Positions 1-64,000 of a stretch of DNA of 64,000 bases are shown here, one piece after another; within the stretch, counting starts at the first letter, position 1; every line of letters starts with the position of its first letter. The translations under genes and the position numbers were made by a program. This DNA comes from Podarcis pityusensis (lineage: Eukaryota), in assembly GCA_964106645.2 (NCBI GenBank), contig OZ067039.1, one strand, 5' to 3'. The notes beneath the pieces were generated by a model, which had not been told where the DNA came from, searched no databases, and saw only the letters and a list, made by a program, of their open reading frames with translations.

Positions 1-79
1 CCTTGTACATGAGGTTGCTGTGCATGGGACAACTAAAATGTATGACAACCTACACTGTTTTTGCCTTTCCATTGTCTCC

Positions 80-534
80 TGTAATGGTTCTAGGGGTTGC
101 TCGTGCGTAAGCCGGTGCTTATCTCCCCGGCTGGGTGCAAACACCTGGCTGGGTTGCCTAAGTGAACCTTTTCTGTCCGGACAGCCACTCACCCGTGGCT
201 GACTCAATCGCTGGCAGAATCCGTCAGTGGGCGTTTCTTAAACTTCTTCCAGCAAAGAAGCTCTTTGACGCCTAGTCTCCTCCTACTCTCTCTGCGTGAA
301 AGCCTTCTGCGCAAGGAGGGCGTAGGCAGCGGAGGACCCCTACTCTCCCCGCTGGTCCCAGGCAAGGAGTCATGGGACCGCTTCGCCGCTTCCCCCATCT
401 GCCCCCCTTCTCCACTGGTGCTACGCTGATTCTCTTCCCCAGAAGATGGGCTGCTCCTCCCGATCCCTGGACACTCTCTGGAATCCCTCTGGCCTTTGCT
501 CTCTCCCTCCGGCACTGATGGCAGTTCCCTGACA
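80..534 (-). mobile_element. Solo LTR (Gypsy-like LTR retrotransposon), copy A
   Basis: TG..CA termini (minus strand TGTCAGG..TTACA); flanks tctcc/tcccc form a near-TSD; shares blocks GTTGCTCGTG.GTAA, GGCAGAATCC, CTGCGCAAG and ATGGCAGT..CCTGACA with 30255-30725. Confidence 0.75.
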
Positions 535-2147
535 TCCCCTGTGTGTTTTGGCAACATTTGTGCCCTTTTCATTAACCATCTGGCAAGGATGCTGTCCAGA
601 GAAAAATCACTTCTGGTTAAATCCCCTTGAAATCAATGAGATGCCAATTCTTAAATTCAACTTGGGACCAGTCTTTCATTTAAATGGGACTTAAGAACAC
701 CCCCAACCAAAAAATGCCCGCCATGTATTCCAGCCTTGATGTTCCACAAGAAAGGCAGATGCACCCCTCTTTTTTCTCTGTGGCTCGGTTTCTCATACTT
801 AACCATTACGACTCAGCAGCTGAGTTTGCTTTCTGTTATTGGTTTTGTTTATAGGAAACCCTTCATCAAAAGACAACAGGGTGGTTTACAGTGCGCAGTA
901 AAACAATAAAATCAAACAACAACATTGCAACCAATAAAACAATAAAATTCAAACAAGAATTTGCAGATCCATAGTAGCACAGCAGCAAATTAATAAATAT
1001 AGGTAACCCAGCTCTAATGAGTGAGGATGGCACAAAGGCCTGGGTGAATAAAAGATGGTGATGAATTATCAGCGCCGGAGATGCAGGACACGGCACTACT
1101 GCAGAGAAGGCCTTCCCACAGTTCACAGAACAGGCAATGTCCACAGCCAGGACGACAATAGGATGGTGGATGGTGCAGCGAGAGCTAGCTGGTTTATGGA
1201 GACACTAAATAGCAAGGAAGTTGTCATTTTGTGAAAAAAATACAAAATTCCTGAGCTTCCCCACCTTTAGAAAAAGGGGCAGGAGGCTTAGAAAATAAGT
1301 GCTTTACCCTTAACAAGCACAGTTGTCAGTTTCTATTTTTTATAGACCAGAAGAAGCAGAATTCTTTGGGCTTATTGTCTCCTTCTGGAAGCCCTCAAAG
1401 TAAATGACTTTAATTGCTTGGCTTTGCCTACCTCAGCTGAGGCTGAAACAGCCTGTATTCACTTATCATTTTGTATCATATATAAAAATCCCATGGTTAT
1501 TTCCCCTCCCTTCTCTTCCTGAAGTGGTGGTTTGTACATGTGATTATTCTGAGTGATATCCTCAGCAAGCTCCAGGGGAAAGAAAGCCTCCAGTGTCATA
1601 GGAAACATTATGAGAAGATTGATGCAGGCAGATTTAGCCGTAGGTAGGGTTATTTGTTTGACTTCAGAATCAAAACATGTGGGAGGTTGTTGCCGACAGG
1701 CTTATAGTAATGCTGGCAAAGCAACAACAAAAAAAGGGAAATAAAAGAATCACATCTAGTGGGAGGGTGGGAAGAACCACTTTAATTCATTGTGGTGTGA
1801 GCATAAGGCATTTGAGTTTCAGACAATCTTATGGGCCCAGCTCTACAAGCTCTACTATTGGTTGCACCCAGTAGCTTTTCCATAGATCAGGAGATAAAAG
1901 CAGAAACTAAAGACATGACTCAGTCTGTGCGTTGACTGTGGCAATGTGTGCCATAGCAGGTGGACGGGAAGTAATGAAGCTGGAGGGAAGTAGTCAGGAA
2001 TTGAGTTAATCATCCCCTGAATTTACTTCAGAAAGAAACTTGTAGCTTTCGGTCCAGTGTAACAGACAGAACAACAGAATTAGAGAAAAGGAAAGACCAA
2101 AAGGCATCTTGTCCATCCCTGTAGATATATTCACAGGGTGTCATGGG

Positions 2148-2279
2148 GAGGCTGGCCGGATGTTAAATGAGCTCTTGCACCTTTAATATGTGGAAGGAAG
2201 AATTTCAGCTGAAGTTCCTAATTCTTCAGAGCTATTAAAGGTGCTTGAGCTCTGTCTTCTTTTACATCTGGTCACCCTA
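2148..2279. mobile_element. Palindromic MITE (hAT-Blackjack-like end TGGTCACCCTA)
   Basis: Inverted arms gagctcttgcacctttaata / tattaaaggtgcttgagctc; right end ACATCTGGTCACCCTA. Confidence 0.5.
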
Positions 2280-3183
2280 TTCTGTTCATATTTGTGGCAA
2301 GCCTCTGGTGCACCAGATGAAGAATGTTAGATTAAGACTCTAGTAAACAAAATCCCATTACCATTGGGCCACAAATGCAGCACTAGAACAGAAAAACAGT
2401 ACGCCAACATGGGAGAGTTTTTGGGTTTTGTTTGCTGCTTCCTTTGTTCTGGAGAGGTTCAATATTTTGCTATTGTAGTAGATAGTCTTTTAGTCTTTTA
2501 AAAAGCACTTCCTGATTGTCAGAAAGGTCAATAATTCCCAAACAAACCATTATTTTTGTGTCATTGGTTTTGACAGCACCTCAAAGGTCTTTCAAAGAGT
2601 CGGAAGTCAGTGCCACTTTTGAGGTGATTCTAAATTGGCTTTAATAATAAGCAGGTGCCCCAGATAATTTTCCTATTCTGGCACTTCAGCCCTGTAGAAT
2701 TTGAGAAATTTTGGGAAGTGATTCCTTTTAACTTCTTGGTCATTTGTTTGTTTTTGGTGTGCATCTGCAAGTTTTGGAGTCTCATTGAACTCTTCAGTCA
2801 GAAATTACTAAAAACTGCCATCTTTTCTCTCCACGTCTTAACCAGCTTAACTATCACACCTTCTCTGAAGAAATCCTAGTGGCTATAGCTCTGTGAATAT
2901 GCCAATAATCTTTCTAATTGAATTTTTAACAACTTCACAAAACTATGCTTCACAGGTTCCTTGGGAAAATCCATAATGGTCAAACCAGTTTCCATTTGTG
3001 GTATAAATATTGCTAAATTATTCTGCTCCAAAATGGTAAATTTTATATCAAGATGAGTTGACATTTAGGCATAAATTAAGCTTAGGCTTTTTAAATTTCA
3101 GTATTTAAATGCCCATTCTTGTAAAAAGGAACTGCTTCCTCCCTGTACCTCTCTTTTATGTCTATGCTTGTTTTCTTCCCTAG

Positions 3184-3353
3184 GATCGTTCCTGTTCTAG
3201 AACATGCATCACCACAAACCTCACCAAGCAACCTGTCCAGCTCTGACAGTTTAGATGTCACCAGGACATACTCCCAAAGAGCAAGTCGCTATGACCTGGA
3301 TGAAATCGATGCTTGCTGGCTGGAACTCTTCAACATGGAGCTTAAGGAAATGG
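3184..3353 (+). CDS. JADE2: JADE2 internal coding exon (N-terminal EPC/EPL1-like region; ..YDLDEIDACWLELFNMELKEM)
   Basis: Acceptor ttttcttccctag|G and donor ATGG|gtaagt; 170 nt, phase 2 to 1. YDLDEIDAxWLEL motif is typical of JADE proteins. Joins in frame to the 24328 exon (G+AA=Glu). Confidence 0.93.
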
Positions 3354-3559
3354 GTAAGTGGTGGTGGTGGTGGTGGTGTTTGTTGTTGTTTTTAATTCTC
3401 TCTTGGGTTGCACACTCACCAGTCTTAAACCAAAGGCAAATTTTCACAACCAGTAGGCTTTCGTGCATATTGTTGAAAAAAGAAGGGAAAAACTGTCCCA
3501 GTCTATGAAGGATGATGATCTTTGAGAAGTTGAAAGGCAATAGGCAAAAGTCAATCTAG

Positions 3560-3790
3560 ATGGAGGATAAGGCTGCAGTTGGTTACTGGACATTGTCTGT
3601 TCTCTGCCTCCATATCAGAGGCAGTATGCTTCCAAATACCAGTTGCAGGAAACCATGGTATGCTGGGAATGCTCTTCTGCTCATGTTCTGTTTGTAGGTT
3701 TCCCACAGGCATCTGGTTGGCCATTTTGAAAACAGGATGCTGCACTAGATGGGCCTTTGGCCTGATCAGCAGGCTTTTCTTATGTTCTTA
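3560..3790 (+). mobile_element. CR1-clade LINE 3' end (older family)
   Basis: GGCATCTGGTTGGCCA..AGGATGCTGCACTAGATGGGCC..TTCTTATGTTCTTA tail. Confidence 0.75.
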
Positions 3791-6700
3791 CTGATATTTT
3801 TTTTAATAGCACCCATTACTTTGGGATTATTGTGACTCTTTCATATCCTACAAATGTTATAAGCAAAAAAGGGAGGAGGAGAAGTTATAATGACTAAGAT
3901 GCATTCTTACTTTAGCAGTACATTATTTGCCTAGGACAATTATTTTGCACTAGTGGACATATCTGCCAATCACTTTGTCCCTTCCAGATTTGGGTAGAGT
4001 GTGTTTGGGGACAGCCCCATGGACTAGGACTCTGTATGTTACCAAGGCAAGATAGCTCCACGTTACTGATTTCCTCTAGCCTCCTGCTGTTCTGGTGAAG
4101 GGTCATATTTGTGAGCATACCTCACCATAGCCTATCTGAGCCTTCAATATACTCAGTTCTGTGAAGTGAGATGGTGCTGTGGCCTCCAGTTTTTGCAAGG
4201 TTGACACAGCCATTTACCGAACGTATTACAGCAAATAAGCTGGGAATTTACCACATATCTCCTTCACTGAGGGTTTTCCCCCCTTCTCAGGACTAAGCTA
4301 TATTTATACAGTATACATGCACAGCCCCCACAATCACACTCTTATGAAAGATTGGGTTGAGGTAGATGTCACAGCGTGTGTGTAAAGGTGTGATAAACTC
4401 CATAACACATTTATGTCATTTCTCTAGGGCTGTGTCCTACATTTTTATCCTACACTAAAGTTGTAAGCCTGCGCAAACTTATTTCTGAGTATGCCACATT
4501 AAAGACAGTAGAAATAGGACTGTAAAGCAGTCCGGGAAGTTTTGACTTAGAAGTGTCCAAAGTCTTGCTTTAATTAGTACCTTGTTTCCCTTCCCTTCCA
4601 TTGCTGGTTCCACAAATTCTCATATTGCAGTGGGAATTCCCTGCTTAAAAGTGGGTATGGGGACAGATCTGTAGCCATATGGATTGTAGATTTGTTGGCA
4701 CATTGGTCTGAAAATGCAAGGTTTCCAAGAAGTCAAGTGACACCTTATTGGGGCCATCCTGAGAAAATAAGGCAGCTTTAGAGTTGTACCAAATTAGGAC
4801 CCTAATAGGGGGTCCTAATTTTAGCTTATGGAAGGCAGTGTGTTGGCTGTTGCCTGTTCCTCATCTTGTATATTCCATTTTAAAAACAAACTAGTTCTTG
4901 TCCTCAAAGGAAAAGCAACAATGAAGAATTGCACAGAAGCTTACTGCTACATAGAGGGTAAGGAAAATACCTATTAGAACCTCTAGTTCACCCGCCTGAT
5001 GACATGGAATTGCTCTACCTAGTATAATTTCTAATGCCTTTTCCATGCTAGTTTATATCCTCCACCCCTGAGATGGGATTTTTAGCTGTGCTGATTATAC
5101 ATGCCTCCCAGAAATAAACAAATATTCTACTTTTCTGGAGTACTTTCAATATAAAGTAGACATCTTTACCCAGAAACAGAAAAGCCTCAATATAAACAAA
5201 ATGTACAATTAATTCATCAAGAACAAAACAGAAAAAGTCCGTTTTCTTTTTCAGAAGCTCATGCTGGCTATCAGCTCCCCTACTTGGTGAAAATACGCAA
5301 TGTAAAGAGCTGCCAACCGATAACGTGATGAACATTTAACTGTGTCTGATGGTTTTATTGGTTGCTGCTGCTGCCATGTGCGATAATAAAGAAAGTTGGT
5401 CTAAAGTAATTTGGATCAAACACTGAACTACATTCACATATAGGACATTATAGGCAGCATAAGACTGTTTTCCTTTTAAGCAGAAGCTGGGCCATTTGTG
5501 TTTTTATTAAGATTTCACGCCATATATTGTGATCTCCGTTTAATCCAAAGCTATTGTATGGTTGTGACTAGTGAGACTTCAAAGGCATGAAAAGTCCCTT
5601 CGCTGTTACATAGCCATCTCTCCCTCCCCCCCCCCGAGCCCCCCTTCTTTTCTATCCTCCTGATCACTAGCTGAGCTCAGTCTCTTTCTGCCACAAATAT
5701 ATTCTCAGAGAATTTGCAAAAAGACAATGGGTTTTATCTAGTGAAGTCATCCCATTACTGCAAGGGCTTCCACCTGTAGCTCAAAGGTTCTTCCTATGAA
5801 TCTCAAATTTAATCTCAGCTGTTCTAACGATTTCCTTTGACACAAACTTCTCTGCATCACTGCACATAGGACTGAGCTTAGATTTTCAGTTTCCATATTC
5901 TCGTGCTCCTGCTCCCTCCACTGTGGTTGGCATCTTAGGCTCCTCCTTGGGCCACAGTGGCAACAGCTATGGGTACTATTGCTTCACAAGAACACCTTTT
6001 TATAACTTATTTCCCACAAGAGACAGAGAAACAGTGGGAAACCAATGACCACCCCCCCATCCTAGTATATGTGAAGAGGACCTCCAGCTCCTATTGCAAG
6101 CAATGTCTTAGCCCAGCTCAGAGCCATAGTAAGATAATTTACTCCTTTTTTTGCCTTTAGAGGCAAGCAGAACAACTTTTCCAGCTCTGTTCTTCTATAC
6201 CTCTTAGGGGCTAGTTGAGAAGCTGATGACCCCATTGCCTGCCTCAAGCATTATACCATGGAAATATCTGTTTGTGCTCCTAAGAAGGAGATATGATCAT
6301 TCCAACTGACTTCCATCTTTTGTTGTGATGGGGGTACTTTTTCTTTAGCAGTTGCCCAATGGCCCCAAATACTGCAAATCCAGCTTTTCCAAGTAGCCCT
6401 ACTTCCAAAAATTTAACACAGCCCTAACTAGAAGAGTTACCTGGCCTGTTTATTGAAATGCTAAGACTCTTCAAGGTATATTCCATTCTGATGGTCCTAG
6501 GCTGCTGTCCTTCTCTCGGACTAAGTCTCATTGAATTCCTTAGGGCTTATTTTTTGAACGCACGTAGGATCATTTTGTTTTGTTAATTCGTTAATTAGTT
6601 ACAGGATGTAACTGGAAGTAGGCGATGTCTTTAGTCACCTGAGGCGAAGTGGGTATGAAACAGTTCCAGAGGGATGGTCGCAAGATCACATGTTCTAAAT

Positions 6701-9211
6701 GTAACTGCACCATAATGTCCTCTATAATCTACTGGTGAAGGTAGCAAATAATAGAAAACGAACCAGCAGGAAGACTCCCAAGAGAATGTGTGGCTTTAAG
6801 CCAGAGAGCCCAGAGTCTGAAAACACAAATAGCAGCTTGCCCTAGAATCCAGAGTCTCCAAAGGAAGCTCTTTAAAAATGGACAACTGACTAAAGGAACT
6901 TTTAAGAGCTAAATACACATAAATAAACCGCAGCAATGCTGATGAAGGGAAAACCAGAAAGCCCTGTGTGGTTTGTTTGATGGCAATAAAATAAGTGGGC
7001 CACAGATTCAGCAAAAGATTTATAGTAGGTGTCTTGGCAGTTTCTAATACAGGAAATCAGCAAGCAGGCAAGGTAGATGCTTCTTGTTTTAAAAGCCAAC
7101 TTGTGTAAAAATATTCATTGGACTGTAAGATGGCATGATACTGTATATTAAAGATTGCCTTAATATATCCTTTCATATTCAGTCACGATGCTATAATTCA
7201 TAGGATGCAGTTGTATGTGTTTGTAGGTGTTTGTGTAGGTGTAGACTGTAGGCAACAAAACCATATCAAATTACTAGTGAAAGACTCAGAGACCACAATA
7301 TGTTATTTTCAAATCCATTGTGAAATGCACTTCAGATTGTTCATCTAAAGCATCCCGTGGATCTTGGAATTCAGAATCAAAGGCTTCCCTACCGAACTGT
7401 CTGACCAAAGACTTGGAAAGCATGTTATGACATCAGAGCAACTAAGCCGATTGCAATTGGAGAGTTAGAATATTGGGGGTCTTCTTTAGGCATTTAATGG
7501 CATAGAGATCCTTGCATCTTTAGAGTAAGGAACCTGGCCACTTGCAAGAGTAACAAGCCTACTGTGGCATGAGAGCATTAGCATCAATAGTAGCAGAGCA
7601 ATCAGAGGGGATGCAGTACTGTCAAAAAAGAAGTTTAACAGTATTCATTGTCTGTCATCCAGGCAGGCTTGCACATATTAATACTGAACTATCAAGTCAT
7701 ATGAGTGACTGGTTTTCAATACATATGTCTAAGCAATACAGAATTCATAAGAATCAGTGCTAAATTCTGTTACCTGTATAAATTATACAAATTGGACAAC
7801 TTCACGTACTTTATTTTGCAATTTAACAAATTTGCATAATTCAAACATGGGGAAGGCAAGGAGCCGCTGAAAATCTTTGACATCACCTGTCTGACTTCTT
7901 GATATCTCAGCACAATTTAAAGCATATATTTCACACTATTTATGCCATTTCAAGCATATCTTCAAATCCATAAGAAGCAGAAATTACTCTTTTTAAAGCT
8001 GAAAGCTGATATTCTCAGGGAGTTGAATTCTCTGCTTTTTCCTGCAATACGACTATTGTTTATGCCAGAGGTTTTCAACCTTTTAAAGTCTACAGCTCAA
8101 AACTACATTCTTTCTGCGGCACATCTTCCCTTATTGAGTGTACCCTCAGCCTAGAAACTGTCCAGCACTGGCATTTTCATTCCTCCATCACTCTTGAGTA
8201 TGGTAGACAAAAGTGTGTCAACTAGCCCTGGTGGAACGCTGAATGCACCAGGTCCCGTGGTACAAAGGTCTTACTAAGACTGATAAGTTTAAGGGTACCT
8301 GGTGACTCCCCCAGGTGTTTGTTACTTGATCTGAAGGGCACATTCAAACTCCAGTCTCACAGCTCAGTCTTTGGAGACACTTAGTTTAGGACAGTGATCA
8401 CTCGTGATTTTTGGTATACCTCACATAATATTTTTATGACATTTTTCAATTTTAGCTTTGAGGTGCTTTCTCCCAAAAAGTTATATGCTGCATTGTATTT
8501 GCAGCTCCACTGTGCTGTTTACGTTTCTCTCTTTTATTATATTATCCTTTCTACCATTTTTCTTCCTCTGTTTGTCCTTCTTTGAGTCTTGGAGCTGCTT
8601 TCTCTACTTGCATAACAGAATGAAATAAAGGCATATTGGAGGGGCAGGAGGGGAGAAAATTGTAGCTGCTCAGGTACCGATGGCCAAGCTAGGAGTCCTT
8701 CCTGTTCCCCCAAGGGTCTCTTGTGCCCTTCAAGTGGGGAGGGTGGCCCCTACCGATTTGAGAAATCCTGATCTAATGCACAGTCTCCAGTAAGGCTTAA
8801 TTAAGGTCTATTTATTCCTCAAGGAGGAAGGGAAAGCAGTTATTAAATTGAGCTTGGGTGCGTGGGAGCAAAGCTCTTCTCATGAGCAGTTGATTTCCTG
8901 ATCAGTCTTGTTTGTACTGCCAGTAACAGCTGATTAGAGGCACTGTCAATAATGTCTCTGTGTTCGGCTTTCTCCTGATGAGGGGGGCTGAGAGATGAAG
9001 ATACACTTGTAGATGGAACTGTAGGAGATGTTTCACATATAATTTCCTGAAATACAGTTTAGTATATTGGTCTTTTACAAAACAGCTAGCACTTGATTTT
9101 GAAATAAATAATTCTCTTGTACACTTTGTAGACCCAGAAATGTGTATACTTTACAACTGGTTTCGACTTTAATCATCAGCATCTATATTTTACTCAGTTT
9201 TTGGACCAGAG

Positions 9212-9395
9212 CACATATGCCTTCTACCAGAACAGACTGTTCATCCATCAAACCCAGTATTGTTCACTTTGCGTGGCAGTGACTCTCCAGGGAGTCAGGC
9301 AGAGGCATCTTTAACATCACTTGCAATGTGGTTTCCTAATTGGAGATGCCAGAGATTTAACTTGGGGACAAAGCATGTTCTCCAACACTGAATAG
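9212..9395 (-). mobile_element. Old tRNA-derived SINE remnant
   Basis: TGGCAGTGACTCTCCAGGG..GGAGATGCCAGAGATTTAACTTGGG parallels the 27811-28150 copy. Confidence 0.5.
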
Positions 9396-9534
9396 GGTAG
9401 TAGTCTGGCTAGTGCTTTCTGTGTTCTGCAATGTGTGTCTTATGAATGGGTAAGGTGGATAAGTAGAACGCAAACCCTACTCCAGTGGTTTTCAGACTTG
9501 GTAAGGTGCATAAGTAAGAATGCAAACCCTACTC

Positions 9535-10425
9535 CAGTGGTTTTCAGACTTTCTTGTCTGGACCAAACTTCCTTGTCTGAATAAAAATTTGTTCACGCCA
9601 CACCAAATTTTTTTTTACCGATATATACATTGGGAAACAAAAAGAAACGACCCCTAGAATCATAGTATCATAGAATCATAGAGTTGGAAGAGACCACAAG
9701 GGCCATCGAGTCCAACCCCCTGCCAAGCAGGAAACACCATCAGAGCACTCCTGACATATGGTTGTCAAGCCTCTGCTTAAAGACCTCCAAAGAAGGAGAC
9801 TCCACCACACTCCTTGGCAGCAAATTCCACTGTCGAACAGCTCTTACTGTCAGGAAGTTCTTCCTAATGTTTAGGTGGAATCTTCTTTCTTGTAGTTTGG
9901 ATCCATTGCTCCGTGTCCGCTTCTCTGGAGCAGCAGAAAACAACCTTTCTCCCTCCTCTATGTGACATCCTTTTATATATTTGAACATGGCTATCATATC
10001 ACCCCTTAACCTCCTCTTCTCCAGGCTAAACATGCCCAGCTCTCTTAGCCGTTCCTCATAAGGCATCGTTTCCAGGCCTTTGACCATTTTGGTTGACCCC
10101 TGGCAGTGCTTGATTTATAACAAGCGAAATCAATTACCTTATAAGATGAACATGGGGAATCCAGAAAGTATAAAACAACAAGTCTTCTCCAGCACTTTTG
10201 AACCGTGATTCTGGATCACAACTAGGGTTGTCCTCAGTATCGATTGATGCTCCCGTTCTCATTTTGAAAAGATACCTATCCATATTCTTCAATATAAATA
10301 TATATAGAGAGAGACAGTACAGATACAGATACTATACTGTACTGAAATGTTTAAATGTTTCTTTGATTGTCCTTGAATCTTCTTGCCACACCAATACGGC
10401 ACGCCACACCCTTTGAGAACCACTG
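9535..10425. mobile_element. Non-autonomous hAT (Charlie-like) element hosting the CR1 insertion
   Basis: TIRs CAGTGGTTTTCAGAC / TTTGAGAACCACTG; 8-bp TSD ccctactc/ctctactc; subterminal GCCACACC repeats. Confidence 0.8.
9656..10094 (-). mobile_element. CR1 LINE, 5'-truncated young copy (ORF2 C-terminus plus 3' UTR)
   Basis: ORF YEERLRELGMFSLEKRRLRGDMI..RKNFLTVRAVRQWNLLPRSVVESPSLEVFKQRLD is the canonical CR1 C-terminus; (ATTCTATG)n-type tail; 7-bp flanking repeat GACCCCT at 9649-9655 and 10095-10101. Confidence 0.95.
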
Positions 10426-13215
10426 CTCTACTCTGTTGCCCTTTTCATGTTCCGATCTTTATTGAATTAAGGATTGGTTAAAGATTCTTTAAACTCCCCC
10501 CTCCCGCCCTCCCCTGAGCTGTGTTACAATCTATTTTATTTTGTCTTTGCAGTGCCTTGTAGGTATCTTCAATTTATGGAACTGATCTTTTTTTGCGCTT
10601 CAGTGAATGAAGTCTGAATCAAAATCATTGATATATTGGTATTGTATCTGAAGTAGTGCTTAATACTGTTCCGTCTTTCATCTCCTTGGCACTGTGTATT
10701 TTATTTCTTGAATTGTGGGTGGGATGTGGGAAGCCATGTCCTTTTAAGCATGGATTCTACTTCCTTTAATTGTCAGGCCCACTTCCTTCTATCTGCTTTC
10801 CAACCAGTTCCTGTGGTATAGATCATCCTTGTTCATGTCTGACTACATATTGCTATTCATATATTACAAACAGGAGGAGGATGACATTAAGAGTTAGTTC
10901 ACCCATTTGTCTTCCACATGTATGGTTACCAAGCTCTTTGATTTTGTAGGGGAAGTGAACTCATCTTAGGATAAAGTTTGCAGGAAATACCCTATAATCA
11001 GTTTAGAAGGCAGCTTTCATTTTCTTGGAACTCTTTTTGGTAACCCATGTGTTGCACAAGAAGCTTTCAAGTGAGGGCTGAATTTTTTTGTTCTCATCTC
11101 TTTTTGTATGAATAAGAAAACCAGTAAACCCACTGCCACTTAACACTGTGTTAACAGTTTTGAATGGAGGATGCAATCAATCATAGGAATTAGATGTGAA
11201 CTAACAATTATAGAAGCCTTGGAAACAGATCTGGTCTACTTAGTTTTTCACCACTGTCAATCTGAAGCAGCTCCATTGGACATTCCAGAGCTGATTTTGT
11301 TGGTCTTTCATTAAATAAGTTATTACTTTTTACAGAACATGTGCAACATTGCTATTAAAATTGATTTTTTTCAAATGTATGCAGCCGTGGGATGCATTAT
11401 TAAGTTCATAATATGAAGTATTTAAAAGCCCTCAAGTGATCAATACAAATAAGTGCTTTATAACTAGAGAGACCCGAGGTCTCATTGACTGCAATATTTG
11501 CCTTCATGGGGGCGCAGAAGCATAATTCGAGGAAAATGTTCTGCTGTATTAGAATTAAAAATCCATGCAGATCTCTCTGGGACAGCACTTGAGGAGCTAG
11601 TAGTGATTCAGTTACTGCTGGAAAATCCATTAGGATTACCACTTCTGATGTAGTGGATGTTCTTACAAAGAATGATAGAAAAAATGACAAAGCCAGATTT
11701 GTTGATGTTCCGATCATTTTACTTTGCCTGTGGTTGTGATCCTATTACAGACTTAATCCTACTAAAAAGCACCATTGAACTCAGTGGGATAGAACTGTGT
11801 TGTAACATAAGGAAAAGGGCCTTTTCAGTTGTGGCATTCCTTCCCTAGAGAAGCCCAGCTAGTGCAATCACTACTGTTCTTTGAGAAAACAGTGAAAACA
11901 GGTTTAGATAATTCTCCACGTTCATTTAATCCTACTCCAGGACCCCCAGTACAGGAGCAGTGCTTCTTTGGGAGCATTGGGGAGGTATGTAAGTTGCTGC
12001 TTTCCCTGCCCCTATCTCCTGGTAAGCCCCCCTCATACACACACAGGAACAGGGCTATATAGGGGCAGCACTGGGGGCACTTTGCCCAGAACCTCCTCAA
12101 AACCTGGAGCCAGTTATGCATTCGGACTTGAGAGGATACTAGGAACAAAATAGCCTCATAATCAGAGTTGTCTCAGAACAGTTCTGTGATAGGAGAGCTT
12201 TAATTCAGAGGCTGTGTGTGCTGATTATAAAGTGACTTCTAAAAACATTTTGCCATCATCTTAAATTTAAGAAATAATTGATGTTGGTGGGTGGCATAAA
12301 GGGTGCTAATTGGTTCCTGTAAATCTTTTAAGTGCATTAGCGGGATGTGCTCATAATGAAATATCTAGGAGCTTCATAGCGCACACTTGGCTCATCTGTT
12401 AGCTGTATTTTGTTTCATTTATGGAGAAGGGTTTGTATGGCACTCATCACTGTATCACCTGAGCATCTTAATGCACCACTTTAAAAAGAAGCAAGCAAGC
12501 ATTGTGTTGTTCCTTTTATTCCTCTTACAAAGGAAGCAAAATCAGAGGTAAATATTTAGAAAGGAAGGAAGCATGGAAGGGTCCCATCAATTTCTAAATA
12601 ATCCCTTTGACGTTCATGGGATATATCCAGAGCTGGTGATTTCTCAACAAGTTCACCTCCCGATCCTAACAGAAAGCAAGTTTTAGCGATTTCAGAGGAA
12701 AGCACTTGCATGTACTTAAACAGAGATCTCCACCAATATTGAAGTTCGGTCACCGGTATTTTTGATTTAGGACTTGTGAGTTCAGAAAGCACTGGAAAAT
12801 GTGATTTTAATGAACTTATATGCTAAGAAGGTTTTTAAAAATATACCCCTTCCAGCTCAGAATTTCCTGACCCCACCATGCTGTAGCCAGATTGCATGAT
12901 TTATCTTTTGACAGAACTCTGCCTCTAATTTCCATTGGAATATTTGAAATGATTTGGTATCATTGTCACTGAACAATCAGAGCACACCAGGACAAAAATC
13001 GTATGTGCCCAAAATCCAAAGGAAGGGTTTGGGGGATTAAGGGAGAGAACCAGTCCTATTTATTTCTCGTGCTTTGAAATCCCAGTTCACATTCTGATAG
13101 TTTTAATAGTTTTTATTCTTGCAGAATCCCTGTGGGGTAGGTAAAGGGCATTTTCAAAATAAAGCAGACAGATTTTAAGTGCCTTTCTTTAAGCTATCTA
13201 CAGAAAGAACATTAT

Positions 13216-13242
13216 TGTTGTTGTTGTTGTTGTTGTTGTTGC
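13216..13242. repeat. (GTT)n microsatellite
   Basis: Direct reading. Confidence 0.9.
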
Positions 13243-14629
13243 TATTGTTATTATTTATTAAATTTATATACCACCCTTCATTTACAGCATAAGAATACCA
13301 AATGAGAACACAAAATATGTAACAACGACGACTAAACCAATAATCCCCCTCCCACAAACACGTATAAAAGGTCATAAATTAAATGTAAGATACACATTTA
13401 GTGCATAGGAAATACTGTCTCTGATTTGAAATCTGCCTTATGCTGCTTTTAAAAAAAGGATGCCCACATGCTTACTGCTGAAATTTGCCAAAAGAGTAAA
13501 ATAAAAAAGAAGACAAAAGACTTAGGGCTTAGGCAGTAGAGTTTCTTCCTGTTAAAATTGTAGGATTGCAGCAATATTTATTATATCTCAGTATCTAAGA
13601 ATGGTTATATATGTTATACATATTAGTATGCGTGTGTGTGTCTGTGTGCGCGCACACACACAATTAAGTTTGTGCTGTTGGGAATCAACTAATGGCACAG
13701 CCAGTGGCCTTAAAATTGTTGCTCATGAGCAATTTTATCATCCTCTCCAATATACTCTGCAGGGCGAAAGGAGTTCTGGTTTCAGTAAATTGATTTCAGT
13801 TGAAGTGCAGTTTAGCTGGAAATAAGTCTCAGTTATTGCACAAGGTGGTTCATCTGTTAATATTTCTCTCTGGCTTATTAAGCAATTCATTATCAGAACA
13901 CTTCAAAAGTAGAAAAATGTGTATTTAATGGGAAACTGTTGATCCTCTTGCCATGGGACTAATATGAGTATGCCAAACCACCACACCTCTACCACATAAC
14001 ATCATTATGAAGACGTGGTTGATGAGAGTCCATCCCATTCTCAATGATTGGAGCCTCACCCTTGCCTGATGCTAATCTCAGCGGAGAGATTGCATTGGCA
14101 ATGCAAAGTGGGATCCTTTTTTAATAGTGTTTTGTAGTACTGCCCTGGGGGTAGAAATACTGAAGGACAGGATATATAAATATAATTACAAACCAACCAA
14201 CTAAACAAACAAACAAACGGAGTTCTGTTTGTAAGTTTTGAATTTATGACTACTTATTTCAGACCATTGTGAGGTTTTGACACATTTCATTGCCTTTTGC
14301 TGTCTATGAAAAACACTAGAGTTGACAACCTTCTTACTGGCATTGCTCCTGTACCTGTATTTTTGCTCTAAAGCAGGACTGGCAGAAATTAAGCATTTGA
14401 CACTTTCCTCAGAACATAGATCTGATGGGAAGCATCACCTGTTCTGTTTCTGCCTGTCATGCAGTTTTTAGGTGCAGCAGTCCTTCCTTTTAAAAAAGTT
14501 GGCAATTAGTAAACATCCATCAAGCAGTATTTATATCCATTGTAACTTATTTTACACAAGGAGGGATATAAATAGATAGCTTCCTTTCCATAGTGGTTGA
14601 ACCACGGCTTTCCCAGGCCTGTTTTTATG

Positions 14630-15056
14630 TAGCAGGTCCCCGCTATCAGAATGCTCATTATCCAAAATCTCAGTTATCCAAACACAAAGAATTATACCAA
14701 ACCTCACTACACAAATGGCTGATTCAGATATCTTGAACAGCCGAGAGTTTGCCCACTTCCTTACTTGTTTGTGTTTTGCTGGTTGGCGGCAGCCATTTTA
14801 AGCAGAAAGCATGGAGGGAGGACGAGAGATCAGACAAATTGGAGAGCTGGAGAGATCAGACAAATCCCCCCCCCCCCCGTTTGACTTCTGCTGATTGGCT
14901 GCAGCAGTCTCAGTCAGAAAGCAGGGAGGGGAGGAAGAACCAACAAATCACGAATTAGATCTGTCCCCATAGGAAATAATGAAAGTCATCAACTTGTTAT
15001 GCAAACACTCGCTTAACAAACAATTTCCTGGGATATTGAAAAGCAGGACCTGCGTG
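14630..15056. mobile_element. Degraded Tigger-like DNA transposon remnant
   Basis: Imperfect inverted ends GCAGGTCCCCGC / GCAGGACCTGC; repeated TTATCCAAA subterminal motifs. Confidence 0.4.
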
Positions 15057-18000
15057 TACTTTTGAATTCGTTTGTGTTAGTCTAATTACATAGTCCCTTA
15101 GCACTGTGTCTGGGATTGCAATAGTGATTCCAGCTCTCTTTCAAGGGGCTGCTTGCATATTACATTTCCCCTGCTGCTCTAGAGTGAAAAGCACTGAACT
15201 GTCTAGAAATGGTGCTGGCTCTGCGCTTTCTCTCTCTCTTATGCCTGTGACATACGTGAAGAACAAGATACTTGATGGCCAAGAGAGCTCCTCTGTTGAA
15301 CGCTGTCAAAAGCCAATAGTTCCGCTCAGTAGTTTTTTTGAAAGAAAACTTTATGAATAGCAATAACTTTATATGATGCTGAGGAAGATAAATGGAGCAT
15401 AAATGGAAAAAGAACTTTACCCTCAGGCCTCGTCGTTTAGCGATTCATAAGCCATTAATCGCCTCATACCCATCAAGTACATTTGTCACTTGAATAGGCT
15501 CCGGGGTACTTGTGAGTGGAGCTTGGCAAACTAATTACAGTGCTAATGTAATTACACATAAATGGAATGCAAGTGTATGTGTGTAAGAGACAAGAGAAGG
15601 AGATTGGCCGCATAACCAACGAGCGTTCCCGTTCATGCAGGCATCGCATATAATTCTTGCTTACTGTTTAAAAGCCCCAGTGGAGCTCCAGTCTTCTGCT
15701 CACCTTCAGAACTAAGCGAAGCCAGCCAGGAGATGGAAGAGGTTTTTCAGCAACTCTGTCCCATTTCTTGTGGGTTCAGCTGGCGGTATCACTAACAATG
15801 AAAAATTTACAGTCTTCATTGGCCAGAGGGAAAAGGCTGTAACAGAAGGCGTAGGGTAAGGATACAGTTGCAGGCATAAGAAGTTTGTTTCCACTTTGAA
15901 TTAAATAGGCACTCTCTCAGTGCTTTTGTCAACTCTGGCTTGGTGTTACATTTCTTTTGAAAACCCTCTCCGTACCTTCTTCACCTTTGTCCTGCTCTAT
16001 GAAAGGAGAACAGTTCGGACCCAATGCTAAGCCATAGTTTGTTTAAACCACGGTTTGTGAAGAAGTAGGGTTCCACTCACAGACAAACAAAGGAACAGTG
16101 GTTTATTTCATTTGAGGTTGGTTTCTTGTCCCCCTGCCTCTTTTTAGCATTTCAGGCCTAGCTTCTGTTACAGAGTTTTTATTGGGAGTAGTGACTTTCT
16201 TATTTCTTCTTATACAAGTGTTCATATTCCTGTTTAACTGCTGAGTTGAACGATGCAACCTCTGTAGGCCTACTTCTTCAGAGAGGTGGCTAAATACTAC
16301 TAGATTATAGTACATTCTCTGGAATTCCATTTGCACCTCCTATCTATTCCACAGGTTGACAAAGATCCTTACCTTTTCCTTGTTCCAGTCTTTGACTGCA
16401 TGCATGTGGGGTGCCAATTGCTGTGAAATCCTTGTATCCTTAGCAGCAGCAGAGGGAGTCTATGAGAGAAAGTCTTGTCTGCCGTAGCTGTGGCATAGAC
16501 ACTGACCTCTCCGTGTGTTTTAGGTCCCAAGAATACCAATTTAGATTACACATATTAAGAAGTTTATTCACCTTCCAAGGAAACATGAAGAAGTACCAGG
16601 TGTGTGTATGGGTTTTTTATTGTCCTTTACTGGACAATACCTGTCACATGCTCTTCATAGCCTTGATACATAGGGTCCAGCATGACTGCCTCAAGGGAGC
16701 ATTCATGCTTGGGCTGCTTGGGTCCATGGAAATGGCTTTCTGGAGTCACTCTTCGGTCAACAATGTACTAAGTACAGAGGATTCGCAAATGTGGCTTTCC
16801 CAGAAGCAGAGCTGCAAAAAGCACTTGAGTGTGGAGGAACAAAGGTTGGCGTTGTCTGCTTCCTTCGTGTGGGTTTTTGCATTGGTTTTTAAAATGGGAT
16901 AAGTTGCTAAGAGCAAAATTATGCTTTTATTATGCGTTCCTGGATAGATGTTAGGAAAATGGCCCAACGTTTTTCTCAGGTTTTTTCTTCCCACAGGCGT
17001 GCTGCAGAGCTAGGCTGGAGAGAGAGGGCTAGTCAGCAAGGAGGTTTGTGGAGGAAGAAGCCTGCTGTCAGGTAGAGTGAGGACAAGGTGCAGAAAACGT
17101 TGCCCCGTACCTCTGTAACCATGCGAAGTGAATGGCTGGGATGGAGATTTGGGGGGAAAACTAGGATGAAGTCAAGATAGTCTGATCAGATATGACACCA
17201 AACCATGGTTAATGCAAGTCAGGATTGCCATGGTTTCAGATTATGGTTTGTTGGTTCCCAATAAACCATACAAACCATAGCTAATTCGTTGGGAAGCGAG
17301 TTGAGAAGTGGAAATAAAACCACAGTTAAGCTAAACAAACCATGGCTTAGCATTAACTTGAAACATAGATTCATAGCAAAGGCACTGCCATAATTGCTGT
17401 TCTACTTAATATCTGTACTGTCTCTGCCTCAGATTTAATGTATGGGCATTAAGAAAAATGTGGTCACTTACAGTAGACTATTTGTTGTCCTCCACCTTAG
17501 TTTACCTGTTAGGCTGCATAAAAGAAAAAAGAAAAGAGAAGGCAGGAATCATGCAAACTAGGGCTTCCAAATATTGAAACTTGTTTGCTTGACTGGCTTT
17601 GAATTACTTAACAGTTGGTTGACATAGAAATAATTGGTTTACATTGAAATAAATACATGTTTTTTCTCAGCACAGGTGTCATTTAGGTTATTTGTAGAAT
17701 GGAAGTGCTGATTTCTCATTTAATAGCACAGCAGAATAATTTGTTTAGACAGACCTTGCTTCAACTTGAATGGATTGTTCAGTTAATGCTTTCAGTCCTA
17801 TGAAAGAATACTTCCAATAATATATAAACAAAGAATCCTCAAGCTAGCTAGCTTTGTCACATCTGGACTGTAATACACACTTCGGCTTCTGTAGCAGTGA
17901 AGAACAAGTAGAAAGGCACTTGTTTTCCAAAGCATAACTGGATCCTGAAATGGTTGATGAACTGACTTGTTCTCCTCCAGCTGATGGAAAGCATTCCAGT

Positions 18001-19035
18001 CGCTTCAGGGCTAGGGTCCTCCTCCTCCCGTTTTCCAGAGGCATGGCCCTTCAACTTTTGTTGATCCAGAAGGGAATGGATCTCCCTCCGTGTTCCCATG
18101 TTGGACCTGCCTAATGTCAGAAATACAGAGTCTTGTCAGAGCTCCAGAGAAATTTACAGTCCTCCCCAAAAGGATAACTTTGATCTTTTACCCAGCCTGT
18201 CATGAATTAGGCAGGGCAAGTGCAAGGGAAATGGAACATTAGTCCATTTGGTACCTCTTTGCTCCCTCTTACAACTGGGCGGTGGGAGTGCACAACAGTG
18301 TCTGCAGGTTCTGTGGGTGGAATGAGCATCTGGGGGCAGAAAGGTAAGGACAGCAAAGGGATTGCAGCCTAGACCACAGAGGTATTTTGGTGTAGAACAC
18401 TCCGTTTTCTCTTCTCACTGCCATCCCCCCACATCACTGCTCAGCAATGGCATGATATAGGCTCTGCTCCTTTGGTGGGGGGGGGGGGAGGGCGGCCTGA
18501 TCAAAGGGGCCTTCCCCAGCCATTCCTTACCCTGGTCTTCACTCAGACAAGAAGGGAAAAGGGAATAGAAGCAGCTCCCCAGGAAGAGGCAGAGAGAGAG
18601 AGAGGCACTGCAAGAGCTACAACAGGTTTTCTAGCATTGTGATCCTACTCAGTCCTCAGAGAAAAGGCATGTGTCGTGGTCAGAAACCTGCCAGGATTTG
18701 ATTATCTAAATGCACATAGCCTCTCCTTCCTTGACTCAGGATCTCGATTAGGGAAAAGGCTTACCATTTTAAAGGGTGCTGATATGCATACTCAAGCTCT
18801 CGCTGGACAATGCTTCTTTATACTGCCATCTTCAGTATAAGCCAGTAGCTATAAAACCCCTCTCAAAAAGTTTTCTGTGTGTACTGTGCCATGAAGCAGT
18901 ATATACTAAGACTGTGTACCAGCCACAAGCTTCAACCTGTACCTGTAGCTTTGGGAAGCAACCCATCTGTTTTAGCAACTTTTATGTCTTTTCAGCTCAA
19001 CACATTATTTGAGACCAGATAGAACTGTTAGAAAA

Positions 19036-19092
19036 ATTGCCAGAATCTGTTGCTTTCTTTCCATTGCCAGAATCTGTTGCTTTCTTTCCATT
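19036..19092. repeat. Perfect 27-bp tandem duplication
   Basis: attgccagaatctgttgctttctttcc twice. Confidence 0.95.
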
Positions 19093-20204
19093 CACTACAA
19101 TGGAAGATTGCAGACATAAGAGCCTCTCCAGAATGGATTAAGCCAGCAAAATTGTAGGCAACTGATTAATTTTTTTATTTTTTAAAATGGGGTTTCTGTT
19201 CCCCATAACATATTTTTGCAGATACAGAAAGAGAGAGCTTTCTATCAACTATGCTTCACTTTTCCTTTTTTCTTTTTTTTAAAAAGCCACCCAGGTCTAC
19301 CTGGGACTTTAGGAAGTTCCTGATCCATTGCTTTGTTAACAGCACAATCCAACTACAAACTATGAAAACATCACCCAAATCACCCCTATTTGCCTTATAA
19401 TTTGGGAAGTACACAGAGTCAATGCATGCTTCCTATTATAGATCAAATTTAGATTCTGTAAGCATCCTGTAGTCATCCATGAGGTTTGCCAACAGCAAAA
19501 CTGGTACTGTTAGGTTTCTCTGCATGTTCTAGCGTAACTATTCTAGCATTTGAAAGCCCTAGCAGGGAATTGTGTTGTCTGGCTGGCTGAATCCCAGACT
19601 GACATAGACATGCAAGATGCCAATCCAGATCCTTGCCTAAACTTGTCAGGCCAAGCAAAACAGCATGAAAATGGATGGCTCTTTGAGACGCTCTTTATGT
19701 TGCCCAGGTGTCCAAGCACATTGTAGATCTGCATGTTTTCTGAGCCAATTACTCCTTGCCAAAATCCAGATAGTGGTATCTGAATAAATTGTTCAAATCA
19801 CATACACCTTATTCTCTCTACAATGTTTAACTCTCCCTTCTCCCTCTTTCTTTTAATATTGTGCCTATCCTTGGTCTTCTGCACAGCTGTTAACACAAAA
19901 CTGCTCAGATTTCTGCATTATTTTCCATAATTTATTCTGTGTACAACCTTAAGTTTTTCAAAGAATTGACAAGAGGTGGGGAAACAGAAATGAGTAAAGA
20001 GAGAGAAAGGACTGGATACTGAGACCTAAACGCTTGTGAAGGGGTGTGTACTGGGAATAGCTACAGGCCAAAGAGAATAGAGAACCAAAGTCCCAGCTCT
20101 CAATCACTGGCAGTGCTTCACCCAATGCTACAAAAAACCAGCTTCTTTCTACTTAATAGCTTTAACTAGGAAGTAACTACTTGTATCATAATCATACCCT
20201 AGAT

Positions 20205-20427
20205 CAGTTGCTCCCAACCTTTTTTGGCCATGTCCCACGTAAGCATCTCTAAAATCTGATGCCTTCCCCCCATGAGATATAATTCTTACTATTTAAAAAG
20301 TGAGCTATTCACATGGAGGAAGCCTAAAATGAGTTATTAACTATTAATAACTCATTCTCGAATTTCCACCCCCTTAAAAATCAAATTGCCCCCCTGTGGG
20401 GTGTGTACCCCACATTGGGAACCATGG
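20205..20427. mobile_element. hAT MITE
   Basis: Degenerate TIRs CAGTTGCTCCCAAC / TTGGGAACCATGG; 8-bp flanks ccctagat/tcctagac. Confidence 0.65.
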
Positions 20428-20559
20428 TCCTAGACCCAAGCCCAGGAGGGGGTGACATTTCAGGGTCAGGACATCCTGGACTGCAGGCCTGTTACCATGA
20501 AGAAGAATAAAAGAGGCTAAATTGCCAGATTTAATTATCTGTAACTATATGGGGTATCT

Positions 20560-20926
20560 GGACGCTGGTGGCACTGTGGTCTAAACCACTGAGCCTAGGG
20601 CTTGCCGATCAGAAGGTCAGCGGTTCGAATCCCCGCGACGGGGTGAGCTCCCGTTGCTCGGTCCCAGCTCCTGCCAACCTAGCAATTAGAAAGCACATCA
20701 AAGTGCAAGTAGATAAATAGGTGGGAAGGTAAACTCCGGTGGGAAGGTAAACAGCATTTCCAGGCTTCCCTGGTTCACCAGAAGCGGCTTAGTCATGCTG
20801 GCCACATGACCTGGAAGCTGTACGCCGGCTCCCTCAGCCAGTAAAGCGAGATGAATGCCGCAACCCCAGAGTCGTTCACGACTGGACCTGATAGTCAGGG
20901 GTCCCTTTACCTTTACCTTTACCTTT
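20560..20926 (+). mobile_element. Sauria SINE, full length
   Basis: tRNA-like head with A box and B box GGTTCGAATCC; (ACCTTT)n tail; 14-bp TSD tatatggggtatct/tatatgggctatct. Confidence 0.92.
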
Positions 20927-23900
20927 TATATGGGCTATCTACTAAAGGTGCATCATATATATCCACACTTTTACAGGGCTATGCATACCTTGAAAAAAAT
21001 TGGGGTGGGGATATTTGGAGACCTGGGGAGGAAATGGCAAAATTCTTACACCTTTTTAGGCTCTCCTTTAGGTTACTGGCTCTGTAGAGCAAACACACAA
21101 ACAAACAAACAAAACATGCTTATAGATGAAATTCTAGAATTTGTGGTTTGAGACACAAGAGAGTCCTGTGCCACTCTGTGTGACATGCTGTCTCAAGAGC
21201 GACAAGCCCCAAAGAGTTCCTGCTGGCATTTCCTAGTTTGAGGCACCAACAGGGTCTGGCAGCAGGAGGGTGGAACAAGCACTACAATAATCAAGGGCAT
21301 TAACATCACAGGGAAAGTGGGAGTCCATGTTGCCAGTAGGATTTATAAGCCCCAGGACATATGTGGCTTCCAAATCCTGGCTTGCTTGGAAGCCGTTGAC
21401 CTTAGTTTCAGAGATGTACATAGGGTCCCTTGCATCCTTGCAAGGAGCTGATACAGCACCCACCCATCCGCCTAAAAATACCACTTTACTGCACACTTTT
21501 GTGCCATGGTGCAGGAAGGACTGGAAGCTCCTCCTGCATTTAAATTCACTGCGACAGCGGCGGCATGCCACCACACACATACATCGTACACTCCATAGTC
21601 TGAAAGGTGATTTCTTCCCCCTCCCTGGGCCTGCGCCCCCCAGCAGGGGCCAGTTTCACAAACCCCCGGGTACGTCTCTGCTTAGTTTCCAGTACACATA
21701 TGGCAGTAAGCTATGGTAAACTTCACTTCCTACTTCGTTTTGTCCACTCACATGAAGGAAGGAGTGAAGCAGCAGCAAGGGGGTTCTGTGTACTTGCATG
21801 AATTTCCATTCATTCATTGAAAACATGTACCTCCTGCTCTGCAACTGGAAAAGCTCCCAATTAAACAACTAGCAAACCAGGCTTTCAATACATGACGAAA
21901 AGAAAAGGGGATGGGAAGCAAAGAGGAACAGAAGCTCAACCTATTATTCTGTTTATTTTGCAGTCTGGATCCAATCTTTACACTATCTTGCAGTTGTTAC
22001 TTTTCTGCCTGTATTAAGAGAAACCTTTTATTCCTCCCCTCTTTTGATCCTCACATTCAGTTCATCACATCATTGTCCCAGGGGTCATGGCCAGAGGTTA
22101 GGGTGCACCACCTTAGAGATCAACAGGAAGCTCATTGGATAGGAGCACCTGCAGAAGAGCCTTTGAAGATAGCTTACATTGATTGGTCAGATGTAACCAG
22201 TGTATTTGGTCTCAAGGGGAGTTCATAGAAGAATGGATCTGAGTGATGGGGAGCAATGTCTAAAGGGCGTTTGTTATTTGCGTAAAATTAATATGTATGC
22301 TCGTCATATTCTCATGTCTGGCAGTCATGCAGCCAGAAACATAAGAAACTTAAACAAAGGGACCTAAAAAGCCGAAAGGACACCAATCAATGCTCTAATA
22401 TTTCAAAATAGGAAAAAAGGAAGCAGATCTGTGTTACAACTTTGTATTGGGTGCAGAGGAATAATTATTGGGCCCTGAATATGCGCTACAGGAGTGTAAG
22501 TTGTGATTAGCCAATTGTGTTTACACTACTGATTTTGCACTGAATGCAATGTGTGCATATTGCAGATAAATCACAGCATCATTCTGTACCATGAACATAT
22601 GGTGTGAACCATAACTGAAAATCACTTTTATGATCCTGCTTATGAATAAGATAATCTGTATTGCTCTACAAATTTAGTTAGGTGGTTGTAATTGTGTACT
22701 TTTGATTTAATTGTGGTCATCTAACCTGTTTTCTTTTGCATATTCATCATTTATTTATTGATTTAGATTTCAGTTGGGAAAATATGATGCAAATATCCTT
22801 AGCAAAATAAAATGTGTAGCAGCAAGAGTGTCTTGCAAATATAGCACTTCTCAAAGTACCCCTCTGAGACACCCTGCTTATTCAGTGTTTTTAAAGGTAA
22901 GAGCTATGGTGCTCTAGTTAGCCTCATTGTACATGCTCAATGCCAGACTGTTCCATTGAACAGTGGGGTTGCATTCCTATTGGCCTTGAAAAAGTGTTGG
23001 AATGGGGAAAAAAAAAACAACCCTCAAAGAAGAAGTTGGGTGAGAATGAAGGCTTGGTGAAATTTTAACATTTGTAGATTTTCCTGCTTTAGTTGCTAGT
23101 TTTTATTTATTTATTTGTATCTTTTTAAAAACTGTATATCATCTCTCTCCCATTATCAACATCTTAGCTAATTAACAAAATATCAATAAAATGTCCAAAG
23201 AACAATTATTAAAAAACAAATAATCACGTGACTAAGGTAGCAGCCAGAAATTACTTTTGCTAACAAGATGCGTTTGGTATAATTTCAAAGTAAAGATTCC
23301 TGCTGTGGATCAGCCACTGACAGGATCACATTACTAGCTATTGTTACTGAGAAATCTGGTATAATGAGAATAAAAAGCAAACTAAGACATACAAAAAGTA
23401 AGCAGACCACCCCACTTTAGCATATCAGCTGACTAGGGAAAACAAAGAACCACTACCACAAAAAGGGGTCGATTTTAAGAGTGCAAGAAAAAAAATATTT
23501 ATAAAATACAGTTAACATAAATACCAAAAAATACAAAACAAATTAATTTTTCACTTTTTGTAGCGTTTGTGAATGCCCCCTCCCTTTTAAATTTTATGCA
23601 GGGGTGTAAAGCAAACTAATAAACACATTGTGAGCAGTTGCCATTACTGTTAAAGTGGATCAGTTTTCACAAGCTTATTTGCATCAAAGCATTCTTTTTA
23701 AAAGTTCAAACAACAGAGAACATCCTTGCAAGACATAAATGTTGATACTGCCAAAGCAAATTATTGGCACTGGTTTGACTGATCTCATCCCTCTTTACTA
23801 CCCACTGTTTGCCACTTTAATGGACACATCTTTTTGTTACTAACTGTGACACATAAACTCAGCCTTCAGAACCAAAAGCAGCTTTCTGAACAAGACCTTG

Positions 23901-24327
23901 TTTTACCAATCCATTTGTCTATTCAACACTATAAAGTGTTTCTTTTATGTGCAATGGCCTTGTGAAAATACCCTTTATAGGTAGTTACTTATGTAGCTCA
24001 GGTACAATGGCAGGTACTCCAGGGAGTTGATTCCAGGGCTTTAAAGCAAGACTGGTTAACAGAACAGTCATAGTCCACAAAGGGAGCAGGATTGTTGTTT
24101 CTTTAAGTAGGCACCAATTATAGTCAAGGGAGGCAAGGATTCTTTTCTATGCCCAGCTTTGGCACATATTTCGATTGGGCTAAGGTGATGAGGCTCTGTC
24201 AACGATGTGCTCCTTTTGCGTCGGTTGTGCTGCAGTTAAACATAACACCCACCCTTTCTCACTGCGACAAAGTTTGAGAACCCTTGACATTAAAGTAATT
24301 TGAGCGTTGTTGTTTTTGGTCTTTTAG

Positions 24328-24539
24328 AAAAGCCAGAAATGGATGAATTCACCTTGGAAAGAGTACTGGAGGAGCTGGAGACGCTGTGCTATGAGAACAT
24401 GAACGTTGCCATCGAGACAGAAGAAGGTCTCGGCATAGAGTACGATGAGGATGTCGTGTGTGACGTGTGCCGCTCGCCAGAAGGAGAGGATGGCAACGAG
24501 ATGGTTTTCTGTGACAAATGCAACGTCTGCGTGCACCAG
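24328..24539 (+). CDS. JADE2: JADE2 coding exon, start of PHD1 ([52 protein letters not shown])
   Basis: Acceptor cttttag|AA and donor CAG|gtgagt; 212 nt. The peptide matches JADE2 ([36 protein letters not shown]) as I recall it. Confidence 0.97.
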
Positions 24540-27500
24540 GTGAGTAGCATTTCTCACTTTGCTGAGGCAGTACAGCCCCCACCCCCAGAAGACTTAGTTG
24601 CCTGGCACACACCAGAACCAAGAATGACAGCCATCCTCCATCCATTACTGCCGTGGTTTGTCACGTCCTCTCATGACATGGGAAAGTTTGGGCTTTTCTT
24701 CACAGTTAGCATGTGCACTGAGACAGCAGTCTTGCCTCAGAGGTAAGAGAGAGGAATCACTGTGCTAGGGAATAGAGGATGCCTCCAAACTCGTCCTGCC
24801 TGCCTTTTGCATTTCTTATTTATGTTCTTCATATGTTATTTCTCCCTGCATTTTGTTTTGTATTGTATTGTGTTCACATTATTGCTTACCATGATATTGG
24901 AGGAAAAAGAGACTTCCTTCAGGCCCACCTGAACATAGGCTTAAGTAAATTCACACATGCCTGTGTTGACCAATAGCTTACGCTGGTATAAAAACAGTAA
25001 TATAATGGGTATAAGGCATGGGGCTAAGTTCTTAAGTTTCGCCCCATGATTTCCTTCCCCTTTTTTACTCAAGTATAGTTGAATCTGGTATATCTTTAAC
25101 TACTCATTTACATGCTCTTTTGTAACAAAGTGCTGGTTGATGATTTAATGGCCTTGACTGAGCTGAATATGGCTGTGACTAAGAGAGGATCTTGGATAAG
25201 TCGCTCGCATTCAATTTAATAGACAAATACGTAGCAAATATCCTATACAGGTCTGTCCAGTCAAGTTTCCCGACTGTCCTTTAGAAGGAAAGAAAATCCA
25301 TTGAAGGCCATTGAAGTCAGGCCATCAATAGTGTGAACCTGACTCTGGGATGTTCTGTGTAATCATAGGTAGCTTCCTTTAGGCAGAGACAACAGGCTTT
25401 CCCCTCTTTCTCTTTTGGCGGAGTTTCAGTGCTGTCACTTGCTAGCAGGATTTGCACCACAGCATTTTGGGATTTAGGAAAAGAGTTGTTGAGGAGGACA
25501 CAGGGCACAGCTTCCATCACTGGTGTCCATTTCCTAGTGGATCACAGTTATGCAAGTCTTTGATACGTTAAAAGTAAAACATTATCATATCTTCCAGAGA
25601 TTACTCTTAGGATGTTACAAGACTAGCATTACAAAGAGGAGTCAACTCTAGTACAAAAGGTGCATGTCCTTAAATAGAACATGGAAATGAAATGTGGTAT
25701 TTCTACAGAAGTAGCCTCATGTATATGGAAAAAGTAGTCAGCATCATAGTGCTAGGAAGGCTATGGGCTTCTAACTTTTCCTTTCCAGTGAGTCTTCTTT
25801 TGTTTTTTGTTCCCTGCCCTCTTCATGTCTATAACAACTCCTCACTTATATGACCAGCCTCTTGTCACTTTTTTTCTGCTTCCGTGTGTTGTGACACAGT
25901 ATAAGATGCTTTAAACACCCCCCCCCATGAGTTCTAATGCCAAGGAGGCCCAGGAATCATAAAGATTTCTTACACAGCAGAATATAGTGTGGGCAGGCTA
26001 TATACCTGGGATGATCCAATATAATGGAAGAAAAGGGTTTCGATAACTCTTTAAGTGTTGTGTACATGAAAGAATTTCAGAACATGCTCCCCCCCCCCCC
26101 GATCAACTATATACAACAAGCTGCACCTGTCAGACAGCTGCAGAAGTTCACTTCTCCTTTGTATCTGTTTACCCTCATCCAGACAAATTCTTCCCTGGTT
26201 TATGTGCTTAAGCAATAAATTTATGCAAAAAGACACAGAAGTGGTCCCTTGTGAGGTTTTTTATTTGTTTGTTGGTTTTGTCTAATTGCTTCATTTGTCG
26301 ATTTCACAATTTCCCCCAATACATTCAGCAGCTACAATTTTAAAGAGAAGTCCAGCAGGCGCAGCTATATTTCCATGGTAGAAAAAAGTTCCTGGTGTTG
26401 AACTTTTGTCTGTCTTACATGGGACAGAGCCTTTGTCAGAAAAACGATGGTGCTTAATGCACCTCATTGGAGAGTTTCACGCTGTGTTAAGAAGCAAGCA
26501 TTTCTTCTCTCCCTCAAGGCTTGGGCTCATGATTGAATTCCTCCAGGAAGGCAGGAATTGCTATGTCAGACTGGCTGCATCCTGAGCAGTGGCAACCAGC
26601 AACCCCAGTCCCTTCTGTAGCCTCTTTAAGACATTGCAGTAAATTGAAATATGGCTTACCAAAACCATACAACTGAGCTGGCTCTCAGAAAGAAGCTTTC
26701 ATCCACTTTGCTCCTCCTCAGTCCTTTTAGCAGTGCTACAGGTCATGGTTAACAAGGCGAGGCCTTAACTAGGATCCTGGGTTCAGACATTCTGCTCAGC
26801 CAAACCTTGACTTAGCTGCCCCACCATAAAAGGACCAGGGAAGAGCAAAGCAGGTGCAAGCTCATAGTTTGCTTTATCATGACATGCAAACCACATGCAG
26901 ACGAGGAAGGCATGCCTTTCAGTTGCCCGCAAAGTGTGTCACCAGCAGTTTTTGCGCACGCTAAAATTTTACGACCTTATTTTGGCCCTCTACCAAAAAG
27001 CGGGTGAGAAAACTTTGCCTTTAAAAAACAACAACAGTCATATGAATTTCAAAATTGGAACTAGGTAGGGGTGCTGAGAGCTAGTCTTTGAAGGAAATAC
27101 ATTTTTGTTTGGTTCATTAGTACCCTTTGCTACTTCTTTGGGTGCAGCTTGTGTGTGCCCCCCCCCTTTGCAAACAAGCATGCTGTTGATCTCAGTGTAG
27201 GGATGCAAATGACAGGTGAATTTGAAGCCAGTTGATTATAGATTCCTCTTTGCTCCTAAGGATTTCTTCTTACTCCATTCTCTCTGGCACAGTTAAATCA
27301 AAGCTGTTTAAACACTGTGCTTCCAAGACACATGAGCTCAGAATGAAGAAAATGGATATTGGATTTTCTTTAAAAGTCCATAATGTGATTCACACACTAA
27401 CCCACAAGTGAACTAACCTGGAAGGAAGAACACAACAATCTGGGACACATTGTGAATTTTAAGGAGCTTATAGTTAAAGATTGCAAACAGCTGCAGGAAA

Positions 27501-27810
27501 GAGCACAAATTCTACCTTTTCCAAGAGGAACTTTAAATTGTGCATCAACTGCCGTCTTGCCACACACGTCAGATCAATTAAATGAATAAGTCAGTAGCTG
27601 GTTTTGGATTACCTTTAGGCTTTAAAATTTACCACCTACAGAGGGACCTGCTAATGAGGCAATGAGCTTTTAACGTCTAATGTATTCATTCCAGTATTGG
27701 TAGCCCACACTGATGGGCTTGAGCTGTAGCTTGTGTGGAAATGAACCGGAGGTGTTACTCTTTCAACAAGAGTGCCTTGGTGACTTTCAGGGTGGCTTGA
27801 ATTCAACATG

Positions 27811-28150
27811 AACATAAGGAATTGCTCTTTACTGAGTCAAACTGGTCCATTTACGCTGGGGGAGGGAGAACCTGTGACCCTCCAGATATTATTGGACTCC
27901 AGCTTCCATCAGCCCCAGCCTGCATGACCAATAGTCTGGGACAATGAGAGTTGTAGTCCAGTAAGATTGGGGTGGGGAATCTAACCCAAGAGTGTATGCT
28001 CAGACTGGAAGCATCATTCTCCAAGGCTTCAAGCAGGTCTCGGGCTTCTTTAATCTTGCTAACTTGAAATGCAAACATACTCCCTCCCCCCCATTTTTTA
28101 AACCAGGAGGTGCCAGGGCTTGAACCTGGGACCTGCTGTATGTGACAAAA
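27811..28150 (-). mobile_element. Old tRNA-derived SINE interrupted by a palindromic MITE (about 27857-27975)
   Basis: Reverse B box GGGCTTGAACCTGGGACC near 28115-28133; CR1-like tail AACATAAGGA; similar to 9212-9395. Confidence 0.55.
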
Positions 28151-28182
28151 ACTACCCTCTAGAAATCCATGACTCTTTAGTA

Positions 28183-28457
28183 CAGGCATGTCCAACATCC
28201 GTTTCGGGGGCCTAATCTGGCCCGCCGTTTGATTTAATCCAGTCCCCGTAGCAGTATACGTCCTGGGGTAAAATCCTAAAAAAAAAAAGCCCAACAACTG
28301 CAATCCTAAAAACAGCTCAACAACCTTGGGGTCAACTTCAATCCTAAAAACTCAGCAACTTCAATCCTAAAAAAAAAGTTTAACAACTTTGGTCGGCCCT
28401 CACGCATGTTCACTTCATCAAATCTGGCCCTCCTTGAAAAAAGTATGGGCACCCCTG
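28183..28457. mobile_element. hAT MITE with internal tandem repeats
   Basis: TIRs CAGGCATGTCCA / TGGGCACCCCTG; 8-bp TSD ctttagta/ctttagga; repeated GGCCC subterminal motifs; four AATCCTAAAAA units. Confidence 0.8.
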
Positions 28458-28962
28458 CTTTAGGATGTTAATATGCCTAAACTGCCTCAAAAAAACAAGA
28501 GCCCAGTACCTGTGTTCATTCCTCCCATGTTCACTCCTCTCCCAGTTGTTCATTAGTAGCAAAGATATCAAGTTCTGGGATTGTCAAAACACCAGAGAGA
28601 GAGGAAGAGCTCTGTAATGAGATCATCATTCAGCCCCTATCGTGGGTGAGGGCCAGTTTAAGCTTAGGGATGTCCACAGTACATATTTATTTATTTTTTA
28701 TTTCCATTTATTAATTTCTTCCTTTCAAATATCTCAAAGCAATCTTAACAACAATTTTTTAAAATTATTTAATTTAAATTAAATAATTAGTAAATTATTT
28801 GAAGTTCATTCTAGGCATAATTGCACAGTGATGTACCGTTTAAACATCATACATAATATGTGGGTGTATAATGAACGAAATCTGGAAGTTAATGCCACTT
28901 TTGGCATATAAATCATTTAAACTTTGCTGTGGAATCCTGAAAGGCGTGTTTGGAGCATGCCT

Positions 28963-28987
28963 ACACACACACACACACACACACACA
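28963..28987. repeat. (AC)n microsatellite
   Basis: Direct reading. Confidence 0.95.
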
Positions 28988-29263
28988 ACCGTTGCATAAC
29001 TTCTGGAATACTTAAGATTTGGACACTTGTGACTTGAACTCCAGTGCTTTGTAAATAATCATACTGAAGGATTCTCAAAGACTAAGAAAATAAGACAGAA
29101 TAATGTAAGAAGTGCAATATGTCTACCAACAGGTTTAGCACATGGAATTAAATGTATCAGAGATAGCCACATTTAATTTGCCTGTCTTGGTTGTAGTGTA
29201 TTTTACAGTGTTGTTTTCCATCCCTCATAAAAACAACTTACTTTTTGCAATATGTTTACTTAG

Positions 29264-29431
29264 GCTTGCTATGGAATCCTGAAAGTTCCCATCGGAAACT
29301 GGCTTTGCCGAACCTGTGCCCTTGGAGTCCAGCCAAAGTGTTTACTCTGCCCAAAGAGAGGGGGAGCTCTGAAACCCACCCGGAGTGGGACAAAATGGGT
29401 CCACGTTAGCTGTGCCTTATGGATACCTGAA
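29264..29431 (+). CDS. JADE2: JADE2 coding exon, end of PHD1 plus zinc knuckle ([56 protein letters not shown])
   Basis: Not in the ORF track; translated by hand. Acceptor acttag|GCT and donor GAA|gtaaga; 168 nt, phase 0-0. Confidence 0.97.
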
Positions 29432-29892
29432 GTAAGACACTAAATGACTTTCTAAGTGGTAGGTAGATGTGATGTAGATGAGATATATTTGGATTTCACC
29501 ATGCCAGGTACTGTCCGGAACCATCACCTGTCATTCATGCCAAGGATTATGTTGACCATACAGGACTTAAGGATGCCTGAAATTAAAAGCTTATGGTTGT
29601 TGAGCACTGTGATCTCTAAACAGTCCATTCAGACATTCAGAACCTTCTCCATGCAATGTGCTATAATTATCCCCAGGGCTATTCACACTGCAGTTGTAAC
29701 ATGCATTGCAGGCATTCCATGGATACACCTGCAGTTTCCTGGTAGCAGTTTTCACAGTTTAATTGTGTTTCACACATTACATGGTTGATGTGTCGAATTT
29801 AGTTTGTAACAGAGCCACCCTTAGAGTTCTGTTCTTATCCTTTGAGAAGATACAGGATGGCCAATAATTGGTGTGTTCTGTGTTGTGCTCAG

Positions 29893-30009
29893 GTTAGCAT
29901 TGGATGCCCTGAAAAAATGGAACCCATTACGAAGATATCACATATCCCAGCAAGCAGATGGGCTTTGTCATGCAGTCTTTGCAAGGAGTGCACTGGAACA
30001 TGTATTCAG
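29893..30009 (+). CDS. JADE2: JADE2 coding exon, start of PHD2 ([39 protein letters not shown])
   Basis: Acceptor gctcag|GTT and donor CAG|gtaagc; 117 nt, phase 0-0. Confidence 0.97.
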
Positions 30010-30169
30010 GTAAGCAGTTATGTGTAGTCGAACTGTGCACCACCCATATCAGAAAGATAAAGAAATTGTTTTAATGAAATGCGTGTAGAGAGTCACTGGC
30101 AAATAATATACACAAGCAACCAAAAGGCGCAACCTGTTAGGCCTTGCTGGGGGTTTATAACTTTTGTTA

Positions 30170-30880
30170 TAACTTTTGTTTATTTATTTATTTCATTTCT
30201 ATACCACCTTTTTCTTCCAAGGAGCTCAAGATGGTGTACATGGGTGTGTGTCCCTGTCAGAATGCTAGGTGGTAGTTGCTCGTGAGTAACCAGGCAGGAC
30301 TCTGACCTGTCTTTTACAGGTTTTATTGTGCAAACTATATACAGTGAAGATACACAAGGTTCATGTCCGTCTTAGTCACTTAGGCAGAATCCAGGAGTTG
30401 CCCCTTCCGGCTTCTCCCCCAACATAAGAACTTAGACACCCCAAATCTCCACCTCCCCTCCTTGTGTTTCACCCCTCTGCGCAAGCGTGGCAACGGAAGT
30501 GGCGTGTGTGCCTCCTGGCCAGCCGGGCTAGGTGAGGCGCTTGGGCTCTCAACAGCATCTTCGAGCCCTCTCCTCACTTGGCTGGCCCCTTCCCTCTCTT
30601 CTCCACTGGAGGTGTGGCTTTTCCCCTTGCTGGAAGAGGAACTGCTCCTTAGAAGCATTGGAGGCTCCCTGTATCCCGACAGTGTCTCTGCCTCTCTCCC
30701 CTGTTCCAATGGCAGTCACCTGACACCCCCCCCCCCAAATTTTCATCCTCACAACAGCCCTGTGAGGTAGGTTAGGCTAAGAGATGGTGACTGGCCCAAG
30801 GTTACCCAGTACGCTTCTTGACTGAGTGGGCGAACCCTGGTCTCCCAGGTCATAGTCCAACCTGCTAACCATTATGTTAC
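30170..30880 (-). mobile_element. MIR/CORE-like tRNA-derived SINE split by the LTR (30170-30254 and 30726-30880)
   Basis: CCTCACAACAGCCCTGTGAGGTAGG..TGACTGGCCCAAGGTTACCCAG core; (TTTA)n tail on the left piece. Confidence 0.65.
30255..30725 (-). mobile_element. Solo LTR (Gypsy-like), copy B, inserted into an older SINE
   Basis: Perfect 6-bp inverted termini TGTCAG..CTGACA; minus-strand AATAAA near 30323-30328; flanks tccc/cccc; homologous to 80-534. Confidence 0.8.
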
Positions 30881-33250
30881 TTTACATTGACCTCACTGGC
30901 TTTTATCTCATGTGCAGCTTTTAGTTGGAAGGGAAAGGAGAGGGACTCCCCCTCTTCTCCTCTCCCAGTGTCTCCATGGAGTCAAGGGGGTTTGTGTGTA
31001 AATTATTTCCCTTCCTGTCAGGTTTTGCAGGAGGTAGCAGTAGAATGTTGGTCTTTTTTATCTTTAGTTCCCAGGTAACAAGAAATGCCACTGAATACAG
31101 TCAAGTGTTCTTTTCCACTTCTTTTATCACAGTATTTTATCTTATCCAAGCTCACTTTGATCTCTAGGAAGATTACCGAAGTGTTGATCTCTGGGTCCAA
31201 AGGGAGGATCTGTCAAAGATTGTTTGTATGTTGAGGCTGCAACTGTGTGAGACAGCTATCTGGTGGAAGGAAAGTCATGTGCTATATGAACAGAAAGTGT
31301 GAAGCCACCACCATAACGTTTGGGGCATTGTAAGGGAGAAATTTTAAAGCAATCCCTTTTAGCCTGAAGTGAAAGCTCTCACACATGTTTCATTAAATCT
31401 TTCCAACATTTGATTCAATTCCATTTGCGATGGCTCTGGGTGGATCTGCTTATTCACCCTGCCAGATGGAGATATTCTGTCATAATGGCAACTGCTTTTG
31501 AAGAACGGAAGGGCAGGGAAACGAGACGGCTACACTTGGCAGCGTTGGGGGGGGTAGGAAGAAAAGGAAGAATTCAGTTTTCTCTGAGACTTCATCCTCT
31601 TAGCTCTGGCTCGCGTGTTAGTTTTGAAATGCTCTGAGCTGAGTGGATTTGCATGAAAGGTCACCTGAAATGGAAAACAGGGTTTTATTGTCTCCTTTGC
31701 TGACATCCCACATTTCATAAGTCTTCATAAGACTGACAGTTAAGCTTTTGTTGGCACTGGCCTCGTAAGAGGGAGAACATTTTCACCAAAAGAAGGAATG
31801 AAAGAAATATGTAGATGATTCATTTGTTTAAACGTTTAAGCAATGACTAAGCATCAAACTGAAACATGGGGGGGGGGGGATTAGAATTTAGATCTGCCCC
31901 CACTCTCATCACATTAGGATTGCAAATCTCATTATTTGTGTTGATGTAGCATCTCCATCTGGGTTTGCTTATGCAGGTGAAATTTAGCATAGAAGACTCC
32001 ACAATAGCTTTATAAAATAGCTTTTGGCCAAGGGCGGGGGGTAACTTTCCTGAAACCTTCCAGGCAAAGGGATCAAAATTCATGCAGCTCAGTGAAAGTG
32101 ACAATAGCCAGGGACTTAGTGGAGAAAAGTAATGGAGTAGGTAATGGAGTAATGGGGTTGCTAGGAATTGTGTTACTTGTTTTTATAATCGTATACAAAT
32201 CCTTCCTCCTTTACTTGTATGATTATATTACTATAACCCACCCTGGAACCTTATGGTGAAGGTCAGATAAAAACTATTATAAATACATTTGTTGTTGTTA
32301 AATTTATTACCCACCTTTCGCCAACAGGTCTTGGGGCGAGTTTCAACAATCTAAAATTAAGAATTAAAAACAGTTTAAACAGTTTTCAGCCATAGGAGTA
32401 CCTTGGGCTCACAGGCAGAGCTGTGTCTTGAGCATTCTCTGAATACTCTATAATGAAGAAGCCACATGCACCTCTGTAAGAGGGGCAGACACAGAGAATG
32501 CCCTCTCCTGGGAGGTGGCGCTACCAAGAGGGCCGCCTCTGCTGATTTTAACATCTGGGAAGTCCTGTAGGGAAGGAGGTGGTCTGGGAGATAGTACCTT
32601 TAGGCAAGGCAACATCAGTGCAACTACACTGGTTTAGAGGTTCAACAGTGATACAGAGGATCATTCACAATAACCACGTTGGCGGGTAGACATATGACTT
32701 TGGTTTTCAAAGGGGCAGGGATATGCAAGAGTACAGTACTAAACAATTCCCTTTTTGAAGACTACGTCTACAACCCTATATACACATGAGTGTAAATCCC
32801 ACTGAACTCATTTGGGTGTTTTGAGTAGGATTGCACTATAAGACATCTCCCTCCATGGTTTTTTTCTGGGGGGGGGGGGATACATTTTTACTGCTTGCTA
32901 GAAATATTTGTGGTTGTGGTTATGATAACATTGATTGACTTGCACAGAATGCCCTCTCAGTGCCCAACCAGGAAGAGGTATTTGCCATGGAGATGGGAGT
33001 TATGGTCCAGCGCTACCTGGAGAACAGCATGTCACTGCCCTTAAACAATGAGATAGCAGTATTCCAGATAATCAACCAAGTTCTTTTTTGATAGCATCTA
33101 AGAATTGCTCTCTTTTACTCTGAGAGTAATCTCTCCTATTCTTAAAACTGATAATCTGTGGCCACTTAACATTCCAGTACTCCTGTGAATAAGGAAAACC
33201 AAACAACCCCAGTAACTCAGGGATTCATTATCCTAAACATTCATGGGTAA

Positions 33251-33535
33251 ACACTTGAGGTCCAGCACCAAGGGCCTTCTGGCAGTTCCCTCACTGCGAA
33301 AAGCGAAGTTACAGGGAACCAGGCAGAGGGCCTTCTCGGTAGTGGCGCCCGTCCTGTGGAACACCCTCCCATCAGATACCAAGGAAAGAAACAACTATCT
33401 GACTTTTAGAAGATATCTGAAGGCAGCCCTGTTTAGGAAGTTTTTAATGTCTGATATTTTATTGTATTTCTAATATTCTGTTGGAAGCTGCCCAGAGTGG
33501 CTGGGGAGGCCCGGCCAGATGGGTGTAGGGTAATA
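33251..33535 (+). mobile_element. L2-clade LINE 3' fragment
   Basis: Translates to LRSSTKGLLAVP..RAFSVVAPVLWNTLP..TFRRYLKAALF, the L2 ORF2 C-terminal motif, followed by the 3' UTR hairpin region. Confidence 0.88.
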
Positions 33536-36500
33536 TGAACATTAACACAATTCCCAACTCCTTCTACCTTTCAGTATATTCTTCCCTCCCCCCCACTCTG
33601 CTGTATGGTTTTATTCTGCTAGCTGGGCTGGAGGAGGGGAATAATGCATCAATAACGTCTTCATTATCACTTTAATGCAAGGTTCTTTGGTAGCTACTGC
33701 TGAACAGGTACTTTTCGTTGTTGACCTGTCAGCTCAGCTTGCTAATTATTTCCTATTTGCATTTCGGGCAGAGTCCCTGACAACTGCTACTTGCCATCTG
33801 TCAGAGGAAACCCAGGATGGGTGGCATTCTGTTTGTTTTATCTCTAAGGTAGCGCGGATAATCTTTCCTTCATAAAAGGGCACTGTGTAGGGTGTTGTTC
33901 TAGCAAAAGTCATAAACAATTTAATAATGATATTAATACTGTTTGTGACGCAAATAGGGAGGCGAGGGGAGAAACCGAGATGCATTTATTTCAAAGCCGG
34001 AGAGGTCCTTGCCCAGCTTTCATCTCAGCACTGCAGCTAGTTGTGTGCACAACAGCACAAAGGATCTTTCCAATCACTCATTTTAAAGTACACCCAGATG
34101 TTACTCCAATATAAACACAATTGGCTCCATCAGTAGCTATCTAGCTATGTATGCAGTAAAATTACAGCTTTGGCTACCGGACAAGAAAACTCAATCAAAG
34201 CTGTTTACTGCTGGCAAAAGCCTGTAACCTCAAAATGCAATAACACTTAGGAAAGTGACTCCGCTGCATCTTTTCAACATAGTCTCCCATCCCCAGCCCA
34301 GGTATTTATATCAGGCAGGCCTATGATAAAAACCGCATGATAGCAGAACAGCATTGCTTTACAAATCTGGGCACTGATACTGTGCATCCAGCAAAATGAA
34401 TGAAAACTCAATACTCCGATCCTTAGGTCATGTCTGTGTCAGTGCATCCCACCACACCTTATCCCTGCATGGAATGCAGTTTAAAATATTTGGTTAGATC
34501 TGCTGTTTAGGGGCTATCAGATCACCACCCTGGACAGATTTCTGTTAGTAGCTCCACAAGTGGCAGTGTCCCATAGCACTGTCATGGCTCTTTTGCCCTC
34601 CTTAAGATCCTGCAAATATGAGGACCAAATCTGACATGTCAGACCTCTTCGTTTAACCCTAGGTCTGCCCCAGTCACAGGGATACGGGTCTGCCTTTTTA
34701 GAGGAAAGGGAGATGCTCAGGTGAGGGGAAAGTGAACTCTCTTTGCCCCAACCTCTTATATTCCCTTAGCATCGTCTCACCAGATGTTTTTCCTGGAGCT
34801 CAGCAGAGGAGAAAAGCACCTTAAGGGACCAGTGGGGCAGAGATAAAGCTGCACAGAGTGTGCATTTAAAACTGAACATAAAATTGTTTTTCCTCTTCCC
34901 TGAAATGCCCTCACACTCAATTGAGTACGTGTAGTATCCCGAAACGCTTCTCAACATCCTTCAGGAAGTGTCCCCTTGCGTTAATGCGATCATTCAAGCT
35001 GGAGCAACCATGGTTCTTAACAAATATATCTGAACTATGTAAACTGCTCAGTGTGGTGTCTTCAGCAATAAGGTCTTCAGAACAGCTCCTTATTGCTGTT
35101 TAACTGGCCATTAGCAGCTGGAATAGACTGATTTCTTATGGGTTATGGCTTAAATAATTACCTGACACTCGGAGCTATTAAAAAACAGTTAATGAATAGT
35201 GGGTGGATCCATGAGGAGACAGCAGAGTTACATACAGCTAGCTGGGGAATGTGTTATATTGGGTAGGAAATGGCACTTCAGATGTTGCTGCCTGGGGGAG
35301 GAGGGGGACAGAACAAATTAGATAGGGAGGGCTTTAATAAAATTGTTTGTTTTTTTTTCTTTAAAAGAACTGTTGACAGCTATTTAGCGACTGCAATGAG
35401 CGTTAATCAGTTAATTTTTATGTTACTAGCTTGCCGAAAGCTTGAGGCTCACTTTTTTGTTCTCTTTCTTTTTAATATATAATTAGAGGACATATATCAA
35501 AGGGGAAGATACTGTTAAAGGTCCAGTCTTTCCAGGGGCATTGCAAGCCCCCAAGAGTGTAGATTTATTCATGAACTTGTGACCCAGTCTGCGACCCAAA
35601 AATCACATTAGCTAAGGTAGTTCAAAAAGAACAGAACACTGTGGTAGAAACTCTGGTCTCACCACCACCCTCATAAACACACAATAATATAACATGAGTG
35701 TTTCAGAAGGGCAAATGTATGCTTCAGCACCATTAGTACATTTGTTGCTCTGCTTTATAGGCAAAATCTCAACCAGAATTATTTGGGGAGTGGGGGAGAG
35801 TATCTAAAGTCCATTTTCTTTCTACTGTTACTGCATTTTAGTACAAAACAAAAAGCAACCCACTCATTTATCAGAACTTCTCCATACCTTGCTCCTTTTA
35901 TACTAGGGTTGCACAGCCTGTGGCTCTCATCACCACTCACCATTAGCCTTGCTGACTGGGGTGGATGTTTGTTGTGGCCTCAGAACATACTATGGAGGGT
36001 CACAGGTTCCTCTTCCCTGTTTTGGCACATGCACTCAGCTCTACTCAAAGGGTTAAACATATTACTTAGTTTAACAGGAGATTACTTTCTATGTCAGCAA
36101 TGTTTGTGTCATATATAAATACCCTCACCTTGGGTATTTACCTCCAGGAAACCAGTAGAACTATGTTTACCACTTTGAGCTCCTTGGAGGAAAGCTGGTG
36201 TATAAATGTAATAAAGAAAGTATCCTCAATTTTTTTTGACAGTGGCAAAAAAAAAAAAAAGTCCTATTCACCATTCAGACATTACAAGTAAAATGTTTTT
36301 TTCTGACACATTTTTATTGAATTCCGTTTTCCTTGCCCTTCCCTGTGTCACAGTGAAAAAAGGATTCTGCAGTGTTGGACATGTGGGATAGGTTTAAATG
36401 GGTAGGAGAGGATATATTGATTGCAATTTATCCCACCAGGCCCCCATGCGTGTGGGTTAGCAGAGTTTGAAAATCCCATCTTTGGCACCCCAATTAAAAG

Positions 36501-37259
36501 AATAGGAATTAGTCTTCTCCTTTGGAGAAATTTCAACTATAAAGTAAGCTGGCTTCCCCCTTCTTACCCCACTTAACAAAGAATCAGGCAACAACTTGTA
36601 ATGTAAGTTTAAAAATAAGATTTACCTACTTTATAATCATGCTTTGCTTCACAGCAACAGTAGCAGCAAAACCCCGTACCTAGAGCTGCAGCAAGCAGGG
36701 ACATGACTATATCCAGCACTAATCAAAGGAAGAGAGAAGAGAGAGGAACAGGAAGTACTATATGCTGCTTCCTCTCCAGGAGAGGAGGGGAAATGATGTA
36801 ACACACAGTTCTCTCTACCAATTGTATTTCTATGGTCTGAGTAGACACTCAGCAATTGCCTGTCAGCAGTACAGCTCTATGGTATTAGCCCCTTCTCATG
36901 CTAACTAACAAGGAATATGCATTAGTTACATTTGGCTGCTAATTTCCCACAGTTCCATAGTTCATGTTACCCCATGCTAATTAGTATTATATCATAGCTA
37001 GCTGACCTTTTGACCAGCACGCTGGCTTCAAGTATCAGTAACTTTCAAAATGTGGTAAGCAGGACAAAGGCATGGCCCTTGCGTTCTCTGAATAATTGGT
37101 CACCAGGGGAAAATATGGAGAGGAGAAATAAAAATCCTCCATCGCTCTTTTCTGATTTCCTACTTATCAGGATGTTAATGTTTGTGACATCCTACAGAAA
37201 TTGCATTAGCCCCTTGGAATCCTTTTGGATGAAAGGCAGTGTAAAAATAAACAAGCCAG

Positions 37260-37299
<40 letters not shown>
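37260..37299. repeat. (TAGA)n microsatellite
   Basis: About 10 perfect units. Confidence 0.95.
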
Positions 37300-37991
37300 A
37301 TGACCTGTACTTCCTCTGGGATGCAGCTTGTTAATGTGAAATCAGTGCACTCTTCCTGCCCTTCCCCCCCAGAGGAGAGGCCACCTGGACAAGTTTTAAG
37401 AAGAGCAAAGAAAACAGCAGATCTCATCTTTACCCCATTCCACATAGCACCTCTTCCTGGATGGGCTTTCATTCTATTTTTTCTAGAACAAGGCTTCTGA
37501 GTGTAATCAGTGGAAATATAATAAAAAATTGGGAAAACTTGGCCTGGCCATGCAAAATACCTGACCATCACACTGAGCCAATTTGGTGAGACACAGGATC
37601 AGCTGCACTGTATAATTAAATATCTCCTCAGCAAAATCAAGTAGATAGATCCCATGAGGAATGTTTACATGAAGGAAAAACAGCAAGAACATAAACGTAG
37701 TGTGTAAGCAAGCTGCAGTGTAGTGGATAGAAATGTACTGTGGAAGATGAATAGTGAGAGAGGGCATTATGGAGGGGTATTTTTCCATCTCCTCAAGAAA
37801 AGTGAGGGTCTGAACAGAGAGTAATGTGGATGTGGTACTTTCCACCATCACCCTCCGTTAATTTTACTGCTAGCTTTAATTACGGCAGGAAATTTTTTGC
37901 TGTTGGTACTCTTGTAAAAGTGATCCTAGTTGAAATGGTTTTGCAAGAATACTCAGGTCTTCGCTCTACTTTCTCCCCCTACCTGTTGCAG

Positions 37992-38453
37992 TGTTCCATG
38001 CCTTCCTGCATCACAGCCTTCCATGTAACATGCGCCTTTGAACGCAATCTGGACATGCGGACGCTTTTAGCAGAGAATGATGAGGTGAAGTTCAAGTCCT
38101 TCTGTCTTGAGCACAGCAGCGGTGCCACTAAACCACCAGACGAAGCACGGACGGATGCAGATCAAGGCAAGCTGGATATGGAAAAAGTAACGCTGAGGAA
38201 ACAGAAGCTCCAACAGTTGGAGGAAGACTTCTATGATCTTGTGAAGCCCTCTGAAGTGGCTGAGAACCTTGACTTGACTGAGGGGCTAGTTGATTTTGTC
38301 TATCAGTACTGGAAGTTAAAGAGGAAAGCCAATTACAACAAGCCTCTAATGATGCCCAAAACAGATGAGGTGGACAACTTGGCTCAGCAAGAGCAAGATG
38401 TGCTGTACCGACGCTTGAAGCTCTTCACACACCTCAGGCAAGATCTTGAAAGG
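37992..38453 (+). CDS. JADE2: JADE2 coding exon, end of PHD2 and domain II ([45 protein letters not shown])
   Basis: Acceptor gttgcag|TGT and donor AGG|gtgagt; 462 nt, phase 0-0; lies inside ORF 37824-38516. Confidence 0.97.
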
Positions 38454-39121
38454 GTGAGTAGAATTACAGGCTTTGTGAAATGTTCTGCTGTTCTACCGTT
38501 TCTAGTAATTCTTTAACTCCAGTGGCCTGATTATCCTAACAATCACTTTAAACTTCACAGCGCCCAGGCATAGCTTCTGTTCTGATCGCTATCTGTATAT
38601 TCATTTTCGTTACGATTTTTACTCAAGGAGTTCCATATTTTTCATTTGCCTGTCTAGATCATCCTTTTGTAAAGATAACGAGAAAGGCCCCAGCCTTCCT
38701 CTTTACCTTGGAGCTAGTGAGAAGGCAGAATTTGTCCCCACAGCTGAGTGAGCTTCCGAGGGTTCAGTACAACAGTGGAGAAGATCCCCACCCTCTCTCC
38801 AACTCAGAGAGGAAGGTTTGGCTGGCACATGGATCCTCTTGGCCACATGGGACCAAAATGAGCACCAAACTTTTCCTCCTGTTCCTTGGGTAGCTTGTGT
38901 GACAGAGTGAAGGACTCAAAGCACTTTTGTCAGCCAGAACCAAAACAAGTCCCTGCTCCTCTTCCCCAGGTGACAAATGAGGGCTGCAGTCCTGTGTATA
39001 TTTACCAGGGTTAGGCCGGAATGAACACAATCAAACTTTACTTCCATGTAAACCAGAAGTTGTGGGTCCATGCTTACTCCAAGCAAGCACAAAAATCAAA
39101 TGGAAAAATGGGGGTAGGAAT

Positions 39122-39183
<62 letters not shown>

Positions 39184-39188
39184 CGCGC
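39122..39188. repeat. Compound (TG)n(AG)n(CG)n microsatellite
   Basis: Direct reading. Confidence 0.95.
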
Positions 39189-39357
39189 AGAACAATACTA
39201 TCTGTTGTAGGTCCATGACATGGAGTGTCTGTCAGCACAGACCCATTGGCTTGGTTAGAATTAGCTCTTGAAAAGCTCAGTAGGGAAGTCAAATGCCCAT
39301 AAATCCTGCAGTCCCTTCCACCCCACCACACATTTTGGTCCCTCCTAAGCAAATTAA

Positions 39358-39714
39358 GGGACGTGGGTGGCGCTGTGGGTTAAACCACAGAGCCTAGGAC
39401 TTGCTGATCGAAAGGTTGGCGGTTCGAATCCCCGCGGCGGGGTGAGCTCCCGTCGTTCGGTCCCAGCTCCTGCCCACCTAGCAGTTCGAAAGCACCTCTA
39501 AGTGCAAGTAGATAAATAGGGACCGCTTTCTAGCAGGAAGGTAAACGGCGTTTCCGTGTGCGGCGCTGGCTCGCCAGATGCAGCTTCGTCACGCTGGCCA
39601 CGAGACCCGGAAGTGTCTTCAGACGGCGCCGGCTCACGGCCTCTAGAGCGAGATAAGCGCGCAACCCTAGAGTCGGTCACGACTGGCCGTGATGGGCAGG
39701 GGTACCTTTACCTT
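39358..39714 (+). mobile_element. Sauria SINE, full length, CpG-rich variant subfamily
   Basis: GGGACG head, B box GGTTCGAATCC, ACCTTT tail; perfect 12-bp TSD taagcaaattaa at 39346-39357 and 39715-39726. Confidence 0.93.
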
Positions 39715-40296
39715 TAAGCAAATTAAAAGCACACTGCTAGGATAGCATAGACAGAAGGGTATCTTTTCTCATTAAATTTATTATTTCCTTTGTGATTAAT
39801 TTTTATAGTAGGAATCAGTTTCTAGATAAGGCCAGGGAATGCTTTGTTAATAATCTTTTCAAAGGAGTGGTCAATGTTTGTGAAGTTGCTCAGTGTAACA
39901 ATTGATGATGGCAGACCTTCATCTACTTTTATTTTGCCCTACTTTTCCCCTGCTGTGTCTAGTGCAGGCTGTGCTGCCACATGCAAGACAGTAAAAGGAA
40001 ATTTATTAGAGTCCTGCTTTCTGAAGTTCCACGCTGCCAGAACTCTTGGACTCTTGTAAATTTCTCTTTTATTAGCTATGCATACAAAAACAAACAGTGG
40101 CGGAACCAACTGTGATGCTACAGAAAGTAGAGGAGATGGGGGCAGAGTTGGCACTGCATAAACAACTGAGGAGATGGAAGACACAAAACAGATTGCCTAG
40201 TGAACATCTCTTGAGAAAGGAAAACACAGAGAAGCAGAAAGGAAAAGCTAGGAATGGGAAGCAAAGAGGATTTAATAGTGCATGGGAATAAATGTA

Positions 40297-40538
40297 CAGT
40301 GGTACCTCGGGTTAAGTACTTAATTCGTTCCAGAGGTCCGTTCTTAACCTGAAACTGTTCTTAACCTGAAGCACCACTTTAGCTAATGGGGCCTCCCGCT
40401 GCTGCCGCGCCGCCGGAGCACGATTTCTGTTCTCATCCTGAAGCAAAGTTCTTAACCTGAAGCACTATCTCTGGGTTAGCGGAGTCTGTAACCTGAAGCA
40501 TATGTAACCTGAAGCGTATGTAACCCGAGGTACCACTG
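40297..40538. mobile_element. Tc1/mariner (Tigger/pogo-like) MITE, copy 1
   Basis: Perfect 18-bp TIR CAGTGGTACCTCGGGTTA; TA TSD; internal TAACCTGAA repeats. Confidence 0.92.
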
Positions 40539-43500
40539 TACAAGGGCTAAGCTCTGACAGAGGGTATTTCAGGCATCATCCTTGTGACTGACTGCCCTAG
40601 TTGTGCCAGGTTCAGAGGTGAAACTGTGGAGGTTCAAATAAGCCATGAAAATATAAGATCCGTCCTGATCAGAGAGAGGAAGATGAAGAATCAAAGCATT
40701 TTGTAAAACATTGTATTCACACTTAATTTTGATTCTTTCTCCTATGATTATATGTGTGCTTACATTAAAATGTATTGCTTGCCTTTCTACCATAAACAGT
40801 ACTCAGCAGCACTCTTTTTTAAAAATGCATCAATGTATATGGTGCTTCAAAAGGTTCACAGGAAATTCAATTCCTGATCTCTACCATGTGAAGCTGGGGG
40901 ACTTTTATGCATTTTGTGAATAAATGCCACTGGGCCTTAGGAAGTGTTCTGTGTGTAAGAGATGAAGTGACCCAAAGAAATTGCTCTTCATGAAGGAATT
41001 TAATGCTTCACTTTAAAAAAAACCACACCTTTTTACCCCCTCAAAAATAAAAAAACCCCAGCTAGTGTTACGTTTCTTCCAACTCATTATTATTTCTGCA
41101 CCAGCTGCTGCTACAGTCTTAAAAACAGGTTTGAAACCAGCATCATGCCCCCAAAATGCTATCCAGATCTCTTCTTATCATGAGGATGGGGCACCTGAGG
41201 CTATCCAGATTTTGTTAGACTCAACCAGTCCAACAACATCTGGAGGACCACAAGCTCCTCATCCCTGTTTTATGATGTAATTCATGGTCAGAAACCTGTT
41301 TTCTCTGCTCTTTTACAAATATTTTAATTGATATTAAAAACTATAAGAGAACCCAAATTAACTTTGTCCATAAGATACAATTGCATCTAGGACAAAATTG
41401 TTCATAAAACCCACTATTGACACAATTTCAATTCAAAAGAACCAGGAACAAGAACAGGGCCAAGAAGAGGAATATCACAACACCTGAGTTGAGGCTAATA
41501 GTGCAAGTTCTTTAATAAAGTATTGGTTTTTGTGGAGCGGGTAAAGGGGCAGGATCCTGCATTAAACAGGAACAGTAAGTGACAGATCACAGGATGAGGC
41601 ATGGATTGAAAAGGGGGGAAAAACTTGTGCCAATCTGAAATATCTTTAGAATTGGACTAAAAGATTTTAAAAGTGGAATAGAGATTTCCTGAACCAGATA
41701 TAACCTTTATCCTAGATGACATGATTATGCATTGAGAAACTGTGTTGGACTTAAAAGATTGATCTTCAGCCATGTACATTCCCTTCCCCCTTTATTTTCT
41801 TCCTGTAACATAGGAAAATGATTCTCTTGCTTACATTTCTGATCTCTGTAATTTTAGGATGTTGAAGCTGTGTTTTTAGCAACAAAGACAAACACAGCAG
41901 AACAATCTTCCACTGAAAGCCACTATCCTAAGTTCCCCCGAGACTCAGTGAATTCAAAACAATGCAGCTGTAAAAATTAATTTATCTTAATCAACTTCAG
42001 CAAAGCTTCATAATCTTTCAGTTACTTGATAGAGAAGTGCAGCTTGTTTATGGTGTGTGTGTAGTTTTAGCAATGCTGGTGAAAGTAGTTACATGGCCAA
42101 TAAAAAGCATTTTTCTCTTAGACATATAAATTAAGAAACTGAAAGACATTCTAACACATATCTTGCCAGAGGCAGCTGTTTCCCTTGTAAAGAGATTTCA
42201 GTCTGATGTTCACTTCAAACCATAATAAATCGAAAGGTGTGTGTTAAAATATAGATCACATAAAATATATAGTGCATAAATCACATTTCTATACTTGAGT
42301 CTTGGGTATTTATTCTTACCGTTTTTTTCTAAAAACTTTTCCACCTCTAAAACGGGACCTTCCAGAATTTCTTGAGATAATACTAACATTTTGTATGGGT
42401 TTGCAGTCCAAACCATGTAGGTCTGACAGGAAAGTGCATCACTGTTAGAGCAGTCATGATACGTTTATGCAGATAAGATGGTATTGTCTTGCACCAGCTT
42501 CCTTCTCTGTCATCCACTTTCTTATTGCTTCCTCCACCAGTTTTATGGTGGGATTAGGAGCTGTCTGAGTATATTTCAGTGTGTGTATTATAAGACCAAG
42601 CAAGCAATGTATAGAGAACTTCACCTAGGGAATCATCAAAAAGAGCATACAGGATATATTGACAGTGTGAAGACTGCTTTCTAGGGTGTTTACAGATAAG
42701 ACAAGCATTTTACTGTTTAAACCTTCTTCCCTAACACCTGCTATTCCCGTTACAGTGCCGTCCAATTGCTAGACCCATCTGGTGTTTTTTTCATGCCATA
42801 AACCTCCCATCATCCTCTGTTGGTTCACCTCAATTGTCCCACCTTTCACAACTAGTCCGCATTTCTTTTAACCCGTTTTTATACCACACCATTCCCAGTC
42901 TCTGTAGTCCATTTTCACCACCAGGTTTTGATTCCAAGCAGTCCATAGTATTTAGTTTAGAGGCTATCTTTGCTTTATTGCCCTGGGTTACAGCCTGAAA
43001 GTTCACGTAGAGGCCCCTTGTTGGCTATCTTCAGTTACAGATATTGCAGCTGGGGAAAGTGTCAAAGGAGTTGCAAAGTGTAATCATGGCTTGAGTTGGT
43101 ATAAATTTACAGATCTGAACCTAATGCAGAAGTGGACTATGTGAAAGGGAAGTTCACAGAGCAAAGTGGACTATCCACCCAAACCTAAAGTTAAGGAGGG
43201 CAGAATATCTGGCACAATTCCTACCAAAAGGCAGCTATTTAAGCAATGATTGATCTCCCCACAAAAAAACCAACAAAAGAAACATCATTGATAGGTTTAA
43301 AATAAGCATTCTTTGATCACTGAGTACCCACAGGAGTTAGAAACTACTGAAAGCCTCATCTATTAGCTGGAGGTGTCATACCTTATAGTATTTAAGGCTT
43401 GTTCCTGTGAGCAGATTGATTCTTGTGTTATTATTCAGAATTAGCTGTCCATGTAGGAACTACTTAATCCTGTGAGTGCTTAACCAAACTTTTAGCCTGA

Positions 43501-44174
43501 TCCTACCTATGTTTATTCACAACTCAGTCCCACTGAGTTCGGTAGGCTTTCCTCCCAAAGAAGCATGCATATGATTATATCCCTAAAAAGTAATTGTGCA
43601 GTGGGAGCCAAACCCAGGAGCTGTGTATTATTGAGGCATTGTATTGAATCCAGGATTCGGGCTACTGCACTCACGCAGGACCTTTGTTGCTTTGGCAATG
43701 GGAGAGCACAGCCAGAGCTGCCGTGAATAAAATTATAAATAAAACTTGCAATTATATCCTCATAAGATGATTGTTTTTAGATTTGGTGCACAATATGCAT
43801 TTTACCAATCTACTCAAACCCTTTTAAAACCTTAATGAGCATGTATCAGTAAAGCCAAGTCCTCTACTTTTGCATATTTAGTTCCCTTTGAACTGTTACA
43901 GCACACATTCGTTTCAGGAGGGTGGTGTTCTTTTTCTGGCTAATTAGGACTTATTGAGGAATTAGTCATATTTTCAATTCACTTTTGATTGCTTTTACTT
44001 CCAAACTGACATCATATTTTGTATTCATGTTACTCCAGGAAGCCTTTATTAAAAAAGAAAGAAAGAAAGAAACAAAACCACCCATTCACAGATGTGACAA
44101 TTTTAAAGTATTCCACTGTCCTGTTTCTTTGATTCTTTTGCCCCTCACATTATTGACCTTGATAGACCAAAACT

Positions 44175-44526
44175 GATGCGGGTGGTGCTGTGGGTTAAAC
44201 CACAGAGCCTAGGACTTGCCAATCAGAAGGTAGGCGGTTCAAATCCCCGCGACAGGGTGAGCTCCTGTTGCTCAGTCCCAGCTCCTGCCAACCTAGCAGT
44301 TCGAAAGCATGTCAAAGTGCAAGTAGATAAATAGGTACCACTCTGGCGGGAAGGTAAACGGCGTTTCCGTGCACTGCTCTGGTTTGCCAGAAGCAGCTTA
44401 GTCATGCTGGCCACATGACCTGGAAGCTGTACGCTGGCTCCCTCGGCCAATAAAGCGAGATGAGTGCCGCAACCCCAGAGTCGGTCACGACTGGATCTAA
44501 TGGTCAGGGGTCCCTTTACCTTTTTT
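44175..44526 (+). mobile_element. Sauria SINE
   Basis: Closely similar to 20560-20926; B box GGTTCAAATCC; tail CCCTTTACCTTT. Confidence 0.9.
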
Positions 44527-45654
44527 ATTCGCTACCCCGGTCTAGATTCCATTGTGTCTTAGGGTGGTAAAAAGCCCCCATGCAAAGCCATGTGTGCTTT
44601 GTCAGAAAAAGGGCACCTGCATGTTTCACTGGGTCAGTTTTTGCTTGCAAAACTGCATGGGCATTTTTTTACCTGGATATGTTAATATAGATAGGGACAA
44701 CAAAGCACCTCAGTGGCAAAAAAAAATCAATAGATTCCAGGGGTATTTTTTCCCCACCAAACACCTTTCAGAAGCATAAAGAACCAGAAATTGTAATACC
44801 TTAAATTTTGGGACATCAGTTACTATTGTGCAGGTGACAGTCTCCTAGAAGGATTACATTGTAGGTCTACTCTGACATAAACACTGCAGTGAAAATGCAC
44901 CCAGTCTGGATGCAATTTTCTTAACTGCACCCAGAGAGAAGAATAATTGTTTGAGTGCAGGGTTTATCCTCCTTAATTACATAAGGAACAGGCCCTTGTT
45001 TTTATTTGTCTTGCTGGTTATTTACAATTAAGATCCAGGAAGCTCACTGCCCAAAGTCTCACTCACATTAATTCATCAGTGAAGACAGAAGAAACCCAGA
45101 TAATTGGGCAAGTGTAAATTCATGGTGTTTCTGTCACCATAAAGCTTTCAAAAAAAGCTTCTGACAAGCAAACAACTCTGTTTACTATTTTGGTTCCAGC
45201 TAGCAGAGATTAATGGTGAGGGGCAGATCAAATGTGATGTCAGAGATACACAGGCTCCTAAATACTTGCACTGTTTTGTAAAAGCTTACCAAAGGGATGC
45301 ATAGCCATGGATATCCAAGGCTTACTAAAGAGATGGATATTCATCTCCCCCACCAAAAAGCGAGGGGGAAGAATGAAAAATGTTATGTGAATATCATTCT
45401 ATGTCTGTATAAATTACTGGAAATATTGTTGAGGACATTGTGCATTAAGCACTCCAGTGAGAATTTACTTTTCCTCCCTACGTTCACGCCATCCCACAGT
45501 TTTTCTTCAGAAATACAGTGCTATTATGAGGGGGATTTGTTTATTTAGACACACATAGCCTAATCCAGTCAATTGGCCTACAAACATGGAATCAAGCTTC
45601 CACATGCACAGTCCCTAGTTGGAAGAAGATTCATAAACACAAGTAGATGTAAAC

Positions 45655-45890
45655 ACAACAACAACAACTATATTTATACCCCAGCCATCTGGCTGGGTTT
45701 CCTCAGCCACTCTGGGCAGCTCCCAACAGAATATTATATTAAAAACCATGATAAAACATTAAAAACTTCCCTAATCAGGGCTGTCTACAGATGTCTTCTA
45801 AAAATCAGATAGTTGTTTATTTCCTTGACATCTGATGGGACAGCATTCCACAGAACGGGTGCCACTACCGAAAAGGCCCTCTGCCTGGTT
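45655..45890 (-). mobile_element. L2-clade LINE 3' fragment (same family as 33251-33535, opposite strand)
   Basis: Reverse complement aligns by eye with about 33318-33530. Confidence 0.88.
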
Positions 45891-48689
45891 AGATGCATTT
45901 GTGATCCATCTATTAGGGCTGCACACGCATAGCTATTGGGAACTCTCTTTTTTCTGGAGTGGGTGGGGAGGAGCTGAATTTAGTCATTTTTCCTACCTTG
46001 GACACTGTTCCTCTTGTGCAAATACTTCGCTGAATTCAACACCCACCCACCCATCCCTTTTCTTTACTTGCTTGGAGATCGCTTCAGGACTTTTTAATGT
46101 AAATCTATATACAAATTTAATGAGCTAAACATCATGCAAGACACAGAGTTTGTACTTAAATTGGTTCAGAACTTCTTTTTGGTTTTGCTTATTTTGGGTC
46201 GTCCCCCCCCCAAGTGCCTGTTATACACACTGATGAAATAGCACAGTTTCTTATTAGTTTGATGCAGGTAGGAGTTGGCAGGGATTCTGAAGTAGGGGTC
46301 TCCAGAGAGATTTTTTGTTATGTGAATAAAGCTTTATTTTCATACCAGCTGCTGTTATTGTTCATGGGCATGAGTGTAACAGCATTGCACAGGGCTTTAA
46401 TGAATCAGAATTTGGCCCAGTTAGTATATGAATGAACCAGGGCAGACTTAGGTCAGAAGAGGATGGGTATATTTAGATGCCTGTAAAGTCTATATTTACT
46501 TCACACTGTGCCTCTGACAGTGTGTGACAGGGTGGCTTAAATCATCAATGAAGTCCTGTTAGAGATTAGCAACAGGCTTTTCATGCCCCTGTACTGATTT
46601 GGAAAAGCAAATGTTAAAAATCAGGAGCTCTTCTGCTTGAAGACTGATCTTGAACTTCAGGGGTCAGGGGTTGAGGTCTCGGACCCCTGCAGTTGCCTCA
46701 GCATGATAATGTGTCAGGAAGTAATTTGACACTTGAACAGCTCTTTTTGGTCTCCTTGATCTGTGTCTGGGCTTTGCTCTCTCCTGAACAGCTATGCTGT
46801 CGAAACAGGATAGCCAACTGGTACAAGGTTTTCTTTTACCACTGACATTCCCTCTGCATACAGTATTTATGCTGAATGGAGCTTTTCTCTGAGGGGGATT
46901 TCTTGCAACTGGGTCATCAGTCACTGGTGAAATGACAGCAGCTCTCCTGAAGGAAGCAAGACAGAAGTGACCTTTGGGTGACTGGGTTTGTTTTAGAAGC
47001 ACAGTCATTTGCTGTACACCTGCCAGAGAGAAAGGTGTTATTGTTTTGTGTGGGGGTTTTTTATTTTTAATTTTTAAAAAGAAGCATTTGGAAAATTCTG
47101 TGGCAGATTGCTGTCCGTGGGGACAAAGCAAGCCAGTAGTATTAAACCACATCCCCTGTCTTAGCACTATGAAGAGTTGTGGTTTTTCCCACTCCTTGTA
47201 AACCACAATCTGTAGCCAGAGTTTGTTAGTGTACCGATCATGGTTTGTTGGAGTGAAACAAACCATAATCTCTGGTTCGGATATAACACTAAGCCAGAGT
47301 TTCCTCTGCATGCCAGCAGGGAGCCAACAAATAGTCCAGAAAGATGCACTCATGGTGAACCATTAACTGTGGTTTACCATGCCATGCAAAGTGGGCCACT
47401 GTATCTTTTTGACATTTGTAGATCAATCCTGCTCCTCAAGGCTCCAGCAGGGTCTGCAAACTGAGTCTTTGCTGTATAATTCTCTTCCACTATACAAAGC
47501 TATTACTAGCAACACAAGTACTTTAAACGTAATGACAGAAAAACTTGCTGCAGTTCTACTGCAGAATTCCATAAAAGTACTATTTTATATAGACACATCC
47601 TGAACCAAGCTGTATAATTAAAACAGTAGGTTTTAATGATATTAAACGTATCCTACAGATGTTGCGATTTTAAAGTTCATTCCCGTTACCAGAGCCATGC
47701 TCAAACAAAATAATGTGTTGTACCAATAGCTCAGTCTTTGTTGGAAGGAAGGACAGCTGGGCTGCCTCTGGTCGCTGAAGGCACAATAGTTGCCTGCTTG
47801 AGAGCGGTTGTACCATAGTGGCTGGATTTTGAGCTTGGACGTAGATGCAGAAGACCCAAAGTCCAATCCTTTCTTATCTTGACATTCATTTAGTGGCACT
47901 GGCCAAGTCACTATGTCTCAGCCCTGCCTGGGTGACATTGTCATATGAGAAGGATAGGAGTTGTTGTATGAGAAGGATAAAATGAGACAATTTCATCTCT
48001 TCCAGCCTAGAACTTTGTTGTGCCCTGCAAGTGTAGGGTAGAAAATTTTCTTTAGAAGAAGCAGAGACTTATTTGTCAATAATTATTAAAAGATTCAAGA
48101 CACTACAGAGGTTTTCTTACCCCAGTCTATGACTCATTAATATTTGCTAGTCATTGCAATTACACAACCGCCAACACTTGTAGTAAGTACTGACAAACAT
48201 GCCCTAAAGTTCACCCTTATGCCAGGCTGTGTGAGGTTTAGATTGAGTGGCAATGTCACTCCACTCGGCTCCGCTGACTGATTTGACTGGCCACCAAACA
48301 TGTGCACAGGAGGGCCACTGGTCGTATTGCTGCCGGCAGAAAGCCCCCCAGCAAGGTTTCATTGGATCTCGAGGTGGGTCATAGCTGTCTGCTTCAGGCC
48401 CAGTCTGGAACCAGTTGCTGTTTCAGGCTGCAGCAGGCGTGGGAATTGGGCTTGATCAACCTGCCCACCCTCCTCTCTGCTGTGACTGCCATGAGTGATT
48501 AGACTTCACATGCGGTGATGGCTCCACAGTTCTGCAAAGCCCTGTCAAGGGGGCGGAAGAGTTGGCACTGCAGCCTTAGTTACAACTAACATTAACTGCA
48601 TTGGGGTGTTGGCGTTTCCTAAAATGGTCTTCTAATGCAGAGCAGACGTGTTAGCTGCAAACATTTCCCAAAGGCTTCAATATCGTGGG

Positions 48690-48813
48690 CAGGACTTTTT
48701 TTTCAGCCGGAACTCAGTTCTGGAACCTCTCAGGTGGGCGCCATTGCCATTATAAGAGAACAAGGGAGGTATTCATGGTGAATGCTACCTCTTTTTCTAG
48801 AAAAAAAGCGCTG
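48690..48813. mobile_element. Short hAT MITE (124 bp)
   Basis: TIRs CAGGACTTTTTTT / AAAAAAAGCGCTG; 8-bp TSD atcgtggg/atcttggg. Confidence 0.75.
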
Positions 48814-49776
48814 ATCTTGGGTAACAAAACATCACCCTTAATTAACAGAGACATAGGTAGCTTACCGCATTTTACTTCCTCTTTAAAAGAAGTTACTTTG
48901 CCTCTCCCCAGCACCAGCCATGGTCTATATATTATGTTTATAAGAGTTTGTAAGCTTCCTTAAAGTTTCAAAAACATGCAAAGAAGCAGTTAAATATTCC
49001 TTAAAGGCAACCTAAAATTAACAAGGACCCAGAAGAAATAATATTTCCTTTGTTTTTCTTTTTCTTCATGGAAGTTCTCCTGATTCAGAGAAAAGGGTCT
49101 TGAGAAAGTGAATTGTTTAACCCAATTTAAGGGCAAGATCTAGGGAGACTCCCCCACCCCAAGAACCAGCCATGTGTAAACTGGAATGTGCAGGTTAAGG
49201 TGGTTGTTTTTTTAGAGTAGTTTAGAAACTGTAGGATTTAATTCAAGCCTTCTTATTTTAATTATCTTAGCTAATATGCTTTGATTTTGGTTTTATTTTC
49301 TTGAAAATGTTTAAAGAACTATTTTTGAAATAAGTAGTTCTGTTCATTCCTTGATCCCTTGGATAGTCTTGACACCACTGTCTCTTCTCTGTTTCCTTCA
49401 TGAAGTTCTCTTACACAGTCCCCATTAATTTCAGAGGGGTTTGCATAACTCCCCAGTGACTCTTGCCCCTTGTATCTAAAATGGGGACAATGATGTACTG
49501 CCAAATGTTAGTACGAGAAAAAATGAGAAGTGGATTGCAAAATACTTTTTACATTAAAGGCATAAGTTCTGCCTGCACTTAAGGTATAAGAAAGTACAGG
49601 GACTTATTTGAGAGATGTACTGCTGCAAGTTTTCCAACAGGGTGCTTTCTGACAAGTGCTCTCATAACCAGAAGAACCCACACTTCATGGCATGCGTAGT
49701 CCTCTCTCCTGCCCTCCACAGATCAACTCCATTCCCAGATTAAGAAGGCAGCTTATGGCAGCCTTTGCCTTAAGCC

Positions 49777-49890
49777 CAGGTATAGAAAACCTGCCACTCT
49801 CCAGATATGGCTGGACCCCAACTTTGACCAATGGTTGGGGATGGTGGGTATTTCACCAACATCTTGAGGACCACAGGTTACCCATTCCTG
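49777..49890. mobile_element. Short palindromic hAT-type MITE (related copies near 27857, 41184 and 51828)
   Basis: CAGG..CCTG ends with inverted CTCCAGAT / ACATCTTGAGG arms; the motif recurs several times in the window. Confidence 0.5.
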
Positions 49891-50192
49891 CTTTAGGTTA
49901 TTGTCAGTTATTCATAGATATCGGGCTGATAACTGATCCAAGAGGGAGGTGTTTTTTTATTGGTGGTTTCTTGCCCACAGTATTTGCATTATTCGAGCTG
50001 CCTCCAGAGTGTACAAGAATGCAGGCATGAAAGATGGAGAAACAAAGTGTGCCATGGAAAGATTTGATCACGATAAACAAGAGGGCAAGGATAAGCAGAG
50101 AAATGGGGTGGCATTTTAAGTAGCTGAGATGCCAGTGGATTTTTGTCAGAATTCACTACTAAAGTAGAAACCGGGCTTTTTCTGTTTTGCAG

Positions 50193-50310
50193 GTTAGGAA
50201 TCTCTGTTACATGGTGACAAGGCGAGAGAAAATGAAGCACTCCATTTGCAAACTCCAGGAACAGATCTTCCACCTTCAGATGAAACTTATTGAGAAGGAC
50301 CTTTACCCAG
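50193..50310 (+). CDS. JADE2: JADE2 coding exon, ING/MEAF6-binding region (VRNLCYMVTRREKMKHSICKLQEQIFHLQMKLIEKDLYP)
   Basis: Acceptor ttttgcag|GTT and donor CAG|gtatat; 118 nt, phase 0 to 1. LERVRNLCYMVTRREK is the EPC-like hallmark. Confidence 0.96.
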
Positions 50311-50389
50311 GTATATGTTCCTTCTGGGGCCCAAAAAGCCTACTGTCAACATAATGATTATTGCTGATGCGTTTGCTGACATTTTAAAG

Positions 50390-50419
<30 letters not shown>
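50390..50419. repeat. (TGAT)n microsatellite
   Basis: Direct reading; about 80 nt downstream of the exon donor. Confidence 0.9.
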
Positions 50420-50420
<1 letters not shown>

Positions 50421-53181
50421 AATGGGTATGTATGTGTTCCTGTAAAGATGCATTAATTCAAGAGCTTAATTTCTAAATATAAGCTGCAGGGGCTCAACTT
50501 TGTTGGATGTCATACTCACTCCCTCTTACACTCCCTCAAGCCAGTTTAAATAAGGAATGGTCAGAGATTTTTTTTTTAAAAAAAACACACTTAATGTCAC
50601 TGTGTTAAGTCATAACATGACCTATAAAAACATATTTTTTTTGTTATAATAGGAAACTACCACCTAACCATTCCAGAGAATTAATTATTATTCATTTGTA
50701 ATGCCAAGCCATGAAAATCTGAAATGGTACTACAGTTAATTGCCAGTTTGCCATTAGCTACCCAGGGCCTAGCTTACTTACACAGTAGAAGCTGTAGCTG
50801 TTTAAAAGGTAACCCAGTGTGTCATCACCCAGCTATTAATGGGGATAAGCAACAAGGTTCCTTCTGAACACATATGAAATCATCTTAGCATAGTTAGCAA
50901 GACATCAGGGCAAATCCTTTAATTTCCTGATTTGCAGAAGAGCCTGATATCGCAGCTCCTGCTGACCCTGTGCAAACAAGCCACATGTCACATCTAAGGT
51001 GGAAATCCTAACTGCATTAGTTAATTTCTGTTTAATCAACCTGACCTGTTATGAAATCCTATTGCAGAAGCATGCTGTTTGCTTCCCACCTTCTTTGGAT
51101 TATTATTGCTCATCTTGGCCCCCAAGGCTCTAGACTTTAGTGTTTTTAGTGGCAGCATCTGGTTCACTAGCATGATTTGCCAGCAGTTACACTGGCTTCC
51201 TGGCAACTGCCTCTGACTCTATTAAGGATCAAAGGTTGAACTGCTGGCAGCTGATCTTTTTGCTCCTCTTTGCTCTTAGCTTTATCTGCAAATTAAGTTG
51301 TGGCTATCCGTTAATAAGGAGAGCCTTAAGATGCATGCAACCATCGGAAGATTTTAAAAATAAGCTCCTTTGAAAAGGCGCACACCCAGCCAAAAAGCAC
51401 ATAGTTGTTGAATCCATATCTTGTAAATTAAAAATTAAAAAAAAACCTCCCCTTTTGCAACAAGAGCACAGAACCCAAAACTCAAAGCTATGTAACATTT
51501 TCTCCAGAAGGAGCATCTGGCTGTCTGGCAGAGTTTCCAGTCAGTTGTTGTGCTTGTGGCTTTGGAGCCTCCTCAGAAGCCATCACGTGGTTAGGGTTTC
51601 TTTAGGACTGTCTGGACCATGTTCTCTTTTGCTGAAAGCTTTCTTCTCAAGTTCAATTTTGAGGGTCTGAGGAATGTGTTACCTGAGAAATGTGCGGTTC
51701 CACGTTTGTTTGACCATGATGCAAACTTTCTTTGTGCGCAGAAGATAAGATCCCATAACTACATTTATGGCAACCCTAGCAGAGGCAGACAAAAGCTTCC
51801 GAAAACTCGCCACATCAGGGACACCAGTGTAGGGCCCTCCAAATCCTATTTTACACGTCCCATCAGTCCCTGCTAACTTGACCAGTGGTCAGGGATGATG
51901 GGAGTTGTAGTTAAACAACATCTGTTAGAATAGACTCCTGTTGTGAATGGATCACTCTGTTTTTACCTTGTATACATTTGGGATTGTCATAGAAATGTCA
52001 CAAATCTCCTGCTGTATACTTGTGTTTTGAGGCATGGTGTTTACAGTTTTTGCAGTATTCATGCATCGCTCGCTGCCAACTGGGGATCGTTGTTTATGCA
52101 TCTAGTGGGCTCTGGTCCAGAAATGTTTATGCCAAAAGTAATATGTTAAACTGCAGTTCTTACCCTGGCTGCTGCCTGGCAGGACTTAACAGAGCAGTGG
52201 GGCCACAGTAGGATGTGCAGCCCTCTAGGTGGGTGGGGACATCCAAATGACTGATGCTGTGATCATGCCCAGATCGGCATCCAGTAGGTCTGGGCTAGCT
52301 CAGCCCTGGAACACAGGCAGAAGGGGAAACGTCCTGCTGCCGGAGCCCAGCAGGGCTGGCACAGGGACATCCAGGACAGCACAAAGGGGGTTTGGATCAC
52401 AGTATTTTGTCAGCTGCTGTGTAGTGCTCTTTTCTCTATAAAAAGAGAGAGTTAACAAAGGAAAGAAGTCTAAACTCAGCCATATTTTCTTCAATATCTT
52501 AAGTTTTCTTACTGAAAGGAAACAACCACGATATAACAAAGTGTTAGGGAAGTTCCAGAATTTCCAGTGGGTTTAAGGTCACCTAATTCTGTGCCGGATT
52601 CTGGACGATGTGTTTTCCCTTTTTTTAATGGCATGACTCATCCTATTGCTGCAACAGTCTGTGGGGATCACACATTTCATAGACTTCATTTGCTAGGGTT
52701 ACTTCCTCATTGGCTAATATTTCACTTCAACGTGTTTGTGCAGATTAGGTTGGGAGTCAGGTGTCAAACAGGAGCCTGCATAGCAGAAAAGGGGAGTTAT
52801 ATTTATGCTTAATTATTTCCAGATTGAGGGGGGTTGCAATAATTGGGGCACATTACTTAACAGCAGCTTTTCACTCAATTAATGGAAATAAACGGGAAAA
52901 TAGAGATAGCAGTGGAATTAGGACCACTTTGGAAATTCTGTGTCCAAACAATATTGCCATTAGCAGAACTATTAAGAGGGGTGGGGGATGGGGGGAGAAC
53001 AGAAAGGTGAACGTGGTAGGGATGTCATGAAAACCTTCAGTGCATCAAGAATTGATGCTTATCCCCAGCAGCAAGTTACACAGTGGCTAAGGGAACAAAA
53101 TTCATTTCAGGCTGAATAATTTAGAGTCCTTCTTTGTGAACATTCTATGGAGCGTATATGTTCAAAATAGTGCTTTGCCCC

Positions 53182-53209
53182 GCTTGCTTGCTTGCTTGCT
53201 TGCTTGCTT
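53182..53209. repeat. (GCTT)n microsatellite
   Basis: Direct reading. Confidence 0.9.
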
Positions 53210-53421
53210 TTTTGCAGACCTTGAATTTTCCGTAACTAGTAGCAAAGCAGCCAGCATTCTAGAAAACATGTGAATTTGCAACAATAATTTATTTATTTTA
53301 GTAGCTCTGTTTGAATACACTAATAAACTCTTGTGAAGATAGCAGTCATCATGGCACAACTAATCAATATAACCTACCTACAAGAATATTCAAATATTAT
53401 CTTGGAATTTCAATTCCTATA

Positions 53422-53646
53422 CAGTGGTACCTCAGGTTAAGTACTTAATTCGTACTGGAGCTTGTTCTTAACCTGAAACTGTTCTTAACCTGAAGCACCA
53501 CTTTAGCTAATGGGGCCTTCTGCTGCTGCTGCGCCCCCGGAGCACGATTTCTGTTCTCATCCTGAAGCAAAGTTCTTAACCTGAGGTACTATTTCTGGGT
53601 TAGCGGAGTCTGTAACCTGAAGCGTATGTAACCCAAGGTACCACTG
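53422..53646. mobile_element. Tc1/mariner (Tigger/pogo-like) MITE, copy 2
   Basis: Same TIR and TA TSD; near-identical to copy 1 but lacks one internal repeat unit. Confidence 0.92.
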
Positions 53647-56600
53647 TATTACATGCAAAATGCCATAATAAATACAAATGATGACTGGTATCCAGAGTGA
53701 GTCATGGGTACTTCTGCACAAGCATGGGTGGTTTTTTTTCTTTCTTTCAGCCTCTTTCCACATTTGGGCATAGCTGTCAACTTTTTCCTTTTCTTGCGAG
53801 GAATCCTATTCAGAATAAGGGAATATCCCTTTAAAAAAGGGAAACGTTGACAGCTATGCCTTTGGGAGAGCACTAAGGTTGAGGAGTTTCCACCAGAAAC
53901 AGTGAGATAAAAATACCATGTGGATGCATAGAACTTGTGCAATGCATTTATAGTTGTGAACCACTTAAAAGCCATTTTGGCATATAAGCAATATTTAAAC
54001 TAATAAGCAATTGGAGGAATCCAACATAGCACTGAGCAGGTCACTCCATCAGCATACGTATTTCTCAAGTTTCACCCTCACAAGTTGTGGTGATAGCCAT
54101 TTACTTGAATTTCAAAAAGGATTGACAAACTGATTTAAGAATTGGTCTATCAATGGTTAATGATAGCTGAAAGGTGCCTTGTGGACCTCCAGCTGTTGTT
54201 GGGCAACAGAGAGTCCTTATCCTGTCTGTGACTCCTTCCCTACTCACCCCTGTCTTTGCTGCAGAATTTGGATCGGAGCTTTTCGTTTGTGTTCCTTACA
54301 CAGAGTATATATAGGCCTGCATGTAATCAGACTTCAGATAAGGGAACTGTTGTTTATATAGGGTGATAATGGTAACCTTGAGAATTCAGTTGAACTATAT
54401 TATCCATGAGCCACATTTGGATTAGAAGTGTGTTAATATTGCATGTATGCTTGGGAAAGACTGTCCCCACCTGCTAATCTAGCGGTTGTTCCTGCCAAAA
54501 TAAGCTGTCAAGGAGAATATTGCAGCTACCATTTGATTCACATGGCAGCTTCCATGCCGGTTTTGTAATTAGCCAGGATGTTTTGGTGCAGGTGTTTTGT
54601 TTCAGTCGCCTACTCCAAATGGTTCACATTTGCCAGTTTAGATTTTTATTTTATTTTTTACAGGAGCTGAACTGATTGGAGCTGAGTTGTCTTTTCTGTT
54701 TCAGTTGTAGTTGAGATTTGACTGCTAGCCTCAGGTGATGCAGACTTCCACAAAAGAGCTAGTGAGATTGAGAGAGACTTGAGACTGAAGAAGCTCTTTC
54801 CGGCTTCCTGTTAAGTGAAGTGGAGCTTTGCCAGTGACAAATGCGGAAATGGGATCAAGCCACAAATATCAGTTCTGTGATTTAAGGAGAAATTGCAGCT
54901 TCACTAGAAAAAGCAATCTCAGCCATGAACACAATCATAAGGCGGCATCTTTGTTTACTGCTCTCTCTGATTGTAAGCCTTTAGGCAGAGCCTCTCCCCC
55001 ACCTCCAGCTGGGTATAGCACCTAATTATTTTACCTGTTTTAAAAATAGTTATAACAAGAATACATGGGCCTCATGCTTATCTCCCCATTTATACAAATC
55101 AAACCTCTATTTAAGTGAAATAGGAATAGGTTTTTGTTTTTGTTTTTCCGAGACTGATATGCAGATCATTCACATACATGCCACTCTGCTTTGGCAGTCA
55201 CTAGCTAGACCTGCGATAATCATTTTCACACATACTTTCTACTTACAATGTGTTTGGATAAATAATCACTCTTGCCCTGGGAGTTTAATTTTGGCACATC
55301 ATTCCGTAATCCCAGTGGTCACAGAGGCTATTAAGTAACCCCAAGAAATGCATGAGAGTTGCATTTCACTCTTTTGATCTGTAGCCCAGAAGCCTTTACT
55401 TCCAAAACAAATCTGTTTTCTTGGAAATGTGCTTAAAGTGGCCTTTCGTGCTGTCACTTGTGGTCACTTTGGAAGCTTGGCTTGTGAAAGATGAAGTTAT
55501 GGAAATTCTTGTAGCTTGTCCTATATATCACAGTGTAGGTTGTATATTCATGTGATACTCCAATCGGCAACTATATAAGGGCTATTAATGGCGCAGCTTA
55601 TGGCCCATGATAATCGGGTTTGCGGTTGCCACTAGCCAGGCCACCCTGCCAGCCCCTCCTCCACTTTGCAAGCAGGAAAAAAATGCATTATCTGTAGCTG
55701 CTGAAGGAGTAGTTAAATAGATGAAACTTTTCTCCTTCAAGGTTTCTGACTAATGTATTACCTCTCAGCACCCCTAAGAACAGCCAGGCAAGTTTCATGG
55801 AAGGAATAATATCTTACCTGGCCTCTCTCTATCTTTTAGCAAGTAGAAACCATAGCTGGGGTGAGGGGCGGGGGGGGAGAGATAACCACCTGGACCAGGA
55901 GCTGAGAGTTGGGGGAAGATAGCGCCCCCCCCCCCCCCGTTTTCATTTCTCTTGAAGCTGTTTATTTGTATGGTAAAGGAGGACTTGTGTTTATGCAGCC
56001 TGTAAATGTATCCCCCCCCCCAAATTGGGCAAATACTAATTTGCAGGAAGAGATTGGGAAAATATATCATGGGGCAATGGGAGACTTAACTCTGTTCCCC
56101 AGCCCAACTGTCTCAGTCTGTATCACACCTCCCTCCCCAGATGCTCTTTTCCAAAATTTAAAGAGATGGAAGAGCCAATTGTGCAACTTCCTTGTCTCAT
56201 CTAGTTTCGCCCCCAGATACACAAAAATACCAAATCGCCACTCTAAGGAGGATGGGCACAAAGTTTTGGTATTGACTTCTTCAGAGCTTTGGTCTAGGAA
56301 CTGGCACTTGCAGGTTTCTCTTTAACCCACTTCTGGTTTCCAGAGCAGGAAATGGTTGAGATGAGCAATAGACTGCCAGCAGCTTCTATGAAGTGGGCGC
56401 CCTGGTAGGAGGCAGTGGGCTGGAAGATGAAGTGCTATAGGCCATATGTTGCTCACTGTACTTCACATAATATATTTATGTCTGTACCAATTCCTGGGTG
56501 CAAGGGATGGAGGAGGTTTGCTTTTTTATGATTATGGGTCAATTAGACAAAAGATGAAATCACTTCCTCAGCAAGTAGTTACTCTGTGAGTTATAGCCCT

Positions 56601-57780
56601 GCCAAATTGGCATTGTTTGGAATCGAAAGCCTGCATGGAGCTGGTAGCCCTTGGAAATTGGCTGAATATCCTCAACTCCTGTTGCATTTAATTGGGCACA
56701 AGGATCAGTGCTGTGGATAATTCGTTATTAGTGTTACTATCCTTGCACGGAACGACATGCTTTCTGAACAAAATGCATTGTTGAGATTGACCCAAGATGT
56801 CTTTGTTGTCTTTTCTTTCTGGAGGGAGAAAATTCTTCCTCATCCATCATTAGCCCAGTGCAAGTTATTAATTAATGTATGCCACAGAGGTTAATGAGCA
56901 ACATCTTGGTGAAGCACATTTGGCACACTTCACTTTTGGAGACGGCCCTCGTAAAGTTAAGCTTGCTTTTTTATTTTGCCACTGATGAATAATCATTTAG
57001 GCATTGCCTCTTGAAGTGGGAAGGGGCTGCCCGTTTAAAAGTGGGAGTTTTCTATTTATCTCCCGTGAACTGAAAAGCAACCCCCCTAGCTGTCAGGCTT
57101 TGAAATGCAGCTGTTGTTCCTTTTGACAGACTTCCTTTTCAGAAAGGCTAACATTCATATTGCTGTTTGGAAGCATTGCAGCATCTAAACAAAAGCCAGA
57201 TACTTTTATTTGTTAAGTCAAGTGAAAAATGGGTCTGCCCTTCTCCAGTTAGCTGGCAGGAATTGAGCAAACATCAATGTTGCTTTTCTTTCTTCCTGGA
57301 AGTCAGTTCAGTACTTGTGAGGGCTGGGTGCGGGGAGGGAAGTATTTGATTGGCATGCCTGGAAACATAAATTCTCCACATCAGTGGGTTTATTAAGTGA
57401 CTACCAAGGACAGCCTAATTAGTTTAAGCCAGCAGTTCTTGAACACCACCACCATTTGTATTCTTCCTCTTAACACCAGACCGTTCTGCATGCTTGGAAA
57501 TAGGTTCATAATAGTACGGCCTATTGATGTGTACCATGGTAGCTGCTGTGTTTCTCTCTCAACCACCAGCCAGCATGTAGAGGCAATTCTCTTGCATTAA
57601 GCAAGTAATCTAACCATGAGCTGTCTATTTATCTCACATAACATCAAAACGGGTAGAAGCCTACTAAAACACAGGGTGTTAGCATTCCCATAACACTACT
57701 ACAACAAGCTGTCCACCACAAGCAGAATCAAGTGTGCAAATTCATTTTTCATGTGGCATCCTAATACGGTCCTAGGTGTA

Positions 57781-57920
57781 AACATAAGAAGAGCTTGCTG
57801 GATCAGACCAGTGATCCATCAAGTCCAGCGATCTGTTCTCACAGTGGCCAACCAGATTCCTATGGAAAGCCGTAATCAGGACCTGAGCACACAAGAGCTC
57901 TTCTCTCTTCTGCAGCCTCC
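57781..57920 (-). mobile_element. CR1-clade LINE 3' end (same family as 3560-3790)
   Basis: AACATAAGAAGAGCTTGCTGGATCAG..GTGGCCAACCAGAT is the reverse complement of that tail. Confidence 0.75.
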
Positions 57921-58865
57921 AGCAGAAGGAGCTCTAGGCAGGACCTCACTGAGAATGCCCGAAATCCCAAGGAATAAGTAAAAAGCTTGGAGAAGTTCCT
58001 TTGCTGGAAAAAAGTAATATTTTAACAAAAGTCCCTTGTTATTTTAGTATGAATCAGCCAAGGGAAATAAATCCTGGGGATTGTTCAGATTGTTTTGTAT
58101 AAATTAAATGTTGGAGCAGGATTCAATTTAGTTTGTTGTATTTGTGGAATGAGGTCAACTCACACAATGGGACATTTTCCCACCACTATCCCGGCAGCCC
58201 CTAAATCTGCTCTGTGGGGAGGGAACCCAGAACAAGTTTAGGTGATACACAGGGGAAGGGGGAAGGCCCATTACACAAATGGAACTTGTTGCATTTGCAT
58301 ACAGCCATTGGGCTGTTTTGAATGGAATTGAAGATAAGCAAAGTGTCGTAAAAGATAAAGAACCAGTTGATTATGTCCTCCAATAGCTGGAATGCTCTGC
58401 TGTCCCAAACTTTCTAGAGATGTGCAAAACTGGTACCATAAAAGTGGATTGTGAATCAAAACCTAATAGTCTGATTTACGAAGAGAGGTACTTGACTTTA
58501 AAAGATACTGGTTTTAATCCAAGGAGTCTTACTTATTTCAGTGGTTCACATTGAGTTAAATCTTATGTATTCAAATAAACCCGTGTACCAGTGACCCCAT
58601 TCGTGTGTCTCAAAACAAAAAAAGTCTTAGACTATGTGACATAGAATTGCAGCCTGTGATGCTTTGCTCATGGGCCACAAGGCAAATTTGCAATGTCCAC
58701 TTTCCTAAAACAGTGGTAAATGATTTTTCCATATAACTTCACGATCTACTAGCAGCCATTGTAATACTTTGTTACATATTGTTTCTTCTTAGTTCCCTCT
58801 GTATTTCCTAAGTGTCTGCTGGTTGTGTTTAGTATTAATGATTTCTGTTTTTTAAACCCAAACAG

Positions 58866-58994
58866 AGCAAACTGGAAAGAAAACAAAGGGAAGAAGAAGT
58901 GACCCAAAAAGAAAAGGAAGAGATGATAGGAAAAGCAGCCCAGAGAAGAAAGAAAAAAGGAAATCGGGTAATGAGTTGGTGCTCGGGCAGCTAG
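58866..58994 (+). CDS. JADE2: JADE2 Lys/Arg-rich symmetric exon, probably a cassette (EQTGKKTKGRRSDPKRKGRDDRKSSPEKKEKRKSGNELVLGQL)
   Basis: Acceptor aaacag|AG and donor CTAG|gtaagt; 129 nt, phase 1-1, no stop. Resembles the basic segment of the long mammalian JADE2 isoform ending VLGQL. Confidence 0.85.
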   Translation, partial: SKLERKQREEEVTQKEKEEMIGKAAQRRKKKGNRVMSWCSGS

Positions 58995-60450
58995 GTAAGT
59001 TTGGCTTCAAAAAAGCAGCTTTAGCACCTGTGGAGAGGTTAAATGCTTTAAAAATGTTGCCCATGGAGCTTATGGGTGGGAAGTTTAATGATTGCCCCAT
59101 TCAGAAGCTTTTATTCACATGTTAAGTGATCATGTGAACAGGACTGAATAGCTATGCCCCAGGCGTGTGGGCACTGGCCAGCAAGGTCTCAGAGTATCAC
59201 ATGTGCAGCATGCCCAATGGCAGGGACCGGCAGATGGAGTCTTGAGTCCACACACCCTGGAACTCTGATTGTTATTGGTATTGTAGAACAATTCATACAT
59301 TAAAGAAAGAAGGTTCTACTGTTGGTGAAGTAATCTTCAGTATGACTCCTTTAGCAGGGCTGTTTGTCAGCCAGTGACTCTGAGGCCCGTGTTACCGCCT
59401 GCTGATCCTAAGATAACTTTTATTGAATTCTGATCTGATGAGGAAGTACTAATGTATTTGTGAACCCCATGTGTTTCGTGAAAAGAGTTGGCTATTTAGA
59501 TCATAAAGAATCCACTCACTCACTCACTCCGTGGGAGTTCATCCAAGTCTAGGAGTTTCCATCTGTGTAGAGGAGGGATCCCTGACCTTTTTGGACTAGG
59601 CACTTCTGGAAATCTAAGAAACAGTTGTGGGCACCACAATATACCCATTTCACAGAAGAAAAGCAAGCAGTTCTCAGGTACTCCTCCTCAAACAACAAAC
59701 AAAACAGCCGCCCACACTCCAAAACAAATAAAACAGAAACAGCCAAAAAAGAGAGCGGGGGGGGGGGACCCAAACAAGGAAAAGGTCCCCCAACAAACAG
59801 ACAAAGCACCACCATGTGGGGCCCAGAGGAAATCTGGAGAAAGGAAGGATGCCTTCTGTCCCGCCCAGTGCCACCCATGGTTAAAAGGGGGGGGGGGAGT
59901 GAACATGTCAAATTGAAAATACTAAGAAATTGGAAGGGTGCCATTATGTATGCAGGTGCCGTGTTGGAGACCCTAGGATGTAAAGCTAATGATTCTCCTC
60001 TTGTTCACTCCTAGCTATAGAGTTTCATGTTACTATATCAGGGCTTTGTATCCAGCCATGATAAAATATTTGATGCAAATAGGTGGCCGTGTGATTCACA
60101 TTCAGGCTTCCCCGGACTGAACAGTCTACTTAGGAGTTGTGCTATTACAATCATACGTAATGTAATATTTTGCCTTGGTCTTTCTGAAACTTCTGTCTGC
60201 CTAATTACTGACCCAAATTTATTTATTTATTTGTTTGTTTGTTTGTTTGTTTCCGTAGCCACCCTGTACCGTAAAGCCCCATGCTGAGTTACAACAATGT
60301 AATATACAATTATAAAAATTAGATTAAAATGTTACAATTATAAACAAATAAAACTGTTCTAATTGGAACAGAAATTACCTTTGTGACGGCGGTTAAATGT
60401 TTACTGAATCCTAAGGTGTCCTGTTCTTTTTCTGCTCCTTTTTGGTTTAG

Positions 60451-61346
60451 GTTTGTCCACTTCCTTTCCCATTGATGGGACCTTCTTCAACAGCTGGCTG
60501 GCTCAATCTGTACAGATCACCACTGAGAACATGGCAATGAGCGAGTGGTCCTTGAACAATGACCACCATGAAGACACCACCCCAGGCCTTTCTGAGGAAC
60601 TTCTACAAGACGAAGAGACCTTGTTGAGTTTCATGATGGATCATTCCCTGAAGTCCCCGTTGAAGCACAGTGACACAGCAAAGAAAGCTAGGAGCAAAGT
60701 GCGAACGCACACGAAGAAGAAAGTGGCACGGAACGGCTTGAGTACCATCTTTAAGAGACACCAAGAGGACTCACATCACTGGACTAATGTGAGCTCTTTG
60801 CCAGATAGCACCACCAAGTCCTCACCCCATGATTTAAGAAACAGCAAAGCAGAGAAAGGTGGGGACAAACTTCAGCCAGAGCGCAAGGTGATGTGCGAAG
60901 TGAAAAAGTCGGCTAAGAAGGGCTCTTCACACCCCACAACTCTTCCAAAAGCAAATGATTCACATGCCTCCCAGAGCCTGATAAGTAACCTGAGCAATGA
61001 GAAGGAGGAACCACTGAAATATACTCCATCTTCTGATCCCAAACCCCTGGTTAAAGTGCCTGATTCAGTAGGTAGTCCGAAAACAGTAGTGAGGTTCAGA
61101 TTACCAAAAGAAGGCAGAGGGACTCGGAGATCCCAGAGCGAGAAGCCTGCTGAGCTGGTTAATGGACCTTCAGGAAGTGAGAGGTCGAAAGTTATCTTAC
61201 ACCCTTTTGACAATGAGACTGATGGCTACTTCTCAGATGCAGAAATGAGTGACTCTGACACAGAATCTGGTAGTGGCAGAGGGCACCATAGCCAATTAGA
61301 TTCAGGAAATGAGGATAATTTCAGAATGAGCATTTTGGCATCCTAA
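60451..61346 (+). CDS. JADE2: JADE2 last coding exon (GLSTSFPIDGTFFNSWLAQSVQIT..DNETDGYFSDAEMSDSD..RMSILAS*)
   Basis: Long pyrimidine tract with tttag|GT; 297-aa ORF in the track; JADE2-type N- and C-terminal motifs; stop TAA at 61344-61346. Confidence 0.96.
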
Positions 61347-61891
61347 TACGCCAGATAGACCAATTGTGACAGCTCTGTGAGCCCTAAATCCAGTTACAAC
61401 TGCCATGTCTAATTTCCACCTGGTATCATAACAGAGGGTTTTGTTTTTCGTTTCGTTTTTAATTTGTATATATAGTTTAAGAAAAAAGAACTGTTGTTTT
61501 TCCTCTTCTCTGTTTGACTCAAAGCTTCACTGACTTATATACTGTAACAGTAGCTAGCCTCTCCTAGTCAAAACATGTGTATCATAGTGAAACAAAATGC
61601 AAGCATGTGCATTATTAGGGGCTAGTGCTTGCTGGTAGTGAGCAGGACATCCTAGAATTTTAACAAGGAGGCCTGAGATTGCCAGTATCTGTTGTTCATG
61701 CAGGGATGACAGTTTTATGGGCATTATTTAAACCAAGCAAATAGATTTCATGGTCTGCCTGGGATTGCCTCTGTTTAGCAGGCTGCAGAATGGGGGTACT
61801 ATTGTAGTAGCCAACTATATACACAGAACTTATGGAAAAGAAAATTGTGTGTGTGCATGTGGGCGTGTATGCATACATCTGCAGGATTTGT

Positions 61892-61932
<41 letters not shown>

Positions 61933-64000
61933 ACTATGAAGTAAAATAAGCGATTATTTTTTAAAGAAGCACAACAAGCTTATTTGAAGAAAGCACTTAA
62001 TGGTTGGAGGAAAGACAACATTGTATTTATGGTCTTTTAAATCCTTGATTTTTCTTTTTTACCTCCAGTTTGATCCAAGTCCATCCAAGGGTTCAGGAAC
62101 CAAGATTTAGCCCTATCACTCACAACTTATCAGCTGGGCAGCACCATAAACCCTCATCCAAGGGTCTAGGTAGATAAAGAATGACATATCTTTGTTAAAG
62201 CTGCTCTGCTTTTAATCAGGATGCATCCTGCATCCAATAAATTTATCTATCTATCTATCCGATATTATTTACTGGTAAAACCTAAACCTTTGGTTGTCTG
62301 AAGCAATTCCCGTAATTTGCTCAGGTTGATTAAAGTAGCCTCTTACCAAAACACAATGGAGATAATAGGACAGAAGATGCAACTCCACAAACCTGAGAAA
62401 AATATTACTCAAATGTGTTGGGGTTTTGTTTTGTTTTTTTAATCAAATGGCTTCAGTTCCCATAAAAGAGGTCAGTCTACATTTTCAGCATAAATACCCA
62501 AATTATGGCTCCTGTTCAGGGAGCAAAACATGTAAACCTCCTCTGTACAATCATTTTACTGTAGACATCGAGAGGCGATTGAACCTTTTTTCCTTTGCCA
62601 TTTCTTTTCTTTCTTTAAACACTGTAATGGAATTGATGGTTTTCCTACCCTTTCCCCCCTTGCATTTCATAACTGAAATCCTACTAGGAGGCCGTTGAAA
62701 GTGATAGACAGATGTCACCATTCTAAATATTTCAATACTGTTGTGCATAAATTGTGTCTAGTACGCCTTAAGTGTCATTCATAAACTCATATTACCTATG
62801 AGTCACACAGGTTTTCTATGTTTGCACTTAATTACACCATTACTTCAGTTTTGGCTTCAAAGGTCATGGTTAAGGTTTGCTACATACTTTCTTGGAGTGA
62901 CCCCAGTGTGAGCTCAGGGAACAAAAACAAAAAGAAAAGTGAACTTCACTAAAACTTTTTGTTGTTGGTATGTTACTTTAAATGTGTGTATGTGAGCGTG
63001 TGCGTATAGATATAGATATATATATACTGGGACACTTCCGCTTGTTAATCCATCACTTTCAAACTGGGGGAGATGAAGACGTTGCAGTTGTTCAGATGAA
63101 TCAGTTAAATTATTTTATGGATGCCAAAGAATATTTTGAGAATAGCACAGCCAGAAACCGGAAATTTGTCATTTTGGGGAGGGGGGGGTGATGAATGAAT
63201 GAAAGCTGTTTAGCTGCAAAAGGACTAAATCAGTGTTCATGACACAGCTGAGGCATTAGGTTGCAAGCTTGCTGAAGATGATGCTTTTATCATTTGGATC
63301 ACATCCCACCATTTTGATTTCTGATGCTCTTTGCTCATTGCATTCTGAGCAATGTTGGTTTTATGTTTTCTGATGCCAGACATTGGCTGTCCTTGGTTTT
63401 TTGAGAGTCAGTCATTTTACAAGCCTTCCAAAGTCCTTAATATCACTCCAGTTGAGCCACAACTTGGAGAACCTTTATTCTGAAAAGAAACCAAAATCAG
63501 GAGCCAAACACACATCAGTGTTTTTGCTGAATTGAGAAGTTATGTTTGCAAAATGATTTTTCAAAAGCACTGACTGAAATGGAACAATTTGGTATTTGCC
63601 TAACCCATACGAGTTGGCAAGTAAATTCTGCTCCTTAATTAAGGCTTGGTATGTTCAGATAATGTTAAATACAGTAAATAGGACTTAGTTTTATCTTATC
63701 AAGCTTGCTAGGCTTTAGCTACAATATCCTAGTTATGTCATACAAATAATCAATATGCTGCCTTTTAATGGCTCTTGCTTCCGTGTGCTTCAGTTCAACT
63801 ATAGCTTAAAAAAAAAAAAGAGAAAGAGAGAAACAGAAATCCAGAATTCTCACTGTACACAGCTTTGTTCATCAGCTACTGCATAACCTGCCTGCTCACC
63901 AGTACAGGACAGCAAAAGGAACAAACTTTAAAGAACAACCAAACTAAAGCAGCACCTATCGTCTTGATTTGGATTATATGTAGCACTCCGAGACACTCCC
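61347..64000 (+). other. JADE2: Probable JADE2 3' UTR (true end unknown; candidate AATAAA at 62236-62241)
   Basis: Follows the stop codon; AU/GU-rich and largely free of recognisable transposons. Confidence 0.6.
61894..61931. repeat. (GT)n(GC)n compound repeat in the 3' UTR
   Basis: Direct reading. Confidence 0.95.

Follow-up and report, generated by a model that had tools for sequence, protein, structure and literature searches.

How do two long terminal repeats (LTRs) that can hardly be aligned as DNA come to share a reading frame, and what protein, if any, does that frame encode? The question is raised by the window, the whole stretch of 64,000 nucleotides of Podarcis pityusensis contig OZ067039.1 (assembly GCA_964106645.2) that was analysed, in which two solo LTRs, one of family A and one of an older family B, lie on the minus strand. 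The original prediction, made from the letters alone, took the common frame for a separate accessory gene of a Gypsy-like element. In this study, we examine the frame within the window, its continuation in two-LTR copies, the selection that acts on it, and the function that it may have.

The reading frame of the two solo LTRs

The features of the two LTRs are as follows.

80..534 (455 bp), minus strand (element sense): solo LTR of family A, a Tf1/Sushi-type chromovirus; TG...CA, with a polypurine tract preceding the end in junction copies
204..533, minus strand (LTR A): Pol integrase tail, last 109 codons plus stop; headless in the solo copy
333..533, minus strand: variable Ser/Gly/Glu-rich U3 part of tail A; predicted disordered, omega about 0.7
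207..332, minus strand: ungapped 42-codon terminal block of A, with a basic run plus LLCW (260-249); omega 0.15-0.25 over the first 33 codons
218..228, minus strand: predicted 11-base self-primer of A and transcript 5' end (U3/R border); overlaps codons P-L-T-D-S
30255..30725 (471 bp), minus strand: solo LTR of the older family B; TG...CA ends
30380..30724, minus strand: family B tail frame, 114 codons; stop at codon 3 in the window copy
30383..30502, minus strand: family B terminal block, with a basic run plus FLCW
30388..30398, minus strand: predicted 11-base self-primer of family B; fully complementary to the primer-binding site that follows a B 5' LTR (L054/L222)
30322..30327, minus strand: AATAAA polyadenylation-like signal 3' of the stop in LTR B; fits the minus-strand orientation

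Imperfect 5-bp target duplications are present at both LTRs (TCTCC/TCCCC at LTR A, GTCCC/CCCCC at LTR B). The claim that the two are barely alignable as DNA was borne out by BLASTN, which returned short patches alone (best 34/48, E=0.007). Also confirmed was a common minus-strand frame from the second LTR base, which runs for 109 codons in LTR A (533-207, stop at 206-204) and for 114 in LTR B, where a stop occupies codon 3 and the frame ends 2 codons short of the usual DSASD stop of family B. As had been stated, the two frames have no start codon in common. Within an ungapped 40-codon block (A 332-213, B 30502-30383) the counts given beforehand were reproduced exactly, 20 of 40 residues being identical and 10 of these using different synonymous codons. 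When the same 48 substitutions were placed at random in the block, the mean number of identities was 13.4, and at least 20 were reached with P=0.002. By codon position, A and B differ at 17/12/19 sites (chi-square p=0.44); read in antisense, the block still gives 18 identities. By itself, the A/B pair is modest evidence for protein-level constraint.

Other repeats were seen in the window. LTR B seems to be nested in an older repeat (30200-30241 plus flank) that recurs in inverted form at 36163-36204. A SINE, presumably similar to the Sauria SINE, is present in three copies (20561-20915, 39360-39716 and 44175-44524), and a short MITE-like element with terminal inverted repeats in two (40295-40540 and 53420-53648). 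The SINE copies, and close matches in Podarcis muralis, indicate a lacertid lizard as the source.

Genome searches gave 2,172 first-look candidates for LTR A, of which the 40 that were scored proved 97-100% identical, and 862 for LTR B, the other copies being 86-90% identical to that of the window. Exact 5-bp duplications were found at 22 of 30 family A copies. A purine tract before the LTR start, common to two A loci, pointed to a junction with internal sequence; 144 LTR-internal junctions were counted for family A as against none in a reversed control. The junction search aimed at family B yielded two exact matches, the remainder being of A/D type.

Continuity of the frame with Pol

Upstream of the LTR, in the same frame, are read in order a GPY/F-type SH3 module, a chromodomain, an acidic linker and the polypurine tract, followed by about 110 LTR codons and the stop. 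One element (L091) carries a single ORF of 1,163 codons from reverse transcriptase (RT) to the 3' LTR stop, in which RVT_1, RNase H, rve, SH3_Tf2-1 and Chromo all score above the Pfam cut-off. The eight two-LTR elements that were fetched, seven of about 5.6 kb and one of 7.5 kb, consist of gag and pol; a 5-bp duplication is present in seven, and no env-sized ORF was found in the eight. In family D, a young sister family, a 1,374-codon frame is found in about 100 of the 150 matches listed and stops after some 300 bases of LTR. The frame is kept from chromodomain into LTR by 29 of 30 young D copies and by 15 of 25 usable A copies, and tails of 226-252 residues from different subfamilies share one stop, D/E-S-x-S-D. 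It is thus almost certain that the frame is the C-terminal tail of Pol, which continues past the polypurine tract and on into the 3' LTR.

A separate accessory gene, as originally proposed, is contradicted by this continuity with integrase, SH3 module and chromodomain over as many as 1,163 codons. Two parts of the proposal held: the frame does come in from the internal sequence that precedes the 3' LTR, where the SH3 module and chromodomain are read, and the element is Gypsy-like, with the Pfam order RT-RNase H-integrase (RT-RH-IN) and Ty3 Gag-Pol as its best PDB match (E=7e-136). The claim to a novel gene is lost, since an integrase/chromodomain tail is the very outcome that had been named beforehand as speaking against it. 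Podarcis muralis gypsy polyprotein models in UniRef (P0003-P0005) already run into the tail.

For the window copy of LTR B, we infer continuity with Pol from few copies and from homology. Old B-like internal copies were in frame from chromodomain to LTR in 3 of 14 cases, with no in-frame excess, and across the junction itself in 6 of 17. A programmed frameshift at the B junction, where 8 of the 17 copies are one base short, was considered and rejected; the frame is intact in young copies of A, D, E, G and X, and it is in G/T runs that the changes lie. Most of a D element is represented in four presumed-RNA contig sets, which are uninformative on start, strand and splicing.

The lineage is abundant, with 1,547 matches to a polypurine tract-LTR junction pattern, and recently active; the two LTRs of some D and X copies are 99.7-100% identical. 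Family D (L159-L188, L219) is a very young high-copy burst, most of its listed copies having an unbroken pol frame and LTRs that hardly differ. On the 38 Mb contig C19 there is a concentration of old copies that retain internal sequence, from several subfamilies, as would be expected of a non-recombining W chromosome. In subfamily B3 (L146-L151), which is possibly a non-autonomous group, little or nothing separates the integrase core from the end of the acidic linker, the SH3 module and chromodomain being absent, and the LTR block is kept.

Selection and self-priming in the LTR

From 140 distinct open blocks, eight multi-copy clusters were formed, all with a common stop position. Between seven of them, pN/pS over the first 33 block codons was 0.41, and net pN was lower than pS in 20 of 21 subfamily pairs. 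Under a codon model applied to 31 copies from 7 subfamilies, the block had an omega of 0.2 in the tail frame, four further frames gave 1.5-2.5, and the antisense frame, codon-aligned, gave 0.5; dropping the C and W codons by which copies had been picked left the block value at 0.2-0.25. For 16 natural copies open from chromodomain to stop, thinned from 54 open loci, the choice of open frames biases toward coding and lowers omega, and decay after insertion raises it; here the estimates were 0.15 for the chromodomain, 0.4 for the linker, 0.7 for the variable U3 (interval reaching 1.0) and 0.15-0.2 for the block, where the comparison with omega=1 gave 2dL=70. The second Leu of the block is encoded by TTA, CTT or CTC depending on subfamily. 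It is very likely that the terminal block is under protein-level purifying selection. This selection is real but local, being concentrated in the terminal block, and the Ser/Gly/Glu-rich half is close to neutral save for staying in frame. The purifying selection originally claimed thus stands for the terminal block (omega about 0.2), the Ser/Gly/Glu half having an omega of about 0.7.

No tRNA primer site was found 3' of the 5' LTR. The 11 bases after the 5' LTR are the exact complement of 11 LTR bases, with compensatory changes among families A, B, D, E and X. Tf1 is described as priming with its first 11 bases (PMC7175516), and the Tf1/Sushi group as having this self-priming mechanism in common (PMC6317226). 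The predicted RNA start of family A is LTR base 307 (window 228), within the P-L-T-D-S codons, which makes the predicted U3 coding throughout and places the stop in R; these residues are also constrained as RNA because they belong to the self-primer. In each of the families A, B, D, E and X, the conserved W codon precedes the predicted start by exactly 23 bases, a fixed distance by which promoter spacing and protein motif are coupled, and promoter spacing also constrains the W-codon region. Since the predicted start is downstream of nearly all of the frame, a solo LTR would transcribe the last codons alone, and the solo LTRs of the window would not make the tail protein. Just 3' of the family A primer-binding site in L091, 8 bases are complementary to the first LTR bases; no such 8-base complement after the primer-binding site was seen in D.

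A rival explanation is that DNA or RNA elements alone (a TATA-position element, an initiator and the self-primer) are conserved, the open frame being a by-product of a purine-rich U3. The fixed 23-base spacing would fit, as would the presence of TTA there in 5 of the 8 subfamilies, the overlap of the self-primer with the last codons, the near-neutral variable U3 and an antisense frame that is also almost stop-free. However, the block has three-base periodicity and an omega of 0.2 in the tail frame only, with the primer codons excluded; the excess of pS in 20 of 21 pairs and the common stop of the eight clusters also weigh against this explanation, and the U3 has a length divisible by three in 24 of 25 copies of A and in 12 of 17 of B (p=0.002). 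It is largely refuted by the frame-specific omega, and we regard it as very improbable. Only slightly better placed, and still improbable, is an accessory protein made from its own ORF, from a spliced RNA or by proteolytic release of the tail from Pol. In length the tail would suffice for a separate product, and its basic composition resembles that of Rev/Rex. Parts of the LTR frame are also included in two Podarcis muralis host gene models in UniRef, one for a phospholipid flippase that ends in the LTR terminal block (P0002) and one for a Gla-domain protein that contains the variable LTR part (P0177). Yet the frame is continuous with integrase, lacks a start codon common to A and B, and lies almost wholly upstream of the predicted transcript start, and the two host models use different, non-overlapping LTR parts in an artefact-like manner. 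They are likely gene-model artefacts from solo LTRs, the alternative being exonisation. Protease release of the tail is compatible with the sequence.

Relatives and possible function of the terminal block

At its end the tail has a basic run, which is conserved, followed by [LFI][LI][CN]W, and 14 of 42 block residues are K or R. AlphaFold predicts a disordered tail (mean pLDDT 52, pTM 0.28) with one low-confidence helix at VKELLCW (pLDDT about 50), the chromodomain being predicted with confidence. An ESM Atlas query with the tail gave no usable match and is uninformative on novelty or absence. Protein searches with the tail returned Podarcis models alone, to which a representative library added two motif-bearing proteins, P0028 and P0006, the latter a distant protein that keeps LLCWK at its end. 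At cage positions 1 and 3, the chromodomain of tail-bearing proteins has N/H and E instead of aromatics, whereas Y/F at position 3 is kept in 124 of 134 chromodomains examined. The post-chromodomain tail measures 206-252 residues from the YLVxW motif, and more than 400 in family X, as compared to 42-84 in full-length fungal, fish and other relatives. A tract-like signature, deduced from protein alone, is present in 35 of 134 relatives, and frames that enter the LTR to some extent may be widespread among them. In two other squamate chromoviruses, P0037 (Rhineura) and P0041 (Vipera), the aromatic cage is retained and the tail, which may be LTR-coded too, is shorter, with an acidic part followed by a basic one.

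The elements have the TG...CA LTR pair, target duplication, polypurine tract and gag-then-RT-RH-IN order of Ty3/Gypsy, and the chromodomain after an SH3 module of chromoviruses (PF24626 and PF00385 above cut-off); exact 11-base complements in A, B, D, E and X agree with Tf1/Sushi self-priming, and the three aromatic cage residues of group I chromodomains are not retained as a set. In an RT tree built without named V-clade references (2 of 34 rows dropped as too short), the lizard elements come out as a single clade (100/100) whose sister is a Naja element (98/88), with a weak link to a fish element (83/83). They resemble the Tf1/Sushi chromoviruses of fungi and vertebrates (V-clade Sushi-ichi and Amn-ichi) in having gag and pol, RT-RH-IN, an SH3/GPY-F module, a chromodomain, no env ORF, a 5-bp duplication, and 11-base self-priming with no tRNA site (PMC6317226, PMC7175516). 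They differ from Tf1/Sushi relatives, in a comparison that covered sequences other than the named Sushi/Amn ones, by the longer tail, the loss of cage residues 1 and 3 and the predicted wholly coding U3.

As in plant CRM group A, the Pol ORF extends into the 3' LTR, where the CR motif of CRM elements, which targets centromeres, is encoded (PMC3059260). In contrast, CRM-A elements lack a chromodomain while the lizard elements keep a degenerate one upstream, Pfam detects no family at E<=1 in the two window frames, families A and D look dispersed and X is clustered at chromosome ends, and CRM elements are described as not self-priming (PMC6317226). Group II chromodomains (Reina, Tekay, Galadriel) were, in a 2013 account, known from plants only (PMC3605345), whereas the cage loss here is in a vertebrate lineage and is likely independent. 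The Ty1 and Ty3 integrases carry C-terminal basic nuclear localization signals (NLSs), and Ty5 is targeted via a six-residue integrase motif (PMC7175516). A short, presumably functional motif in a C-terminal integrase tail is what the lizard elements would have in common with these. The Ty1, Ty3 and Ty5 motifs are not known to be LTR-encoded. Retroviral nef, sag and bel2 also overlap U3, but as separate ORFs from spliced RNAs, whereas the lizard frame is part of Pol and continuous with integrase. A literature search, with Repbase and Dfam outside its scope, found no LTR-encoded integrase tail in reptiles; an earlier description is possible. The integrase tail is real, selected and LTR-encoded, the retrotransposon group itself being known, and the unusual traits are the predicted wholly coding U3, the loss of two of three cage residues, and the basic run with its hydrophobic-W end.

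The reading that we favour, with a probability of roughly 0.75, is that of a Pol tail whose last 33 codons are selected and likely form a nuclear-import or chromatin motif. Genomic RNA would start at the 11-base primer, with the whole U3 acting as both promoter and coding sequence, and the 3' LTR copy alone would be translated. Pol would be made by a gag-pol frameshift, and the mature integrase would keep a long disordered tail ending in the basic run and a short hydrophobic helix. The acidic linker could serve to space this motif from the integrase core, and the motif could mediate nuclear import or bind DNA or nucleosomes, as do the basic C-terminal signals in Ty1 and Ty3. Composition and analogy make a role mainly in nuclear import or general DNA/nucleosome binding the most likely one, at a little better than even odds. 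The invariant hydrophobic-hydrophobic-x-W counts against an NLS alone, since an NLS would not need such a motif.

Unlikely, but deserving more weight than the accessory protein, is a dedicated integration-targeting motif that replaces the degenerate chromodomain, with tail variants setting the insertion sites of each family. Cage residues 1 and 3 are absent from all tail-bearing proteins, the block occupies the same position inside the 3' LTR as the CR motif (PMC3059260), and the Ty5 motif offers a precedent (PMC7175516). Family X (a sister family, e.g. L243-L247) has an LTR of 763-826 bp into which 212-232 codons are read, a more degenerate chromodomain, and a tail that ends in a basic run plus ILNWC. 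Among the matches listed, the best 150, 72 of 133 X matches are no further than 2 Mb from the end of a chromosome, where 5% would be expected; 22 of them fall in C2:0-1.7 Mb, and the GC content of the regions is about 55%. On the same basis, family A has 6 of 143 LTR matches and 5 of 58 junction matches so placed. Against targeting, cage loss and tail gain fall on one branch and so amount to a single event, not repeated co-evolution. Families A and D carry the LLCW block yet look dispersed (D is uniform along contig C1, KS p=0.91, n=106), and the clustering of X may reflect retention and is drawn from best-150 lists, with no satellite at 7 of the 8 end regions sampled. It is similarly doubtful that lacertid chromoviruses, having lost the methyl-lysine cage, evolved a new targeting motif inside their own promoter, as a vertebrate parallel to the CR motif.

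The favoured reading, a selected Pol tail with a nuclear-import or chromatin motif, bears on both host annotation and element biology. Solo LTRs of these families leak into host gene models, which calls for caution, and the predicted U3 exemplifies a promoter region that doubles as coding sequence. The choice of insertion sites by LTR retrotransposons in vertebrates is largely unmapped, and the lineage has a discrete, selected motif of 33 codons that lends itself to study in isolation. Were the targeting explanation true, tail variants would explain the location of family X at chromosome ends as opposed to the even spread of families A and D.
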